Positions 1 through 64,000 of a stretch of DNA of 64,000 bases are shown piece after piece (positions within the stretch are counted from its first letter, which is position 1; every line of letters starts with the position of its first letter). Source of the stretch: a virus. The notes beneath the pieces are model-generated. The model ran no database searches, was not told the DNA's origin, and saw only the letters and a program-made list of their open reading frames with translations. The stretch lies in the IMG/VR virus record IMGVR_UViG_3300012153_000001, positions 1,190 through 65,189 of that record. One strand, given 5' to 3'. The position numbers and the translations under genes are program-made.

Positions 1-1
1 T

Positions 2-412
2 GATGACGATCATTTCATTCCGATAGCAACCGGACACTGTGGGACGTATCTCGGTAACATGCGTCCGTTAGCTTCGTGGTTGAACGGAAATAAGAACGCG
101 GCAAACCCTTTCGAATGGTTCGAAGCGAACAGGCAACGCTTTGACCTCGATCCAACACGCTTCGATGCGCTAGTTTGGCGACTGGCGTCACAGAACGGAT
201 TGACTCCGGGAGAGTTTCGCAGTTTCACGTATTGGTGCTTCGATAATCCGCGTACTGTCGAACAGATTGCGGAGGATAACGCGCGTTACGGATACAAAAA
301 GTCGTCGCTCGAAATATGGCGCGAACAAACGAGATTACCGTTTCCTATCGCTGTGGACTTCGGAGATACAGCGCTTAACAACGATATTAAGCGAGAGGGG
401 GACGTGGCATAA
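2..412 (+). CDS. hypothetical protein (5' end probably off-window)
   Basis: The frame is open from the window edge to TAA 410-412. The first ATG (59) has no SD. The stop overlaps the next start (TAATG). No motif recognised. Confidence 0.45.
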   Translation, partial: DDDHFIPIATGHCGTYLGNMRPLASWLNGNKNAANPFEWFEANRQRFDLDPTRFDALVWRLASQNGLTPGEFRSFTYWCFDNPRTVEQIAEDNARYGYKKSSLEIWREQTRLPFPIAVDFGDTALNNDIKREGDVA

Positions 413-819
413 TGACGCAATTAACCGACACTCAACGCCTCGTCAGCGTCGAATCCCAAACGGAATATTCCGTCACATCCGGCGCAACTGAAACGCGCAT
501 CTTCGTAAAATTCTACGTTGAGGCCGTTCGCTCCGGAATGATCGCGGATCTTGGACCGGAACGTCTGCAGACGCTCATCGTTCTCGCCTCGTATATGGGC
601 GCTGACGGAACGTGCTACCCTACGCAATGGCAGATCGCTAGCAGTCTCGGAGTAGCGCGGGAGACGGCCGCCAGGCGCGTTAAGGCACTCGCGGATTACC
701 GGTGGAAAGGGCAGCCGCTAATGTTACGGGAGCGGACGCGCCATCCGGATAGTAAGAAGTGGGAGAACACCGTGTATAAAATCCTGCCGATCAGCGGATT
801 GCGGATATTCGATAAGTGA
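412..819 (+). CDS. winged-helix DNA-binding protein (replication-organizer/MarR-like)
   Basis: SD GAGGGGGA lies upstream of the ATG. The segment YPTQWQIASSLGVARETAARRVKALADY looks like a wHTH recognition unit. Confidence 0.6.
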   Translation: MTQLTDTQRLVSVESQTEYSVTSGATETRIFVKFYVEAVRSGMIADLGPERLQTLIVLASYMGADGTCYPTQWQIASSLGVARETAARRVKALADYRWKGQPLMLRERTRHPDSKKWENTVYKILPISGLRIFDK

Positions 820-877
820 GCCACGTGACGGCTACGCCACATAGCTTGAAGCTTACAAGGCTCGGCATCACACTAAG

Positions 878-915
878 TAGAACCAGTAATAACTAGAACC
901 ATCTTTATAACTAGA
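878..915. repeat. short direct repeats in the gap after the wHTH gene
   Basis: TAGAACCA occurs at 878-885 and 894-901. ATAACTAGA occurs at 889-897 and 907-915. Confidence 0.6.
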
Positions 916-932
916 TTAAACATTACCACTCA

Positions 933-972
933 GTTGATTTTGCTTCGCAAACTAAACTTCGCGGGACGATTA
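933..972 (+). repeat. 40-bp conserved non-coding element, copy 1
   Basis: 37/40 identical to 36600-36639 in the same orientation, with unrelated flanks. Confidence 0.85.
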
Positions 973-1089
973 TTACTAACATAATTGATTACGCGTAGAA
1001 AGTTATACGGAGCCAAAGGCGACGGCGAGTATGAACGAAGTGAATCGCGAGCATATACGCACTTATAAAAGAAACGGAGGAATCACGTT

Positions 1090-1623
1090 ATGTCTAACCG
1101 CAAACCTGCCGCATGCTTCACCGGTCACCGCCCGAATAAACTCGGAGGCTACAACGAAAGCAACGCGATAATGTCCGATGTAAGAGCTCGCTTGGACCGC
1201 GCAATTGACTACGCGCTTGACTCATTCGGTATCACAACGTTTATCTCCGGCATGGCGCTCGGCGTCGATATGGCCGCGGCAGAAATCGTATTAAAGAAGC
1301 GCGAACAGTTTCCGCGTTACGGTATCCGCTTGGTAGCCGCGATCCCGTTCGAAGGTCAGGAACGCATGTGGCCGGACACCTCGCAAGATCGTTGGCACGA
1401 TATTCTAGCGCAAGCTGACGAAGTTGAATACGTTTGTGAGCCCGGATATGCCGCGTGGAAGATGCAGAAGCGTAACGCGTGGATGGTCGATAATTCCGCT
1501 CTAGTAATCGCGGTATGGGACGGAACAAAAGGCGGTACCGGTAATTGCGTAGAGTACGCGAGGAAGGCGGAGCACAAGCCGCGCATCATAAGTATTAATC
1601 CGCTAAAGGAGATCCCGCAATGA
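1090..1623 (+). CDS. SLOG-fold DUF1273 family protein (YpsA/YoqJ-like)
   Basis: SD GGAGGA upstream. CFTGHRPNKL, GMALGVD and VWDGTKGGTGN are motifs typical of DUF1273. Confidence 0.7.
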   Translation: MSNRKPAACFTGHRPNKLGGYNESNAIMSDVRARLDRAIDYALDSFGITTFISGMALGVDMAAAEIVLKKREQFPRYGIRLVAAIPFEGQERMWPDTSQDRWHDILAQADEVEYVCEPGYAAWKMQKRNAWMVDNSALVIAVWDGTKGGTGNCVEYARKAEHKPRIISINPLKEIPQ

Positions 1624-1751
1624 AACGTATCGACGCAACCCTCGCCGCCTACGCCCTTGCTATCACCGTAATAATCGCGTGGATTTACGTCGATTACGCG
1701 TCGCTCGTCACAAATATACCGGAGGTGTTTCCGCATGTTAAACAACGTTAA
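1620..1751 (+). CDS. small membrane protein (43 aa)
   Basis: ATGA overlap with the previous stop. Hydrophobic core LAAYALAITVIIAWIYV. Too short to be certain. Confidence 0.35.
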   Translation: MKRIDATLAAYALAITVIIAWIYVDYASLVTNIPEVFPHVKQR

Positions 1752-2085
1752 AATCACGCAAAATTACGCACTCAAAACGGACGACCGCAACTTCATCGTC
1801 CTGCAGCGCAAGATCGTTGACCCTACGAAGGCGCCCGGTTACAAAGCGGTTGAAGGCGCTGAGCCACCCGCGCTAAAAGAGCGGTGGGATGAAATCGCGT
1901 ATTACCCGCTGACGTCCGCCGGTCTGACCTCGTTCATTGAACACGTAAGGATGCGCGAGGCTACGGAACATGATGTCGCAAACTTGGCGGAACTTGGCGC
2001 AGCATTTCGGGAGACGACGGCAGAGATTATCGCGGCTGTTAACGCTGGATTATCGCCTGAGTTTAGCGTGAAGATGGGCGCTTAG
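1735..2085 (+). CDS. hypothetical protein
   Basis: SD GGAGGTG lies 8 nt before the ATG. No motif recognised. Confidence 0.55.
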   Translation: MLNNVKITQNYALKTDDRNFIVLQRKIVDPTKAPGYKAVEGAEPPALKERWDEIAYYPLTSAGLTSFIEHVRMREATEHDVANLAELGAAFRETTAEIIAAVNAGLSPEFSVKMGA

Positions 2086-2160
2086 ATGGTGCGGGAGGGT
2101 ATTCGGTAGGGTGCGGAGGGAAGGCGCTAATAACGCGGTTAAAATACGGGAGGGATACGT

Positions 2161-2418
2161 ATGAGTAACGAAAGGGAAGCACGTTTTATTTACGAGAGTA
2201 TGAAGGAGCATTGCGCGGGGCTACGTGAAGCACGAGAGTTAGGGGTGACGTCAATCTCGATTGATACGGCTGTTAGGCTCGCAGAAGTTGGCGCTATGGT
2301 TGCGTCACTACTCATTACGGAGTGTGCTAAGACAGACGAAAGAGCTCGCGTTACTCGTGGGATTACTGACGCACTTGACGGAGCAATTGCGCGGTTAGAC
2401 CGAACGAGTCGCTACTAA
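2161..2418 (+). CDS. hypothetical protein
   Basis: SD GGGAGGGA lies before the ATG. Confidence 0.5.
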   Translation: MSNEREARFIYESMKEHCAGLREARELGVTSISIDTAVRLAEVGAMVASLLITECAKTDERARVTRGITDALDGAIARLDRTSRY

Positions 2419-2517
2419 ATAACGGAGGATTAACGCAGATGAACAATGTACCAACATTCGAAACAATCGACGATATCATCGAATATTATCGCAAACAAAA
2501 CGGAGGAGCTGACGCGA

Positions 2518-2883
2518 ATGAGTAACAGGCCGACTATTCCCGCAGAAGTTGCTGACCTGATAGAGAATATGCGCAAAGCTGGCGCAACGAACCAGCAAAT
2601 GACGCGAGTTGCGCAAGGTAACACGCAGGTTGCGGTATATCACGAAATCCTATCGTCCATTCCGTTCGACACGTTGCTGGCCGCGATGGTTAACGGGTAT
2701 GAGCGGGAGTTGACGGAGGAGCAGAAACGGGCGGAGTCAGAGCGCGAGCTTGTGCTTTCCTACGAGAACCACCGCGGAGGAATTGGTCGATACACTACTG
2801 GGGAAGCGGACGACGCGTTCGCCGACGGAATTGAGTACGCGCTTGATATGATCGGAGTCCAAATCGAAGGAGTGAACGCGTGA
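2518..2883 (+). CDS. hypothetical protein
   Basis: SD GGAGGAG lies 9 nt before ATG 2518. The upstream track start at 2446 has no SD. Confidence 0.55.
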   Translation: MSNRPTIPAEVADLIENMRKAGATNQQMTRVAQGNTQVAVYHEILSSIPFDTLLAAMVNGYERELTEEQKRAESERELVLSYENHRGGIGRYTTGEADDAFADGIEYALDMIGVQIEGVNA

Positions 2884-3083
2884 AGATGGCGTTTATCCGA
2901 CGCATTATCGAAAATGCATTCGTTCAGTACGTATTATTCGGAATCATATTCGCGGCGGTACTATGCGTGTGTTTCCCGATTACGCCTAACGTATTTTGGA
3001 TGATCGTTGCTTTCTGGCCGTTTATCGTAGCACTATGGTTTTACGCTTTCATCAACGGAACAATTCCCGGAATGAATTTGTAA
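2880..3083 (+). CDS. small membrane protein
   Basis: GTGA overlap with the previous stop. SD GAAGGAG 7 nt upstream. Two hydrophobic segments. Confidence 0.5.
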   Translation: MKMAFIRRIIENAFVQYVLFGIIFAAVLCVCFPITPNVFWMIVAFWPFIVALWFYAFINGTIPGMNL

Positions 3084-3301
3084 GGAAACGGGAGTAATAG
3101 AGCCTAAAACGGAGTTGGAATTAATTACCCAGTTTCAATAAAACGGCACTTAAGTTAACATAACAAATCTTTCGGATATATTATGATAACTAGATCAACC
3201 AGTATTTTCCTTTTAACGATATACTCCTTTTTGCTTATTCGCCGAATATGACGTTTTACCAAATTACGCTAGTCCACTTATACTACGGAGGTGTCAACGA
3301 G

Positions 3302-3679
3302 ATGACAACGGAAACTAAGCGGGATTTACAAGCTGATCTTGCGCTATGTGATGCGGCGACGGCTGGGCCTTGGCGGATGTACGGCGGAAAGTTCGGAGAG
3401 ACAAACGTGTATTATCCTCCTTACGATAATCACGACGAAGTGGTATCGGATATCGACGCGGATCGAACGCATGATGCGAGGTTCATCGCAGAATCCCGCG
3501 AAGCATGGCCCGAAGCTATCCGCAGGGCGATCGCGGCAGAGGAAAAATGGGCTAAACTTCGGAGTGTTGTCATTACTAATGCTACGGGAGGAAACGGCGA
3601 GAATATTAACGATTGGGACATCATGCGGAACCATATGGACGAATTTGACTCGGAGGTGGTCGATGGTGTGGGACTTTAA
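3302..3679 (+). CDS. hypothetical protein
   Basis: SD GGAGGTG lies before ATG 3302, internal to the track ORF 3248-3679. Confidence 0.5.
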   Translation: MTTETKRDLQADLALCDAATAGPWRMYGGKFGETNVYYPPYDNHDEVVSDIDADRTHDARFIAESREAWPEAIRRAIAAEEKWAKLRSVVITNATGGNGENINDWDIMRNHMDEFDSEVVDGVGL

Positions 3680-3905
3680 ACTTAAGAAACGCGCATCAAA
3701 GCCGAAGGAGCCCGTCTGCTACCACGAATGGTTCTTGATAGACATGCGGATGGTCGACAGTTATATTTTTAACGACTCGCCAGAAGTCCGTTATGAAATC
3801 GTATGTAAGTCGTGCGAGAAATGTAAATCGCTTGACAAATACGAGTACCGGAAGTTTTGCGAAGTGTTCGAAGTAAAAGGAGGTCGGGAAGATGCCACGC
3901 GCTAA
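3663..3905 (+). CDS. hypothetical Cys-containing protein
   Basis: SD GGAGGTGG lies before ATG 3663. This is the C-terminal part of track ORF 3339-3905. Contains CKSCEKC. Confidence 0.45.
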   Translation: MVWDFKLKKRASKPKEPVCYHEWFLIDMRMVDSYIFNDSPEVRYEIVCKSCEKCKSLDKYEYRKFCEVFEVKGGREDATR

Positions 3906-4326
3906 GAAGCCGCCTAAACCGAAGATCACCGCAGACCAGCGCAAGGACTGGCGCAACCTTCCGCTCGAAAGCTGGAATGTACTCACGCTACAGGCGATGG
4001 TTGCCGATCTCAACCGCGAGCAATACGGAGTTACCGTATACGTCCCGATGCGCGGACACGGATTTGAGCAGGGCCAACTAAAGCGCGCACTTACGCAATA
4101 TGGGCCGTCAGCCCTACGCGAGACAATTACGCGAGCATTCCGTGAGCATCGGGTGACGCCGCAGTACCCGCAATTGACGGCGGGATTTCTGATTGCGTAT
4201 CTTTTGCCGAGAATAATGCCGCAGGTGCTGGCGGAACAGGCGCGGGCGGAGAAACAGGCGGAGTATTGCGGTGATAATGCGGATAACAACGTGTTGACTG
4301 ACAATGAAATAATTAATTTATTTTAG
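3892..4326 (+). CDS. hypothetical protein
   Basis: SD AAAGGAGG lies before the ATG. Confidence 0.55.
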   Translation: MPRAKKPPKPKITADQRKDWRNLPLESWNVLTLQAMVADLNREQYGVTVYVPMRGHGFEQGQLKRALTQYGPSALRETITRAFREHRVTPQYPQLTAGFLIAYLLPRIMPQVLAEQARAEKQAEYCGDNADNNVLTDNEIINLF

Positions 4327-4443
4327 CGCGGGAAAAAGCGGAGGAATCTGGAAAGTAATATAATACAACGATAATCATTCTAAAATCAGCCGTAAATTAG
4401 CCGCAAGCAATCCAAGATTACGTTACAGTTAGGGGGAACGCAA

Positions 4444-5220
4444 TTGTCGAATGCTAAAAACTGCATACTGGCGCAGCACTGTTCGCTAGCAGGCGGCGCG
4501 CAATGTACAAAGCTATGCGGATCTTATATCGCAACACACGGATTAAACGGCGCAGGCGGACGTGTAGGCGCAGCAAACCTACCGTCAGGCTACCGCGGCT
4601 TAACGCTTGCCAATTCGCCAGCACGGACGGACCAGGCGTCGATATACCGCGCTTTGGACACCTACGTTAAGACATTCGTACGCCAATTCGAAGAGTCACC
4701 GGAGGAACCGATCAAATCGCTGTACTTATATAGCGCAGGTCCGGGTACCGGAAAAACAACGACGGCGGCTGCGATAATCGGCGAATACATCGTACGTCAC
4801 TATATCGGATCAATCCAGCGCAACAGGCAAGCGCTTGATCGACCAGCGTATTTTCTCGATGTAAACGCGTGGCAAACGCTGTATACGGAGTTCAACCGAC
4901 CCAAAGTACCGGATGACATTGCGGAGCCTGCAGCGCGCCAATATTACGCGCAAATGCAGCACGCTAAAGCCGCTCCGTTTGCGGTGCTTGACGATATCGG
5001 TGTGCGTGAAGATACGGAGGGATTCCGCAGCGACTTGCATAGCGTGATTAACTATCGCGTGACAAACGACTTAATTACGGTATATACGAGCAACGTAGCG
5101 TTGAAGGACCTCGGCACGGTGTTACGTGAGACTACGCCGCGATTAATAGACCGGATTCGGGACCGTTGCATCGAGCGTGAGTTTGTCGGAATTAGTCACC
5201 GAGGACTCAAGCGAGCGTGA
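4444..5220 (+). CDS. DnaC/IstB-like AAA+ helicase loader
   Basis: TTG start with SD AGGGGGA. Walker A is GPGTGKTT and Walker B is AVLDDIG. Sits immediately upstream of the helicase. Confidence 0.75.
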   Translation: MSNAKNCILAQHCSLAGGAQCTKLCGSYIATHGLNGAGGRVGAANLPSGYRGLTLANSPARTDQASIYRALDTYVKTFVRQFEESPEEPIKSLYLYSAGPGTGKTTTAAAIIGEYIVRHYIGSIQRNRQALDRPAYFLDVNAWQTLYTEFNRPKVPDDIAEPAARQYYAQMQHAKAAPFAVLDDIGVREDTEGFRSDLHSVINYRVTNDLITVYTSNVALKDLGTVLRETTPRLIDRIRDRCIEREFVGISHRGLKRA

Positions 5221-5274
5221 AAACGAAAAACGGAGTAAACGGGAGCATTCGGGAGATGGGGATAACTTACGTGT

Positions 5275-5388
5275 ATTGATTTCGACAAATTGCGACTTGA
5301 CAAACTGATTGTCAATCATTTTTTGACCACTTTTTCACCTAAATATGTCCAATTAATTACGTAAATTGGTATCACTGTCGAAATCAAT
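5275..5388. repeat. nested inverted repeats in the AT-rich gap upstream of the helicase gene
   Basis: ATTGATTTCGACA (5275-5287) pairs with TGTCGAAATCAAT (5376-5388). TTGACAA-ACTGA-TTGTCAA lies at 5297-5315. CCAATT..TACGTA..AATTGG lies at 5349-5369. Confidence 0.8.
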
Positions 5389-5461
5389 TCGTGGGAAATT
5401 TGTCCTAAACCGGATTTGACGATATCTATCATGGCGGTGTAAAACTGGAGGTGTAGGAATT

Positions 5462-6820
5462 ATGGCGGTTACAGGTCAACAGTTGCTAAGTAAATTGCTT
5501 GATGAGGGAAATGTGCAAGCGCTGGTAAAGTACAACATTAAGCGGGCGGATTTTCCAACAGTAGGCGAGCGCGAGGCATACGATTTTATTGACGGATATG
5601 CGAAAGAAAACGGAGGCGCAGCGCCTTCCTACGCGACTTTCGCTAATAACATACGAACAGTAACTTACCTGGCAGGGGTTACGGATTCATTCGAATACCT
5701 TGCGGGACAGCTTAAAGATGCATCAGGAAAACGGGAATTGGCGGAGTATATCAATAGCGCGGAGTTCACACAGGACTACGAAACGCTTTCGACAGAATCC
5801 TTCATTAATCGCTTGACTGCACGTACTAATGAGATTAAGATTAAAACACGAACGAGTGTTCCTAAAATAACTGATATTTCCACATCAGGAGAACAATTTC
5901 TAACAGAATACCGCGCACGTAAATCAGGCACCTCGTTCAAGATTTGGCGGAGCAAATTCGAAACTGTCAACGAAGCGATCGGCGGATACCTTTCCGGAAA
6001 CATGTACGCGTGGTATGGGCGATCCGGCCGCGGCAAATCCGTCATCGTAATGGAGGAGGCGCTAGAATCTGCGTTCCAGGGCGCGGTCGTCCTACTGTGG
6101 ATACTCGAAATGAGTACGTTCGAATGGATGGCGCGTGCATACTCGTCCATTTCCGCGAGAGTCAGCGGCACGGTTGAACGGATTGACGGCGTAGATTATA
6201 CGGTCGGTTTCGATAACAAACGGATGCTCATGGGGAAGTTGGATGACGCATACGAACGCGGACTCGAACAGTTTGTCGCGGCGCTTAACGAGATCATTCC
6301 AGGTAAAATACTACTCCGCGCTACAGATAGCGAAGGGTTTATCAACCGCGGTATAACGAATCTGGAATCGGACATTATCGAAGTGGATGCGGACGTTGTC
6401 GTAGTCGATCCGATATATTTAATGGATTTCGAAGCGAATACATCACGGGTTGCCGGCGGTGACGTTGCGGAAACATCGAAGAAGCTGCGGAGAATGGCCG
6501 GACGATTGAAGACCGTTGTACATGTGGTAACGCAGGCGGACGAAGTTAAAGACGAAGAGAACGCGGATGGCGAGCGCGAATTGGTTGCGCCTAAGCGTGC
6601 GGAAGTTAAGAAGACGAAAGCCATACTCGAAGATGCGACGAACCTACTCGGCGTAGATACGTTGAACAAGGAAGGTCGAGGCGCGGTATGGATCAAGAAG
6701 GGACGTAACGGAGGCGAGGATACACGCGTTGAAATTGTATACTTGCCAAATTATGGTGTGGTGCGCGAGTTGGATACGCAAGGACAAGCGGAACAGTTTG
6801 CGAGCGTGAGCGGTTTTTAA
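5462..6820 (+). CDS. DnaB-like replicative helicase
   Basis: SD GGAGGTG upstream. Walker A is GRSGRGKSV. RecA-like C-terminal domain with VVVVDPIYLM (Walker B-like). Confidence 0.8.
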   Translation: MAVTGQQLLSKLLDEGNVQALVKYNIKRADFPTVGEREAYDFIDGYAKENGGAAPSYATFANNIRTVTYLAGVTDSFEYLAGQLKDASGKRELAEYINSAEFTQDYETLSTESFINRLTARTNEIKIKTRTSVPKITDISTSGEQFLTEYRARKSGTSFKIWRSKFETVNEAIGGYLSGNMYAWYGRSGRGKSVIVMEEALESAFQGAVVLLWILEMSTFEWMARAYSSISARVSGTVERIDGVDYTVGFDNKRMLMGKLDDAYERGLEQFVAALNEIIPGKILLRATDSEGFINRGITNLESDIIEVDADVVVVDPIYLMDFEANTSRVAGGDVAETSKKLRRMAGRLKTVVHVVTQADEVKDEENADGERELVAPKRAEVKKTKAILEDATNLLGVDTLNKEGRGAVWIKKGRNGGEDTRVEIVYLPNYGVVRELDTQGQAEQFASVSGF

Positions 6821-6839
6821 AAGTACTTTTCGGAAACTA

Positions 6840-6868
6840 TTGACAAAAGGAAATGACTGGATTATATT
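6840..6868 (+). promoter_or_regulatory. sigma-A-type promoter
   Basis: TTGACA (6840-6845), a 17-nt spacer, then TATATT (6863-6868). The leader that follows carries TAGTCACG x2 and a TGGTGG/CCACCA hairpin. Confidence 0.6.
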
Positions 6869-6936
6869 TTGGTGGTGGTAGTCACGGTGTTAGTCACGAC
6901 AAACCACCATAAAATCAATTCGGAGGTAATACCCCT

Positions 6937-7455
6937 ATGACAAAACCAACACCAGAACATATCCGTAAAGAAGCTTTATCAGAAATTCAAAATTATCCTT
7001 ACGGAATAAAACAGTCGGACTTTTGGGTTGTCATGGGGCAGATGTTTATAGACAAAGGATACGAGGTAGGGGATTCCACCATTAAAAACGCGTTGTGGAG
7101 ACTCGACCAGCAACATCCCGAAGCGGTAGTTAAAGTCCGCAAATCCGCTAAAGAGGTAGTTCTTTATCCCGCCAGAGAGTCGGAAAGCATTAAGAAAAGC
7201 AATGAGATCGCAGTCGAAGAAGCGGAAGCAGTAATCGATGAGGTCGCAATAACACTTTCCACATTGTGGGTAGAGTTTGAGAAGTGGCACTTCTCTGCTG
7301 TAATTGAAGAAGTGTATACACAATTTATGAAAGACTTTAAAGAGCCTTCGGATGTAGAAGCTTTAATAAACTTAAAAATAGGGATGGATTTGATTAGTAA
7401 GAGCCATTCTCACTTTAAGAGCAGACACCAGGACAACAAGGAGGTTAAGGAGTAG
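6937..7455 (+). CDS. hypothetical protein (AT-rich gene between helicase and primase)
   Basis: SD GGAGGT upstream and its own promoter. Visibly AT-richer than its neighbours. Confidence 0.5.
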   Translation: MTKPTPEHIRKEALSEIQNYPYGIKQSDFWVVMGQMFIDKGYEVGDSTIKNALWRLDQQHPEAVVKVRKSAKEVVLYPARESESIKKSNEIAVEEAEAVIDEVAITLSTLWVEFEKWHFSAVIEEVYTQFMKDFKEPSDVEALINLKIGMDLISKSHSHFKSRHQDNKEVKE

Positions 7456-8444
7456 TGAAGACTAACATAAACGTTGACACGTTCCTTGCCGCAATCGACG
7501 CGCACGACTGGCGTAACGTACAACCGAATACTCGCGGTCGGTTAAACGCTTCATCTCCGTTTGGTAACCGAGTAGATAAGACGCCGTCATTCAGCGTAAT
7601 TATCGATCCGGATTCGTCGGACTTCGGTTGCTGGCGTGATTCAGGCGCAAACGATCCGGAATGGGCTCGCGGAGGTCCCGTTAAACTCTACGCTTTCTTA
7701 CGCAACATAACGTATGAAGAGGCGCGCGAAGAATTGATAAGCGGAGATGTAACCGAAGACGGTCCGCCTAAGCTACGGATCAAACTCGTACCACCCGGAC
7801 CGCCACCTAAGCCGCAGCCGATCGATGTGAGCGCGTATAAGTCCGTCGCGGTTCCGTATCTTACTGGACGCGGAATAGATCCGGAAGTACAGCGCATGTT
7901 CGATTGCGGCTATGACAGCGGGAAGAGTGCGGTGGTCATGCCGTGGCACGATCCGGACGGTACGATTATCAACGCAAAGTGGCGGGCAACTTGGTCGAAG
8001 GTCTTCTTTTACGCTAAGGGCGGCGCGCCTGTCCGTAACATGATATACGGGATACACCTCGTTTATGCGCGGAAGATTGCGCGAGTTGTCATAGTCGAAT
8101 CCGAAACCGACGCGTTATATCTGTGGAGCTGCGGTATACCTGCGATAGCTGTCGGCGGATCTACGTTTACAGATAACCAGGCGGAGATGCTGCGGATGTC
8201 TCCGGTGACTGCGCTTGTGATCGGGACGGATAATGACGCGGCGGGCGAGAAACTTCGCGAAGAGGTTGCGGATAAGATACGCGGATATTGCGAGTTATAT
8301 GATGCGAGATGGCCGGATGGCGCGAAGGATGCGAACGATGTTGGCGACGAGATGACGGTGAGGAATACGGTTGCTGGCGCTGTTAGGAGAAATATTTTCA
8401 ACATAGCGCAACATAGTATTGCCGCATATCGTCGAATAATGTAA
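7455..8444 (+). CDS. DNA primase (Toprim domain) with degenerate zinc-binding region
   Basis: Toprim motifs VIVESETDALYLW and IGTDNDAAGEKLR. The N-terminal SSPFGNRVDKTPSFSV..FGCW aligns to the DnaG zinc ribbon but lacks most ligands. Confidence 0.75.
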   Translation: MKTNINVDTFLAAIDAHDWRNVQPNTRGRLNASSPFGNRVDKTPSFSVIIDPDSSDFGCWRDSGANDPEWARGGPVKLYAFLRNITYEEAREELISGDVTEDGPPKLRIKLVPPGPPPKPQPIDVSAYKSVAVPYLTGRGIDPEVQRMFDCGYDSGKSAVVMPWHDPDGTIINAKWRATWSKVFFYAKGGAPVRNMIYGIHLVYARKIARVVIVESETDALYLWSCGIPAIAVGGSTFTDNQAEMLRMSPVTALVIGTDNDAAGEKLREEVADKIRGYCELYDARWPDGAKDANDVGDEMTVRNTVAGAVRRNIFNIAQHSIAAYRRIM

Positions 8445-8491
8445 TATTAGGCAGTACACAAACCTGTGTACTATTCGTCGGTACAAGCGAA

Positions 8492-8743
8492 TTAATCGCC
8501 TGCAGCCTCTTCGGGAGATCGCGCAACTCTCTTCATTTCGTACAGCTCATATGGGGAATCAAGGTTAAGTGCTTCCGCTATGGTGCGTAGGGTTCCCAGA
8601 CCCATTACACCAACGATGTGCTGACGATTAATATAGTTGTTGATCTGTTGCTTACTTATACCAGTAAGCTCAGCCAACTTGACTTGCGTCATCCTTTTGG
8701 ATTTAAGTATCTCCCGAAGTCGGCACTTACCGACTTCATACAT
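8492..8743 (-). CDS. XRE-family HTH transcriptional regulator
   Basis: ATG at 8743 follows SD GGAGGG. MTQVKLAELTGISKQQINNYINRQ is a classic Cro/CI-type HTH. Confidence 0.8.
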   Translation of the reverse strand: MYEVGKCRLREILKSKRMTQVKLAELTGISKQQINNYINRQHIVGVMGLGTLRTIAEALNLDSPYELYEMKRVARSPEEAAGD

Positions 8744-8785
8744 AAAACCCTCCAACAACAAGATTAAAAAAAAGATTTCAGAACG

Positions 8786-8827
8786 ATGTCCCAATATCAA
8801 AGATTCGTGTCCTTATATACTATGTAA
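8786..8827 (+). promoter_or_regulatory. 42-bp conserved promoter/operator-like element, copy 1
   Basis: ATGTCCCAAT-N7-ATTCGTGTCCTTATATACTATGTAA. It has the same architecture as 23591-23632 (34/42 identical). Confidence 0.6.
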
Positions 8828-8847
8828 CCAAAACAAGGAGCTGATAA

Positions 8848-9438
8848 ATGGTGAATAAACAACAACTGAATATCTTAGCCATGAGTGCTAAGAATGGTGA
8901 CTCGGATGCAATGTGGGGAGTGAAGTATCACTTTCAGGAAACGATTCACCGGATGTCGGAATACAACCGTAACCGACTGAACCAAGCTGATTTTGAAGAC
9001 GAGTGTTTCAAGATCATTGAAGATACGGTAATGAGGTTTGAAGCCGATAAAGGCGACTTACCACAATTAGTCATCAACTTCATTAAGCGCAGGTTAGGTC
9101 GATCTACAAAACGTTACAGTAAGAAGACAAAAGCGGATGAGTACGTTACGGTACCGATGGTACATAACGAAAACACCGACGGATTCACGGAGTTCGAAAT
9201 ACAAGACGATTTGGCGATCGTCGACAAGGATTTAATGTATAACGAAAGAATCACCGGCTTGGCGGCCGGCGACTCGAAGAAATTGGCGATCTTGAAAGCT
9301 TGGTCTGAACCAGGGCATAGCGTCACTGCAACCGCAAAGGAGTTGGCGCTCCTATTCGGTGGTAAAGCAGAATCGCACCGCAAGTCCATCGCAAGATTCA
9401 GATCAGAATGTGAGAAAGCACTGGCGTGTGCAGTCTAA
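8848..9438 (+). CDS. sigma-70-family-like transcription factor (tentative)
   Basis: SD AAGGAG upstream. Region-2-like N-terminus and a C-terminal HTH-like VTATAKELALLFGGKAESHRKSIARFR. The similarity is weak. Confidence 0.45.
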   Translation: MVNKQQLNILAMSAKNGDSDAMWGVKYHFQETIHRMSEYNRNRLNQADFEDECFKIIEDTVMRFEADKGDLPQLVINFIKRRLGRSTKRYSKKTKADEYVTVPMVHNENTDGFTEFEIQDDLAIVDKDLMYNERITGLAAGDSKKLAILKAWSEPGHSVTATAKELALLFGGKAESHRKSIARFRSECEKALACAV

Positions 9439-9642
9439 CATAAACGCGGTCGGAGTTTCAGGCAAGAAGCCCGACCTTGTTCGTAAAGAGTATATCACAC
9501 TTTCTTAACAATTAAACAATACGAAATAGATATGTATGTTGTAAATCTTTGGTAACAATGTTCAATCCACAATTAGCATGTTACCACGGTTGATAACGCT
9601 TGTCAACGCTATCTAACTATATTATACCCGGAGGTGGCCGCC

Positions 9643-9828
9643 TTGAAACGCGCCCTTGCTAAAAATATACGTTCGTCTAACACGGAAGTTTCACGTTTTC
9701 ATAACGAAATTTTACCTCAGTCCCGCCGCTACCCTGACGTTTGGTACAACGGTGCAGTCGCAGAGTACGAAGACTCCGCGGACTATATCGAAGCACTCAC
9801 TTTGCGGAGAGGCCGGGTGATTGCGTGA
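9643..9828 (+). CDS. hypothetical protein
   Basis: SD GGAGG lies 8 nt before TTG 9643, in frame with the track ORF starting at 9634. Confidence 0.35.
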   Translation: MKRALAKNIRSSNTEVSRFHNEILPQSRRYPDVWYNGAVAEYEDSADYIEALTLRRGRVIA

Positions 9829-10361
9829 AAACTCCGCTCAGATGGTCCGCAACTTCACACGCAATTAAGCGCGCTCGGGAACGGTTTAATGTCCGCGGCA
9901 GTGACGTACAAATCACCGAATGGCTTGCGCAGAAGTTAGATGCCGCGTCGTTTATCGGATGTATTCCGGATGACTCCGGCAAGATGCGCCGCGCATTTAC
10001 GTCAGGTAAAGTCGTCATCTTCGTCGCCATTGCGGATAACGCGGTGATCACCGTAAGAGAGGCGAGCGTCCAAAAAGAGTGGCGCGGAGTCATCGAAAGG
10101 TTGGCGGATAAGGAATTGCGCAAGCACAAGCGGAGGGCCCTCGCAGAAGAACGCAAGCTCCTCGAATTGAGAACGCAGATGGAAACGGAAGTATGCGGAT
10201 TGCGGTCGGCGGCCCTCAGCGCCAGATCAGACGCTAAGCGTAACGCATGCCATGCGAGAGTTAACGCATTAACTATGCGGATAACAGAGGTGGAGCGCGA
10301 TATAAACCGCGTCAGACGCGACGTTTTAAAGGCGGCCGAGAGTTATGCCGCGGTAATTTAA
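9826..10361 (+). CDS. hypothetical coiled-coil protein
   Basis: GTG 9826 overlaps the previous stop. The C-terminal half is Arg/Glu-rich and heptad-like. Confidence 0.45.
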
Positions 10362-10592
10362 ACCGTGTCATTACCTATTAAATAGCGTACCAAGTCGGCC
10401 CTGCGTCGGCTGCGCGGTATTAACTGTGTAAACATCCGGTTAGTGCCGTGCAGCGGGCGTGGGACTTGTGGAACAGGAGCGGACAATGATCCGCTTAGCA
10501 CAAGCGAAGAGTAAGCCGCGAACGATACGGAGTGCACACGTATCCAGTAGCGCAATCCCCGTCCGAAATAAACCGAAAAGGAACGTGATTGA

Positions 10593-11387
10593 ATGTCGAT
10601 GTTTACGAAAAAAGGTGCCGCCGCTGTTGCTAATGCTCAAGCTGATAAGGATACGCCAAACTCCGCCCTTGTTCCGTTCACATCCGGAACAACGTACAAA
10701 GTCCGCGTTAAATCTGTTGAGGACTCCGTTGAGTACTACGGCTTCGGAATGTTCGGTAAGGTCAATACGTTTGTACCGGAGAATCCCGCTACTCGTAACG
10801 ATAAAGGCTACGTAACAGCGAACCCTTCAGTATGGGACCGCGCGGCTGACTTGCTCTACGCTGATGCGAAGAAAGCGAAAGACGGCGGGGATGAGGCAGG
10901 AGCGGAGGAAATCCGTAAGCAAGCGTACTTGTACAAAGGGAAACCGAAGTACCTCGTTGCTTTCGGTAACCTGGAAGATGGCGCGGATATCGTTATCGAC
11001 TTGACGCCGAAGCAAGCGGCCGGAGTATTCGCGGCAATCAAGAAGTACGAGAAGAAACTCGATCGCCTCGCGTTTGAGATTTCGAAGACCGGATCATCTA
11101 CGAACACCGTCGTAAGCTTGTCGCCGATCCTCGATATGGACGAAGACCTGACGGAGAAAGAACGCGCTAACTTCGATAAAGCTGGCGAAAATCCGTTCGA
11201 TTTCGAAACGTTTGAAACGTGCCTTTATGTCGCGAAGGAGGATGAGCAGGTTAAGAACCTCGTAATCGCGGGCTTTGACATCGGACGACTCGGACTCTCG
11301 ATTGGTGCCAACTCGGGAAACAACGCGCCAGCTCCATCCGATAATGACGCGCCTATCGATATCTCTGACGAAGATTTACCGTTCTAA
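10593..11387 (+). CDS. putative single-stranded DNA-binding protein (atypical body, canonical acidic tip)
   Basis: The C-terminus DISDEDLPF matches the SSB tip consensus (D-D-D-I-P-F). The protein sits in the replication module. The N-terminal body was not recognised. Confidence 0.55.
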   Translation: MSMFTKKGAAAVANAQADKDTPNSALVPFTSGTTYKVRVKSVEDSVEYYGFGMFGKVNTFVPENPATRNDKGYVTANPSVWDRAADLLYADAKKAKDGGDEAGAEEIRKQAYLYKGKPKYLVAFGNLEDGADIVIDLTPKQAAGVFAAIKKYEKKLDRLAFEISKTGSSTNTVVSLSPILDMDEDLTEKERANFDKAGENPFDFETFETCLYVAKEDEQVKNLVIAGFDIGRLGLSIGANSGNNAPAPSDNDAPIDISDEDLPF

Positions 11388-11423
11388 TACGCAATTTACA
11401 CGCTCGCAAAATAACGAAGAGGA

Positions 11424-11846
11424 GTGATTTATATCGCACATGTTTCAGAAAGAGTCGGAAAGTATTCGGAGCTGGCGGCGCGTCTTGCGCTGCTCGCTAA
11501 CGGATGGACCGTACACAAGGCGGAGACGGACGAAGCGTACGATATCCTGGCGTGCGATCCATTATCGGGCGACTACGCTAAGATTCAGGTGAAGACGGTC
11601 AGACAGCGGATGGACCGCGGCGGCGACCTCGTAGTTTATGCGCGGAAAGGGAACGGAACAACGTACGACTTATCCGACGCTGATCTAATAATTGGCGTCT
11701 GGGCGCAAGATGGCGAAATGCCGCGCGTATTTATGTTCGAGAACCGATTATGCGGAGAGTACTGGGCGCGGGAAGCAAGCGCGAGTGAGCGTTGGGTTGA
11801 GCTCTCGTTAGCGTTGAACCGCGGATTAGTAACAGCGGCGGCCTAA
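11424..11846 (+). CDS. PD-(D/E)XK-type endonuclease (Hjc/PDDEXK_5-like)
   Basis: EAYDILAC...KIQVKT resembles a D..(D/E)xK core. The start is uncertain: GTG 11424 lies inside the SD, and ATC 11433 lies 8 nt after it. Confidence 0.5.
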   Translation: MIYIAHVSERVGKYSELAARLALLANGWTVHKAETDEAYDILACDPLSGDYAKIQVKTVRQRMDRGGDLVVYARKGNGTTYDLSDADLIIGVWAQDGEMPRVFMFENRLCGEYWAREASASERWVELSLALNRGLVTAAA

Positions 11847-11920
11847 CGTAAGTAAACGGAGCAAGCGTAGTATTGGGCGGAGGTCCCAACGGACAGCCCA
11901 CGAAAAGGGGAAACTCATTA

Positions 11921-13372
11921 ATGGCGAAACTTAACGTGGTAATTCCGGCAGTAGAGGTAACGGTGGATGGCGTGACTTATCGCAAGGTTGACCGCAAGGC
12001 GCAAGCGGGTGATATCGTTAAGGCGCTAAATAATGGTGACGACATCGATATGGGCGCATTCTACGCGGTGTACGTAAGCTCAGACCGTGAACTCGTGTTT
12101 GCGGATGATAACGGTGATGAGAGAGCGTATCAACTCAGAGAGAACTCGGATAAGTACGAAGTCTACGCGCCAATCTCCGAACCAGCCGCGGACACTATCA
12201 CGTTCGAAGGCGCAACATGGCGCAAAGTCGACCGCGATGTCCGCGAAGGCGATGCGATTAAGTTTACGGGTAAGGGACGCCGCAGCTACTTGACTGGTGC
12301 GGAGCTGTACGTTGTTGACCGCGTAGATTCGTGCGACGATCCGCAAATTACGGATGACGACGGAGATGATTACGACGCGGGCAGCGCTGATTACGAAGTC
12401 TACGAGAAGGTTGCGGAAGAGAAGACGCAAGTCACTACACCTCAGTATCGCGAGGTTAAGCGGAAAGCTGACGTAGGTGAGCGGATTAAGATCGTCGATA
12501 GGCTCGTATGGGAGACACGTTATGCGAACGGAGATACCTTCGTTGTAGCAGAGGACGCGGCTGGTGGTGACGTCGTTATTAGAACGGAGAATTTCCCGAG
12601 AGTATGCGTAGTTTATTCCGAATACGTCGTACTCGAACCGGTAACCGCGGAGCCTGCGAAGAAAGCGGAGCCAGAACGCCTGGCCGTCGGAGATTATGCG
12701 CGGGTTGTTGACGGAGAGAAAATAAACTCGGGAGCTCGCGTTGGAGACATCGTTGAGATACTCGTAGATGATAAGAGCACGGTGCCGTATAAAGTACGTA
12801 CAATTAGCGGCTATAGGGTCGGAGACGAAAACTGGGCGCTTCCTTCCGCATTTGTCCGCGCAACAGACGAAGAGGTGGCGGCCGCTAAAGATCCGCGCAG
12901 TAAATTCGAGATCGGAGACTACGTAAAGGTTGCGGTCGAATACTGCGAGCATAAGGTAGGCGACGTATTGAAGATTACGAACACAGCCAGCAGACACGAT
13001 TTCTACGTAACTAACGTGGCTACTAATCGTCTTGGGTGCATCGACGCAGACAAACTCGTTAAACTCACCGCAGCCGAAATCGCGGAGATCGAACGCAAGC
13101 AAGCGGAAGAAGCCGCTAAACGCGCTGAGGAAGCCCGCTGGAACGCGATCGGCCGTAAGGTGAACGAGTATAAACGCGGAGATTTGGTAAAGGTACTCGG
13201 AACTCTCGGCGGAGAAACCGAAGTAGGCGACATCGTGGAGGTATACGAAGGAGACGGAACTGACTCACCGATGATTTACGGTAATGATGGTTCAACATAC
13301 TACGCCACGGTTGAGCTAATCGTTCCGGTAGAGCAACGTTTCGACCGCGTAGAGGAGGTGGACGCCGCATAA
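11921..13372 (+). CDS. repeat protein, paralog family member P1
   Basis: SD AAAGGGGA lies before ATG 11921. Three units of type (Y/W)R(K/E)V(D/K)RKAxxG(D/E)xIK...YEVY/YVVLEP, followed by three xGDxVKV-type units. Confidence 0.6.
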   Translation: MAKLNVVIPAVEVTVDGVTYRKVDRKAQAGDIVKALNNGDDIDMGAFYAVYVSSDRELVFADDNGDERAYQLRENSDKYEVYAPISEPAADTITFEGATWRKVDRDVREGDAIKFTGKGRRSYLTGAELYVVDRVDSCDDPQITDDDGDDYDAGSADYEVYEKVAEEKTQVTTPQYREVKRKADVGERIKIVDRLVWETRYANGDTFVVAEDAAGGDVVIRTENFPRVCVVYSEYVVLEPVTAEPAKKAEPERLAVGDYARVVDGEKINSGARVGDIVEILVDDKSTVPYKVRTISGYRVGDENWALPSAFVRATDEEVAAAKDPRSKFEIGDYVKVAVEYCEHKVGDVLKITNTASRHDFYVTNVATNRLGCIDADKLVKLTAAEIAEIERKQAEEAAKRAEEARWNAIGRKVNEYKRGDLVKVLGTLGGETEVGDIVEVYEGDGTDSPMIYGNDGSTYYATVELIVPVEQRFDRVEEVDAA

Positions 13373-13381
13373 GCGCTAACC

Positions 13382-15244
13382 GTGCGGACTACAACGAAAG
13401 GAGTGAGCGCTATATCACCGAAACTAACGCTAAACTTACGGCCGCCAGCGGATGACGAAGCGGCGGAACGGGTGGCAGACGCAGCTAAACGGAAGAAGGC
13501 GGCGCAGGAGACGGACGAAGAGGCGATCGACCGCGTACTGCGGATGTCATTAACGGATAAGCAACGCGAGGCAATCGAAGGCTTACGGCAGGTATACGGA
13601 TCGGGCGAAACAGGCAATCGTCCGACTCTCCGTACCTCTGGCGGCCAAGTAACGAAAGAAGACGTAATCCGCGCGGCTGAACAACTGCAACGACAAAGGC
13701 AGACGGATCAGCGCGCGGAGAAAGTTGCGGAGACATTGCGGTCAAAGCCGGATAATTTCCACATCGTAACGGATGACGCGGAGTTACCTGCGTTCGTCGA
13801 GCGTATTCGCGAAGAGTGTCGGCGCCAAATGGCGGAGTGGCCGGATAGGTGGGCGATACTTGGCGTAAAATCGCTGACCGCGAATGACTTCGAGGGAACC
13901 GGAGTAGACACGTACATTGACGTATCAATCGGATATTCCGTATGGCTTCCGTTACTGGACGAAGGGTACTACCTTCCGTATGGGCACGTTGACATGCGCG
14001 GAGAATCGGGCTTCGACTTCCTGGACGATATGAGCGCACATAAATCAACCGACCGCCAGCTCACGCGTTCAAAAGTTCTCGCGGCAATCACGCCTTATCT
14101 ATCGCAACCAGCGCATGGCAAATCGTTTCATATGGGATCTGCGCGCTATGACTTACACGTTGCGATTAAAGACGGCTACGAGATTCACGGCTGCGTATGG
14201 GATTCGCTGGACGCGATGAACTCGTTAAATGAGCACGAGGAGTACTTCGGTCTCAAACCGTTAACCGCTAAATACGGACGTTACTTCGGAATTGACGGTC
14301 CGGTCTATACGTTTGAAGACATGTTTGGAAACCGTTCGCCAGCTCCGTTCAGCATCGAACTCGTCGGAATCTACGCGATCAAGGACGTACTGTACGGTTG
14401 GCGCCTTACGGAATGGCAATTCGAACAGATGCGCGTTACGCCGTCCGCAGAGAAGCCGGGCAAGCTTCTCGAATGTTATGCGCAAATTGACTCGAAGCTT
14501 CCGGAGACAGACGTATTCTTGGCGCGGTCCGGCTTCTGCGTTGATATTGACGGACTCGCCGCGTTAGAAACCGAGTTCGAACCGCTACTTGAGAAGGCTC
14601 GTGCTGACGTATTCGAAGCGTACGAAATTGACGACGCGTTTGTACGTAAGATGGACCGCACGATCAACGCGGCTAAGGTTACGGACTGGATCGATAAGCA
14701 ACGTAAGAGGATCGCACGGAATGCGGAAGCTCAGGAGAAACAACTCGCGATAATCTCGGAATGTAAAGCCGCAGGGAAAACGCAGCTCAAGAAATATACG
14801 AACGCGGTCGAAAGGCTTGCGCAATTGAAGGCGGAGAATTTAGCGCCAGCCGACGAAGAGCACGCGCCACTTAACGTAACGGAGTTTTCGATAACGAACG
14901 GGAATCACCTTGCGTATCTGATTTACGATCACCTCGGAATACGCGACCGCACCGGACAGTTCAAGCGCGGCAAGAACCGCAGTACGGCTGCTGACGTCAT
15001 GGAGGCGTATTACGAAGAGGAAGAAGCGCTCAAGCCGTTGGCGACCGTGGCTGCGTACGAGAAGCTGCTAACAACGTATATCCAACCGATGTTAGGGAGC
15101 GCGGGCAAATCGTCCATTATCGAAGTGGATGGGCGCGTACACTCGGAGTTCAAAGCGGGAGGGACCGCAACAGGGCGGTACAGTTCGTCAGGATACAGCG
15201 GAAGACCGATCGATATATTACGCGAATTTGAAACGGAGGAATGA
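13382..15244 (+). CDS. polA: family A DNA polymerase, N-terminal part (3'-5' exonuclease + N-terminal pol domain)
   Basis: Exo I-like NDFEGTGVD. The ORF ends ...GGTATGRYSSSGYSGRPIDILREFETEE*, right after the PolA TGRxSS motif. The start is uncertain (GTG 13382, or ATA 13412 after an SD). Confidence 0.85.
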   Translation: MRTTTKGVSAISPKLTLNLRPPADDEAAERVADAAKRKKAAQETDEEAIDRVLRMSLTDKQREAIEGLRQVYGSGETGNRPTLRTSGGQVTKEDVIRAAEQLQRQRQTDQRAEKVAETLRSKPDNFHIVTDDAELPAFVERIREECRRQMAEWPDRWAILGVKSLTANDFEGTGVDTYIDVSIGYSVWLPLLDEGYYLPYGHVDMRGESGFDFLDDMSAHKSTDRQLTRSKVLAAITPYLSQPAHGKSFHMGSARYDLHVAIKDGYEIHGCVWDSLDAMNSLNEHEEYFGLKPLTAKYGRYFGIDGPVYTFEDMFGNRSPAPFSIELVGIYAIKDVLYGWRLTEWQFEQMRVTPSAEKPGKLLECYAQIDSKLPETDVFLARSGFCVDIDGLAALETEFEPLLEKARADVFEAYEIDDAFVRKMDRTINAAKVTDWIDKQRKRIARNAEAQEKQLAIISECKAAGKTQLKKYTNAVERLAQLKAENLAPADEEHAPLNVTEFSITNGNHLAYLIYDHLGIRDRTGQFKRGKNRSTAADVMEAYYEEEEALKPLATVAAYEKLLTTYIQPMLGSAGKSSIIEVDGRVHSEFKAGGTATGRYSSSGYSGRPIDILREFETEE

Positions 15245-15248
15245 GTAG

Positions 15249-15578
15249 ATGACTAAATATCTTTTGCCTCTCATTGACGGTGGTATCGTGAAAATTGAGA
15301 CTGATTCGGAGTACTCGCCAGGCTGCGAGACGTGTGACTACGGAAGTTTATATATAAACGATTTCAACGTTCTATTGAGTACTGGAAATATATACGTCAG
15401 AGCAGAAAATATGTACGAGTACGCATTGTCCGAGGGCTACTTAATGGAGCTCATTCTTCCGAATACAGACCTTATTAAAGGGATGACAGAGCGTGGGTTC
15501 TTTGAGTGGGTTGAGGAGAGCCTGCGAGGTAAGTTTGGAAGTCTAATCGATATTTGCGAGTTCAACGCTAATGCCTAA
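15249..15578 (+). CDS. hypothetical 109-aa protein inserted inside polA
   Basis: SD GGAGG lies 10 nt upstream. AT-richer than the flanks. CETCDYG is the only motif seen. No homing-endonuclease motif recognised. Confidence 0.6.
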   Translation: MTKYLLPLIDGGIVKIETDSEYSPGCETCDYGSLYINDFNVLLSTGNIYVRAENMYEYALSEGYLMELILPNTDLIKGMTERGFFEWVEESLRGKFGSLIDICEFNANA

Positions 15579-16659
15579 CATAACTGACGCTAATTACCAC
15601 GCTATTGTCCGTAAGCTTATCGCAGACAACCGCAAGGTAAGACGCGGCCTCAACGCCCAGAATTTACCATCTAAAGGCGCAGGCAGCCGCGTCCGTAATC
15701 AATTCGTTCCTCGCGAAGGCTTCACGTTTGTCGGCGCCGACCTCGGGCAGATAGAGCCTCGAATAATGGCGCACATCATGTATACGAAATATAACGACAA
15801 CTCTATGCGTCAAATCTTCGTAGACGGCGTCGACCTCTATACGACTATGGCGATGATGACGTTCGACTTGCCAGAAGAATACTGCGTCGACAAAGCGTAC
15901 GATCCGACCGGCAAGTTCAAGCCGCGCGTAATGATGAAGACAGGCCAGCTCGCGGTGTCATACGATCAATCCGTTAAGTCTTTCGCGAAGAAGATGCAAG
16001 TTACCGACGACGTTGCGCAGATGTTCTTCGAAAACTTCGACCAAACGTTTCCGTCGTTTAAAACGATGGTGGCCGATATTCGCGACTTCATGCGTCAGCA
16101 CGGTTATGTAGAAACACTTTTCGGCCGCAAACGTCGCTTCCCGGATTATAAACGCGTAGCTGCGTCAGCATCGAAGAATGAGCAACGGTTGATCCGCTTG
16201 TACACTGAACGGAAATCACTCCGCCGCCTGACGCCGACCGATGCAGAACAACGAAGGATCACCGCACTGCAAGAGGAGATAGGCAAGCTCGCAGAGGATC
16301 GCGGTAATGTCGGCTACTGGGAACGTGCTGCCTTCAACGCGGTTATCCAAGGAACTGGCGCGGACATCCTCAAGCGCATTGGTATCCGTATGGCACAGAT
16401 ATGTCGAGAACGCGGATGGGAGTTTAACGCGTCAATACATGATGAAGTTATCGTAAGCATTCCGGACGATCAAATGACGCCGGAAACAATCGCGCTTATT
16501 AACGAAGTGATGACGAAGACTTCCGAGTTAAGCGTGCCGCTTACGACGGACATTGCGATACAAAAGCGCTGGATGATGGAGTATTCAGCGGACGAATGGG
16601 ACTACGCGAATAACCGGCCGTTGCCGGAGTTTGCGAATAAATACGGGGAGGCTGCGTAA
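15571..16659 (+). CDS. polA: family A DNA polymerase, C-terminal part (motifs A, B, C)
   Basis: LNAQNLPSKG (the PNLQNIP equivalent), motif A VGADLGQIEPRIMAH, motif B KTGQLAVSY, motif C SIHDEVIV. The ATG overlaps the stop of the inserted ORF and has no SD. Confidence 0.85.
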   Translation: MPNITDANYHAIVRKLIADNRKVRRGLNAQNLPSKGAGSRVRNQFVPREGFTFVGADLGQIEPRIMAHIMYTKYNDNSMRQIFVDGVDLYTTMAMMTFDLPEEYCVDKAYDPTGKFKPRVMMKTGQLAVSYDQSVKSFAKKMQVTDDVAQMFFENFDQTFPSFKTMVADIRDFMRQHGYVETLFGRKRRFPDYKRVAASASKNEQRLIRLYTERKSLRRLTPTDAEQRRITALQEEIGKLAEDRGNVGYWERAAFNAVIQGTGADILKRIGIRMAQICRERGWEFNASIHDEVIVSIPDDQMTPETIALINEVMTKTSELSVPLTTDIAIQKRWMMEYSADEWDYANNRPLPEFANKYGEAA

Positions 16660-17559
16660 ATGGAACAGCGTAAATATACGAGTATTGTACGAATGGGACA
16701 TCGCGATACTGTAGGAGTCGTTAAGGAAGGCGACTATATCACGGTATACGAAAAGTTGGACGGAGCTAACGCGTCGTTTTCGCTAAGAGATGACGGAGAA
16801 GTCCTCGCGTTCTCACGTAACACGCAGCTCTCTCCGGAAAATAACCTACGTGGATTCTACGAGTTTACTCGCGGTATTAATCCTTCCGCACTAATGCCAG
16901 ACACTATTTACTACGGAGAATGGCTCGTTAAGCACAAAGTCGATTACGGAGACAAAGCGGCAACGTTCTATCTGTTCGATATCTACAGCACTATCGACGA
17001 AGATTACGCGCCAACTGACGTTGTTATCTCCGAGGCCGCATGGTTGGGACTCGCAATTGCACCGATCCTATACGCAGGCCCTTACGTATCATTCGAACAC
17101 CTGCAATCGCTGGTTGGGCGGTCTTCATACGCGGTAAACGCAGCAGGCGGCGAAGGCATCGTCGTCAAGAACGTTAATTTCCGGGATCAGTACGGTAAGC
17201 AAACGTTTATGAAGCTCGTTAGCGAAGAATTCCGCGAGATGCAGCCGCAGAAGGCTCCGCGTGATCCTAACGCTGTGGAAACGGTCGAGACGGCGTTCGT
17301 CAAAACGTACCTGACCGAGGCGCGCGTCGATAAGCTATTACGCAAACTCGTTGATGAGGCGATTATTCCGGAAGCGTTCGGACTAGAGGATATGGGCGTC
17401 ATCCTGCGTGAGCTTGGCGGCCGCGTATACGATGACCTATTGAAAGAGGAGAGCGCGGACTTACCAGCGGACTTTGACGAGAAGGGATTGCGCAAGGCGA
17501 TCGGAAGGGTATTACCGGTACTTGTACGCGAAATTATTAACGGAGAGGTGGCTGCGTAA
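16660..17559 (+). CDS. ATP-dependent RNA ligase (Rnl2-like)
   Basis: Nucleotidyltransferase motifs I EKLDGAN, III YYGEW, IV EGIVVK and V FMKLVSEEF, arranged as in T4 Rnl2. Confidence 0.7.
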   Translation: MEQRKYTSIVRMGHRDTVGVVKEGDYITVYEKLDGANASFSLRDDGEVLAFSRNTQLSPENNLRGFYEFTRGINPSALMPDTIYYGEWLVKHKVDYGDKAATFYLFDIYSTIDEDYAPTDVVISEAAWLGLAIAPILYAGPYVSFEHLQSLVGRSSYAVNAAGGEGIVVKNVNFRDQYGKQTFMKLVSEEFREMQPQKAPRDPNAVETVETAFVKTYLTEARVDKLLRKLVDEAIIPEAFGLEDMGVILRELGGRVYDDLLKEESADLPADFDEKGLRKAIGRVLPVLVREIINGEVAA

Positions 17560-18183
17560 ATGAACGAAATAGTAACGGTAATTGACATCGAAACAACCGG
17601 ACTTGACCCGCTCACCGATCATATTACGGAAATCGCCGCCATCCGTGCGGAAGTTGGGTCGGGCAGTTACATCCGCGAGATCGGACGGTTCCAGACGTAC
17701 GTTGCACTTCCGCTGGGTGTTAGGATTCCGGAGAAGATTACGGAGTTGACCGGAATTAAGGCGGAGGATTTGCGCGATGCTCCTTCGGAAATAAACGCTT
17801 GGACAATGTTACAGCGACTGTCTCGGGGATCTCGATTAGTGGCGCATAATGCTCCGTTCGATCTCGCGTTTATTAGGCCGGTAATGCACCAAGGATTCGC
17901 CTGCACTCGCGCCATGTCCCGCCTAATTGATCCGGACGAGAACGCAAGCCTTGCGCCGACATGTGAGCGTTACGGAATCGCGCTTAACGGACATCACCGC
18001 GCTATGAATGACGTGGAGGCTACGCTGCAGCTTTACGCAATCCTGCGGGAGAAAGCGGAAGTTAACGGAATCACATACCGCAATGTCGTCGTTGATAGCG
18101 CGGAACGGCCGCTGACGTATACGCCGCCTGGCGCGATTGTGCGTACGATTACGCGGAAACAACAAACTAAGGAGGCGGTTTAA
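17560..18183 (+). CDS. DnaQ-like 3'-5' exonuclease
   Basis: Exo I VIDIETTGLDP, Exo II AHNAPFDLAF, Exo III HRAMNDVEA. Confidence 0.8.
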   Translation: MNEIVTVIDIETTGLDPLTDHITEIAAIRAEVGSGSYIREIGRFQTYVALPLGVRIPEKITELTGIKAEDLRDAPSEINAWTMLQRLSRGSRLVAHNAPFDLAFIRPVMHQGFACTRAMSRLIDPDENASLAPTCERYGIALNGHHRAMNDVEATLQLYAILREKAEVNGITYRNVVVDSAERPLTYTPPGAIVRTITRKQQTKEAV

Positions 18184-19233
18184 ATTACGGATAACCAACT
18201 AATCGCAAATAGAATCGCGGAGCAATTTACGGTATTCCTGAACGAGTGGCATTCCGCGCCAGAAGTGTACGACGACGCTCTCGACGCGCAGATTCACGGC
18301 TGGTATCAAAACGTACTTACGGACAAATCACGCAAAGTATGGCCGCCGCGGAACATTCCGTACTTCTCGCCAAGCTCCTCCAACTCCGATGCACGCGGCC
18401 TCTACGAAAAGATGCGCGGCGCTAAGCGTGAGTCATCCGACCGACCTGCGCATCAAGGACGTTGGGTCCGGATAGGGACGGCAATTGGCGATGTCATTCA
18501 GCGCGATATTCTGTTCGCGGAGAAACATTACGCACGCCATTACGGAGAGAATCCGCGCTTCACATTCGACCGTAACGAACGCGGCGAGCCGGTATTCGAG
18601 GACTTCGCTAAACGCGGCCATATCGTTAATCACGGCGGCCAGACATTCGCGTTATATGGAACATGCGACGGAATCATGCAAGTTTACGTACCGGAGCTCG
18701 GCCGGACGGTGCGCGTCGGCCTCGAAATTAAATCGAAGCAAGGAACGTACTCCGCGACATCCGGATATTCCACGAGGAATGGCGCGAAGGAAGACCACGT
18801 TAAGCAATGCGTCTGCTACTCGATTATGTATGACGTTGACTTCTACGTAATCCTCTACGTTAACGCGAGTAAGAAGGCGTGGGCGATGCCTGACGTGGAT
18901 ATCGAAAAGTATCCGGACATTGCGGCGTTCGGCCTGCATATTACGGATGCGATGCGCGGTGAAATGCTTGACCACTTCGCCGAAATCGTTGACGCTGCGA
19001 ATAAAGGCGAGCCGCCTGCGCTGGATCTCGATAAGTGGTTATTCCTAGACTTCAAGCGGACGGTATCCTTGTCACTTTCGGAAGACGAGGTGGAAGCGTT
19101 AAGGCGCAAAGTAGCCGCGATTATGAGATCGAACCTGCCGGACTGGAAGAAGCGCGGGCCGGCGGAGGCGTTAGCGGATATTGAGCGGATTAGGGAGGAA
19201 GAGGCGGAGAGCCAAACGAAGGAGGCTGCGTAA
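18184..19233 (+). CDS. PD-(D/E)XK (RecB/YqaJ-type) nuclease, probable ATT start
   Basis: GTCDGIM...GLEIKSK core. AAGGAGG (18169-18175), 8 nt, then ATT 18184. The first canonical start, GTG 18265, has no SD. Confidence 0.6.
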   Translation: MTDNQLIANRIAEQFTVFLNEWHSAPEVYDDALDAQIHGWYQNVLTDKSRKVWPPRNIPYFSPSSSNSDARGLYEKMRGAKRESSDRPAHQGRWVRIGTAIGDVIQRDILFAEKHYARHYGENPRFTFDRNERGEPVFEDFAKRGHIVNHGGQTFALYGTCDGIMQVYVPELGRTVRVGLEIKSKQGTYSATSGYSTRNGAKEDHVKQCVCYSIMYDVDFYVILYVNASKKAWAMPDVDIEKYPDIAAFGLHITDAMRGEMLDHFAEIVDAANKGEPPALDLDKWLFLDFKRTVSLSLSEDEVEALRRKVAAIMRSNLPDWKKRGPAEALADIERIREEEAESQTKEAA

Positions 19234-19235
19234 TT

Positions 19236-19448
19236 ATGAACGTACTCAAACGCATACTTAACGGAATTGCATATGTAGGTGTGACCGCCGCTACTCTATA
19301 CGGCTTGATGCTGTGGATTATCCTGCTCGCGAATAGTGGGAATACGTGGCTAACTCGGATTGGATTTGCGTTAATCATTCTCGCGCTATTTATCCAGGGA
19401 TACACGTCAGGAGGCGATAACAATAGCGAAGCCAAAAGCGCAGACTAA
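19236..19448 (+). CDS. small membrane protein
   Basis: SD AAGGAGG upstream. Two hydrophobic helices. Confidence 0.5.
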   Translation: MNVLKRILNGIAYVGVTAATLYGLMLWIILLANSGNTWLTRIGFALIILALFIQGYTSGGDNNSEAKSAD

Positions 19449-19959
19449 ACGTTACGCCGGACTCGACCTTTCGTTAACTTCGCCAGGCTTTGCGGTTGTG
19501 GACGTGAAGAATCGCGTCCCTAAGTTAGTCGCCACATCCATCGTTAAAACTGACGCAGGCGAGGCGCGCCCGTTACGCTACGAAGTCATCGAAGCTCACG
19601 CGTTATTATTCTTCCGCGAACATAAGCCTGATTCCGAAATCATTCGTGAGATATGGCCGCCAGCGCGTAACTACGAACAGAACGATAAGGTTCATGGAGC
19701 ATGGTCGGCGGTTGATCGCGCACTATCGCGGCTTGGCTACGAGGTTGCGGAGAATCTGACACCACCTAACGTTAAGAAACTCGTAACAGGAAACGGTCGC
19801 GCTGAGAAACCGCAAGTTGCGGAAAGCGTGCGGAAGATACTACGGCTCGGCCCTGATTACAAGTTCGCGTCCGGCTACGATGACTCGGATGCTGCAGCGG
19901 TAATTCTGGCGTACCTTATCCGCGAGAACTTAATTGATACGGAAGTGGCCGCGGCATGA
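19423..19959 (+). CDS. RuvC-like Holliday junction resolvase, probable ATA start
   Basis: AGGAGG (19409-19414), 8 nt, then ATA 19423. The catalytic-type N-terminus YAGLDLSLTSPGFAV lies upstream of the first canonical start (GTG 19498). A DDSDAAAVILAY motif is also present. Confidence 0.65.
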   Translation: MAKPKAQTKRYAGLDLSLTSPGFAVVDVKNRVPKLVATSIVKTDAGEARPLRYEVIEAHALLFFREHKPDSEIIREIWPPARNYEQNDKVHGAWSAVDRALSRLGYEVAENLTPPNVKKLVTGNGRAEKPQVAESVRKILRLGPDYKFASGYDDSDAAAVILAYLIRENLIDTEVAAA

Positions 19960-20114
19960 GCGAACTAGCCGCACGCCTCGCCGAACACCAGCGCCAGGAA
20001 ATCGCAGCCCTCGAACGGTCCGTCGCAGTATACCGAGGGCTTGCGGAGAAGTATGAACGTAGGCTCGCCGAAGCCCGCGCAATATACGAAAGGAGCGAGC
20101 GCGAAGAATGCTAG
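19956..20114 (+). CDS. small coiled-coil protein (52 aa)
   Basis: ATGA overlap with the previous stop, and the ORF overlaps the nrdI start. Short. Confidence 0.35.
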   Translation: MSELAARLAEHQRQEIAALERSVAVYRGLAEKYERRLAEARAIYERSEREEC

Positions 20115-20470
20115 TCGTCTACGCATCACGTACGGGAAATGTCGGCCTATTCGCGCGGCGTCTCCCTTATCCTACAGCTAAACTTACGGAGGATCTACGC
20201 GTAACTGAGCCGTTTATCCTCGTGACATATACGGATAAGATCGGAGAGGTTCCGTCCAAGACACGTGCTTTCCTCGCATATAACAACGAATACTTACGCG
20301 GCGTGGCAGCGTCCGGCAACCGTAATTTCGGACCAGCTTACGCACTCGCCGCGGATCAAATAGCGAAACAATACGGAGTGCCGATCGTTTGCAAGTTCGA
20401 ACTGGCGGGCACGCCTACCGACATACAAAAATTCACCGAAGGAGTGGACGCGCTTGTCAAGTACCTATAA
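20108..20470 (+). CDS. nrdI: flavodoxin-like NrdI
   Basis: N-terminal MLVVYASRTGNV. Size and position directly upstream of nrdE fit NrdI. Confidence 0.85.
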   Translation: MLVVYASRTGNVGLFARRLPYPTAKLTEDLRVTEPFILVTYTDKIGEVPSKTRAFLAYNNEYLRGVAASGNRNFGPAYALAADQIAKQYGVPIVCKFELAGTPTDIQKFTEGVDALVKYL

Positions 20471-22550
20471 ATATATCGAACTCAATAACGAGGTTACCGT
20501 AATGAAGGACGGTTTTTACCAACTCGAAAAGGATACGGAGGCCGTCGACGAGTTCATGCGCTTCATCCGCGATAATAAGATGCGGTTTGACTCCGTAATG
20601 GCGCGCGTTCATTATATGGTCGACAACGGGTATTACTATCCGGAAGTCCTGGCGCAATATACTCCGGAGCAAATTACGGATGTTCACCGCATGGCTGACG
20701 ACGCTGGCTTGCGATTCGCTTCGTACATGGCCGCGTTCAAATATTATACGGATTACGCGCTTAAGACTCGCGACAAGAAAACGTACCTGGAATCGCCAGA
20801 GGAACGTTACGCAATCATCGCGTTATACCTGGCTCAAGGTAATTACGAACAAGCGCGGGAACTTATGTGGGGCTACCTAAACGGAGTTCAACCGGCCACG
20901 CCTACGTTCCTTAACGCAGGCAAAGCGAGACGCGGCGAGATGGTATCGTGTTTCCTTACGGAGCTTGACGACAGCCTTAACGCAATTGGCCACGCACATA
21001 ATACCGCGATGCAACTTTCGAAGATTGGCGGAGGTGTGGCGCTGAATCTATCGAAACTGCGCGGACGTGGCGAGGCGATTAAAGAGGAGGAAGGCGTAGC
21101 AAAAGGCATCCTTCCGGTCGCCAAACAACTAGAAATGGCGTTCTCATACGCGGACCAAATGGGACAGCGTAAAGGTAGCGGGGCGGTCTATTACAACATC
21201 TTCGGATGGGACGTGATGGAGCTGCTTGACGCGAAGAAGATTAACGCGGATGAACGGTCGCGCCTTAAAACGTTGTCTATCGGACTTATCGTTCCGTCCA
21301 AGTTTATCGAGCTTGCGGAGACTAACGAGCCGTATTACGTATTCGCGCCATACACCGTCTTCAAAGCGTATGGAACGCACTTGGACGATATGGATATTAG
21401 CGCGATGTATGACGAGTTGGTTGCGAATCCGGTCATTAAGAAGCGCGAGTTAAATGCGCGTGATATGTTGACGAAGATTGCGACAACGCAACTTGAATCC
21501 GGATATCCGTATCTCATGTTCAAGGACAACGCGAATGACGGACATGCGCTGAAAGGCGTCGGTCAGGTGAAGATGTCAAACCTCTGCACGGAAATTTTCC
21601 AGTTGATGGAAACTAATATCATCAACGATTACGGTGAGCCTGACGAAATCGGCCTCGATATCTCGTGTAACCTCGCGTCACTCAATATCGTTACTGCTAT
21701 GGATTCCGGAGATTTACGCCGCGCTGTTCATTCCGCAATGGACTCGCTGACCGCAGTATCCGATATGACTGCGATCGCCAATGCACCAGGCGTCCGCAAA
21801 GCTAACGATTTAATGCATAGCGTCGGCCTCGGCGCAATGAACCTACACGGTTTCCTTATGAAGAACCGCATATCGTATCAATCCGAGTTGGGACGTGAGT
21901 TTGCGGACGCCTTCTTCGCCGCGATCAACTATTACTCGCTGGAACGTTCGATGCAAATCGCTAAGGAGCGCGGAGAGTCATTCTACGGATTCGACCGTTC
22001 TGATTACGCAAGCGGCGCGTACTTTACGCAATATATCGAAAATGATTTCCGTCCGAAGTTCGAAAAAGTAGCGGATTTGTTCGCAGCTTCGGGAATCGTT
22101 CTTCCGGGACCTGACGAATGGGAACGTTTGGCCGCGGAAGTTAAAGAATACGGATTGTGGCACGCGTATAGACTTGCGATTGCACCTACGCAAAGTATTT
22201 CGTACGTTCAGAACGCGACGAGCTCCGTATTGCCGATTTCTGACGTAATGGAGACGCGGACCTACGGAAACTCTACGACGTACTATCCGGCTCCGTTCCT
22301 GGCGCGTGACAATATGATTTCGTATACCAGCGCGTTCAATATGGACCAGCGGAAAATACTCGAAATGGTTGCGACAATTCAGCGCCACGTTGACCAAGGG
22401 ATATCAACGATACTCTACGTAGACTCGAAAACGCCAACTAATGAACTCGTCCGCTATTATCTATACGCGCACAAACTCGGCCTTAAGTCGCTGTACTATA
22501 CGCGGAATAAACTACTGTCCGTAGCTGAATGCACATCTTGCGCTGTCTAA
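20454..22550 (+). CDS. nrdE: class Ib ribonucleotide reductase alpha subunit
   Basis: N-terminal YIELNNEV, NLCTEI active-site region, and a C-terminal CxxC tail (ECTSCAV). 698 aa. Confidence 0.92.
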   Translation: MSSTYKYIELNNEVTVMKDGFYQLEKDTEAVDEFMRFIRDNKMRFDSVMARVHYMVDNGYYYPEVLAQYTPEQITDVHRMADDAGLRFASYMAAFKYYTDYALKTRDKKTYLESPEERYAIIALYLAQGNYEQARELMWGYLNGVQPATPTFLNAGKARRGEMVSCFLTELDDSLNAIGHAHNTAMQLSKIGGGVALNLSKLRGRGEAIKEEEGVAKGILPVAKQLEMAFSYADQMGQRKGSGAVYYNIFGWDVMELLDAKKINADERSRLKTLSIGLIVPSKFIELAETNEPYYVFAPYTVFKAYGTHLDDMDISAMYDELVANPVIKKRELNARDMLTKIATTQLESGYPYLMFKDNANDGHALKGVGQVKMSNLCTEIFQLMETNIINDYGEPDEIGLDISCNLASLNIVTAMDSGDLRRAVHSAMDSLTAVSDMTAIANAPGVRKANDLMHSVGLGAMNLHGFLMKNRISYQSELGREFADAFFAAINYYSLERSMQIAKERGESFYGFDRSDYASGAYFTQYIENDFRPKFEKVADLFAASGIVLPGPDEWERLAAEVKEYGLWHAYRLAIAPTQSISYVQNATSSVLPISDVMETRTYGNSTTYYPAPFLARDNMISYTSAFNMDQRKILEMVATIQRHVDQGISTILYVDSKTPTNELVRYYLYAHKLGLKSLYYTRNKLLSVAECTSCAV

Positions 22551-22575
22551 ATACGAGAGGAGACTGATATCTTAA

Positions 22576-23538
22576 ATGACGAACATTATCCGCGCTGTGA
22601 ATTGGAACCGACCTGACGACGACTACTCCGAGGATTTCCTCGACCAGAACTTTATGCAAATATGGCGCGAGCACGAAATCCCGCTTGATGACGATAAGAT
22701 GGCGTGGCTTGCGCTGAGTGATACGGAGCGTGACGTGTATAAGAAGGTGCTTGGCGGCCTTACATTTCTAGATACGGAGCAAGGTTCCGAAGGGATGCCG
22801 CTTATTATGCAGCACGTCGAGAGCGCGCAGAAGAAGGCGGTCCTATCGTTCATGGGCATGATGGAGCATATCCACGCGAAGTCTTATAGCGCAATCTTCG
22901 CAACGCTCACCTCTACGGAAGAGTCCGACCGCGTATTCGAATGGACCGTAGCCAATCCGTTCCTACGGCGCAAGGGCGAAATCATTAGCGGATATTACCG
23001 TTCCATTACGTCGCCTGAGCGCTTATACATGGCGATGGTTGCGTCGGTATTCCTGGAATCCGCGCTGTTCTATTCCGGATTCTACTATCCGCTATTACTC
23101 GCAGGACGCGGCAAGATGACGGCCAGCGGCGAGATTATCGATTTGATCATGCGCGATGAGGCGGTGCACGGTCAGTACATTGGAACACTAGCACGTGAGG
23201 TGTACGCTGATCTTCCGCAAGAGTCGCAGGAGGCGCTTGACCGCGAAGTCGCCGTATTGCTGCGCCGGCTTTACGATAATGAGGCGGGGTATACCGTTGA
23301 TTTGTACGCGCCAATCGGACTTGAGGAGGACGTGCTGCGGTTCCTGCGTTACAACTTTAATCGTGCGCTTATGAATCTCGGACGGCCTACGCATTTTCCC
23401 GACGAAGATATCAATCCGATCGTACTCAACGGGATTAATACCGCGACGAAGATACACGATTTCTTCTCGAAGAAAGGTAACGGATATCAGAAGGCGGTCA
23501 ATATCGTACCGCTTACGGATGCTGATTTCGCGGTATAG
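22576..23538 (+). CDS. nrdF: class Ib ribonucleotide reductase beta subunit
   Basis: Di-metal/tyrosyl radical motifs EHIHAKSYS and RDEAVHG. 320 aa. Confidence 0.92.
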   Translation: MTNIIRAVNWNRPDDDYSEDFLDQNFMQIWREHEIPLDDDKMAWLALSDTERDVYKKVLGGLTFLDTEQGSEGMPLIMQHVESAQKKAVLSFMGMMEHIHAKSYSAIFATLTSTEESDRVFEWTVANPFLRRKGEIISGYYRSITSPERLYMAMVASVFLESALFYSGFYYPLLLAGRGKMTASGEIIDLIMRDEAVHGQYIGTLAREVYADLPQESQEALDREVAVLLRRLYDNEAGYTVDLYAPIGLEEDVLRFLRYNFNRALMNLGRPTHFPDEDINPIVLNGINTATKIHDFFSKKGNGYQKAVNIVPLTDADFAV

Positions 23539-23548
23539 AACGGACACT

Positions 23549-23583
23549 AACGGAGGGCCTACGGGCTGCTCCGTTATTTTTTT
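23549..23583 (+). terminator. rho-independent terminator after nrdF
   Basis: AACGGAG...CTCCGTT stem followed by a T-run at 23577-23583. Confidence 0.75.
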
Positions 23584-23590
23584 ATCTGCA

Positions 23591-23632
23591 ATGTCCCAAT
23601 CTGCTCAATTCGTGTCCTTATATAGTATGTAA
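23591..23632 (+). promoter_or_regulatory. 42-bp conserved promoter/operator-like element, copy 2
   Basis: ATGTCCCAAT-N7-ATTCGTGTCCTTATATAGTATGTAA. Block spacing is identical to 8786-8827. Confidence 0.6.
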
Positions 23633-23668
23633 GACGGAAACACACTCAAACGAAACGGAGATGATACG

Positions 23669-24547
23669 ATGTCAAACGTTAATCAAACGTATCGAGAAGT
23701 CCAACGCAAAGCCAACGCAGGTGAGCGCATCAAGATCGTAGCCGCCGCGGTCACTGGCGGTAGTTACCACAACGGTGACGAGCTCGTAGTTAGTGCCGTC
23801 CAGCCGTCTGGAGTACTCGCGACACTTGCGGACGGATATCGCGCAGGTATCTGGCACCGCGAATACGTAGTCCTCGAACCTATCGTAGCTCCCGCGCCAT
23901 CAAACGTTAACCTCCCGGACCTCTTCGCACAATTCATCCGGGACAATGCGCCGGCCGTACGCAGCTACTTGGCGGAGGTTGATCCGGTTGATAGCGCGGA
24001 GATCAACGAACCGGCCCCGCTGATACGCGCCAAGGTTATCGAAATGGCTCGCGAAAGGGTTACGGAGTTGGAGCGGCTCGGTTCTGATCCTAACGCGGAA
24101 TTAGCGCAAGGTCCGTTCAAAACGAAGTTCTATAACGTAGAATTTCACGTTAACCGCGATAAACGGACAGTTACCGCATTAGTGCGTATGGGGCGGAGAC
24201 GGAGCGGAGATAAACCAGCCGCAGTAGGCATCGCTAAGGCCGCGCCCGACGACGTATTTAACGCAGACATCGGCAAGGCAATCGCGGCTGAACGAGCGCT
24301 CGGTCTGACGCTGACGGATGCGTTTGTGAATGCGCCGAAGCCGGAGAAGGCGGTACCTGGCGTCGTTATCCGTAAGATAAACGGAGCCCATATCGGTACA
24401 ACTCGCGTCATTGAACGGACAATATTGGACGGTACTAGATACGAATTTACCAACGGGTATAACTCGGAGATTCGTAACTGCGCGATTATCGACGACACCG
24501 ACGCAGATTACACGGAGTCGGCCGCAAAGGACGGTGAAGCCGCGTGA
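23669..24547 (+). CDS. repeat protein, paralog family member P2
   Basis: N-terminal unit YREVQRKANAGERIKIV...REYVVLEP. The C-terminal domain VEFHVNRDKRTVTALVR...APDDVFNADIGKAIAAERAL is shared with P3. Confidence 0.6.
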   Translation: MSNVNQTYREVQRKANAGERIKIVAAAVTGGSYHNGDELVVSAVQPSGVLATLADGYRAGIWHREYVVLEPIVAPAPSNVNLPDLFAQFIRDNAPAVRSYLAEVDPVDSAEINEPAPLIRAKVIEMARERVTELERLGSDPNAELAQGPFKTKFYNVEFHVNRDKRTVTALVRMGRRRSGDKPAAVGIAKAAPDDVFNADIGKAIAAERALGLTLTDAFVNAPKPEKAVPGVVIRKINGAHIGTTRVIERTILDGTRYEFTNGYNSEIRNCAIIDDTDADYTESAAKDGEAA

Positions 24548-24705
24548 CCAAAGACGAACTCATTATCGCACTCACAAAGCTAGATGCGCCAGGCAACGCG
24601 CAAATCCTCGTATGGAGTGAAGACGGCGAGAGACTTACGCTTAACAACGAAGCTCGCGCAGTCTATGACGGAAAGTATGTTGTAATCGAGGAGGTGGGCG
24701 CGTGA
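24544..24705 (+). CDS. small protein (53 aa), TK(D/A)ELI family
   Basis: GTGA overlap with the previous stop. The N-terminus VTKDELIIAL is paralogous to the next ORF. Confidence 0.35.
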   Translation: MTKDELIIALTKLDAPGNAQILVWSEDGERLTLNNEARAVYDGKYVVIEEVGA

Positions 24706-24851
24706 CTAAGGCGGAATTAATCGAACTTATCGAACGCTTTCCGGATGACGCGGAAGTTTGCGTAAGAGATGTTGACGGAGACTCTCACCGAAATGTGTAC
24801 GCGGTAATGTCCGGAGATAGAGTAGCGATTTGCTACGAATATGACCGCTAA
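24702..24851 (+). CDS. small protein (49 aa), TK(D/A)ELI family
   Basis: GTGA overlap with the previous stop. N-terminus VTKAELIELI. Confidence 0.35.
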   Translation: MTKAELIELIERFPDDAEVCVRDVDGDSHRNVYAVMSGDRVAICYEYDR

Positions 24852-24865
24852 AGGAGGGCGCAACT

Positions 24866-25012
24866 ATGGCGTATAAACTTGAACGCACCCCGACCGGATT
24901 CACCATAAGAACCGCGCCAGCCGATCGTATCGAACGCGAACAGGCTGCGCGTGATTGGGCGGCGATTGCGCTAGTGGTTGCGGGATTGGTCGCGGTGTGG
25001 GCGCTCGTGTGA
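24866..25012 (+). CDS. small C-terminally anchored membrane protein (48 aa)
   Basis: SD AAAGGAGGG upstream. C-terminal AAIALVVAGLVAVWALV. Confidence 0.4.
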   Translation: MAYKLERTPTGFTIRTAPADRIEREQAARDWAAIALVVAGLVAVWALV

Positions 25013-25039
25013 AACCTAATTTAACGAAGGAGTGATCGT

Positions 25040-25192
25040 ATGGAAGAAACGGTAACTATCGCAAAGTCGGAGTATGAACGCTTGGTACGAGATAGCGAAT
25101 TTCTCGGCGCGCTAGAAGCATGCGGCGTAGACAATTGGGGCGGGTATAGTGACGCGTGGGATTTGATGGACGAAGAGGAGGACGCCGAGTGA
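25040..25192 (+). CDS. small acidic protein (50 aa)
   Basis: SD GAAGGAG upstream. The stop overlaps the dUTPase GTG. Confidence 0.4.
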   Translation: MEETVTIAKSEYERLVRDSEFLGALEACGVDNWGGYSDAWDLMDEEEDAE

Positions 25193-25758
25193 ACGCAATC
25201 AACGTAAAATTCAAGCGCCTGCATCCGGACGCTAAGATTCCGCAGTATGCAACGGAAATGGCCGCCGGCTTCGATTTGGTGGCGGTAGAAGACGTAATCA
25301 TCGCGCCGGGCGAAACTGCGAAGGTTCCGTTAGGATTCGCGGTGCAGATTCCGGCGGGCTACGAAATACAAATCCGGCCGCGTTCGGGAGTTTCCGCTAA
25401 GACGAAGCTTCGCGTAGCTAACTCGCCGGGTACGATCGATGCGGATTATCGCGGAGAGGTTGCGGTGCTTATCGATAACATTGCGCCAGTATGGGATGCG
25501 GCCGCTGGTTATGCGTTAGATATCGAAGGTAAACCGACACATTCGCCTGTTCGCGGATTTCTTCCGGAAGGTACGTACATCATCCGCAAAGGTGATCGCA
25601 TCGCTCAAGGCGTACTCGCCGCAGTATCCCGTGCATCCTTCGAAGATGTCGCGGAGGTTGACGATACGGAGCGCGGAAATGGCGGCTTCGGCTCGACCGG
25701 AACTCACGTACACAACGTAACTATTACGCCGCTGAATCGGAGTGTGAACGCAATTTGA
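25189..25758 (+). CDS. dut: trimeric dUTPase with internal insertion and C-terminal extension
   Basis: Motifs AAGFDL, RSG, GTIDADYRGEV, GDRIAQ and RGNGGFGSTG. The GTG 25189 start gives the typical N-terminus VNAINVKFKRL. Confidence 0.85.
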   Translation: MNAINVKFKRLHPDAKIPQYATEMAAGFDLVAVEDVIIAPGETAKVPLGFAVQIPAGYEIQIRPRSGVSAKTKLRVANSPGTIDADYRGEVAVLIDNIAPVWDAAAGYALDIEGKPTHSPVRGFLPEGTYIIRKGDRIAQGVLAAVSRASFEDVAEVDDTERGNGGFGSTGTHVHNVTITPLNRSVNAI

Positions 25759-25851
25759 TCAAACGCTATACCTACGCAATCATCACCGCTTACTGTATGA
25801 CGGTTTGGGTCGGACTCGTAGTCCGGACGATATTACGATAGGAGGTCGCAC

Positions 25852-26073
25852 ATGATCGTAATCAGCGTTTACCTCTCGCTAGGTATGTTAATCGCAATGG
25901 CATTCGCTAAGTGGGGCGTGATTGACCCGGATGACGAAGGAATGCGCGAACTAGAAAGATCGCCACAAATGCAGCGCATGTTCTTGATTATACTCGCGCT
26001 ATTATGGTTGCCACTTATATTGATCGGCGGAATCCAAGCGAAAATTACACGTAAGGGAGATGACGCGGATTGA
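25852..26073 (+). CDS. small membrane protein
   Basis: SD AGGAGG upstream. Two hydrophobic helices. Confidence 0.5.
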   Translation: MIVISVYLSLGMLIAMAFAKWGVIDPDDEGMRELERSPQMQRMFLIILALLWLPLILIGGIQAKITRKGDDAD

Positions 26074-26864
26074 ACGTTAAGCTAATCGCACATACGCAAC
26101 TATCCGAAGAGTTTAGGAATGCGCTATGGGACAGAGAGGACGCGGATGTAGACGTAAATGACCGCGCAGCCATCGCATTAACCGCAATCCGCACGTGTTA
26201 CTCACCGCTCAAGCCTACGGAGATCGTCGCGCAAGAAGGCGAAAAGTACTTCGGAAACGCGGCGTCAGATGGCGCAGGAGGTACGGAAGCCGATCGATTG
26301 TTCCGCCATATTACCGGATCAGGTCATACGTCAACTCTCGAACATATCACGTACACATTCGCGGTCGAAGACGTGAGCCGCGCACTCCTGGCGCAACTCA
26401 CGCGTCACCGTCATCTATCGTTCAGCGTGCAGTCACAGCGCTATGTCCGTATGGGAAGCGCGGATAAGATTGGCGGATTCGATTACGTGACGCCTCCGAA
26501 AGTGGGGACGCAGGATGTTCCCGGAACAGATCGCTACGATGGTACTCGAACTCCATATCGCGGAGATCCGCTCAAGGCATACGAAGTGTTTGGGGAGTTT
26601 ATGGCGGAAGCACAACGAACATATGACCAACTTCGCGAAGCCGGAGTCCCGGCGGAAGACGCGCGCATGGTCCTACCGAATGCCGCCGCGTGTAATCTCG
26701 TAATGACCGGAAACTTGCGTACGTTCCTCGACTTTTACGCGAAGAGACGGCCGGGACGTGGTGCTCAGTGGGAGATTGCGGATTTGGCGGTAAGGCTGCG
26801 CGACGAGATCATAAAGGTTGATCCGTGGTTGGCTCCATATTTTGATACGAAGGAGAGTGCGTAA
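26070..26864 (+). CDS. thyX: flavin-dependent thymidylate synthase ThyX
   Basis: ThyX signature RHRHLSFSVQSQRY (RHRxxSxxxxSxR). Confidence 0.9.
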   Translation: MNVKLIAHTQLSEEFRNALWDREDADVDVNDRAAIALTAIRTCYSPLKPTEIVAQEGEKYFGNAASDGAGGTEADRLFRHITGSGHTSTLEHITYTFAVEDVSRALLAQLTRHRHLSFSVQSQRYVRMGSADKIGGFDYVTPPKVGTQDVPGTDRYDGTRTPYRGDPLKAYEVFGEFMAEAQRTYDQLREAGVPAEDARMVLPNAAACNLVMTGNLRTFLDFYAKRRPGRGAQWEIADLAVRLRDEIIKVDPWLAPYFDTKESA

Positions 26865-27074
26865 ATGAGCGAAGTTAACGTCTCATGGAATTATCACGAT
26901 ATTAATACGACCTGTGACCGTCTTGAGAAAGACGCGGATGCTTGCGTACTTTATATCAAAGGCGATCCGGAGTATAAGGAGCATATCGGACTAAGCGCGG
27001 CGCAGGCGGAGACTCTTATAGTAGACATCCGCAACATGCTCGATAAACTCTACGCAAAGGAGGACGCAGAATGA
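26865..27074 (+). CDS. hypothetical protein
   Basis: SD GAAGGAG upstream, with the ATG directly after the thyX stop. Confidence 0.5.
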   Translation: MSEVNVSWNYHDINTTCDRLEKDADACVLYIKGDPEYKEHIGLSAAQAETLIVDIRNMLDKLYAKEDAE

Positions 27075-27238
27075 GACTTATCGGACAGTTAATCGCCGGC
27101 CTAATCACGCAGCAACTCGCATTACACATGTTTGACGCAAGCCCGGCCGAAGGTTATATCGCGTATATTCTCGGATGGATTCTCGCGAAACAAATCATAG
27201 CGGAGGTGACCGCAGATGAGCGAAGCCAAAACGGATGA
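27071..27238 (+). CDS. small hydrophobic protein (55 aa)
   Basis: ATGA overlap with the previous stop. Overlaps the next gene by 23 nt. Uncertain. Confidence 0.3.
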   Translation: MRLIGQLIAGLITQQLALHMFDASPAEGYIAYILGWILAKQIIAEVTADERSQNG

Positions 27239-27503
27239 TCCGCGCCAACTAGCCGAAGTCCTCCCGTTCGTACCGCGTCCCACTCCGGAATCAATCGCGC
27301 AGATGGAACTCGTTTCCCTACTCGAACGCTACGTAGACTTAGCGCGGTCAGGCGAAGTCACCGGTGTAATCATCGCGGCCAAGACGGAGAATGACGTGTT
27401 AACCGGCGAAATCATGGCGGAAAGCGCCGGCGTCAATCCACGCGAAGCAACGTTATTGATCGAGGAATTACGCATAGTTAACTTTTACGAATACGACGTT
27501 TAA
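27216..27503 (+). CDS. hypothetical protein
   Basis: SD GGAGGTG upstream. Confidence 0.5.
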   Translation: MSEAKTDDPRQLAEVLPFVPRPTPESIAQMELVSLLERYVDLARSGEVTGVIIAAKTENDVLTGEIMAESAGVNPREATLLIEELRIVNFYEYDV

Positions 27504-27522
27504 CAACGAAGGAGGCGGATTA

Positions 27523-27996
27523 ATCTCGCTAAGTATAATCGCGCAAATCATCGTAGCTTTATCCGTAGGACTAAGCGCAGTTAACGGAGTCCCACCGAAC
27601 GAACCGATGCAACCACCCGCAGTCTCTTCGCAGGTAACAGGCAAACTTGCGAAAGAACAGGCGGAGATTAAGGCGCATGACGACGCGTGGCAAACGTACG
27701 AAGCGACTGCTTATACGGCGTTTTGCTCCGAAGGATGTACGGGAATCACCGCGACCGGCCTCGACGTCAGCGAAACGACTACGTATAAAGGGCGCACGGT
27801 TATCGCAACTGATCCGAAGGAGATCCCGCTTGGCACGCGGATAACAATACGGACTGCTGACGGTGGGGAAATCGCAGGCATATCGCAAGACCGCGGATCG
27901 GCGATTAAAGGCCGCAAGCTTGACGTATTAGTTGCGTCGGAAAAGGAAGCGCGCCAGTTCGGACGCCAGAAAGTACGCGTTAAAATCGAAAACTAA
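27523..27996 (+). CDS. secreted/anchored 3D-domain (MltA/RlpA-like) cell-wall protein, probable ATC start
   Basis: 3D-domain pattern YEATAYT..GITATG..IATDP..IPLGT..DRGSAIKG..LDV. GAAGGAGG (27508-27515), 7 nt, then ATC 27523. This start adds the hydrophobic N-terminus SLSIIAQIIVALSVGLSAV. Confidence 0.6.
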   Translation: MSLSIIAQIIVALSVGLSAVNGVPPNEPMQPPAVSSQVTGKLAKEQAEIKAHDDAWQTYEATAYTAFCSEGCTGITATGLDVSETTTYKGRTVIATDPKEIPLGTRITIRTADGGEIAGISQDRGSAIKGRKLDVLVASEKEARQFGRQKVRVKIEN

Positions 27997-28016
27997 ACGA
28001 TAAGGGAGCGGATTAT

Positions 28017-29255
28017 ATGAACGCAAACATTACCGTATTGAAAGACGAAAGCCTCGGCGGAGTTGAGCGCGAGTACCACGAGGTTAAGCGGAAGGCGAGC
28101 GTTGGTGAACGTATTAAGATCGTTGACGCCTCTTCATTCAGCGATTATGGAAACGGAGATACGTTTATCGTGGAACGCGATGACTGTGACGGGGATATTT
28201 TCATTACGGATAATGTCGGAGATGAGGAGGGTGTGTTTGATTACGAATACGTAACGCTCGAACCGTCCGATATCGTCCGCATCAACTCCGCCCGCTTCCG
28301 CATGGTCGATCGGAAAGCCGCGGTGGGCGAGCGCGTGATTATCGTAAATACTGTCGATTTAAACGGGGATGGCTACGAGAATGGTAATGTATTTGACGTA
28401 ACGGAACTTTGGGAAGCGGGAGTTGACGTTGATCACAGCGTAACGCTCTATCATCGAGAATACCACGTACTCGAACCAGTAAAAAGCACGCCAATCTCCG
28501 AACCTCTCTCCGCCAAGCCCGCGCCTGACCAAGCCGCCGAAATCATCGCGAAGTTATCGACGCGAGTAACTGCGCTTGAGGAACGTGTGGCGGCGTTGGA
28601 AACTGCGCCTATTAACCCGCGCTTATCTGACGTAGGAGTTAGAGCGCAGGAAGCTACGGACGCATTCGCTAGAGCTACGAAAAGGACATCCGCCACAGTA
28701 GCGGAAGTTACCGCTAACCTGGCGCAACGGGCGAAGGAAGCGCGCCAGAGAAAGCGCGATGACATCGTTAAGCGTGCGAAGGAGGACTTACACGCGCTGT
28801 CTATCGAAACTGGAAATTACGTTGTTAAGGATTCGCCCACATGTCGAGGTAATATATGTGAGGTGGAGTTCATTGTCAACCGAGATAAGCGTAAAGTTAC
28901 CGCTATCCTGCGCGGAGTAAACTCTCGAAAAGTACGCGCCGTTGGTCGGGCGGTCTGCAATCCGGATGACGTGTTTAACGTACATCTAGGGCGCGCAATT
29001 TCGCTAAGAAAAGCGCTAAAACAACCGATTCCGGAGGAGTACGTTAACGCGCCGCAGCCTACGGAGGTTCGCGTTGGGGATGTCGTTAAGTGGACGTATA
29101 AATATGGCGGGGAGATTACGGAGGTTGTAACGATTACACGTATTGACGGTGATCAATACCGATTCTCAGACGGGTGCTGGGACGATAGAGATACGCTAAC
29201 TGTGCTCGACGACTCCCGTACAGACAGCGCAGAGCCGCGGAAGGAGGTGGCGTAA
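28017..29255 (+). CDS. repeat protein, paralog family member P3
   Basis: Two units (YHEVKRKASVGERIKIV...YEYVTLEP and FRMVDRKAAVGERVIIV...REYHVLEP), a coiled coil, then the C-terminal domain VEFIVNRDKRKVTAILRG...NPDDVFNVHLGRAISLRKAL. Confidence 0.6.
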   Translation: MNANITVLKDESLGGVEREYHEVKRKASVGERIKIVDASSFSDYGNGDTFIVERDDCDGDIFITDNVGDEEGVFDYEYVTLEPSDIVRINSARFRMVDRKAAVGERVIIVNTVDLNGDGYENGNVFDVTELWEAGVDVDHSVTLYHREYHVLEPVKSTPISEPLSAKPAPDQAAEIIAKLSTRVTALEERVAALETAPINPRLSDVGVRAQEATDAFARATKRTSATVAEVTANLAQRAKEARQRKRDDIVKRAKEDLHALSIETGNYVVKDSPTCRGNICEVEFIVNRDKRKVTAILRGVNSRKVRAVGRAVCNPDDVFNVHLGRAISLRKALKQPIPEEYVNAPQPTEVRVGDVVKWTYKYGGEITEVVTITRIDGDQYRFSDGCWDDRDTLTVLDDSRTDSAEPRKEVA

Positions 29256-29256
29256 T

Positions 29257-29817
29257 ATGGGCGCGCTTCCTAACATCGCTCTCACGGGGAGATTACGCGC
29301 AGGCAAGGACGAGGCCGCCCGTTATCTCACGTCAAAGTACGGTTACACCGCGTTCGCATTCGGCGACGAGCTCAAACGCGATTTCCACCGCCGCTATCCC
29401 GAAATTCCCCGCGAGCCTAAACCACGCGTAGGTTATCAAGCGCACGGACAGCTCATGCGTGAATTAGTCGACGAGGATATATGGGTCCGCAAGTGTTTAG
29501 CAGAAGTACAGCGCGCCTATTACGGTAACCTAGATTTCCGCGCAGTCATTTGCGATTTACGCCAGCCAAACGAATACGGCGCACTCAAACGTAACAATTA
29601 CGTCCTTATCCGTGTAGAATCACCTGAGTCGCTCCGCATCCAACGCGCAGTCACGTCAGGCGACCGCTTTAACCTGCGGGACCTTACGCACGGCACGGAG
29701 ACGGCGCTTGACGGGTTCATAGCGGATTTCACCGTAACGAATGACGCAGGCTTGCCGGAGCTGTACGCGCAGATTGACGAAATCGTACGTCAGTTGTCCG
29801 GAAGTGATGCGGCGTGA
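29257..29817 (+). CDS. deoxynucleoside monophosphate kinase-like P-loop protein
   Basis: N-terminal IALTGRLRAGKDEAARYL resembles the phage dNMP kinase P-loop (GxxxxGKD). Confidence 0.5.
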   Translation: MGALPNIALTGRLRAGKDEAARYLTSKYGYTAFAFGDELKRDFHRRYPEIPREPKPRVGYQAHGQLMRELVDEDIWVRKCLAEVQRAYYGNLDFRAVICDLRQPNEYGALKRNNYVLIRVESPESLRIQRAVTSGDRFNLRDLTHGTETALDGFIADFTVTNDAGLPELYAQIDEIVRQLSGSDAA

Positions 29818-29993
29818 CGGCAGCGGAAACTACGCTTAACATCGCAGAAGAGTGGCGCAAAGGATACAAGGCCGGCTACGTAAATGGACGGATCGACGCG
29901 TTAGATGGACGTGAATATGACGATCGGACTCCGCTGCAGAAGCGGAAGGATACGGAAGAGATGAGAGGAGATGATGACCATCCGCAATTATAA
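29814..29993 (+). CDS. small hypothetical protein (59 aa)
   Basis: GTGA overlap with the previous stop. Overlaps the methyltransferase start. Confidence 0.3.
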   Translation: MTAAETTLNIAEEWRKGYKAGYVNGRIDALDGREYDDRTPLQKRKDTEEMRGDDDHPQL

Positions 29994-30951
29994 CGTTACT
30001 CCGCAGCTACCACCGAACGGCCTTACGGTCGCCGAGTTCTTTTGTGGCGGCGGTCTGATGGCCGTCGGACTCAAAGCGGCAGGCTACGATATCACATTCG
30101 CTAATGACTTCGATAAGCGCGCGGCAGAAGCTTACGCATACAATCTCGGCGATTACGTTATCTGCGGCGATATTACGGACGATGAAATTCAGGCGCAAAT
30201 CCCTAACGCAGACATTTATGCAGGAGGCCCACCGTGCCAAGACTATAGTATCGCAGGTGACGGTGAAGGCGAAGAAGGGGAGCGCGGTAAGCTCGTATGG
30301 ACGTATCTCGGAATTATCGAACGGAAACAGCCGAAAGCCTTCGTATTCGAAAACGTGAAGGGCTTGCTTACGAAGAAGCACCGCCCGACATTCGACGCGC
30401 TTATCAAGAAGTTCGAGGAGATCGGATATAACGTCTCTTGGCGCTTAATCAACGCTTGGGATTACGGAGTCGCCCAGAAAAGGGAGCGCGTGTTTATCGT
30501 AGGCGTACGTAAGGATATAGGCTTTACGTTCGAGTTTCCGGAGCCCCGAACGGAAGATTACCGGACGCAAATGCTGCGTGATGTGATCGGAGATTTACCG
30601 GAACCGGACGCGCAATCAAACGGACTATACTGGTCGCCAAAGCGCGATTACTCATATGACCAAGCTAACCGAGTCCAGTCGATGGATGGCGCAAGTAACA
30701 CGATACCGGCGCACCACAACAGCGGTCAGCCAATTCATCCAACGCAAGCACCTCGCCGTTTCACAGTCCGCGAATGTCTCCGTATCCAGTCCGTACCCGA
30801 CACGTATGTGCTCCCGGACTCAATCTCGCTATCCGCGCAATACCGTATCGTAGGCAACGGAGTCGCATCGCGCGTCTCTTACCTGATCGGAGTCGCGCTA
30901 GCGGAGCAGTTTATCGGAGCCTTGACGCAGTCCTTACCGGAGGCCGCGTAA
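29971..30951 (+). CDS. DNA (cytosine-5)-methyltransferase
   Basis: Motif I FCGGGL, motif IV GGPPCQDYS, motif VI ENVKGL, motif VIII QKRERVFIVG, motif X GNGV. Confidence 0.9.
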   Translation: MMTIRNYNVTPQLPPNGLTVAEFFCGGGLMAVGLKAAGYDITFANDFDKRAAEAYAYNLGDYVICGDITDDEIQAQIPNADIYAGGPPCQDYSIAGDGEGEEGERGKLVWTYLGIIERKQPKAFVFENVKGLLTKKHRPTFDALIKKFEEIGYNVSWRLINAWDYGVAQKRERVFIVGVRKDIGFTFEFPEPRTEDYRTQMLRDVIGDLPEPDAQSNGLYWSPKRDYSYDQANRVQSMDGASNTIPAHHNSGQPIHPTQAPRRFTVRECLRIQSVPDTYVLPDSISLSAQYRIVGNGVASRVSYLIGVALAEQFIGALTQSLPEAA

Positions 30952-30952
30952 G

Positions 30953-31144
30953 ATGGGCGCCTTTGACCGTTTCCAGCCGCCAGATGAGCGCGTGGAGATC
31001 GTCGGCTACTGCGCTTATTGCGGCGAAACGATTGAGCGCGGACAATCCGTTACATCTTACGCAAGCGGTGCGCAGACACACGACGGATTTTGCGAGGTTC
31101 AGTACGTAGAGAACGAGTTAGGGATAACGCGCAGTACCGTATGA
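30953..31144 (+). CDS. small zinc-ribbon-like protein
   Basis: SD GGAGG upstream. Contains CAYCGETIE...HDGFC. Confidence 0.45.
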   Translation: MGAFDRFQPPDERVEIVGYCAYCGETIERGQSVTSYASGAQTHDGFCEVQYVENELGITRSTV

Positions 31145-31257
31145 AAACGTAAGTATTCGAAAAATTCACGATAGAGGAGCGGAGGGCTCGGGCGGTGTCT
31201 TGTTAACGCAAGATTACCGCTTGGCCTGCGCCTTCTCATCGTTAAAAGGGAGCGGAT

Positions 31258-31662
31258 TTGCGTATGGGTTCAGTTAAAATTGACATCGAAAAGGGTTCGC
31301 GCAGCTATTCCGTTAAATACTCGCTTTCATCCGCGGCCGGAGTTAAGGCGCTTCTCCGCGACCGCCACCGGATCAGCTCCGCACGCTTTCGCGGTGATTA
31401 TGCCGCCTGTGACATACTCGTCGACTTGCATAGCGCAATTAACAGCGCCGGCTTGACCGCGAGACAAGTCGAAGCCATTGCGTTCGTATACGGAATTGAC
31501 GTAACACAGGCGGAGGCGGCGCGCCAGATGGGTATCACGCAGCAAGGCGTCGCCAAACTAATCGATGATGCAGCAGAGAAAATGGCGGAGGTTTACCGTC
31601 GATGGGAATACGAAGAGGTTAGCGTTGAATATACGGAAGATATCGAATTGGAGGCGGCTTAA
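31258..31662 (+). CDS. sigma-70 region-4-type HTH protein (possible late regulator)
   Basis: LTARQVEAIAFVYGIDVTQAEAARQMGITQQGVAKLI resembles sigma region 4. The start is TTG 31258 or ATG 31264. Confidence 0.55.
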   Translation: MRMGSVKIDIEKGSRSYSVKYSLSSAAGVKALLRDRHRISSARFRGDYAACDILVDLHSAINSAGLTARQVEAIAFVYGIDVTQAEAARQMGITQQGVAKLIDDAAEKMAEVYRRWEYEEVSVEYTEDIELEAA

Positions 31663-32387
31663 TGACGACAACTTACCGCGAGATTACGGAGCAATTGGTT
31701 ACTACGTTGGAAGGCGTGGTGGAGACGTTGTTTAAGGCGGAAGGATCGCCGCCTATCACGTTTGAGCACGGAGGAAAAACGTATGATCTCCGCGATAGAG
31801 AAACGCGCATGTACGTTATTGCGGCCGTTCAACGCGACTATTACTCGGAGCACGGCGAGTTTAACCAGCGTAAGATCAGCGAGTGGGAAGCGAAAGGTTG
31901 CCCCGGAGAACGTCCGGCCATGACGCCTGCAGACTCAGCGCTAATGGACCGCCTAACGGATCTCGCGCTGTACGAAGAGATTACGGACCCAAATCCGTAT
32001 AAAGTGTCCCACACGGAATATCCGTTTATGTCCGAACGACAGCTTGGCTTGCGCCGTGACCGTGAGACATCGGATACAGCCACGCAATCTACCGGAGTTG
32101 ACGGCAAAGACTACCGTAGGCCAACGAAGCGTAAGCGTAGTAGCTACGAACACTGGCGCGTAGATCAAGGCGCTAAGATCCGCAACGAGGCGCGTAAAGC
32201 TCAATACGAGTTGGATACGGAGCCGAGCGCAATCAAAACATATAACCTCTACGAAAATGGCGGCGAACTTACGGAGCCTTTCGTTAATTGCGTCGGCATT
32301 GGCAAGCGTTGGTCGAACGAAATGGGCGCGGTCAATGAAATCGAAGTAGTTACGGAAGTTATATACGAAGAAAAGGCCGCAGCTTAA
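31662..32387 (+). CDS. hypothetical protein
   Basis: SD GGAGG upstream and TAATG coupling with the previous gene. Confidence 0.55.
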   Translation: MTTTYREITEQLVTTLEGVVETLFKAEGSPPITFEHGGKTYDLRDRETRMYVIAAVQRDYYSEHGEFNQRKISEWEAKGCPGERPAMTPADSALMDRLTDLALYEEITDPNPYKVSHTEYPFMSERQLGLRRDRETSDTATQSTGVDGKDYRRPTKRKRSSYEHWRVDQGAKIRNEARKAQYELDTEPSAIKTYNLYENGGELTEPFVNCVGIGKRWSNEMGAVNEIEVVTEVIYEEKAAA

Positions 32388-32608
32388 TCGCGCGGCTCTT
32401 TTTCTAGCTCAAGTACATCCGCTATCTCTACGCCGAGGACTTCGCATATTTTAGCGAGATTGTCAAGCGGCAGCCGCTGCGTCTTGTTAGCGCGCATTTC
32501 TCCGACAGATGTGCGGCGTATTCCGGTTAAGCGTCCGAACTCGCGATCGCCTATGCCGCGTTCTTTCAATAGTTCGTCCAGTTTGAGGCGGACTTTATAC
32601 GTGGACAT
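32384..32608 (-). CDS. XRE-family HTH transcriptional regulator
   Basis: SD AGGAGGTGG upstream. HTH is FGRLTGIRRTSVGEMRANK. Its stop overlaps the stop of the convergent gene ending at 32387. Confidence 0.8.
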   Translation of the reverse strand: MSTYKVRLKLDELLKERGIGDREFGRLTGIRRTSVGEMRANKTQRLPLDNLAKICEVLGVEIADVLELEKEPRD

Positions 32609-32650
32609 TCAATTGCCACCTCCTGCGTTTAGTATATCGCAAAATTCGTC

Positions 32651-32731
32651 ACGTTAAAAGTGCCAAAAATGTATTGACACGTTAAACGGGACATAATATA
32701 CTGATAACAGTTGGAACGCTAAACGTGCCAA
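32651..32731 (+). promoter_or_regulatory. three direct operator-like repeats flanking/overlapping a promoter
   Basis: ACGTTAAAAGTGCCAA (32651-32666), ACGTTAAACGGGACAT (32679-32694) and ACGCTAAACGTGCCAA (32716-32731). Confidence 0.6.
32674..32702 (+). promoter_or_regulatory. consensus sigma-A promoter
   Basis: TTGACA (32674-32679), a 17-nt spacer, then TATACT (32697-32702). Confidence 0.7.
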
Positions 32732-32901
32732 TTAAGACTGAGGCAGAGGAACTCAACGGCGATAGTCTCCGGAACGAAGGGCTTAAGTAACCCGAGGTAC
32801 TCTTTTGAGGAAAGAACCGGCGTCGCTAGTTATCTAAGACCCTAAGGGACAAAAGGTTGAACGATCCGATGCCTAGTCTAATAAACTGCGAGGTGTGTCT
32901 T

Positions 32902-33252
32902 ATGTCACTGATTGAATACAAAGGTAATAAATATAAACCCTGCCCATATTGCAAAGGGAAGGGTTACAAAAACGGGTATGAGCATGTTCGTAACGGTATT
33001 TGCTTCCAATGCGAAGGGTACAAGTCAGTAGAAATATTCAATCTCATAGAAAAAACTCGAAAGGAAATAAAAAAAGAAAAAGAGGTGGAGTATCGCTATT
33101 CTGAAATTAAGAGGTTAAGACGCCTACTAGGAGGAAAGACAGAGGGCGACATGAAAGCAATCGATAAGTCGCGTCTCAGTCTCCTTAAAAGGAATGAGGA
33201 AGCGCTTATAAGACAGGGCATCCCTCTGCCGGAGAAATGTCAAGATGAATAA
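32902..33252 (+). CDS. DnaJ-type zinc-finger small protein (AT-rich)
   Basis: SD GAGGTG lies before ATG 32902. Contains CPYCKGKGY and CFQCEGYK. The C-terminal half is Lys/Glu-rich. Confidence 0.5.
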   Translation: MSLIEYKGNKYKPCPYCKGKGYKNGYEHVRNGICFQCEGYKSVEIFNLIEKTRKEIKKEKEVEYRYSEIKRLRRLLGGKTEGDMKAIDKSRLSLLKRNEEALIRQGIPLPEKCQDE

Positions 33253-33526
33253 TAACGTAACCTGCGAACGCTGCGACGGTTCCGGCCGCTATAACAAATC
33301 CTACGTATGTTACGGATGCGCCGGCACGGGCAACGCTAATACGCCGACTAAGCGCGTGATCTGCGTCAAGCCTTTCGCAAAGTTCGGATTCCTGCGCAGC
33401 ACCTTCGCAATCGCCCGCATGACTACGCCGGCCGTCTACACCGGAGAAACGCGCTGGATTATCCGCGGCCATACGTTACTTGAGCGCCATGTTAACGAAT
33501 ACTTTCGAGAGGTGGGCGGAAAATGA
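33245..33526 (+). CDS. DnaJ-type zinc-finger small protein
   Basis: Contains CERCDGSGRY and CYGCAGTGN (CxxCxGxG x2). Confidence 0.5.
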   Translation: MNNNVTCERCDGSGRYNKSYVCYGCAGTGNANTPTKRVICVKPFAKFGFLRSTFAIARMTTPAVYTGETRWIIRGHTLLERHVNEYFREVGGK

Positions 33527-33726
33527 GTACGAAGACATACGCACAGATCCTGCGGGATAGTTATACGAAGGATGACGCGCCAGATCAACGCCGGGCGCTG
33601 ATTCACGCAGCATTCGTCGGCATGCTCGAATCAATCGTTAACCAGGCGGACTACACAGCCGCGCAGAAAATATCGAAGATACGTAATCTTAACGACGCGC
33701 GTAAGGAGGTATTAGCGGATGAATAA
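33523..33726 (+). CDS. hypothetical protein
   Basis: ATGA overlap with the previous stop. SD GAGGTGGG upstream. Confidence 0.45.
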   Translation: MSTKTYAQILRDSYTKDDAPDQRRALIHAAFVGMLESIVNQADYTAAQKISKIRNLNDARKEVLADE

Positions 33727-33902
33727 GCGGTTATTTGCGGCAGGTAAACGGGTAGGTGGGCGGAGTTATGTACGGACGGCGGGCGGCGAGTGGGTCGAGG
33801 TAAAAGCGGCGGTGTCGGATGAAAAAGCGCGTTGATGTGCGGAAGATATGCGAACAAATGGGGCTGACGTTATATATTAAGATGAATAGGAAGGTGAGAT
33901 CG

Positions 33903-34085
33903 ATGATCAATTGGCAGGATGCTAAAGTAGGGCAACGACCGGGCGGCGTGGTTCTAATGACGGACGGGGAAGATGTGTTTCTCGGGTACTTTGACGACGA
34001 TATTAATGAGTGGGTTAGCTGCTACGGAGAGGATGAGTTTGACGAAATAACACACTTCGCGAAAATAATTCTTCCAGCTAAGTAA
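33903..34085 (+). CDS. DUF551-like small protein
   Basis: SD GGAAGGTGAG lies before ATG 33903. The pattern W..........VLM.DGEDVFLGYFD....W resembles DUF551. Confidence 0.4.
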   Translation: MINWQDAKVGQRPGGVVLMTDGEDVFLGYFDDDINEWVSCYGEDEFDEITHFAKIILPAK

Positions 34086-34161
34086 GAAATACAAGATAGT
34101 CCCAACACTTACCGCCTCACCTCGCCTTAGCCACGCGCTATAATCGGAGTGAGGTGTTTTT

Positions 34162-35022
34162 ATGTTCATTAGTCCGATGTTACTCGAAAAGGCGGACGCC
34201 CCGTTCTCGGATTCGCGCTTCATATTCGAGCCGAAGATCGACGGCCACCGCCTTATATTTTCGCAAATTGACGGAGAAGTCCGTTTATATACGCGTCACA
34301 ACAACGATTGCACTCGCCAGTATCCCGAAATAGCTGTCGCCCGATTCGGCCACGACGTTATCCTTGACGGTGAAATCGCGTGCGTTAACCCGGCAAATGG
34401 AGTCTCGGACTTTGAGGCGGTAATGTCCCGGTTCTCCGCGCGTAAAGCCGATAAGATACGCAATTTGACCGTAACTAACCCGGCCACATTCGCCGTATTC
34501 GACGTGCTGCGGTATAAAGACGCCGATGTCCGGAGCATACCGCTAATTGAGCGCAAGGCCATTCTCGCGGGGCTGACGATGCCTAACGCAAGCGTGGGCG
34601 TTGTCCCTTACGTAGAGGGCGCCGGCGAAGCGCTTTTTACGCAAATAGAAGGGCGCGAAATGGAAGGCGTAGTCGCCAAGCGGAAGGACAGTGCGTACGT
34701 AAGCCGCAGGTCCGCTGACTGGCGCAAGATTATTAACTGGACGTATGCCGACGTGTTCATAACGGGATACCGTAAAGGTGAGTTCGGTTGGCTTGCGAGT
34801 GTTGCGAATGAGCGCGGTAACGTCCGTCCCGCCGGCATTATCGAGTTTGGCGCGTCACCAACGCATAAGAAGGCGTTCTATGGCGTGAGTAAAGCGATCG
34901 TATCCGGTGAGGACAGCGAGTTTGTATACGTTGAGCCGTGGATTAGGGCTCGCGTTAAGATACGGAACTGGACCAAAGCGGGAATGTTGCGGACTCCGGT
35001 ATTCTGCGAGTTTATAGTTTAG
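34162..35022 (+). CDS. ATP-dependent DNA ligase (compact LigD-ligase-domain type)
   Basis: Motif I EPKIDGHR, motif III FDVL, motif IV EGVVAK, motif V DWRKI. A TATAAT at 34139-34144 lies upstream. Confidence 0.8.
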   Translation: MFISPMLLEKADAPFSDSRFIFEPKIDGHRLIFSQIDGEVRLYTRHNNDCTRQYPEIAVARFGHDVILDGEIACVNPANGVSDFEAVMSRFSARKADKIRNLTVTNPATFAVFDVLRYKDADVRSIPLIERKAILAGLTMPNASVGVVPYVEGAGEALFTQIEGREMEGVVAKRKDSAYVSRRSADWRKIINWTYADVFITGYRKGEFGWLASVANERGNVRPAGIIEFGASPTHKKAFYGVSKAIVSGEDSEFVYVEPWIRARVKIRNWTKAGMLRTPVFCEFIV

Positions 35023-35029
35023 CGAGAGG

Positions 35030-35053
35030 GACCGGAGTTATTCCGGTCTTTTT
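35030..35053. terminator. bidirectional hairpin terminator
   Basis: GACCGGA-GTTAT-TCCGGTC followed by TTTTT, between convergent genes. Confidence 0.7.
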
Positions 35054-35247
35054 CGTGTCCCCTGCACCTTGAATACGAAGAGGTCGCGCCTGAAATATGT
35101 ATCGGCAATCTTAACGTAATCTGGCGTGTACTTTTCGATGATTCCGCCGTAATCTGCGATCGTGTGAGCGCCGGGTTCGAAGACAGTAACGCGGACTTGA
35201 GCGAGGGCGGCCGCCAGCAATTCGGTGTCTGTAATTAACGTTTTCAT
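35038..35247 (-). CDS. hypothetical protein
   Basis: 69-codon ORF with a protein-like composition but no clear SD. Confidence 0.4.
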   Translation of the reverse strand: MKTLITDTELLAAALAQVRVTVFEPGAHTIADYGGIIEKYTPDYVKIADTYFRRDLFVFKVQGTRKRPE

Positions 35248-35393
35248 ACGAAAATAAATTCGGCAAATTGGCGAAAAATCCTTCTTGGAAGGTTGTTTTT
35301 TGCGTCATCTCAAGGCTATAGGAGTATAGGGCCGCCGATGTGCGGTCTTAATCCCGTTTGGGGAACGAAATTAATCGAAGGAGTGACGTGATT

Positions 35394-35546
35394 ATGGCGG
35401 CTATAAACGAAATCAGCGCGCGCATCAACGTAGATGTATCCGAGGCATTAACCGGACTTAAAGCGATTCAACGCGAGGCTAAGAAGGCTACGCAGGCATT
35501 ACGCGAGCTTGAAGAGGCGCAAAAGGCGGTGGCTGCGAGTGAGTAA
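35394..35546 (+). CDS. small coiled-coil protein (50 aa)
   Basis: SD AAGGAG 9 nt before ATG 35394. Confidence 0.4.
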   Translation: MAAINEISARINVDVSEALTGLKAIQREAKKATQALRELEEAQKAVAASE

Positions 35547-36393
35547 CGTAATTCCAATCGGAATCAATCCGGAAACGGGCGAAATCGGACGTTTTGTGCC
35601 ATACGGTCAAGGATACGAGGTTACAACGCCTAAACAGCGTGAAGCCCGCCGTAAGCACGTTAAACGGGCACAAGCGGTTGAGTCTCGTAACGGAATGCGT
35701 TGGGTTGCGTGCTATCACGATGCTATCCGCGACATTACGCAAAGCATGTCTCTTACGGAAGCAGGCGCGCTTATCCGATTGTTGCCGTTTCTACGTTTCA
35801 AGGGCGACGGCAAGCTTATCGAGAACGGCAAACCGCTTAAACAGGCGGACATTCAGCGCATCATTGGACGTAGTAAGCCCGTTACGATCGCGTTGCTCAA
35901 GCGCCTGGAAGAGCTCTCCGTCATCACGAAGGAGACGTCCGGACGGTCTAACGTATACGCGTTTAATGGCGACTTCCATACGTACGGCATCGTTAATGAA
36001 GGCGTTAAGTTTACGAAGCTGTACCAGTACCATACGAACGAGATTACGCGCGATCTTGACTTAAACGAGATCGGCCTACTATACAAGATACTTCCGTATT
36101 TCCACTATCAAACGTTCTACCTTTGCGCTAACCCGGATGAGGATAGCGAGGACAACATCGATCACTTAACGCGCGAGAGACTGGCTGAGCTTATCGGACA
36201 CGAACCGGAAACAGTATCGCGCCTAATATCGAAGCTGCAGTCTAAAGGCGTTATCCTATCGACTAAAGCGATGAACAGCGTCAACTATATCGTCCATCCT
36301 GACGTCATGTATCGGCAGGAAACGGAAGACGCAGAGTACGCGGGAATGGTGCGGAGACTGTTCAAACAACACAGACTGCGCCAAGCTATGTGA
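35539..36393 (+). CDS. double winged-helix DNA-binding protein (replication-initiator-like)
   Basis: Two wHTH-like units: QADIQRIIGRSKPVTIALLKRLEELSVI and RERLAELIGHEPETVSRLISKLQSKGVI. The start is GTG 35539 (or TTG 35509). Confidence 0.55.
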   Translation: MSNVIPIGINPETGEIGRFVPYGQGYEVTTPKQREARRKHVKRAQAVESRNGMRWVACYHDAIRDITQSMSLTEAGALIRLLPFLRFKGDGKLIENGKPLKQADIQRIIGRSKPVTIALLKRLEELSVITKETSGRSNVYAFNGDFHTYGIVNEGVKFTKLYQYHTNEITRDLDLNEIGLLYKILPYFHYQTFYLCANPDEDSEDNIDHLTRERLAELIGHEPETVSRLISKLQSKGVILSTKAMNSVNYIVHPDVMYRQETEDAEYAGMVRRLFKQHRLRQAM

Positions 36394-36445
36394 TCAAATC
36401 ATTACCTATTGAGGGGGTCTATGTGACCAAATCAATACCAATCGA
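36388..36445 (+). repeat. iteron-like direct repeat pair
   Basis: ATGTGATCAAATCATTACCTATTGA (36388-36412) and ATGTGACCAAATCAATACCAATCGA (36421-36445) are 21/25 identical with a 33-bp period. Confidence 0.75.
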
Positions 36446-36599
36446 AAGTCGCCTGAGCCTTAGAGCCACGCGGCTTTTCGGCGTTTTTGGGCAAAATGTT
36501 CTCTTATCTTATAGAGACTTTTATCCGCGCAAAAACAGTGGTTCGTTCCATATAATGCGGAGTTCGCGAAGAGAGTTGAAAGAGGTACCTACCGCTTCG

Positions 36600-36639
36600 G
36601 TTGATTTTGCTTCGCAAACTAAACCTCGCGGGATGACTA
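36600..36639 (+). repeat. 40-bp conserved non-coding element, copy 2
   Basis: 37/40 identical to 933-972. Confidence 0.85.
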
Positions 36640-36844
36640 AGGTAAAGGAGTAGCGCGTCATCAATTCTATGTTCCAGAGCCGCCAGGCGATGGAGCTAGG
36701 AACGCAGTGACGAAGCATTCTTTAAGCTCAAACCTCTGTCTGTAAGAAACATGAAGCTTACTCTTCGAAGTACCTCATGTAGTCAAGATCAAATAACGCG
36801 GATGTTTACGTTAAGCGAACGCTAAGTGAGCGGAGGGAGAACGT

Positions 36845-37015
36845 ATGTTAAACGTAGTAATGTTCGTATGGTTTACGTTAGGTGCGTACTTAGCCGTGAG
36901 ACATACGCGTGAATACGCTAATGATCCGTTAGGTGTCGTAATTGCTTACGCTTGTCCTCCGCTTTATCTAGCGGTTAGGTTCGTAGTTAGACGTATACCT
37001 TGGATCGGAGAGTGA
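36845..37015 (+). CDS. small membrane protein (56 aa)
   Basis: SD GGAGGGAG lies before the ATG. Two hydrophobic segments. Confidence 0.4.
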   Translation: MLNVVMFVWFTLGAYLAVRHTREYANDPLGVVIAYACPPLYLAVRFVVRRIPWIGE

Positions 37016-37019
37016 GCGT

Positions 37020-37181
37020 ATGACTACGGATGAGATACGCAAGAAGATCGCTAAAGAACGCAACCTTAAAGTAGATAATATCGAGTACCACGAAGGTATC
37101 TATTGGTATTGCGTTAGAGGCGGCAACAGCGGCGTGACCCTTGTGCGTCACCCACTCGCTGAATACGTAGAATCACCGTAA
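37020..37181 (+). CDS. small hypothetical protein (53 aa)
   Basis: The ATG lies 4 nt after the previous stop, with GGAGAG upstream. Confidence 0.4.
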   Translation: MTTDEIRKKIAKERNLKVDNIEYHEGIYWYCVRGGNSGVTLVRHPLAEYVESP

Positions 37182-37790
37182 TATTAGCGCGTCTATCTTA
37201 CGCCTTGCCTGAGCGTAGGAAGGCGCGTTATTAGCGTGTTTAAGCTATCGAGTACAAACGGAAGTATTGACGTGAGGGTACGGAGGAAAGGCGCTATTAG
37301 CACGTAGATATTACGGTAATGGAGCGCAGCTATTCGGCATTGACGTAAACACTTCGGATTAGGTACGTGAGAAGCAGCGGAACCATGTACGGATAGGTGG
37401 TGCGCAGGTAGGCGATGGGTAACGGGGGATTACAGTAGGTATGGCGGAATCACCTACGAGAGCCGCCTGGCGCAAGCCCTCCGCCAAACTCACGGGGCAC
37501 TGGCGGTAGTACTCACGTTAATCACCGCTTATTCTGCGTTATAGTACAAATGGCGCGGCGATTACGGGCGATGCGGAAGGGGCTAACGGGCGGAAACATA
37601 GGCGGGGCGCGGGTTTGCGCAACCTGTAACTTTCGTAGATATATGTACAAAAGTCAGCATTTATGTAAATGCCATCGCGTTAATGCGTTAACGTACAAAC
37701 GCAAAGCGGTGACCCCCAAGGCCCCCGTCGCGGGCGGCCGGGTCAGGCGGTAACTACTAGCTCACGAAAATTTATCCTCAGGGGGTTATT

Positions 37791-38405
37791 ATGACGAAGA
37801 ATCCGGAGCTAAACGAAAAGCGACGCGAACGACGGAAGAATGATCCAGAATATCGAGCGCGGTTGAACGAGTATTCCCGCAGGTACCAAGCCGCTAGGAG
37901 GACGGATGAGTCACGTGCTAAACACCGTGAGCGAACACGTGAGTACCGCGCCAAGAACCCGCACATAACGTTTTACACAACGTCACGGTATCTCGCAGGT
38001 AAAGCGGGAGTATTTTCGGACATTACCGAAGCAGACGCGCTTGATATTTACGAACTGCCTAACGTTTGTGCATATTGCGGAACGGATCACGGCCCGACTC
38101 CGGAAAAGCGCGCCATCCACATCGATCACATTATTCCAATGGTGCAGGGCGGTCACAACACTCGATGGAACCTCGCAAAAGTATGTATAAGCTGTAACAC
38201 GTCAAAAGATTCCGCATCTCTTATTGATTTCCGCGAGAGAACAGAAGCATTCACACAGGAACGTTATGACGCAGTTGTCGCTCAAATGGCGCGGCTGTCC
38301 GGAAAGTCTATCGAAGAGATAACGCATCTACTCGAACAGTCCCACGAATTTGAAGTCGCATATCAGCGCGAGAGGGAGCGGATGGTTTTGCTTCTCAGTG
38401 CTTAA
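37791..38405 (+). CDS. HNH endonuclease (packaging-associated)
   Basis: CAYCG...HIDHIIP...GGHNTRWNLAKVCISCN forms the HNH core. The gene sits directly upstream of the terminase genes. Confidence 0.85.
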   Translation: MTKNPELNEKRRERRKNDPEYRARLNEYSRRYQAARRTDESRAKHRERTREYRAKNPHITFYTTSRYLAGKAGVFSDITEADALDIYELPNVCAYCGTDHGPTPEKRAIHIDHIIPMVQGGHNTRWNLAKVCISCNTSKDSASLIDFRERTEAFTQERYDAVVAQMARLSGKSIEEITHLLEQSHEFEVAYQRERERMVLLLSA

Positions 38406-38423
38406 TATTCACGTAAAATCACC

Positions 38424-38493
38424 GTCAAATTAGCGCATTACATACGGTTTGGGTACATCCGTTACCCCTACGTGTGAAATGCGCTAATTTGAC
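38424..38493. repeat. 16-bp perfect inverted repeat between HNH and terS (candidate cos/terminase site)
   Basis: GTCAAATTAGCGCATT (38424-38439) pairs with AATGCGCTAATTTGAC (38478-38493). The pair is flanked by direct repeats ACGTAAAATCAC and ACGTAAAAATCAC. Confidence 0.8.
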
Positions 38494-38526
38494 GTAAAAA
38501 TCACGGGGAAACGGAGGGGTACGAAT

Positions 38527-38958
38527 ATGTCAAAACGGAAATCAGCGTTAGAGGCGAAATTGGAAGTGCGCCAGATCCGCGCGGCTCTCTTGTGCGTTGA
38601 ACGCGAGTTTGCTGCGGAAGATGAGCGCAAAGGATTCGATGAGATTGCGGAGGAAGTCGGAGTATCACGCCAATCACTGTATAAATGGCGGACGCAAAAT
38701 CGTACGTTTATCGACTACGTGAATCTGATCGCGGACGAAATGCTCGAAGCTGAGCGCGCGTTTGTATATCGGCAGCTTATGAAGACGATTAGCGGATCGC
38801 AACCGTCCATTAAGGGCATCGACTTGTACTTTAAGCGCCACGGACTCATTACGAATCAAATCGCGGTTGAAACGAAAGGCGCAGACGGCGCTAAGACAAA
38901 CGAAGATATCAGCGCGGAGATTGCGGAACTGGACGCTCTACTTGGCGACGAAGAATAA
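38527..38958 (+). CDS. terminase small subunit
   Basis: HTH is FDEIAEEVGVSRQSLYKWR. The gene sits directly upstream of TerL. Confidence 0.65.
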   Translation: MSKRKSALEAKLEVRQIRAALLCVEREFAAEDERKGFDEIAEEVGVSRQSLYKWRTQNRTFIDYVNLIADEMLEAERAFVYRQLMKTISGSQPSIKGIDLYFKRHGLITNQIAVETKGADGAKTNEDISAEIAELDALLGDEE

Positions 38959-38977
38959 ACGATAAGGAGGCGGTATT

Positions 38978-40747
38978 TTGGCGTGGATCAATGACGAATG
39001 GCTTGATAAGCCTGCGAGACAAGAGCGGATCAAGCTCGTTAGTGAACGCGCTAAGAAGCTGCGGGCCTTGATCGAGAGCGGTCGCGCTACGGAGTACCAC
39101 AACGAGACATTCCGGATTACGCTCAGCGAGTTGAAGCGGCTTAAACGGATCGATCGCGCGGAAGACGACATGCTGTTCTTCTTCTACGAGTACTTTTCGG
39201 AAGCGCGGAATCCCGGCAATCCGGACAACCTCGTTCCGACTCCGGACGTGGATATAGATGGCGCGCCGGACTTTCACCTTAAGCTATCGCGTATCCTAGA
39301 CTCGGTATCATCACGTAATAAGACAGCGCGTATCGCATGGGCGGCGAGTCGGGGTCACGCCAAGTCTGCATACCTATCAAACGCCTTTCCGGTCCATGAG
39401 ATCGCGTACAGGAAGCGGAAGATGATCCTTATTATCTCCGAGACGAATAACGGTTCGAAGAAGTTCATCAAGTGGGTTGCAAATCAGCTTAAGCACAATC
39501 AGAAGCTACGCGAGGACTTCGGTCCCTTGCTCCATGAGAAGAAGATGCTGAACGAAAAGGATTCGGAAGACGCGTTCCTTACGCTAAGCGGCGCGAAGAT
39601 GGAAGCGACATCGCTCGGTATGCAAATCCGGGGTTTCCGTAACGGGGCTTATCGGCCGGACCTTATCCTGCTCGACGACTTGGAATCGCGCGACTCGAAC
39701 AATACGCCGGACTTGCGTCAGAAGGCGAAGGATTGGCTTAACGCGGACTTGATGCCGGCATACGATCCGACTCGTACCGCGATTATCTTCATGGGTACAA
39801 TCGTCCACCACGACTCGCTCTTAAACTACGTGCTCAACGAGCGGCGCGACTTTATCAAGAACCGTTTCCCCGCGATTATCTCGCCGCCTGAGCGCGCGGA
39901 TTTGTGGGCGGAGTTCGAACGTATCTACAAGGACTACGAACCTACTGACGAGGAGTTAGCGGAGTTTGAGGACTCGGAGGAAGAGCGTTCGGCACCTAAC
40001 GTTGAGGCCGCGCTTAAGTATTTCGAAGCTAACCGCGAGGAAATGGAACGTGGGTCCGAGGTATTGTGGCCGCAGCGCTTTCCGATACAGTTTCTCGCTC
40101 TTGAAAAGCTAAACTACGGCACCAAAGCGTTTAATACGGAATTTATGAACAATCCGGTCGACGAGGACTCGCAGATATTCAAACCGGACACCTTCACGTA
40201 CTACGACGCCGGCATGACGTTCCCTCACCGCGATTATAACATTACCATGGGAATCGACTTCGCCATGGGTAAACAGCGCGGAGACTACTCGGCAATAGTC
40301 GTACTGGCCCGCCATAAAATAACGGCCAAATATTACGTAATTCATGCGTGGGGAGCGCGAGTGCATCCCGACGCTTTTTTAACGGAGATCGTTACGCAGG
40401 TACTCCGGTTTCAGCCGGATGCAATCGCTGCTGAGGCGCAGATGGCGCAAGAGTTCTTCGTACACAAGCTTAAGCAAGAGCTGCAGGCGAAAGGGTTCCC
40501 GTCAAGTACGCGCGTTAAGGAGATACACCAACGAACGCGGAAAGAGCTCCGGATCGAGGCGTTAATACCGGATATCGAAAAGGGAACGATTCAATTTAGC
40601 AAAGCGCACGCGCTGTTAATTGAGCACTTCGAACGATACGGAAGTAACTGGCACGATGACCTTCCGGATGCCCTCGAAATGGCGTATTCGATTAATAAAC
40701 GCGGCCGCAAGAAGATACGGACGACTAAGCCTAAGTGGGCGTACTAA
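38978..40747 (+). CDS. terminase large subunit
   Basis: TTG start after AAGGAGG. ATPase motifs AASRGHAKS and LILLDDLE. C-terminal RNaseH-like nuclease domain (GIDFAMG...). Confidence 0.9.
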   Translation: MAWINDEWLDKPARQERIKLVSERAKKLRALIESGRATEYHNETFRITLSELKRLKRIDRAEDDMLFFFYEYFSEARNPGNPDNLVPTPDVDIDGAPDFHLKLSRILDSVSSRNKTARIAWAASRGHAKSAYLSNAFPVHEIAYRKRKMILIISETNNGSKKFIKWVANQLKHNQKLREDFGPLLHEKKMLNEKDSEDAFLTLSGAKMEATSLGMQIRGFRNGAYRPDLILLDDLESRDSNNTPDLRQKAKDWLNADLMPAYDPTRTAIIFMGTIVHHDSLLNYVLNERRDFIKNRFPAIISPPERADLWAEFERIYKDYEPTDEELAEFEDSEEERSAPNVEAALKYFEANREEMERGSEVLWPQRFPIQFLALEKLNYGTKAFNTEFMNNPVDEDSQIFKPDTFTYYDAGMTFPHRDYNITMGIDFAMGKQRGDYSAIVVLARHKITAKYYVIHAWGARVHPDAFLTEIVTQVLRFQPDAIAAEAQMAQEFFVHKLKQELQAKGFPSSTRVKEIHQRTRKELRIEALIPDIEKGTIQFSKAHALLIEHFERYGSNWHDDLPDALEMAYSINKRGRKKIRTTKPKWAY

Positions 40748-40768
40748 AAAGCGGAAGGAGGATGCAAT

Positions 40769-42355
40769 TTGACCGAATTTTACACGGTTAAGGAGACAAA
40801 GCTGTTCTACCCTGGCGCTCAATATCCGCCTCAAACAGAAATTGCGCGGTTAGCTAAGTACGAACGAGGCCGCAAGATATTCGAAGGCAAACACGCCGAG
40901 ATTTATGACCGCGCCACTAAATTGCTCGGAGATACTCCGCACGCGCCTCAGCTTAAAACGCTCTTCATTGCGGTGAATATCGTTGACGTTCTCGTAACGA
41001 AACCGGCCGACTTGCTTGTTGGCGAGAAACCTACGTACAACAGCGGTAAGGGTCCGAAGTCGACCGAGCAGAGACAGCTAGACTCTATCGTTGAGGAAAA
41101 CGACCTTAATCAGATGATCCATGAAACCACGATCGGCGGCGGTTACCGCGGTGACTCGTTTATCAAAACACGTTACGGTATCCGCGATGATTTTACGGAA
41201 ACTGAGCGGCTCGGACTCAAGTTACCTGTTACAAAGAAAGAAGCGATTATCGAAACGGTAGACCCGTCAATAGTGTTTCCGGAGCTGTCACGCGGATCGA
41301 AGAAACGATTCAAGGCAATTAATATCGCGTGGGTTGAGTGGGAGGTCGAACAGACTCGCTCGATCATGTCTTTCATACGCAGTGTACCGACATCCGCTGA
41401 ATCCCCTTACTTGAATGTTGAGCGGCACATACCTGGATATATCATTTACGAGCGGTTCAAGCTCATTGAAAATGGTATCGACAACTCAGAGGACATTCCG
41501 ATTCCGATTTATATTGTCGGAGAGCAGGTTGGGGAGACGTGGAAAGAAGAAACGGGAACTCCACACCTGAATGTTGACCATATCCCTCATAAGACAACGG
41601 ACGATAATTGGCAGGGGATCAGTACCGTTGAAAAGATGGAAAGCGTGCTTTCAGCAATCAATGATCGCTTAGTCCAGATCGACTATATCTTGTGGAAACA
41701 CAGTGACCCAATTATGTACGGTCCAGAAGACGTCGGCGATGACGAGGCTAACACGGTAAGAGCAAGTACGGGGTATATTCCAGTTTCCAAGGATGACGTG
41801 GTTCCCGCGTATCTAGTCTGGAATTCCCAACTTGACGGCGCGTTTAAGGAGCTCGACTACCTACTCGGCCTCGTGTATCAAATGGCGGAAACCCCGCAGT
41901 GGTTATTCGGTACAACGATCACGGCGGACAGCGGCGGCACGGGAACGTCACACACGGACGGAGCGGCAATTAAAGCCCGGTTTATGCCGATCCTCAAGAA
42001 AGTGGAGCGTATTCGGACGCACGTTGACCGCGCGATCAGGAATGCGTTATGGAAAGCGATGGTGCTTGAAAACATCGCGAACACTGGCGTTGAGTCCTTC
42101 GAGAGTTACGAGGCAGTATATCCGACGATTGGCTGGCGCGATGGAATTCCGCGTAACGAGAAGGAAGCCGCTGAAACAGCGCAAATACGTACCGGTAATA
42201 AGGCTACATGGTCCGTTACTGACGCGATCAAGGACCTCGACGGCGTAACTGACGCTGAGGCCGAAGAAACCATCCGCCGCATCGACGAAGATGAAACGCG
42301 CGTCGGCGGCATAGCGGATTCAACGTCGGCGGACGCGGTGTTTAACAATGGATGA
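40769..42355 (+). CDS. portal protein (SPP1 gp6-like)
   Basis: Size (528 aa) and position after TerL fit a portal. SD GGAAGGAGGA upstream. Confidence 0.8.
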   Translation: MTEFYTVKETKLFYPGAQYPPQTEIARLAKYERGRKIFEGKHAEIYDRATKLLGDTPHAPQLKTLFIAVNIVDVLVTKPADLLVGEKPTYNSGKGPKSTEQRQLDSIVEENDLNQMIHETTIGGGYRGDSFIKTRYGIRDDFTETERLGLKLPVTKKEAIIETVDPSIVFPELSRGSKKRFKAINIAWVEWEVEQTRSIMSFIRSVPTSAESPYLNVERHIPGYIIYERFKLIENGIDNSEDIPIPIYIVGEQVGETWKEETGTPHLNVDHIPHKTTDDNWQGISTVEKMESVLSAINDRLVQIDYILWKHSDPIMYGPEDVGDDEANTVRASTGYIPVSKDDVVPAYLVWNSQLDGAFKELDYLLGLVYQMAETPQWLFGTTITADSGGTGTSHTDGAAIKARFMPILKKVERIRTHVDRAIRNALWKAMVLENIANTGVESFESYEAVYPTIGWRDGIPRNEKEAAETAQIRTGNKATWSVTDAIKDLDGVTDAEAEETIRRIDEDETRVGGIADSTSADAVFNNG

Positions 42356-43157
42356 GCGGCCGGTATCGAAAATAGTCAACGCGTTTAAGCGTGCGAAATC
42401 CGCCATTGGTGCGGCAGTCGGACGCTTATTTACGTTAGGCTTTTCCCGCAAGAATGGCGATGCGGCCGCGAAGGAATCTGCGAAGATACTCAGCGAGCTT
42501 AACGAAGAATCTCGGAAGCACATTGACGAGGCGCTGACTACGGCGGCCAAAGACGGCACTCGACAAACGTTAATTGCGCTTGGCGTAGGAAACGCGCTGG
42601 CTGACGTCAAACTCACTCGTATGAATCTCGCCATGCTAAACGCGGCCAAGGCGGACGCGTACGCGGACCTGCTCGCAGTTACTCAGAACATGGACCGTAG
42701 GACGCGCATGAGTATCCGCCAAGCAATTGCGGAGGCCATGCGCGCCAATCTCGGGCAAGGCGTCAACAGTTCGCGGACAATAAGTGCCGACGCGCTTAGT
42801 CGTCTACGAAACACGCTAGGACAGGCGGCTGACACCGGCATTATCGACGCTGCAGGAAGGCGCTGGAAACCGGAAGTATACGTCGAAACCGTTGTCCTTA
42901 CGAAGATGGCGGAAACGCAGCGCGAAGCAACGATTAATGAAGCGCTAGGCCGCGACGTCTATTACGCGCAGATATCGAGCCATGGCGCAAAGGATGCGTG
43001 TCGTAACTGGGAAGGCCGCATTGTCAAGTTAACACCGGATGCTCCCGGAGATTATCCGTATGTAGGCGATCTACCTCGCAGAGAAATATTCCACCCCCGC
43101 TGTCGTCACGTGCTTTCTCCGGTAAGGAATCCGGAAATTATCGGAGGAGGAAATTAG
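42348..43157 (+). CDS. minor head protein (Mu F / SPP1 gp7-like)
   Basis: C-terminal FHPRCRHVLSP resembles the conserved HPNCRC motif. The gene follows the portal gene. Confidence 0.7.
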   Translation: MDERPVSKIVNAFKRAKSAIGAAVGRLFTLGFSRKNGDAAAKESAKILSELNEESRKHIDEALTTAAKDGTRQTLIALGVGNALADVKLTRMNLAMLNAAKADAYADLLAVTQNMDRRTRMSIRQAIAEAMRANLGQGVNSSRTISADALSRLRNTLGQAADTGIIDAAGRRWKPEVYVETVVLTKMAETQREATINEALGRDVYYAQISSHGAKDACRNWEGRIVKLTPDAPGDYPYVGDLPRREIFHPRCRHVLSPVRNPEIIGGGN

Positions 43158-43424
43158 ATGGCGGAGAGATGTGTTTTAAAAGCGGTATCTAGTAGTACTG
43201 ACAGTGATGTCAAGACCGAGGTGCTAGCAACCGAGCTCGTAGTGTACAACAAAAGTGGGGCAGATTTAAGTCTTACGGTAGTAAATGATAACGGGCTTAA
43301 AATTGTAGACACCTTCGTACTTAAGGACGGTCAGGGAGTTGATTGGAAACTCAATCCTTTCCGAAAAGTAAGTATTAGGGCCGTGGGTTTTTACCAGGTT
43401 GTTGTCGGCAAGGAGGCGCGGTAA
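43158..43424 (+). CDS. hypothetical beta-rich protein
   Basis: SD GGAGGAGGA upstream. No motif recognised. Confidence 0.5.
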   Translation: MAERCVLKAVSSSTDSDVKTEVLATELVVYNKSGADLSLTVVNDNGLKIVDTFVLKDGQGVDWKLNPFRKVSIRAVGFYQVVVGKEAR

Positions 43425-43427
43425 TCG

Positions 43428-44021
43428 ATGCGTATTACAGACAGCGGCGTTACCCTAGCTGGCAGTTCTATCGTAATCCCAGTAGACATTCAAGGCGCTG
43501 AGTTAATCAACTCGGGAGAGATGCTTCCAGTTAAACAAGCTGGAGGAACAACAGGTACAGGCACCACAGAGTCCGATCCAATCGAAATCATTACGCTGCT
43601 AACCAGCGAGCAAGTTAGGGACGTGAATGCCAAGACAGTTGCATTGCCTAGTTTGCTAAAGTACAAACGCTATGTAATCCAAGTTTTCAACGGACTAGAT
43701 CAGGACCTGCGAGTCGTGCCATGGAACACAGCTCCGGCAATATTCGAAGACGACACAGTTGGGATTTTCTCAACTACGGCAACCACAGACGATGCGTACA
43801 GTTGGCTCATTCCTAAGAAGATCGCTGCAAATAGTGGCGTATTTTTCCTGAACGAGATGGCACCAAAATCAAACGCGTCAGGCACAAAAAAAGTGAAGTC
43901 ACCTGATCATCTTTTTGAAACTCGCTTCAATATTGACGGCGCTTTTTCACTTGCATACAAAGCTTCCACCGCACCGACGACAGGAAGCATTACCATACGA
44001 TTTATCGGAGTTAGACGCTAA
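43428..44021 (+). CDS. hypothetical protein
   Basis: SD AAGGAGG upstream. No motif recognised. Confidence 0.5.
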   Translation: MRITDSGVTLAGSSIVIPVDIQGAELINSGEMLPVKQAGGTTGTGTTESDPIEIITLLTSEQVRDVNAKTVALPSLLKYKRYVIQVFNGLDQDLRVVPWNTAPAIFEDDTVGIFSTTATTDDAYSWLIPKKIAANSGVFFLNEMAPKSNASGTKKVKSPDHLFETRFNIDGAFSLAYKASTAPTTGSITIRFIGVRR

Positions 44022-44035
44022 GGAGGGCGTGAGGT

Positions 44036-46315
44036 ATGCGCAGAATCAAACCATCACGACACTTAGTCCCGGTAAGAAGTATGCCGCGCGGCAGACAACT
44101 GAATTGGGATTACAAAATTTTCAGAAGTGACTCAAATTATCGCGAAACAGGAAATTGGCTATCAAGCAGCTTGACCGGATTTGATTCGGGAAGCACTTCA
44201 TACTCATCTACGCGTGGAGATACTGCGGAGTGGAGCCGATACGCGGACAAAACCGGTGTTTACAATGTCTACGCCTGGTACCCGTCTGATAACTTAAATA
44301 CGGAACAAGCGGAGTACACAATTACGTCACTAGGCGGAACTTGGGTCAAGTTTGTAAACCAGAGAATTAACGGTGGGGCGTGGTTCAAACTCACTACAAT
44401 AACAGCCGAAGCGGGTACAGTAATGTCGGTCGTTGTAAAAGCGGACATAGGTAACACAAGGGCCGGACAAATCCGGTTCGAGTTCAGTCCTAGCGACAGA
44501 CCGGAACCGATGGGCGCCGGCATAACGGATACCGAGACGCAAGCTATCTACCTGAACCAGTCCGGTTTCGATGCGCGCAAGACTAAGCGGGCCACCATTA
44601 CGAATGTTCCGGATGGCACGCCGTTCTTGATTAAGACAAAATCCGACGGTTCTTCCGTATTTAGCGGTGTTGTACAAGGTCAAGTTGCAGATTTCACATC
44701 GTTCGACAACTCCGGAGATTTCTATATGGAATGCGTTGGCATCAAATCTTACACGTTCAGCATCGGCAAGTATTGGACGCAGCGAATTTCCGTTGGACCA
44801 ACGCTACGGTTTATGGATCAGTCACGAAGCGATGTGTTTTTGGCCGGACAAAATGGCGTTGCTTGGCGCGATAGTCATCAATTCTCATTTGAGTTGGAGA
44901 GTTTGACGCAGCAGTATCAAGCTAACCCGAGCGCATATGAGCGCATGGAAAAGGGAATCAGCAACCTAGCGACCAGCCAGTATCCAGAGCTACGAACGCA
45001 AACCGAGCCGGACATTATCTGGTTAATGAAATTTGGTGTTCAGAGATATTGGGACCTTTGGAAAAACCAAGGGAAGAAGCACCATGCCTTAATCAAGGCA
45101 CAACTTCCGTACTTTTTGGCCCTGTATCCGGACATTAAACAACACGTTTCCGAAGCATTTTACACAAAGATACGTGACTTTGCGGTGGAAGTTTGGGCAG
45201 ATCCGCAGTCTAATTACCATTGGTATGAAACCGCGTCATTCCACACATTGACCACCAACAACAATCTGCTTGAGGTGCAACCGAGCATCGGCGGAATCAA
45301 AGGCGAAAAGCCGCCCGGTTACGCAATTCGTCCAAACCTGCTTATGTACGAGATGGCTCTGCGTGATGGCCTGTCTAACCCGCAACAGTACAAGGACGCG
45401 GCAATAAACAACGCAAAGTGGTTGGTTGAATCCGTAGACTTAGACGATCCGGCCATGACGAAGGGTCAGCGTATGAGCGAGTACGTCACAATGCAAGGAT
45501 TGGCGTACCTGCTCGAAAAGTACCCGGAACTTGCTCCGAATGGGACGCGCGAGAAAATCAACCGATGGGTTGACGTTATGATTGCGCGCTCAAACAACCT
45601 TTGGGACCTGCGCAAATACGCCGATCCGAACGATGGTACGAAGTATAAAGCGGACCAATGGACCGGAGGTATGATTCGCTATAATGAGCCGGGCAACCTT
45701 ACGGGATTCCTTTCGGCAGCGTATGCGGCGGCTCGCGTACTGGGTAATCCAGCCAAAGAAGCTCGCATCAAGGAAATCGGCATTGCGCAACTAGATAACG
45801 CGTTCGGTCGCAATCCGATGGGAATGCACTTTAGCTACGATGGACCAAAAGAAATCGAAGGCGTAGATAAGGGTTGGCCTACGTTTTATGTCGGTGGTTC
45901 AGGCGTTCTGCAGGACGTTGTGGGTGTAATCGACGGGTCTCCGAAAGAGTTCGCTTATCCGTATAATCCGAAAGCTCCGGCAGGTTACACGGAAGGTTGG
46001 GTAGCGTTTAATACCGCGTGGAACTCGTCTCTTGCTTACCATGCCGGCGACGAGATAGAGATCAGTGCGACGCGCTCAGGATCGACCATAACGGTAACTC
46101 TGCGGGCGGCTTTAAACTTCGACCCTACCAAAGCGGAAACGGGTGAGGTCGATGTTACGACAAGCGCGGGCACATCCGCAAAGCTAACGGTTACGGAAAA
46201 TAGCAACGATGATTACTACTTATCGGCGCAGTACGCCATTCCAAACGGCGTCACTTGGGTCGATTTTTCGTATGGCTACGGAATTTTCCGCAAATCTGTC
46301 CGCGTTACTTTGTAA
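44036..46315 (+). CDS. multidomain glycoside-hydrolase-like protein (CBM-like + Ig-like + GH9-like alpha/alpha barrel)
   Basis: N-terminal golvesin/CBM-like pattern (GVYNVYAWYP...VNQRINGGAWFKL). CelD_N-like segment IYLNQSGFD..KRATI...GDFYMEC..SYTFSIG. C-terminal FGRNPMGMHFSY as in (alpha/alpha)6 hydrolases. Confidence 0.5.
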   Translation: MRRIKPSRHLVPVRSMPRGRQLNWDYKIFRSDSNYRETGNWLSSSLTGFDSGSTSYSSTRGDTAEWSRYADKTGVYNVYAWYPSDNLNTEQAEYTITSLGGTWVKFVNQRINGGAWFKLTTITAEAGTVMSVVVKADIGNTRAGQIRFEFSPSDRPEPMGAGITDTETQAIYLNQSGFDARKTKRATITNVPDGTPFLIKTKSDGSSVFSGVVQGQVADFTSFDNSGDFYMECVGIKSYTFSIGKYWTQRISVGPTLRFMDQSRSDVFLAGQNGVAWRDSHQFSFELESLTQQYQANPSAYERMEKGISNLATSQYPELRTQTEPDIIWLMKFGVQRYWDLWKNQGKKHHALIKAQLPYFLALYPDIKQHVSEAFYTKIRDFAVEVWADPQSNYHWYETASFHTLTTNNNLLEVQPSIGGIKGEKPPGYAIRPNLLMYEMALRDGLSNPQQYKDAAINNAKWLVESVDLDDPAMTKGQRMSEYVTMQGLAYLLEKYPELAPNGTREKINRWVDVMIARSNNLWDLRKYADPNDGTKYKADQWTGGMIRYNEPGNLTGFLSAAYAAARVLGNPAKEARIKEIGIAQLDNAFGRNPMGMHFSYDGPKEIEGVDKGWPTFYVGGSGVLQDVVGVIDGSPKEFAYPYNPKAPAGYTEGWVAFNTAWNSSLAYHAGDEIEISATRSGSTITVTLRAALNFDPTKAETGEVDVTTSAGTSAKLTVTENSNDDYYLSAQYAIPNGVTWVDFSYGYGIFRKSVRVTL

Positions 46316-46395
46316 TGCTAGACACGACCTACGATACGTCGCTAAACTGACGGATACTATGCGCTACGCGGCGCTAAAACGCGGGAGGAAACGAT

Positions 46396-47088
46396 ATGAC
46401 AAACGTTAAGTATCCGATGAACTTGCAACTTTTCGCAGAAGACGATGATCCGAATCCGGCACCAACTCCGCAAGATCCACCGGCTGATCCGCAGCCAACG
46501 AAGACATTTACGCAGGAGGACGTTGACCGTTTGATCGCGGACCGACTCGGAAGAGTACACAAGAAATACGGAGACTACGACGATTTGAAAACGAAGCTCA
46601 CCGCGCTAGAAGAGGCGGAAGAGGAGCGCAAGAAGGCAGACATGTCCGTAGCCGAGCGATTAGAAGCGGAGAAAGCAGCCGCAATCCAAGCCGCAGAGGA
46701 CGCGAAAGCCGAGCTCAGTAAGACAATTTCAGCCGCAAACCAGCGTCTTATTAATGCGGAGTTCCGGGATGTTGCCCGCGAGCTTAAACTGCGACCAGAC
46801 GCCTTGAAATCCGCGCTTAAACTCGTTGATCTATCCGCGGTAGAAGTTGACGAGGAAGGCAGCGTAAAAGGGCTTGAGGACGCGGTTAAGGCGCTGATTG
46901 AAGATAATCCGTACATGGTCGAGCAGGCACCGGTCGAACCGAGAACAATCGGAGCACCGTCCGGAGGCGAGGCGAAGCCGGCGAAGACGAAGGAACAGAT
47001 TCTCGCGGAAGCAGCCGAAAAGGTGCGCGAGAATCCAACGCCAACCGCTATCGCGCAATTCACGAAATTGAAAAGAGAACTGAGCTAA
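46396..47088 (+). CDS. scaffolding protein
   Basis: N-terminal MNLQLFAEDD motif, a coiled-coil Ala/Glu/Lys-rich body, and a position directly before the capsid gene. Confidence 0.7.
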   Translation: MTNVKYPMNLQLFAEDDDPNPAPTPQDPPADPQPTKTFTQEDVDRLIADRLGRVHKKYGDYDDLKTKLTALEEAEEERKKADMSVAERLEAEKAAAIQAAEDAKAELSKTISAANQRLINAEFRDVARELKLRPDALKSALKLVDLSAVEVDEEGSVKGLEDAVKALIEDNPYMVEQAPVEPRTIGAPSGGEAKPAKTKEQILAEAAEKVRENPTPTAIAQFTKLKRELS

Positions 47089-47119
47089 GGGCTGTCCGTA
47101 ATCGGGCGGCCTTTTTGTT
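47088..47119 (+). terminator. rho-independent terminator/attenuator after the scaffold gene
   Basis: GGGCTGTCCG-TAAT-CGGGCGGCC (with G-U pairs) followed by TTTTTGTTT. Confidence 0.6.
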
Positions 47120-47154
47120 TACCCAAAAACCCTTATAAACGGAGGAAACAAACA

Positions 47155-48246
47155 ATGACTAAGATTTTTAACGTAGACCTGATCGGCAAACCGGAATCCG
47201 TAACAGAAGAGATTTTGCTCCTTAACCCGCACCAAACGCCAATGCTCGCAATGCTCGGTTTTGCCGGTGCCGTGAGCCAGGTCGAACATAACTGGTATGA
47301 GGACGCGATGTTCGCAACGGAGTCCACGATCACAGCGGACGTTACAAACAGCGCGACTGCGGTCGTAGTTGCATCCGTTGAGCCTTTCCGCGTTAACGAC
47401 GTAATCAAACTCGGCGATGAATTGCTGAAAGTTACCGCAATCAACACCGGAACTAAAACGTTGACTGTTACGCGTGGGTACGCAGGCACTTCCGCAGCAG
47501 CCGGAGTAACTGGCGCTGTAATCGAGTTCCAGTTCACGGAATCCGTAGAAGGTCGCGATGCAATCGATGCGCGCTTCAAAAAGCGTGAGCGTAAGTCCAA
47601 CCTGACGCAAATCTTTACGGACACTGTAGAGATCACCGGTACAGCCGCCGCAGTTGCGAACTACGGTATCTCCGATATGTATACGTACGAGCAGTCGAAG
47701 AAACAGCTTGAGCTCGCGTTGCAACTGGAAAAAGCGCTGATCAACGGTATCAAATATGAGAATGGTAGTGTCCGCCAAATGGCCGGTCTGCGCAGCTTGA
47801 TCAGCACCAACGTTAAGGACGCAGCAGGCGCAGCGCTGGCCCTCGACATGGTTAACGATAGTCTGCAATCCATCTACGAAAAAGGCGGATTTGCTACGGG
47901 CGGTAACTACGAAATCATTGTACCAGCGAAACAAAAACGCGCCGTGTCAAAATTCGGCGAAAACCTCGTACGTATCGACCAAAACGATAGACGTCGCGGT
48001 ACGGTTGTATCCCAACTGACTACTGACTTCGGTGAGTTCCCGGTATCCATCAACGATAACCTGGCGACAAACGAAGTGTTCATCGTCGATAAAAACCGCG
48101 CAAGCATCCGTAACCTGAACGGCCGTGATTTCCAGCACGAGTACCTCGGCAAAAAAGGCGACTACTACCAAGGTATGATTGTCGGCGAGTACACGTTCGA
48201 GCTGCACCAAGAGCAAGCGCACGCACGCATCAAAGGTTTGGCGTAA
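47155..48246 (+). CDS. major capsid protein
   Basis: 363 aa. SD GGAGGA upstream. Follows the scaffold gene. Confidence 0.8.
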   Translation: MTKIFNVDLIGKPESVTEEILLLNPHQTPMLAMLGFAGAVSQVEHNWYEDAMFATESTITADVTNSATAVVVASVEPFRVNDVIKLGDELLKVTAINTGTKTLTVTRGYAGTSAAAGVTGAVIEFQFTESVEGRDAIDARFKKRERKSNLTQIFTDTVEITGTAAAVANYGISDMYTYEQSKKQLELALQLEKALINGIKYENGSVRQMAGLRSLISTNVKDAAGAALALDMVNDSLQSIYEKGGFATGGNYEIIVPAKQKRAVSKFGENLVRIDQNDRRRGTVVSQLTTDFGEFPVSINDNLATNEVFIVDKNRASIRNLNGRDFQHEYLGKKGDYYQGMIVGEYTFELHQEQAHARIKGLA

Positions 48247-48306
48247 GCCGACCGCAAATAACCGGGAGTTCTTTCGAGAGCTCCCGTTAAATACGGAGGT
48301 TTTACG

Positions 48307-48549
48307 ATGGCAAAGTATAAATCGCGCTATCCGGAACTCTCGTTTTACGTTGACGGCGTAGAGCGTAAGTTTTCAGGCGGTGTTTATGACGCAAAGACTG
48401 CGGAAGAGGTAGCGGTTCTTAACCGTTTATCTGATGCGGAACCAGATACGGAGGAACCTGCGCAAGTGGACGAAGTGGACGCGGAAGAAAAGCCCGCTAA
48501 AGCTCCGGCTACTAAGCGCAAAGCTAGCGCTACGTCCTCCGCAAAATAA
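48307..48549 (+). CDS. hypothetical head-module protein
   Basis: SD GGAGG upstream. The C-terminal tail is acidic and then Lys/Ala-rich. Confidence 0.5.
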   Translation: MAKYKSRYPELSFYVDGVERKFSGGVYDAKTAEEVAVLNRLSDAEPDTEEPAQVDEVDAEEKPAKAPATKRKASATSSAK

Positions 48550-48564
48550 ACGGAGGTGTGGCGG

Positions 48565-48963
48565 ATGAACTACGTAATACCTGACGCAGATGCGTACATC
48601 AACGCGAACTGTATTGATATCGAGGATTGGACGGCCAGCGATACCGCGAAAAAAACACGAATGTTAAATGTCGCAGGATCAACGCTGACACGCGCCTATT
48701 CGAAGTACACGATACCGAACGCGGCTGTCTACGAATTTGCGAATGTGCTTGCGATTATGTACAACGATATGCTTCGGATGCAGCAGCAGGGCGTATCCAC
48801 GTTCGGCCTGACCGGAGTGTTCAACGTTAACTTTAAGGACGGCACAACGTCGATGCCTTACGATGACATGCGTAAGAAGATTCCGCAGGTGTCACTCGAT
48901 TTAATCGGCGAAGAGAACGGCGTTAAGATTTCACGCCGCGCATGGAAGTCGGTGATCTTGTAA
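48565..48963 (+). CDS. head-tail connector (gp6-like)
   Basis: SD GGAGGTG lies 6 nt before ATG 48565. N-terminal DADAYINANCIDIEDW is typical of connector proteins. Confidence 0.55.
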   Translation: MNYVIPDADAYINANCIDIEDWTASDTAKKTRMLNVAGSTLTRAYSKYTIPNAAVYEFANVLAIMYNDMLRMQQQGVSTFGLTGVFNVNFKDGTTSMPYDDMRKKIPQVSLDLIGEENGVKISRRAWKSVIL

Positions 48964-49280
48964 TGCCGCTAGTAGCGATGAATCAAACGATTACAGTTAC
49001 GAAGGCGGGCGCAAGTGACGGATGGGGAAGCAACGTCGATGCCGCGATTGTCGAATATAAGGCTCGCGTTACCGAAGAGACGAAGACCGTCGTTAACAAT
49101 TACGGAGAGGAGGCCGTATCAAGCATGTCGATATTGCTCGATAAGCTGCCGGATATATCGTACGACGACACAATAACGTACACGAACGAATTGGGTGTTA
49201 CGATCAAGCGAAAACCCGCCGCAATCAAGCCCCGTCGCATGCTAAGCGGCCGCCCCGTATTAACGGAGGTGAACGTCTAA
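48963..49280 (+). CDS. head closure/adaptor protein (tentative)
   Basis: TAATG coupling with the previous gene. Called from its position in the head-tail joining block. Confidence 0.45.
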   Translation: MPLVAMNQTITVTKAGASDGWGSNVDAAIVEYKARVTEETKTVVNNYGEEAVSSMSILLDKLPDISYDDTITYTNELGVTIKRKPAAIKPRRMLSGRPVLTEVNV

Positions 49281-49756
49281 TGGCGCGTAACCGTATAGAT
49301 TTCGATGCTGCGCGTGGAGGCGGCTTTATTCGACGCTTGGTGAGTCGTTTTTCCCGGCGTTATGAGGAGCGTCTAACCAACGCAATCGAGGACGGAGCAA
49401 TGACCGGAACACACGACGTTATGGACGATTGGAAACGCCAGGCTACGGACTTAGCGCCGCTCGGTAAAACGGGTGATCTGAGACGCGGTATCGAAACGGA
49501 CGTCACACATAACGGTAAGGCGTGGACCGGTGAGATCACGTCAACAGCGGTAACAATGCGCGGAGGGCGGCGATTTGATTACGCGACATATCTACACGAT
49601 ACGTATCCGGAAAAGTACGGCGATTCGTTTAAGAATCCGACAACGTCCGGAACGATTCCGCGCTACCTCGCTGTACCGGCGGAAGAGAACGAGGCGGAGT
49701 GGGCGCGTATCTTCGAAGGCGAAATAAAGGCCGCGATTAAACGGGGGCGGTTATAA
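49280..49756 (+). CDS. HK97 gp10-like neck protein
   Basis: The pattern APLGKTGDLRRGI is typical of the gp10 family. TAATG coupling with the previous gene. Confidence 0.55.
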   Translation: MARNRIDFDAARGGGFIRRLVSRFSRRYEERLTNAIEDGAMTGTHDVMDDWKRQATDLAPLGKTGDLRRGIETDVTHNGKAWTGEITSTAVTMRGGRRFDYATYLHDTYPEKYGDSFKNPTTSGTIPRYLAVPAEENEAEWARIFEGEIKAAIKRGRL

Positions 49757-50211
49757 TGGCCGCAATCATCGACGAAATCCTCGGCATCGAGGCGTTTATC
49801 AAGTCCGTTGTTTCTGGCGCGGTAGTCGAAAAGCAAACGGTCCCGCTGCAACCTACGCCGGGTCTCTTTGTCGTGCGCTTTTTAGCGGAACCAGTACGTA
49901 CAAACGAAACAGCGTACCACTACCGGATTGAGCGCGATTACCAAGTGATCTATTATAGCGCGACTCCTCAAGCGGCATTTCCCGTTATGGACGCGCTCAG
50001 TAACGCGATATTCGACGTGCAGCGGATTGTTGCGACAGGTTCACGTCTGAACGCGCTGAACTATTCGCAACCCATGCGGACGGATACCGATAAGGCGTCG
50101 ACCACTAACGCGGGCTACGCAACACTCGGCATACTCCGGATTACTTCGCGGCAGTCACGCACCCAACAGTCGTATCCGCTTATTCAGAACGTTAATTCAC
50201 GATTTAACTAG
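49756..50211 (+). CDS. tail completion/terminator protein (tentative)
   Basis: Called from its position before the sheath gene. TAATG coupling with the previous gene. Confidence 0.45.
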   Translation: MAAIIDEILGIEAFIKSVVSGAVVEKQTVPLQPTPGLFVVRFLAEPVRTNETAYHYRIERDYQVIYYSATPQAAFPVMDALSNAIFDVQRIVATGSRLNALNYSQPMRTDTDKASTTNAGYATLGILRITSRQSRTQQSYPLIQNVNSRFN

Positions 50212-50255
50212 GGCGTCCATCCGGGCGCTCTTTTCAATTTAAAGGAGGTCATTGC

Positions 50256-51293
50256 ATGGCAACTTGGGACCCATCAAATTTACCGACACGTCCCGGAATC
50301 TACATGCGCTTTATCCGCGCAGCAGCCGCACAAATTAGCGGAGGCACGCTCGGCACGGTCGCAATCCCGCTGCTGTCGTACGCCGGTACTGCGGTTGAGA
50401 AATCGTTCTACACGGTCGATTCGGAGGCATCTGCGGTCGGTCTGTTCGGTAGCGCGAACGTACAGTCCGTTTTGCTCGCGTTAGCAGGCGGCGCAAAGGA
50501 CGTTCTCGTCTACACAATGCCCGTCGATGCGGTTGCGGACGACTACGTTGATATGCGCGAGGCTTTCGATGCGCGTCCGTTTAACGTGTTCGTGTTCGAC
50601 GGAGAGTTTGACGCTACGCAACAAGCCGCGACTAAAACGTGGGTAACGCGCAATCGTGACGAAGGCAAACACTTCATCGTCGTAATCGGCGGAGACGCGG
50701 CTTCTGACGCAGATCCTGCGCTTGGCAACGCTCGCTCAACGCTTAACGAAGACGACTACATCGTCAACGTAATCAGCGGCGGTATTGTAGGCGGAGTTAC
50801 TTATACTTCCGCGGAATACGCACCATTCATCGCGGGCGATATCGCAGGGACTCCGATTAGCGAGTCGATTACCTACGATCAATTGCCGCTGGAAGACGTG
50901 ACGAAGCGCCTGACCAATTCGCAGACTATCGCAGCTTTGGCGGCCGGATCGCTGTTATTTACGAATGATGGCGCGAAGGTGAAGATCGAGCAAGGACTCG
51001 TAACAAGCGGCCTCAAGATCAAATCGATCCGTACGCAACAAGCGATTACGAACGATATCTCGCGCACAGCTACCGACAGTTACATCGGCAAGCTTCCGAA
51101 TAACGCGGACGGTCAAGCTACGTTGATGGTCGCGGTAAAAGCGTACCTGGAATCGTTAGGCGCGGCCGTACTTACGAATCCCGTCGTAATGCTCGATCCG
51201 CAACGGCCGAGCGTGGGAGACTCCGTTTTCCTGGCGGTTAGCTATACGGAAACCGACACAATGGAACGCATCTTTATCACGGTAAACATCTAA
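50256..51293 (+). CDS. tail sheath protein (XkdK-like)
   Basis: N-terminal TWDPSNLPTRPGIYMRFI resembles the sheath N-terminus. The gene is followed by an XkdM-like tube gene. Confidence 0.7.
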   Translation: MATWDPSNLPTRPGIYMRFIRAAAAQISGGTLGTVAIPLLSYAGTAVEKSFYTVDSEASAVGLFGSANVQSVLLALAGGAKDVLVYTMPVDAVADDYVDMREAFDARPFNVFVFDGEFDATQQAATKTWVTRNRDEGKHFIVVIGGDAASDADPALGNARSTLNEDDYIVNVISGGIVGGVTYTSAEYAPFIAGDIAGTPISESITYDQLPLEDVTKRLTNSQTIAALAAGSLLFTNDGAKVKIEQGLVTSGLKIKSIRTQQAITNDISRTATDSYIGKLPNNADGQATLMVAVKAYLESLGAAVLTNPVVMLDPQRPSVGDSVFLAVSYTETDTMERIFITVNI

Positions 51294-51309
51294 TCGAGGC
51301 GGTGAGAGA

Positions 51310-51750
51310 ATGACTTTGGATGCAAAACGCGTTATCAGTGGTAACTACGGTCAGTTGTTCGACCAAGACGGCGAATGGCTGTCTAACGTTACCAGCGTTG
51401 AAGCGAATATCGAGATCGGCATGGAAGAGATCAAGCTGGCCGGAACGCGCTGGCTCGGCAACAAGACCACTACGCTGAAAGGTAGCGGATCGATTAACGG
51501 TTACCTCGTTACGTCCGAGTGGATCGAAAAGATGGCGCAAGTCACCGACGATGTCAGCTCGCCGTACGTTACGGAGCTTATCGTTAAGATCGACGATCCT
51601 GAAGCGTTCGGTGCGTATCGCGTACGTCTGAAAAACGTAACGTTCGACCGGATTCCGGTTGTGAATTACGAAGTTGGCTCGATTGTTGAGCAGGAGTATA
51701 CGTTTGTGTTCTCCGGTTACGAAATTCTTGACGCAATCCGTCCGTCATAA
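51310..51750 (+). CDS. tail tube protein (XkdM-like)
   Basis: Collinear similarity to B. subtilis XkdM as remembered: ISG..G.LF..GE...V.S.EAN......I...G.....K.T...G.G. Confidence 0.8.
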   Translation: MTLDAKRVISGNYGQLFDQDGEWLSNVTSVEANIEIGMEEIKLAGTRWLGNKTTTLKGSGSINGYLVTSEWIEKMAQVTDDVSSPYVTELIVKIDDPEAFGAYRVRLKNVTFDRIPVVNYEVGSIVEQEYTFVFSGYEILDAIRPS

Positions 51751-51824
51751 TAGCGCAACAAAACTAGCGGACTGTCTTCGGGTGGTCCGCTTTTAATTAC
51801 GAAAATAATCGGAGGTTGACATAT

Positions 51825-52196
51825 ATGGCAAAAGGATTAGAGGCGTTGTTAGGTGCGAATTTGGACGTTACCAAAGAGGTGTATATTCCTCGTCTCAAGA
51901 CGTCATTCACCGTTAAGGCGCTGACCAACGCGGAAACAACAAAGGCGAGATTGCGCGCAACAACAGGCAAAGACAACGTAGACTCGACGGTACTTAGTTA
52001 CGTGATGATTTCGATGGCTTGCGTTGATCCGGACTTTAACGACAAGGCGCTCAAGGCGCATTATGGCGCGAGCGATGACGTTGACTGCGTAGGCAAGGCG
52101 TTGCTGCCGGGTGAGATCGCAAAACTGACTACGGAGATTTCGAATCTATCCGGATTCGGAAACGAAGAGGAGCTGCTGGAAGAGGCAAAAAACTAA
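51825..52196 (+). CDS. tail assembly chaperone (XkdN-like)
   Basis: SD GGAGG lies 9 nt before ATG 51825. The gene precedes the tape measure gene and has a slippery site at its 3' end. Confidence 0.65.
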   Translation: MAKGLEALLGANLDVTKEVYIPRLKTSFTVKALTNAETTKARLRATTGKDNVDSTVLSYVMISMACVDPDFNDKALKAHYGASDDVDCVGKALLPGEIAKLTTEISNLSGFGNEEELLEEAKN

Positions 52197-52369
52197 TTCG
52201 GGCGGGCGGTGAGGCTTGGTTCTTACACGAGATATTCCAGCGTCACCACATCCCGCCCGACGAAGTATACGCCAAACCTACGCGCTTTCGTGTCATGATG
52301 TACGCCTCTATGGAGGTACGCCGCGAAGAAGAAGAACACGCACGGAAAATAGCAGAGCGAGGGAGGTAA
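52187..52369 (+). CDS. -1 frameshift extension of the tail assembly chaperone
   Basis: A_AAA_AAC heptamer at 52187-52193. The -1 frame stays open to TAA 52367-52369 and has no start codon or SD of its own. Confidence 0.6.
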   Translation, partial: KKLIRAGGEAWFLHEIFQRHHIPPDEVYAKPTRFRVMMYASMEVRREEEEHARKIAERGR

Positions 52370-52375
52370 CGGGAC

Positions 52376-54193
52376 ATGTCGTTTGATATTGTAGGGCACT
52401 TAAAAATCGTAGATAACGCCACCCGCCCTCTTCGCGCTATGACTGCCGGGATACTCAAGTTCGGAGCGGCAGCAGCCGGCATCGGAGCGGCAGTCGGCAC
52501 AGTTGCGGTTGTTGGCGATAGTCTCAAGAAAGCGATCGATTTCGAATCGCAGCTCCAATCGATCAAGGCGCTTACTGGCGCAACTGACGCTTCTATGGCG
52601 AAAATTAACGCTTTGGCTCTCGAGCAAGGCGCACTCACGAAGTATTCCGCGTTAGAATCAGCGCAAGCCATCGAAGAACTTTTAAAGGCCGGTATGAGCG
52701 AAGCAACGATAATGTCAGGCGGACTTAATGCAGCGCTAAACCTCGCAACCGCCGGAGGACTCGAACTTGCAGAAGCGGCCGAAACGATGGCTACGTCGAT
52801 GAACGCGTTTAAGAAAGACGGACTGAGCGCGGCACAGACTGCGGATATCCTCGCGGGTACTGCGAACGCGGCGGCGACAGACGTACGGAACATTGCGTAC
52901 GGTATCGCGTCTGCGGGTGGTGTTGCGGACATGGCCGGCATTTCCTTCCGCGATTTGAATACAGCAATCGGGCTTATGTCCAACGACGGATTGAAAAGCG
53001 GATCTGACGCGGGTACGTCGTTCAAATCGATGCTGATGTATTTACAGCCGCAAACGAAGAAAGCTACCGCGATGTTTAACCAACTCGGAATCGGCGTTGG
53101 GAAAGCGAACAAGTTCTTTGAGGGCGGAAAGATCAAGGATCTCGCAGGAATTGCGGAGGTCTTGAATAAAACGCTCGGCAAGATGAACAACCAGGACCGC
53201 GTTGCCACGTTGCTAGACATGTTCGGAACCGACGGCGTTAAAGCGGCGACTACGTTATACAAGGCCGGCGCTAAAGGCGTAGAAGAGTTCCATAACGAGA
53301 TGGCGAAGGTCACGGCGCTGCAGGTTGCGGAAGAGAAGATGAATAGCGCGGCGGGTGCGATCGAGCAATTCCAAGGCGCGATGGAGACGTTGCAGATATC
53401 CGCGATGTCACCGTTACTTCCGTACATTAAAAAGTTCGCGTTGGGTGCGCAGGAGATGATTGCGGATTGGACTCCGCAGATTACGGCGGCGGTTCAGAAT
53501 GCGGTGGATACTGCGGCGAAGTACATTAATACGAACTTTATTAATAACCCGGCTTTTAACAACCTACCTGATTTCGAGAGCAAGGTTAAATTTGTTTTCG
53601 ATTCAATCGGCAATTCATTCAATAAATGGTGGGAAGCTGGGGGCAAAGCCGAAACGACCCGCGTTACAACCAACATGATTGGATTTTTAATTGACGGGAT
53701 TGAGGCATCGTCTCCACAAATCGTGGCCGTAGCCGTGAAGATAGGGCAAGGCATCGCTGATGGGATAATGCAGGGTATTAAGGATCATCTGAACGTGGTA
53801 TCTCTTCTGAACCCGGTTAAGCAACAGATGGAGGAGTTTAACAAGCAATACGACTCTGCTAAAGACCTTAAAAATAATCTGGAGAGTTGGAGCAAAGAGA
53901 ATCCAGGAAAACCTATGGTCGAAGGTGGCACAATCGAACCTTCCTCGAAGCCTAAAGGTTTTTGGGGTTCTTTAGGATTCTCTGGAGGACTTGACCGCGT
54001 TCCTTATAATAACTACCCAGCTCGCCTGCATCAAGACGAAATGGTATTGAACTCGCAACAGGCGCGTGACTACCGCAACGGAGAAAGTGGCGGAGGAGCT
54101 TCTGTAGTGGTAACGGGTAACACGTTCGTTGTCCGTAACGACGAGGACATCGACGCAATTGCGAACAAAATCGCGCTTCGATTGGCGCAATAA
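52376..54193 (+). CDS. tape measure protein
   Basis: 605 aa, Ala/Gly-rich and helical. Sits after the chaperone pair. Confidence 0.85.
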   Translation: MSFDIVGHLKIVDNATRPLRAMTAGILKFGAAAAGIGAAVGTVAVVGDSLKKAIDFESQLQSIKALTGATDASMAKINALALEQGALTKYSALESAQAIEELLKAGMSEATIMSGGLNAALNLATAGGLELAEAAETMATSMNAFKKDGLSAAQTADILAGTANAAATDVRNIAYGIASAGGVADMAGISFRDLNTAIGLMSNDGLKSGSDAGTSFKSMLMYLQPQTKKATAMFNQLGIGVGKANKFFEGGKIKDLAGIAEVLNKTLGKMNNQDRVATLLDMFGTDGVKAATTLYKAGAKGVEEFHNEMAKVTALQVAEEKMNSAAGAIEQFQGAMETLQISAMSPLLPYIKKFALGAQEMIADWTPQITAAVQNAVDTAAKYINTNFINNPAFNNLPDFESKVKFVFDSIGNSFNKWWEAGGKAETTRVTTNMIGFLIDGIEASSPQIVAVAVKIGQGIADGIMQGIKDHLNVVSLLNPVKQQMEEFNKQYDSAKDLKNNLESWSKENPGKPMVEGGTIEPSSKPKGFWGSLGFSGGLDRVPYNNYPARLHQDEMVLNSQQARDYRNGESGGGASVVVTGNTFVVRNDEDIDAIANKIALRLAQ

Positions 54194-54214
54194 AACGGAA
54201 AGGAGGCGGCATTA

Positions 54215-54895
54215 TTGGCGAGAGGCAAGCCGCAGTTTTGGCTCAAGTATAACAACAACGCGGAGGTCTTATGGCTTCCCGTTAATCCCGAAACAATCAA
54301 CGCATCATCTACGTATGGCTACGAAGACGTTAACGTATCGAATCTCGGTGAGTATACGATTCTCGGAAACAATCGCCAGAAGGACTTCACGGTATCGTCG
54401 TTCTTTCCGCGCGATTATAACGGATCGTACTGCCAGTACTCGAAGCTAAAGGACCCGTGGGAACTCGTTAAGACGATTGAACGGTGGCAGAAGTCCGGCC
54501 GTCCTGTCCGTTTTATTGTGACGAATACGCCGATTAATATCGCGGTTACGATTCGGTCGTTTGAGTATGAAGAACGCGGCGGAGAGCCTGGCGACATTTA
54601 CTACACGCTGCAGCTTAAGGAGTATACGTTTATTTCCAACGCTAAGAAATCGGACCCTAACGCAAAGAAGACGAATATCTCGGCGGCAAAGGTTACGACC
54701 GACCCAGCGCGCCCATCAACGCGCACTACTCCGACATCCTATACAGTCAAGTCGGGCGACTCGCTGTTTAAGATCGCGGCCAAAGTCTACGGGAACGGCG
54801 ATCGATGGCGCGATATCTACGCGAAGAACAAGTCGGCAATCGGCGCGAATCCTAACGCAATCAAGCCGGGGCAGAAGCTGGTGATCCCGAAATGA
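54215..54895 (+). CDS. LysM-domain tail protein (XkdP-like)
   Basis: C-terminal LysM domain YTVKSGDSLFKIAAKVYGNGDRWRDIYAKN...IKPGQKLVIP. Confidence 0.8.
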   Translation: MARGKPQFWLKYNNNAEVLWLPVNPETINASSTYGYEDVNVSNLGEYTILGNNRQKDFTVSSFFPRDYNGSYCQYSKLKDPWELVKTIERWQKSGRPVRFIVTNTPINIAVTIRSFEYEERGGEPGDIYYTLQLKEYTFISNAKKSDPNAKKTNISAAKVTTDPARPSTRTTPTSYTVKSGDSLFKIAAKVYGNGDRWRDIYAKNKSAIGANPNAIKPGQKLVIPK

Positions 54896-55953
54896 GTACG
54901 CAAATTCGCGTTTTATATGACGGTAAATATTACGTTGAACCACTCGTAAAGACTGCAACGTGGTCCGGAGACGTGGCGCAACCTCACCGTACCCTAACGC
55001 TGTCTCTGTCTAATACGCTTAACGGCGAGGATCAAGAGATCGCGTTCGAACTCGGCAAGGAGATACGCTTTTACGTAGACGGTAAAGGCGTATTTCGTGG
55101 CGTCATCTTTACGTATGACATAACGGAGGCTGGCGAGGCGGTCGTCATAGCTTACGATGAAAACGTGTATCTCACGAAGAATACAGATACGCGGAAGTTT
55201 GTCAAGATGACGGCCGGTGCGATGATTGCGGAGTTGTGTAAATCGTTCGGAATACCGACGGGCGATATCGCAAACACCGGCTACGTAATACCGCGCATGA
55301 TCCTCCGGAGTAAAACGTTGTGGGACATGATGGTTACGGCGCTGACGGAAACACGCAAGCAGAATGGACGGAAGTTCGTCGTCTACGCGTCAAACGGCAA
55401 GCTTGGACTACGCGAGAAAAAGGACGCCACGGTACGTTGGATGATCGAGGATGGCGTTAACATTATCGGCGCAACACGGACGCGCTCTATCGAGGAGCTA
55501 CGGACAGCCGTTAAAGTTGTCGGCGGTGAGTCAGAAGAGAAGCAAATCGTCGCATCCGAAAAGAACGCGGCCCTTGTTACGCGATATGGACTAATGCAGC
55601 ACTACGAAAGCGCGGACTCAAAACTTAACGCATCCCAATTACGCCAGCTCGCAAAACAGCGCCTTAAGGAGTTATCGACCGTTAAGGAGGACGTAACAGT
55701 CAACGCGTTAGGAATCACGGACGTTGTCGCCGGCACAGCAGTCTATGCCTTCGAGAGTATGACTGACTTGGTCGGCGGCTTTTACGTTAACGCGGATACT
55801 CATACGTTTAGTAACGGCACGCACATGATGGACTTAACGTTGTCCAAAACGGATGACTTGCCGAAGCTGGAATACGAAGATGAGCCGGAGAAAAAGAAAG
55901 CCGCGAAGAAATCGAAGAAAAAGGCGAAAGAAAAAGCGAAGAAAGGGAAGTGA
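54892..55953 (+). CDS. tail hub/late-control-D-like protein (XkdQ-like)
   Basis: Gene order matches the PBSX xkdP-Q-R-S-T-U block. Lys-rich C-terminal tail. Confidence 0.6.
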   Translation: MSTQIRVLYDGKYYVEPLVKTATWSGDVAQPHRTLTLSLSNTLNGEDQEIAFELGKEIRFYVDGKGVFRGVIFTYDITEAGEAVVIAYDENVYLTKNTDTRKFVKMTAGAMIAELCKSFGIPTGDIANTGYVIPRMILRSKTLWDMMVTALTETRKQNGRKFVVYASNGKLGLREKKDATVRWMIEDGVNIIGATRTRSIEELRTAVKVVGGESEEKQIVASEKNAALVTRYGLMQHYESADSKLNASQLRQLAKQRLKELSTVKEDVTVNALGITDVVAGTAVYAFESMTDLVGGFYVNADTHTFSNGTHMMDLTLSKTDDLPKLEYEDEPEKKKAAKKSKKKAKEKAKKGK

Positions 55954-55957
55954 TGCG

Positions 55958-56305
55958 GTGGCACTCGAAACTATCGACGGAGGCGGCGTAAGTAAATTGC
56001 GTGACGTCATCCGGCAACTCGGTTATAACAAAGATGTTGACGTAGAGATCGGAACGGTCACCGCGCCGCTTCCGGATATTCGCGTGAAACTTGACAACGC
56101 CAACTTCGAACTGGAGCGTGAGGACATCGTTATTGTTGAGAGGCTCGCGGGGTATAAGCGGGCTGTTAAGATCAACGGAGTAGACGCAGAAATTGAATAC
56201 GAGCCTTCACTGGAAGCGGGCGACCGCGTTATCGTCCAAATGTTCAACGCGGGACAGGATTACGTAATACTTGACCGGTTAGGGGGCGTTGGAGATGGCG
56301 CTTAG
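55958..56305 (+). CDS. XkdR-like (DUF2577) baseplate protein
   Basis: In-frame GTG 55958 lies just after the previous stop. Called from synteny. Confidence 0.5.
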   Translation: MALETIDGGGVSKLRDVIRQLGYNKDVDVEIGTVTAPLPDIRVKLDNANFELEREDIVIVERLAGYKRAVKINGVDAEIEYEPSLEAGDRVIVQMFNAGQDYVILDRLGGVGDGA

Positions 56306-56711
56306 TCCACTTGCGGTGATTACCGAGGAGGAAACGGAAGAGGCAGTTATTAATGAGATACTGCCGCTCAAGACATACGCGCTTAACGTTGAAACTGGCG
56401 AAATGGGCGGGATGGTTGACGGGACGGCCGCGATCGAACAGTTCATTTACAAAGCGATCCGGACTGCGCGATACCGTTTCGCGATATTCGATGACGATTA
56501 CGGTTGCGAGCTCGACGATTTAATCGGCCAAGAGGTATCGGTCGAACTATTGGAGACGGAAATACCGCGGACAATCGAGGACGCGCTAATATATGACGAC
56601 CGGATACTTGCGGTGCGTGACTTTACATTAACGAGGGAGGCGGACAAATTGTACGTCTCTTTTTTCGTGGAAGTAGATAACGAAACGATTCCGGTGGAGG
56701 TGACGATTTAA
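56289..56711 (+). CDS. XkdS-like (DUF2634) baseplate protein
   Basis: IYKAIRTARYRFAIFDDDYGCEL is typical of DUF2634. Confidence 0.55.
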   Translation: MEMALSPLAVITEEETEEAVINEILPLKTYALNVETGEMGGMVDGTAAIEQFIYKAIRTARYRFAIFDDDYGCELDDLIGQEVSVELLETEIPRTIEDALIYDDRILAVRDFTLTREADKLYVSFFVEVDNETIPVEVTI

Positions 56712-57790
56712 TGGCATACGAAGGTCAAACGAAGGCCGCCGTACTCGAACGGATGCTCGGAAACTCTCCGGCGGACATCGACCAACGGCCGGGCTCCGTA
56801 ACATACGATCTGGAGTCGCCCACCGCGATAGAAATATCGATGGCTTACGCAGAGCTCGATAACGTACTGGACTGGGGATTCACGGATACGACGTTCGGCG
56901 AGTACTTAGACAGCCGCGCATCTGACTACGGACTCGTACGTAAGGCCGCGATCAAGTCATCTGGATCAGTAACGTTTACAGGCCCGGATACAACGGTGAT
57001 TCCGGTGGGCTCAATCATATCAACAGGCGGAGATAATCCGGTCTATTTCGTAACAACCACGGCCGCCACTATAGCAGGCTCTACGATTACGGTCGCAGCA
57101 GAAGCGCAGGACGCAGGTGCAGCGGGCAACGTCGGAATGGGCGCGATTAATACAATGGTCGGCGATCTCGTCGGTATTGTAGTGGTAAATAACGCGGTCA
57201 ACTTCGAAGGGGGCGTCGATACCGAGTCGGATGCGGCTTTGTACGCGCGCTATCAGGAACGAGCACAGCGGCCAGCCACGTCAGGCAACGCGAATCAATA
57301 CCGTCAATGGGCGCTCGAAGTACCTGGCGTAGCTGACGCGATCGTCTATCCGATATGGGCTGGCCCAGGCACGGTTAAAGTCGTACTGCTCGGCGCGGAT
57401 AAGACTTCGCCAGATCCTTCCGTAGTTACCGCGGCCCAAACGTATATCGACCCGACGATGGACGGCCACGGCGAAGGAGTTGCGCCCATCGGTCCGGTAG
57501 TCACCGTGCAAGGTGCGGTTGAGGTTCCGATCAATGTCGCGGTAGACGTCGATGTCGAACCGGGCTATACGCTCGAAGAAGTACGCGCGCAACTCGAAGC
57601 CGGAGTCACTGCGTATCTGGCAACGTTGGCCTTCGCGGACCCACTTGTACGGATTACACGGATCGCTAACGTTATCCTCGACGTGCCGCGTGTTATTGAT
57701 TATCGCGACCTTACGATCAACGGAGGGACCGCGAATATCGTTGTAAATAACGGAGAGGTTGCGGTTCTTGGGACGGTGACAGTTACGTGA
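56711..57790 (+). CDS. baseplate J-like protein (XkdT-like)
   Basis: Size and synteny fit. TAATG coupling with the previous gene. Confidence 0.75.
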   Translation: MAYEGQTKAAVLERMLGNSPADIDQRPGSVTYDLESPTAIEISMAYAELDNVLDWGFTDTTFGEYLDSRASDYGLVRKAAIKSSGSVTFTGPDTTVIPVGSIISTGGDNPVYFVTTTAATIAGSTITVAAEAQDAGAAGNVGMGAINTMVGDLVGIVVVNNAVNFEGGVDTESDAALYARYQERAQRPATSGNANQYRQWALEVPGVADAIVYPIWAGPGTVKVVLLGADKTSPDPSVVTAAQTYIDPTMDGHGEGVAPIGPVVTVQGAVEVPINVAVDVDVEPGYTLEEVRAQLEAGVTAYLATLAFADPLVRITRIANVILDVPRVIDYRDLTINGGTANIVVNNGEVAVLGTVTVT

Positions 57791-58350
57791 GAACATTAAC
57801 GGAGATTAAGCGCGATATGCTCGATTATGTTCCGCAGTATTACCGTGACTCTCTCGTCGCAAGCGGAATACTCAACGCTGAGGCAATCGAGATCGCGAAA
57901 CTGAATGCGGACATTTACGACGTGCTCGACCAGTTTTACATTGACCGGGCAACGTGGGGATTGGCGCGGTGGGAGCGGATATTCGGAGTAACACCGGAAG
58001 CTGGCGCAAGTTACGAACAGCGACGCGAAGTCCTGCGGGGTAAATTGCGCGGCGTCGGTAAGATTAGCGTAAGTCTCATCGAGAACGTTGCGGAAGCCTA
58101 CGCAAATGGTGACGTAGATGTGACGGTGGATAGCGCGGCTTATACGCTGACAATTACGTTTGTCGGCGTTTTTGGCGTGCCTACGCAACTGGACGCGCTC
58201 AAGGCGAACCTACGCGATATCATTCCGGCCCACATGTCGATTGATTACGTATTCCGCTTCTACACTTACGAGGAGCTCACAGGAAGTGGCGTGGCATATG
58301 CGGGCTTAATGGGATACACGTACGACGATATTTACAATCGGAGGTTATAA
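57787..58350 (+). CDS. XkdU-like (DUF2313) tail protein
   Basis: GTGA overlap with the previous stop. Called from synteny. Confidence 0.55.
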   Translation: MRTLTEIKRDMLDYVPQYYRDSLVASGILNAEAIEIAKLNADIYDVLDQFYIDRATWGLARWERIFGVTPEAGASYEQRREVLRGKLRGVGKISVSLIENVAEAYANGDVDVTVDSAAYTLTITFVGVFGVPTQLDALKANLRDIIPAHMSIDYVFRFYTYEELTGSGVAYAGLMGYTYDDIYNRRL

Positions 58351-58352
58351 CG

Positions 58353-58628
58353 ATGGCAACGACGCCAAATTTAGGGCTACCGCTGATTGATGGCGCGATG
58401 ACCGCGGATGTGCCGCGGGATATGAATGCGCTGGCTAATGCGGTGGATACTGCGGTAGGGAACGTAAGTATTCCAGATGCGAGCCTGACCGTGAAGGGTA
58501 AAACGCAATTGTCGAGCGCGACGGGCAGTGCGTTGGAGGATCGGGCGGCTACGCCAAAAGCGGTGAGTGATGCGCTGGCTCAGGCTAAAGCTTACGTAGA
58601 TCAAGAAAACCTATGGGGGGCGTTATAA
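58353..58628 (+). CDS. short tail-fibre protein
   Basis: The fibre-type motif KGKTQLSSATGSALEDRAATPKAVSDAL is present. Confidence 0.5.
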   Translation: MATTPNLGLPLIDGAMTADVPRDMNALANAVDTAVGNVSIPDASLTVKGKTQLSSATGSALEDRAATPKAVSDALAQAKAYVDQENLWGAL

Positions 58629-58934
58629 GTGGCGGCGACACCAAAAAGATTGGGGAAAGGTCAATTGTCGACAGCGAGCTCAACATTGTATACCGTTCCC
58701 ACAGGAACAACCACGCTAGTCAAAGCTGTTACACTGTGCAATACAACTTCTGCACCACTCGGTGTAACTCTATCATTCGCTGGTACGGCAGTCATATTCA
58801 GTCACAGCATCAAAGGGTACGATACAATTACAATCCCTTTTATTGACCAAATCATAACGGCGGGCGAGACTATTACCGGCTCTGCTGGAGCAGTTGGAGT
58901 AAATTTCTATATTAGCGGAAAAGAGGTGACATAA
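58629..58934 (+). CDS. hypothetical tail-fibre-associated protein
   Basis: GTG start after GGGGGG. Beta-rich. Confidence 0.45.
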   Translation: MAATPKRLGKGQLSTASSTLYTVPTGTTTLVKAVTLCNTTSAPLGVTLSFAGTAVIFSHSIKGYDTITIPFIDQIITAGETITGSAGAVGVNFYISGKEVT

Positions 58935-59542
58935 TGCCTGGGATAGATAGTTACTCATTGGATAATTGCGGATTGGATGGCCCATCTAGCGATTCGAACA
59001 CAAGAAATAGGATTGTTGCAAGCTCGAGTAACAATACTGTTGCAAGCGCAAATACAAATTTGCTGGCTTATCCTCAGTTTTCCATAGCACCAATTAAAAA
59101 TTTTTTAGATGTCTACTCCCTAGAACCCGCTTTAAATATCAGTGTCGTTGGTTCACATTTGATATATTTCAACTTTTCAGCATCGTCATCATTTCTTTTT
59201 CAAAGTTCTATGTATGTTGAAACTTCTTTCATTCTCACGGACGATAAAGGCATAAATTTTCCGTTTTTCTCTTCAATAAATTACGGCAGTGACATTACCA
59301 TGACTCCAGCTTTTAACCTCAGGCTCTATTCGTTATCAATAGATAAACAAGCTGGGAAATTATATTACACAGGTACTGGTACTACCGGTTCGTATAACTC
59401 ATTGGTTACTGTAAACATTCCAACAAACTTAAATTTAGACGGTGAATTAACCTTTAAAGTTGGGGTACGCAAAAATCATACTGCGGGCGGAAACCATAAC
59501 GTGTTGATTGAGAAACGTAGTTTGACCGTCTTGACATCTTAA
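58934..59542 (+). CDS. hypothetical protein, candidate receptor-binding module (AT-rich)
   Basis: SD AGAGGTG upstream and TAATG coupling. Ser/Asn-rich and strongly AT-rich compared with the baseplate genes. Confidence 0.5.
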   Translation: MPGIDSYSLDNCGLDGPSSDSNTRNRIVASSSNNTVASANTNLLAYPQFSIAPIKNFLDVYSLEPALNISVVGSHLIYFNFSASSSFLFQSSMYVETSFILTDDKGINFPFFSSINYGSDITMTPAFNLRLYSLSIDKQAGKLYYTGTGTTGSYNSLVTVNIPTNLNLDGELTFKVGVRKNHTAGGNHNVLIEKRSLTVLTS

Positions 59543-59623
59543 ATTTTGAGTGGTAGTAAATAAGGGGTGGCCCCTGACATTAATCTTCACATTGTATAGA
59601 GACAGCGGAGGAGATGATCCGAT

Positions 59624-59914
59624 ATGCAAATTGGAGCTAGAATTGTGTATGACCAAGACGGAGAGATTGTTGCCTTTTTGGGAGAAATGATGGGGAACAT
59701 GCTTCCGAGAAAAGAGATTACCAGGTTAGATTATATCGATATTGAGTATGAGGAAATCAACTACAACATACATCAAATTGTGAAGGTTGACCCCAAAACA
59801 AAACTGCCGGTGCTGGAAAGGATACATGCTGAATTGACTCCGGAAGAACGTATAAAAGAGTTGGAAGACCAAATACTGTTACTTGCCAATGAAAATACAG
59901 GAGGGATTTTGTAA
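59624..59914 (+). CDS. hypothetical protein (XkdW-position)
   Basis: SD GGAGGAG upstream. AT-rich. Confidence 0.5.
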   Translation: MQIGARIVYDQDGEIVAFLGEMMGNMLPRKEITRLDYIDIEYEEINYNIHQIVKVDPKTKLPVLERIHAELTPEERIKELEDQILLLANENTGGIL

Positions 59915-60072
59915 TGGTGAACGAAGTAGTGGTTCGTATTGCGGCGGAAAGAATTTTGAATAAAGGACTTAACCCAAAGACTGGCCAAATATACCTGCTT
60001 GATGACATCACCAATACTGGTTATCGGCAAGCAGTCGAGGATTACATCCTGGAGAAAACCGAAGGAATTTAA
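59914..60072 (+). CDS. small protein (52 aa, XkdX-position)
   Basis: TAATG coupling with the previous gene. Short. Confidence 0.4.
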   Translation: MVNEVVVRIAAERILNKGLNPKTGQIYLLDDITNTGYRQAVEDYILEKTEGI

Positions 60073-60074
60073 CA

Positions 60075-60105
60075 AGCGCTTCCGCTAATCGGAGCGCTAT
60101 TTTTA
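60075..60105 (+). terminator. rho-independent terminator after the tail genes
   Basis: AGCGCTTCCG-CTAAT-CGGAGCGCT followed by ATTTTTAT. A second hairpin, CTCCGC/GCGGAG + T-run, follows at about 60110-60143. Confidence 0.7.
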
Positions 60106-60161
60106 TGCTCTCCGCCACCGCGCGGAGGGCTCTTTTATTTTTACGGATAGGACGTGAACCC

Positions 60162-60434
60162 GTGAACAAGACGCAGCTTTATCGCATCCTAGTTCTGCTC
60201 GCGCTGGCCTTAACATTCATAGCGAGCGTCTTTGCGGCAACGTCCGTAACTAAATCGCGCATCAACATTAACGTAAGCAGCCGCGCCGCAATCGAAACAC
60301 TGCCGGGAATCGGGCCGGTACTTGCAGATCGCATCGTGAGCGGCCGCCCCTACGCGGATGTGTACGAATTGGATCGCGTTGAGGGCGTAGGCCCCGCGAC
60401 AATAGACGGAATTATCGGGAGGGTTGACTGGTGA
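60162..60434 (+). CDS. ComEA-like helix-hairpin-helix DNA-binding protein with N-terminal TM anchor
   Basis: IETLPGIGPVLADRIVSGRPYADVYELDRVEGVGPATIDGI matches the ComEA HhH repeat. TM segment ILVLLALALTFIASVFA. The start is GTG 60162, or ATG 60105 inside the terminator. Confidence 0.6.
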   Translation: MNKTQLYRILVLLALALTFIASVFAATSVTKSRININVSSRAAIETLPGIGPVLADRIVSGRPYADVYELDRVEGVGPATIDGIIGRVDW

Positions 60435-60781
60435 TGGACATTGCGGGAATATCAGCGCTGGCCTTTACGCTATTGAAAGAGGGCGCGTGGATGCCGCTGG
60501 CCGTACTCGTTATCGGCGTGCTCGTGTGGCTTATGTTACGCGCGCAGAAAGAGCAGACGGAGGCTAACCGGGCAGACGCTAAGAAGCGCGAGGATAAGTT
60601 GATGGCGTTCGTTGACGAGAACAAGGCGGAGGCATTAGCGCGTGAGGATCGTTTGATGGAACATCTTACTAAAACGGAAGAGGTACAGACGCGCATTGTA
60701 TCGACCTTGGAACGGATGGAAATGCGGATGCAGTACATCGAACGCGCTGTGAATATCGAAATAAAGGAGGACGCGGCATGA
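60431..60781 (+). CDS. membrane-anchored coiled-coil protein (lysis-cassette accessory)
   Basis: N-terminal TM segment MPLAVLVIGVLVWLML followed by a coiled coil. SD GGGAGGG upstream. Confidence 0.45.
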   Translation: MMDIAGISALAFTLLKEGAWMPLAVLVIGVLVWLMLRAQKEQTEANRADAKKREDKLMAFVDENKAEALAREDRLMEHLTKTEEVQTRIVSTLERMEMRMQYIERAVNIEIKEDAA

Positions 60782-61464
60782 ACTACCGCAAAGATTACAT
60801 CCCGAAAGGTACCGCGAAAAATAGGCGGCCTGGCCTCGCCATGAACGCGACGACTATTACGATACACAATACGGGTAATCCGTCAAGTTCCGCGGCTAAT
60901 GAGCGCGCGTGGCTAACGAATCCGACCAATACGCGTACAGCATCGTTCCATATCGTAGTTGATGAGCGCGAGGCTGTCGAATGTATTCCGCTGAACGAAA
61001 ACGCTTGGCATTCCGGAGACGGCAGCGGAGCGAGTTCCGGCAATCGTACGTCAATCGGCATCGAAATCTGCGAGAGCGGCAATTACGCGAAGACGCTAGA
61101 TAACGCGGCTACTCTCGTTGCGTCGATGTTGAAAGAGCGCGGATGGGGCGTAGATAGATTGCGCCGCCACTACGATTGGTCCGGTAAGATCTGTCCACGC
61201 TTAATGTACGATGGCGGAACGTGGACCGGCTGGGGTCTGTTTAAAGCGGCGGTGCAAGCGAAATTAAACGAAAAGGTGGCGGATGCTGACGTGAAGAAGG
61301 ACGTAATTGTTAGCGTAGTAGTCAACGGTAAGAGGGTAACAGACGGTGTGCTTGACGGCGGAACTACGTATACGCCGGCGCGTGCGGTAGCGGAAGCACT
61401 AGGCGCGAAGGTAACGTGGGACGCGAAGACTAAAACGGTGACGATTACGAAGGAGGGCGTATAA
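60778..61464 (+). CDS. endolysin: N-acetylmuramoyl-L-alanine amidase (Amidase_2/PGRP) + Cu-amine-oxidase-N-like wall-binding domain
   Basis: Amidase motifs ITIHNTGNP, SFHIVVDE, AWHSGDG and IGIEICE. C-terminal VNGKRV...TYTPARAVAEALGAKVTWD. Confidence 0.88.
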   Translation: MNYRKDYIPKGTAKNRRPGLAMNATTITIHNTGNPSSSAANERAWLTNPTNTRTASFHIVVDEREAVECIPLNENAWHSGDGSGASSGNRTSIGIEICESGNYAKTLDNAATLVASMLKERGWGVDRLRRHYDWSGKICPRLMYDGGTWTGWGLFKAAVQAKLNEKVADADVKKDVIVSVVVNGKRVTDGVLDGGTTYTPARAVAEALGAKVTWDAKTKTVTITKEGV

Positions 61465-61465
61465 T

Positions 61466-61651
61466 ATGAAGAAACGCTTAACAAATCCGCTGTTTATCGC
61501 GGCGGCCGTAGGGCTTGCGTATCAGGTACTAGAAAAGTACGGAGTTGCACCGGATTTCGGTACGTGGCAGGTTGGCGTTGACCTCGTGACGTACGCGTTG
61601 ATCGGAAGCGGTGTGTATTCTACGTTTAAAAAGACGGAGCCAGCGGAATAA
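61466..61651 (+). CDS. holin (two-TM, phi LC3/SPP1-type)
   Basis: 61 aa with two hydrophobic helices and a charged C-terminus. Lies directly after the endolysin gene. Confidence 0.65.
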   Translation: MKKRLTNPLFIAAAVGLAYQVLEKYGVAPDFGTWQVGVDLVTYALIGSGVYSTFKKTEPAE

Positions 61652-61657
61652 AACTGC

Positions 61658-61712
61658 GACCTACTTGCGGAGGACTACGTATTGTATCGTAGGTAGGTCT
61701 TTCCTTTTTATA
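61658..61712 (+). terminator. compound hairpin terminator after the lysis cassette
   Basis: GACCTAC...CTACG-TATTGTAT-CGTAG GTAGGTC followed by TTTCCTTTTTA. Confidence 0.65.
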
Positions 61713-61778
61713 TAATTCGATGGTACTATTTGAATATACATAATTATCGGAGCAATTAAGTACATGGAGGTGTCGCGC

Positions 61779-62075
61779 ATGACTACGATTGACATTACTA
61801 TCGTTCAAAAAATCGAAAGCACATCCGGCTTATCTACGCAACTTGTCCGTACATATGAGACGGGCATGATGCCGCAAGTAGGCCATAAAGTTCGGGATCA
61901 CTCGTTTGGAGACGCCGGCCACCGCGTTATTGAGGATGTTGTAATCGATTACGAGTCGGGAGATTGTTACGTGTACCTGCCGGTCGTAACTTTAGATGGC
62001 GCAGGGAAAGAAGATATACGCGATCAAGCGAACGAGTATATGCGGCACGGATGGGAATGGCCGCGCCCTTTATAA
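61779..62075 (+). CDS. hypothetical protein (moron-like, between two terminators)
   Basis: SD GGAGGTG lies 6 nt before ATG 61779. Confidence 0.45.
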   Translation: MTTIDITIVQKIESTSGLSTQLVRTYETGMMPQVGHKVRDHSFGDAGHRVIEDVVIDYESGDCYVYLPVVTLDGAGKEDIRDQANEYMRHGWEWPRPL

Positions 62076-62086
62076 TACGAACATCT

Positions 62087-62119
62087 AGCGCTCATCTCTT
62101 CGGAGGTGGGCGCTTTTTC
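62087..62119. terminator. bidirectional hairpin terminator
   Basis: AGCGCTCATCTC-TTCG-GAGGTGGGCGCT followed by TTTTT, between convergent genes. Confidence 0.65.
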
Positions 62120-62124
62120 TGCGT

Positions 62125-62523
62125 TTATAGACCGCGCATCCGCTCCGGCAACGTCGGGTCCACGTACTTATCCGTATTCAATCCGAGATACTTCCGCATA
62201 ACCACGCTCGCCTGCGGAGCCATTGATGACCAACGCAGCCTCATCTCCGATTCATATCCGCGACATTTATAGCGCGCCACTACACCGTCATTATCCGCTA
62301 CCTCTTCGTAGACTTTAATCCCGCGCGTCCGAAACTGTTTACGGATCTCGTATATGTCTGCGGTAATCTTCCGCTGGGCCTCCGCAATGACGTCGACGTA
62401 TGGGCCCGGCGTCTTTAGCGTCGTATTGATAAGCGCGATGTCCCGTTCGAATGCGGTGAGGACGCGGGGCAGTATAATATGCGATTTGATGAGTGCGCGG
62501 TCTTCCTGCGTAATGTCGATCAT
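62125..62523 (-). CDS. hypothetical protein
   Basis: Internal ATG 62523 was chosen because the N-terminal 38 codons of the track ORF look non-protein-like. The SD is weak. Confidence 0.4.
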   Translation of the reverse strand: MIDITQEDRALIKSHIILPRVLTAFERDIALINTTLKTPGPYVDVIAEAQRKITADIYEIRKQFRTRGIKVYEEVADNDGVVARYKCRGYESEMRLRWSSMAPQASVVMRKYLGLNTDKYVDPTLPERMRGL

Positions 62524-62682
62524 TTTCCGTTTCAACTCCGTGTTTGGCGTTTGAGTCCGCGAGAGCGGAACGTTTGTTCTTAGTATAGCGCGGGAGGGGC
62601 GGATTATACAATGGCTTTTGACTCGACGTCGAGTCAATGGAGAACAAAAAACGAAGGGGTCTATCTCCCTTCGTTGTGATCT

Positions 62683-63714
62683 TTACTTAAACATTTTTCT
62701 GCCGCGTTTCTTCTCGTTACCTTTATCGATCAAACTCGAGATAGGACTCGCCTTGTCGTGCTGCTCGCTCAGATCCGTTCCTGTAAATTTAGCATATACC
62801 TGTGTCATATTAAGCGAGGTGTGACCTAAAATGCGCGCCAGACTCAACGCATCGCCGTTTTGGCGTAGAAACTTAACCGCAAAGTAATGCCGGAAAGTAT
62901 GCGGGGATACTCTCGGCCCTGTTACGCCAACGCGCTTTGCGTAAAGTTTTAGCATCTTCGCGAAGGTATCTCCGAAATAACGTTCGCCGAACTGAGTGAG
63001 CCATAGCGGGTCGTCTTCGCTTACGTCCATATACGAAATTAAGTTCTCCAGCTCACGGGAAGTAAGCGGGGAAATAGGGACCACGCGAGTCATATTCGTT
63101 TTTGAGGTCTCTGCGCGGACTATGATTTGTCGTGTCTTAAAGTTAACGTCTGACACGCGCAGACTCGTCAGTTCTTTAATACGCAGGCCAGTGTCACAGA
63201 GGAGAAGCATCATACAATAATCGCGTCGGCCCGTATAGACCCTTCGGTTAGGCGCGCCGAGGAGCTTGACCACTTCTTCATCCGTGAAAATGTCGAAGGT
63301 ATCTTTTGCCTCCGCTTGGTATTTTACAGCCTCCATCGGATTGTACGATATGACTCTTTCTTCTATTAAGTAATTAAAGAAGATGCGCATATTACGTATG
63401 ACGTTGTTTATCGTCCGAGGCGAGAGTCCTTTTGCACCGTTTGGACTCGTCGGATGATCGTCCCATCGTACCTTCCCGAACGAAAGATATTCGATGTACT
63501 CACGTAGGATCTCCGTATTAATTTCGTCATACTCGCGCTCATTATACCACTTCTCGAATTGATTCAAGACCTGCGCATATGCGCTAATTGTTTTTACTGC
63601 GCGGCGTTCTCTGCGCTTAGAATCGAGAAACTGCGCGATGCGATCTCCTAACGCAAGCTTAAGCGGCTTACCCTCTTTTGATACAAACGTAAACTTCGGT
63701 GTTTTCTGCGCCAT
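62683..63714 (-). CDS. int: tyrosine recombinase / phage integrase
   Basis: SD AAAGGAGG upstream. N-terminal SAM-like domain. Catalytic region: TGLRIKEL, HTFRHYFA, LGHTSLNMTQVY. Confidence 0.9.
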   Translation of the reverse strand: MAQKTPKFTFVSKEGKPLKLALGDRIAQFLDSKRRERRAVKTISAYAQVLNQFEKWYNEREYDEINTEILREYIEYLSFGKVRWDDHPTSPNGAKGLSPRTINNVIRNMRIFFNYLIEERVISYNPMEAVKYQAEAKDTFDIFTDEEVVKLLGAPNRRVYTGRRDYCMMLLLCDTGLRIKELTSLRVSDVNFKTRQIIVRAETSKTNMTRVVPISPLTSRELENLISYMDVSEDDPLWLTQFGERYFGDTFAKMLKLYAKRVGVTGPRVSPHTFRHYFAVKFLRQNGDALSLARILGHTSLNMTQVYAKFTGTDLSEQHDKASPISSLIDKGNEKKRGRKMFK

Positions 63715-63730
63715 TTATCAGCGCCTCCTT

Positions 63731-63784
63731 TAGCGATAAATTTACGCTAAATGTTCCGATAAAGCTGCGAAATCTTTATCGCTA
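63731..63784. repeat. 10-bp perfect inverted repeat upstream of int
   Basis: TAGCGATAAA (63731-63740) pairs with TTTATCGCTA (63775-63784). ACGCTAAA direct repeats also occur at 63744-63751 and 63812-63819. Confidence 0.75.
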
Positions 63785-63843
63785 TAGCGACAGACTATTT
63801 CGCGTATGTTCACGCTAAACTTTGCGTCACGTTGACCGTTTAA

Positions 63844-64000
63844 ACTAGTGGATTTTTGTATCCAGCGATTGCCGAAAAGTTCAAAACAACGCCATCTCGC
63901 GTCGAACGTGCCATCCGTCATGCCATTGAAGTGGCTTGGACACGTGGCAACATCGACAGCATCAGCCACCTGTTTGGCTATACGATTAACATCAGCAAAT
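63844..64000 (+). pseudogene. spo0A: 5'-truncated spo0A (C-terminal DNA-binding domain fragment, continues off-window)
   Basis: Translation reads [52 protein letters not shown], which contains the Spo0A signature [15 protein letters not shown]. The frame is closed by TAA 63841-63843, with no start codon or SD. Confidence 0.8.

Follow-up and report, generated by a model that had tools for sequence, protein, structure and literature searches.

A duplicated spo0A gene end beside a tyrosine integrase points to prophage insertion at the 3' end of spo0A in Paenibacillaceae

The lambdoid phage 21 and the element e14 reportedly integrate into the 3' end of the icd gene of E. coli, as described by Campbell and co-workers and by Hill et al. 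Phages and genomic islands, such as P4, P22 and HP1, are likewise said to occupy the 3' ends of tRNA and tmRNA genes, according to a 2002 survey by Williams. Prophages of the A118/phi10403S type reside in comK of Listeria and show active lysogeny, in which the gene is inactivated by insertion and restored by excision. Sporulation genes also harbor intervening elements, namely, skin in sigK, SPbeta in spsM, and yin in yabG (PMC5025042, PMC10747680).

Here, we analyzed a 64,000-nucleotide stretch of viral DNA (IMG/VR record IMGVR_UViG_3300012153_000001; referred to as the window), at whose integrase end a fragment of spo0A had been noticed in a first-pass annotation. It is very probable that the window belongs to a temperate Paenibacillus phage that inserts into the 3' end of spo0A and leaves the gene intact by means of a duplicated tail. 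Each testable feature of 3'-end integration appears to be present, in part in a sister phage or in related lysogens. The mechanism, 3'-end integration with a replacement end, is classical, and the target gene spo0A appears to be undescribed. Full-text literature searches returned no report of spo0A as a phage integration site, and no record of a cultured phage (INPHARED) contained a spo0A tail, even when a 26-amino-acid query was used at E ≤ 10; the first-pass annotation had likewise known of no phage targeting spo0A. Fourteen human gut records labeled "Bacteriophage sp." with Spo0A_C matches were set aside as bacterial DNA in viromes. This was judged on the two whose open reading frames (ORFs) were read, both with a full-length spo0A, spoIVB upstream, and either glycogen synthase or L31/ABC transporter genes downstream.

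The element as we read it resembles phage 21 and e14 in that the attB of a tyrosine integrase falls within a conserved protein-coding gene, at its 3' end, the phage brings an alternative gene end, the ORF of the lysogen is full length with a displaced duplicate at the other junction, and the differences between the copies are mostly synonymous. It differs from them in its target, which is spo0A in Paenibacillaceae, and in its integrase, which is unrelated at the family level (the closest integrase in the phage collection, INPHARED, is 35% identical). In addition, close relatives carry segments of widely differing length (18 to 71 codons), and tandem pile-ups of the elements occur. With integration into tRNA and tmRNA genes, the element shares an identity block that extends from the crossover as far as the 3' end of the target and so restores the gene, a far boundary marked by a partial copy of the gene end, an accumulation of tandem arrays and of decayed remnants at the same site, and a highly conserved target that gives a broad choice of hosts. 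Unlike the tRNA and tmRNA sites, the target is protein coding, so that the reading frame must also be preserved, and int, which adjoins the displaced copy, reads away from it; the tRNA-like order of gene and then int does occur at spo0A, with integrases of a second lineage.

Like skin, SPbeta, and yin, the element is a prophage or prophage-like element that physically occupies a sporulation gene in an endospore-forming bacterium. Skin, SPbeta, and yin divide the ORF and have no duplicated end, whereas the ORF of spo0A stays whole and its tail is duplicated. Moreover, skin and SPbeta encode large serine recombinases, whereas the spo0A element encodes a tyrosine integrase, and genes interrupted by skin, SPbeta, or yin work only after a developmentally timed excision in the mother cell, whereas spo0A acts at the start of sporulation in the predivisional cell. 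An intervening element of the skin/SPbeta type was ruled out, given that the ORF is not split and that no serine recombinase was found among the called genes at either end of the element. With the comK prophages, the element has in common that a temperate phage uses the gene of a developmental master regulator as attB; unlike the situation at comK, the evidence shows no inactivation of spo0A.

The phage and the spo0A tail at its integrase end

The window comprises nearly all of the genome (about 65.07 kb) of a temperate Paenibacillaceae phage of the myovirus type. The features that bear on integration are as follows.

1 to 412, plus strand: 3' part of the gene for a 345-amino-acid endonuclease VII-like protein (PHROG endonuclease VII, E = 1.9e-8)
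8492 to 8800, minus strand: CI-like helix-turn-helix repressor (PHROG transcriptional repressor/regulator, E down to 6e-11; Pfam HTH_3/HTH_19)
62683 to 63714, minus strand: tyrosine integrase of 343 amino acids (Pfam Phage_integrase, E = 2.6e-31, plus SAM-like N-terminal domains)
63715 to 63855, no strand: P arm, the spacer from int to the tail, with repeats, conserved next to int in relatives
63841 to 63843, plus strand: TAA that closes the frame of the tail on the int side, as read from the sequence
63856 to 64000, plus strand: spo0A tail, 145 nt from the start of a copy of the spo0A 3' end that totals 216 nt (71 codons and the stop)

The CI-like repressor gene is transcribed divergently from the replication genes and is predicted to provide the lysogeny control of the same element. 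The remainder of the window is a one-directional phage genome with genes for a DnaB helicase, a primase, a large terminase, a tail sheath, a tape measure, baseplate proteins, and an amidase. The integrase gene starts 130 bp to the left of the spo0A frame, the distance given in the first-pass annotation. Its product aligns with the XerC-like structure 4a8e and with XerD (1a0p), and the catalytic set is complete: R (in GLRIKEL), K (in SKTNMTRVVP), HxxR (in HTFRHYF), H, and Y (in LGHTSLNMTQVY), with 6/6 positions of R-K-HxxR-H/W-Y conserved in the alignment to 4a8e.

We then read the spo0A fragment again, and both its translation from 63844 to 63999 on the plus strand and the closing TAA proved exact. 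The 52-amino-acid piece encoded there matches Pfam Spo0A_C (PF08769; E = 7.5e-19) over profile positions 41 to 86 of 104; the complete tail, down to its stop, covers positions 41 to 104 of 104, so that about 40% of the domain is absent. Homology to spo0A starts at the TTG (Leu) codon at 63856; the four codons that open the frame (TSGF) are not spo0A, and hosts have ITKT at that place. From LYPAIAEKF on, the protein is 100% identical to Spo0A of Paenibacillus paridis and to the products of two other Paenibacillus-type spo0A genes. Compared with these three host genes, the tail shows no amino acid difference (0/72) and 25 to 39 differences in 216 nt, nearly all of them at third codon positions. 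We judge this identity at the amino acid level to be far beyond chance, and it bears out the earlier assignment of the fragment to the C-terminal domain of Spo0A.

The same annotation had stated that the fragment has neither a start codon nor a Shine-Dalgarno sequence. Inspection showed no Shine-Dalgarno sequence before the TTG at 63856, and a scan showed no promoter-like site ahead of the tail; the TTG itself is a formal in-frame start codon, and the statement needs to be amended to that extent. Its remark that roughly the first 190 codons are missing is right for this copy, but those codons were not displaced, since this copy is the spare one. Beyond the window, spo0A sequence runs on for 73 to 74 nt to its natural stop (TGA), followed by AAG, which settles the question raised earlier of whether the downstream sequence continues as spo0A. 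No second direct-repeat copy of the tail was found within the window; the other copy sits about 1.0 to 1.2 kb to the left of window position 1. We consider the tail segment the probable direct-repeat or identity segment of the attachment site.

Junctions in metagenome assemblies and isolate genomes

The integrase protein was found in two contigs, Logan SRR6448731_5202 (65,095 bp), to which the window belongs according to its coordinates, and ENA ERZ27241877 k141_135549 (65,204 bp). The junction of the P arm and the tail is present in the window itself. The junction of the tail and the opposite arm (P') lies at the left end of the ENA contig (L002, 1 to 1700), which starts inside the tail at 63860, in frame, enters the P' arm after the stop, and meets window position 1 about 1.2 kb later, where the two agree over 493 nt without a mismatch. 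At the P' end, the gene of the endonuclease VII-like protein comes first and starts 366 nt after the stop of the tail. The tail is flanked by phage DNA on both sides, and the element therefore owns a copy of it. A junction of the tail and host DNA was found in a JGI contig of 53.5 kb (L016, Ga0153980_1000094), which begins at 63878 and is identical to the window for 123 nt, as far as 64000. Past that point, it has a variant with a deleted C, a stop, and then non-phage DNA (flank B') with an AraC/periplasmic-binding protein gene. This flank begins after the stop with GATCAGG..., which resembles the GATCGGG... of an uninterrupted host locus (L015).

The Logan contig, which runs only 73 nt past the end of the window, carries the same kind of 1-nt deletion, with AAATGAAACC in place of AAATCGAAACC, so that TGA directly follows "...TINISK." At this position, the tail is in frame in the ENA and IMG/VR assemblies. 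The copy joined to the P' arm codes perfectly for Spo0A, and frameshifts affect int-side copies, one in this sample (Logan/L016) and another in a relative (L010).

Next, we compared where the contigs end. The ENA contig ends on the right at 63997, and its end overlap is 138 nt, not the k of 141. Its last 141-mer begins at 63857, one base after the start of the spo0A homology, and its first 141-mer ends at 64000, one base before the site of the C/deleted-C variation. The Logan and IMG/VR contigs both stop at ...CCTGAAAG, the point where P' and the host flank diverge. The contig ends in the four assemblies are thus the forks expected from a repeat common to phage and host. The assembly graph would be entered from the P arm and, as the ENA contig end at 63997 suggests, from the 5' part of a host spo0A, which in the host of this phage would be joined to the in-frame tail. 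It would be left by way of the C variant into P' and by way of the deleted-C variant into the host flank B'; this pairing of left flanks, right flanks, and variants is our reading of the contig ends.

With regard to the physical state of the sampled molecules, the fork pattern is what a lysogen gives, possibly alongside free phage. For this phage, the P-tail and tail-P' junctions lie on separate contig ends, and their contiguity on one molecule is probable. The fragment in the window would be the int-side copy, either as attR of a lysogen or as the same segment in the attP of an excised phage. A simple circle, that is, a free-phage attP deduced from end overlaps, was dropped as an interpretation, as a lysogen with collapsed repeats explains the contig ends equally well. 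The overlaps in question measure 30 nt in the Logan contig (by arithmetic) and 127 nt in an IMG/VR contig (3300036816_000007); we take the former to be k − 1 for a k of 31 in that pipeline.

We also looked into the relatives of the integrase, which are 65 to 87% identical to it and occupy eight loci in Paenibacillus and Cohnella genomes. Isolates with a relative include P. paridis py1325 and Paenibacillus sp. FA6. All eight have a spo0A tail beside int, 100 to 300 nt upstream and on the opposite strand, which always ends at the spo0A stop. The tails measure 18, 20, 41, 45, 45, 45, 56, and 65 codons. Every relative keeps the last 18 to 20 codons through the stop, and none (0) is without a tail; with this phage included, tails range from 18 to 71 codons, and their left boundary differs in every lineage. 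Given these tails and the recovery of both junctions, the earlier proposal that the integrase end adjoins a 5'-truncated spo0A that serves as the integration target was upheld.

The one complete lysogen with both junctions is found in P. paridis (L006) and holds a remnant of 4.7 kb rather than a full prophage. The order is recN, spoIVB, an intact spo0A of 270 amino acids, the element of about 4.7 kb, int, and the displaced tail, and attL and attR have a perfect direct repeat of about 183 bp in common, which is the duplicated core that the first-pass annotation had suggested looking for. In a second locus (L044), spo0A is likewise intact, and a P'-like arm comes after it. In Paenibacillus sp. 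ACRRY (L003), int is 87% identical to that of this phage, and the P and P' arms are homologous to those of this phage. There, P, tail, and P' are contiguous within a contig of an isolate, with 10 kb of sequence to the left and to the right, and the tail is only 60 to 61 nt long. This arrangement is most simply read as the attP form or as the internal junction of a tandem lysogen.

An uninterrupted locus of the order recN-spoIVB-spo0A, followed by an EAL-domain gene (L015), represents the empty host site. The ACRRY tail is identical to it over 60 to 61 nt through TGAAAG, ending 3 nt after the stop, with differing sequence on both sides; this is the comparison with a related uninterrupted strain that had been proposed at the outset. 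Going by the two sequences, the block of 60 to 61 nt is the attP/attB identity block, of the sister phage rather than of this phage in its own host. The last 60 to 61 nt of the tail of this phage correspond to the block, and the preceding 155 nt or so are absent from the ACRRY locus, whose arms are the same.

P. macquariensis carries three tails and two int genes in tandem. Their polymorphisms are scattered and non-mosaic and give no crossover position, and the P. paridis repeats are identical and give no such information either. Furthermore, 34 stretches in IMG/VR encode a 10-residue motif of the Spo0A tail. About 27 of them are tail fragments of 20 to 60 codons, and 13 adjoin a homologue of this integrase; for some of the 13, the homologue belongs to a distant lineage (about 30% identity) and lies downstream of the tail in the same orientation.

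Finally, we searched the regions on either side of the tail for repeats. The P arm, which would also have to contain the int promoter, has candidate arm-type motifs in AGCGATAAA at 63732 and its inverted copy at 63775, TTTACGCTAAAT at 63741, CCGATAA at 63756, and TTCACGCTAAAC at 63809. In P', GCGTAAACTTATCG occurs twice, together with CGATAAAC and CGGTAAAC. Motifs of the class GCG[AT][AT]AA[ACT] occur five times in the 560-nt att region (0.59 expected from the genome-wide density), and repeats of the AGCGTAAA/CGATAAA type are present on both arms with roughly 10-fold enrichment. The motif class is conserved in relatives, and P-arm sequence is kept next to int in five of the related loci (L003, L006, L007, L008, and L011). 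On the strength of this enrichment, the repeated motifs are candidate arm-type sites, to which the integrase may bind. The P' arm also contains an intrinsic terminator (a 12-bp stem followed by a T-run; L002, 409 to 436) on the spo0A strand, about 200 nt past the stop, which would end the transcript of a rebuilt spo0A.

Proposed integration mechanism and its alternatives

We propose that Int recombines the 3' end of the host spo0A with attP, which would include a copy of the final 71 codons of the gene. The resulting attL would consist of the host 5' part, the tail, and the P' arm and would encode a full-length gene with an unchanged protein. The attR would consist of int, the P arm, the tail, and host downstream DNA; its spo0A fragment would be a spare copy, promoterless and startless, and as such free to decay on the int side. 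These two products would arise because the phage supplies the end of the gene and, about 200 nt further on, a terminator. Strand exchange most likely takes place within the last 60 nt or so of spo0A, because this is the sole segment that is common to all relatives and also identical in the sister phage and the empty site. If so, the additional homology of about 155 nt in this phage would be dispensable, and it may have come from a longer ancestral copy or from aberrant excision. If exchange instead took place where the tail begins on its left, the end of the working gene would be phage derived, and the frameshifted copy would be the displaced host end.

Seen from the window alone, with a 5'-truncated spo0A against int, the prophage could be thought to split the gene, and sporulation genes split by prophage-like elements are well known (sigK, spsM, and yabG; PMC5025042, PMC10747680). 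The first-pass annotation had accordingly offered, as one of two readings, a sporulation-null lysogen or a gene restored only by excision in the manner of skin/SPbeta or of comK. We regard this as highly improbable. The tail is also joined in frame to the other arm of the phage, which indicates a duplication and not a split, and the sister phage has the tail within its attP. Moreover, spo0A is intact in both P. paridis, at attL and with the repeat at attR, and the second locus (L044); the recombinase is a tyrosine integrase rather than a serine recombinase of the SpoIVCA/SprA type; and int-side copies decay as pseudogenes through frameshifts. The other reading offered there, a duplicated or displaced 3' copy, is the one that fits the in-frame tail-P' junction and the P. 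paridis locus, with its full spo0A at attL and displaced fragment at attR. A different source of doubt is that the tail sits at contig ends, where chimeras are likeliest, in all four metagenome assemblies, so that host spo0A reads might have been misjoined to the end of a phage contig. Such an artifact has next to no probability, since three assemblers and two or more samples agree exactly on the P-tail junction, and all eight polished isolate genomes show int and tail arranged in this way well within long contigs, 10 kb being present to the left and to the right. In the sister phage, furthermore, both junctions flank a 60-nt tail that we judge to be shorter than a typical sequencing read.

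That the fragment might have a function of its own is suggested by the in-frame TTG at 63856, by an amino acid sequence perfectly conserved with respect to host Spo0A, and by the fact that phages carry the sporulation regulators spo0E, abrB, and rap (10.1101/2021.07.15.452460). A phage-encoded Spo0A-like regulator is nevertheless not supported in view of the incomplete Spo0A_C domain, the lack of start signals, the span of 18 to 71 codons, and the frameshifts in relatives. The same observations weigh against a phage-expressed peptide consisting of Spo0A_C only and acting on sporulation as a decoy or dominant-negative DNA binder: neither a Shine-Dalgarno sequence (by inspection) nor a promoter-like site precedes the frame, about 40% of the domain is missing, the length is not kept even between close relatives, and the Logan/L016 and L010 copies are frameshifted. 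Perfect coding is explained by the tail being, or lately having been, the end of a real gene, and we would be most surprised to find such a peptide. It is also very unlikely that the tail is passive baggage of aberrant excision, picked up in the manner of specialized transduction, with the true att core outside spo0A. The variation of the left boundary by lineage and the 155 nt missing from the same-armed ACRRY locus do make at least that part look dispensable. However, the last 18 to 20 codons through the stop are kept in every relative, and the block of identity between the sister phage and the empty site does not reach beyond the end of spo0A and the following 3 nt, with sequences that differ on both sides, which would place the crossover inside it. 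Baggage is compatible with integration through the duplicated tail, our preferred explanation, for the extra 155 nt only.

The spo0A 3' end as a recurrent attachment site

With these results, spo0A can be added to the conserved genes that offer phages an attachment site at the 3' end. In the Paenibacillaceae, we conclude, this gene end is a recurrent hotspot, because tails accompany the integrase in 8/8 loci, elements pile up in tandem in one genome, about 27 tails were found in IMG/VR, and the integrases beside the latter include a second lineage.

Whether the site is more than a landing pad can be asked in two ways, one being a coupling to the sporulation decision and the other an addiction-like effect; we consider it unlikely that either applies, and the data support neither. 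Integration replaces the native 3' UTR and terminator of spo0A with phage sequence, and the left-end operon of the phage, which has its own repeated promoter-like element, would follow spo0A in the same orientation after about 250 nt. If there were coupling, read-through from the spo0A promoters, which are induced in sporulation, or an altered stability of the spo0A mRNA would tie prophage expression or induction to the sporulation decision; the strong terminator in P' argues against this. If there were addiction, an exchange to the left of the 1-nt deletion would mean that excision returns a frameshifted tail to the chromosome, leaving cured cells with a Spo0A that lacks its last 22 residues; the sister phage, with its 60-nt identity block, speaks against this. 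Lysogens should keep a normal Spo0A protein.

For annotation, "truncated spo0A" pseudogenes next to integrases can be expected to recur in pipelines, and the duplicated tail can be used as an exact border marker by tools that define prophage boundaries. In addition, a tool for site-specific integration in Paenibacillus could be built from the integrase and its target of roughly 60 bp.

Integrases and stacked elements at the spo0A 3' end

We identified a second integrase lineage, with about 27 to 34% identity to the window integrase, at the IMG/VR loci L022, L031, L035, L036 and L042. Its gene lies directly 3' of a spo0A tail (in L042, of the full gene) and in the same orientation. These results indicate that the spo0A 3' end is used by at least two integrase lineages.

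In the Paenibacillus macquariensis sequence NZ_FTNK01000001, three spo0A tails stand in tandem with two related integrase genes over about 27 kb. Behind each tail is a P' arm-like region, in which a conserved ...GGTAAGGGA... segment occurs together with GATAAAC motifs, and one of the three tails has a 1-nt insertion. Elements have piled up here at the spo0A site, in the manner of the tandem islands found at tRNA genes.

spo0A tails in P. macquariensis
L005 9717-9851
L010 9717-9852
L010 15347-15511

In P. paridis and P. luteus (L006 9400-9700 and L007 9480-9800, respectively), the "host" flank past attR is itself P' arm-like, showing the pattern TTTACGATTAAGGTAGCGTCA..TGTTCC.A.GAA when compared with the P' arm of attL. 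This similarity in sequence suggests that an earlier element once occupied the same spo0A site and has since decayed.

Human-gut scaffolds filed in the phage collection as "UNVERIFIED Bacteriophage sp." appear to be bacterial sequences submitted under a phage label: MT835504.1 and MT835737.1 contain ordinary chromosomal spoIVB-spo0A loci with housekeeping genes on either side, and the other 12 "Bacteriophage sp." matches are probably of the same kind.

Two variants of the spo0A tail

The spo0A tail occurs as an in-frame variant, AAATCGAAACC, and a variant with a 1-nt deletion, AAATGAAACC, in which TGA stands right behind ...INISK.

Site of the variation in the tail
Position 64001 equivalent, just past the window end
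L001 82-81
L016 (JGI contig Ga0153980_1000094) ~124
L002 (left end of ENA contig k141_135549) 142

The in-frame variant is joined to the phage P' arm in the ENA and IMG/VR assemblies; the deletion variant is joined to the host flank in the JGI contig and is also present in the Logan contig (SRR6448731). In the latter, the source contig of the window, the open reading frame that the first-pass annotation saw running off the window therefore stops one codon beyond the window end.

Gene beside the integrase and repeats in the phage genome

By its location, the gene adjoining the integrase could be taken for one that encodes an excisionase or directionality factor, but no finding links it to such a function.

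Gene adjoining the integrase
62125-62523, minus strand, 132-aa protein, Pfam YhjD / phrog_34234 (function unknown), E=4e-38

The element ATGTCCCAA-N9/10-TTCGTGTCCTTATATA occurs in three copies, each directly 5' of a plus-strand gene block. They look like a family of jointly regulated phage promoters or operators.

Copies of the element
L002 445-490, plus strand, behind the P' terminator
Window 8786-8827, plus strand, separating the CI-like repressor from the operon that follows
Window 23591-23632, plus strand, ahead of ORF 23669

A 55-nt segment is present in four copies in the window (12444-12498, 23688-23742, 28072-28126 and 28294-28348; pairwise identity, 62 to 82%). Three long ORFs (11873-13372, 23669-24547 and 28017-29255) contain these copies, in each case in the 5' portion, suggesting that three phage proteins share paralogous N-terminal domains.
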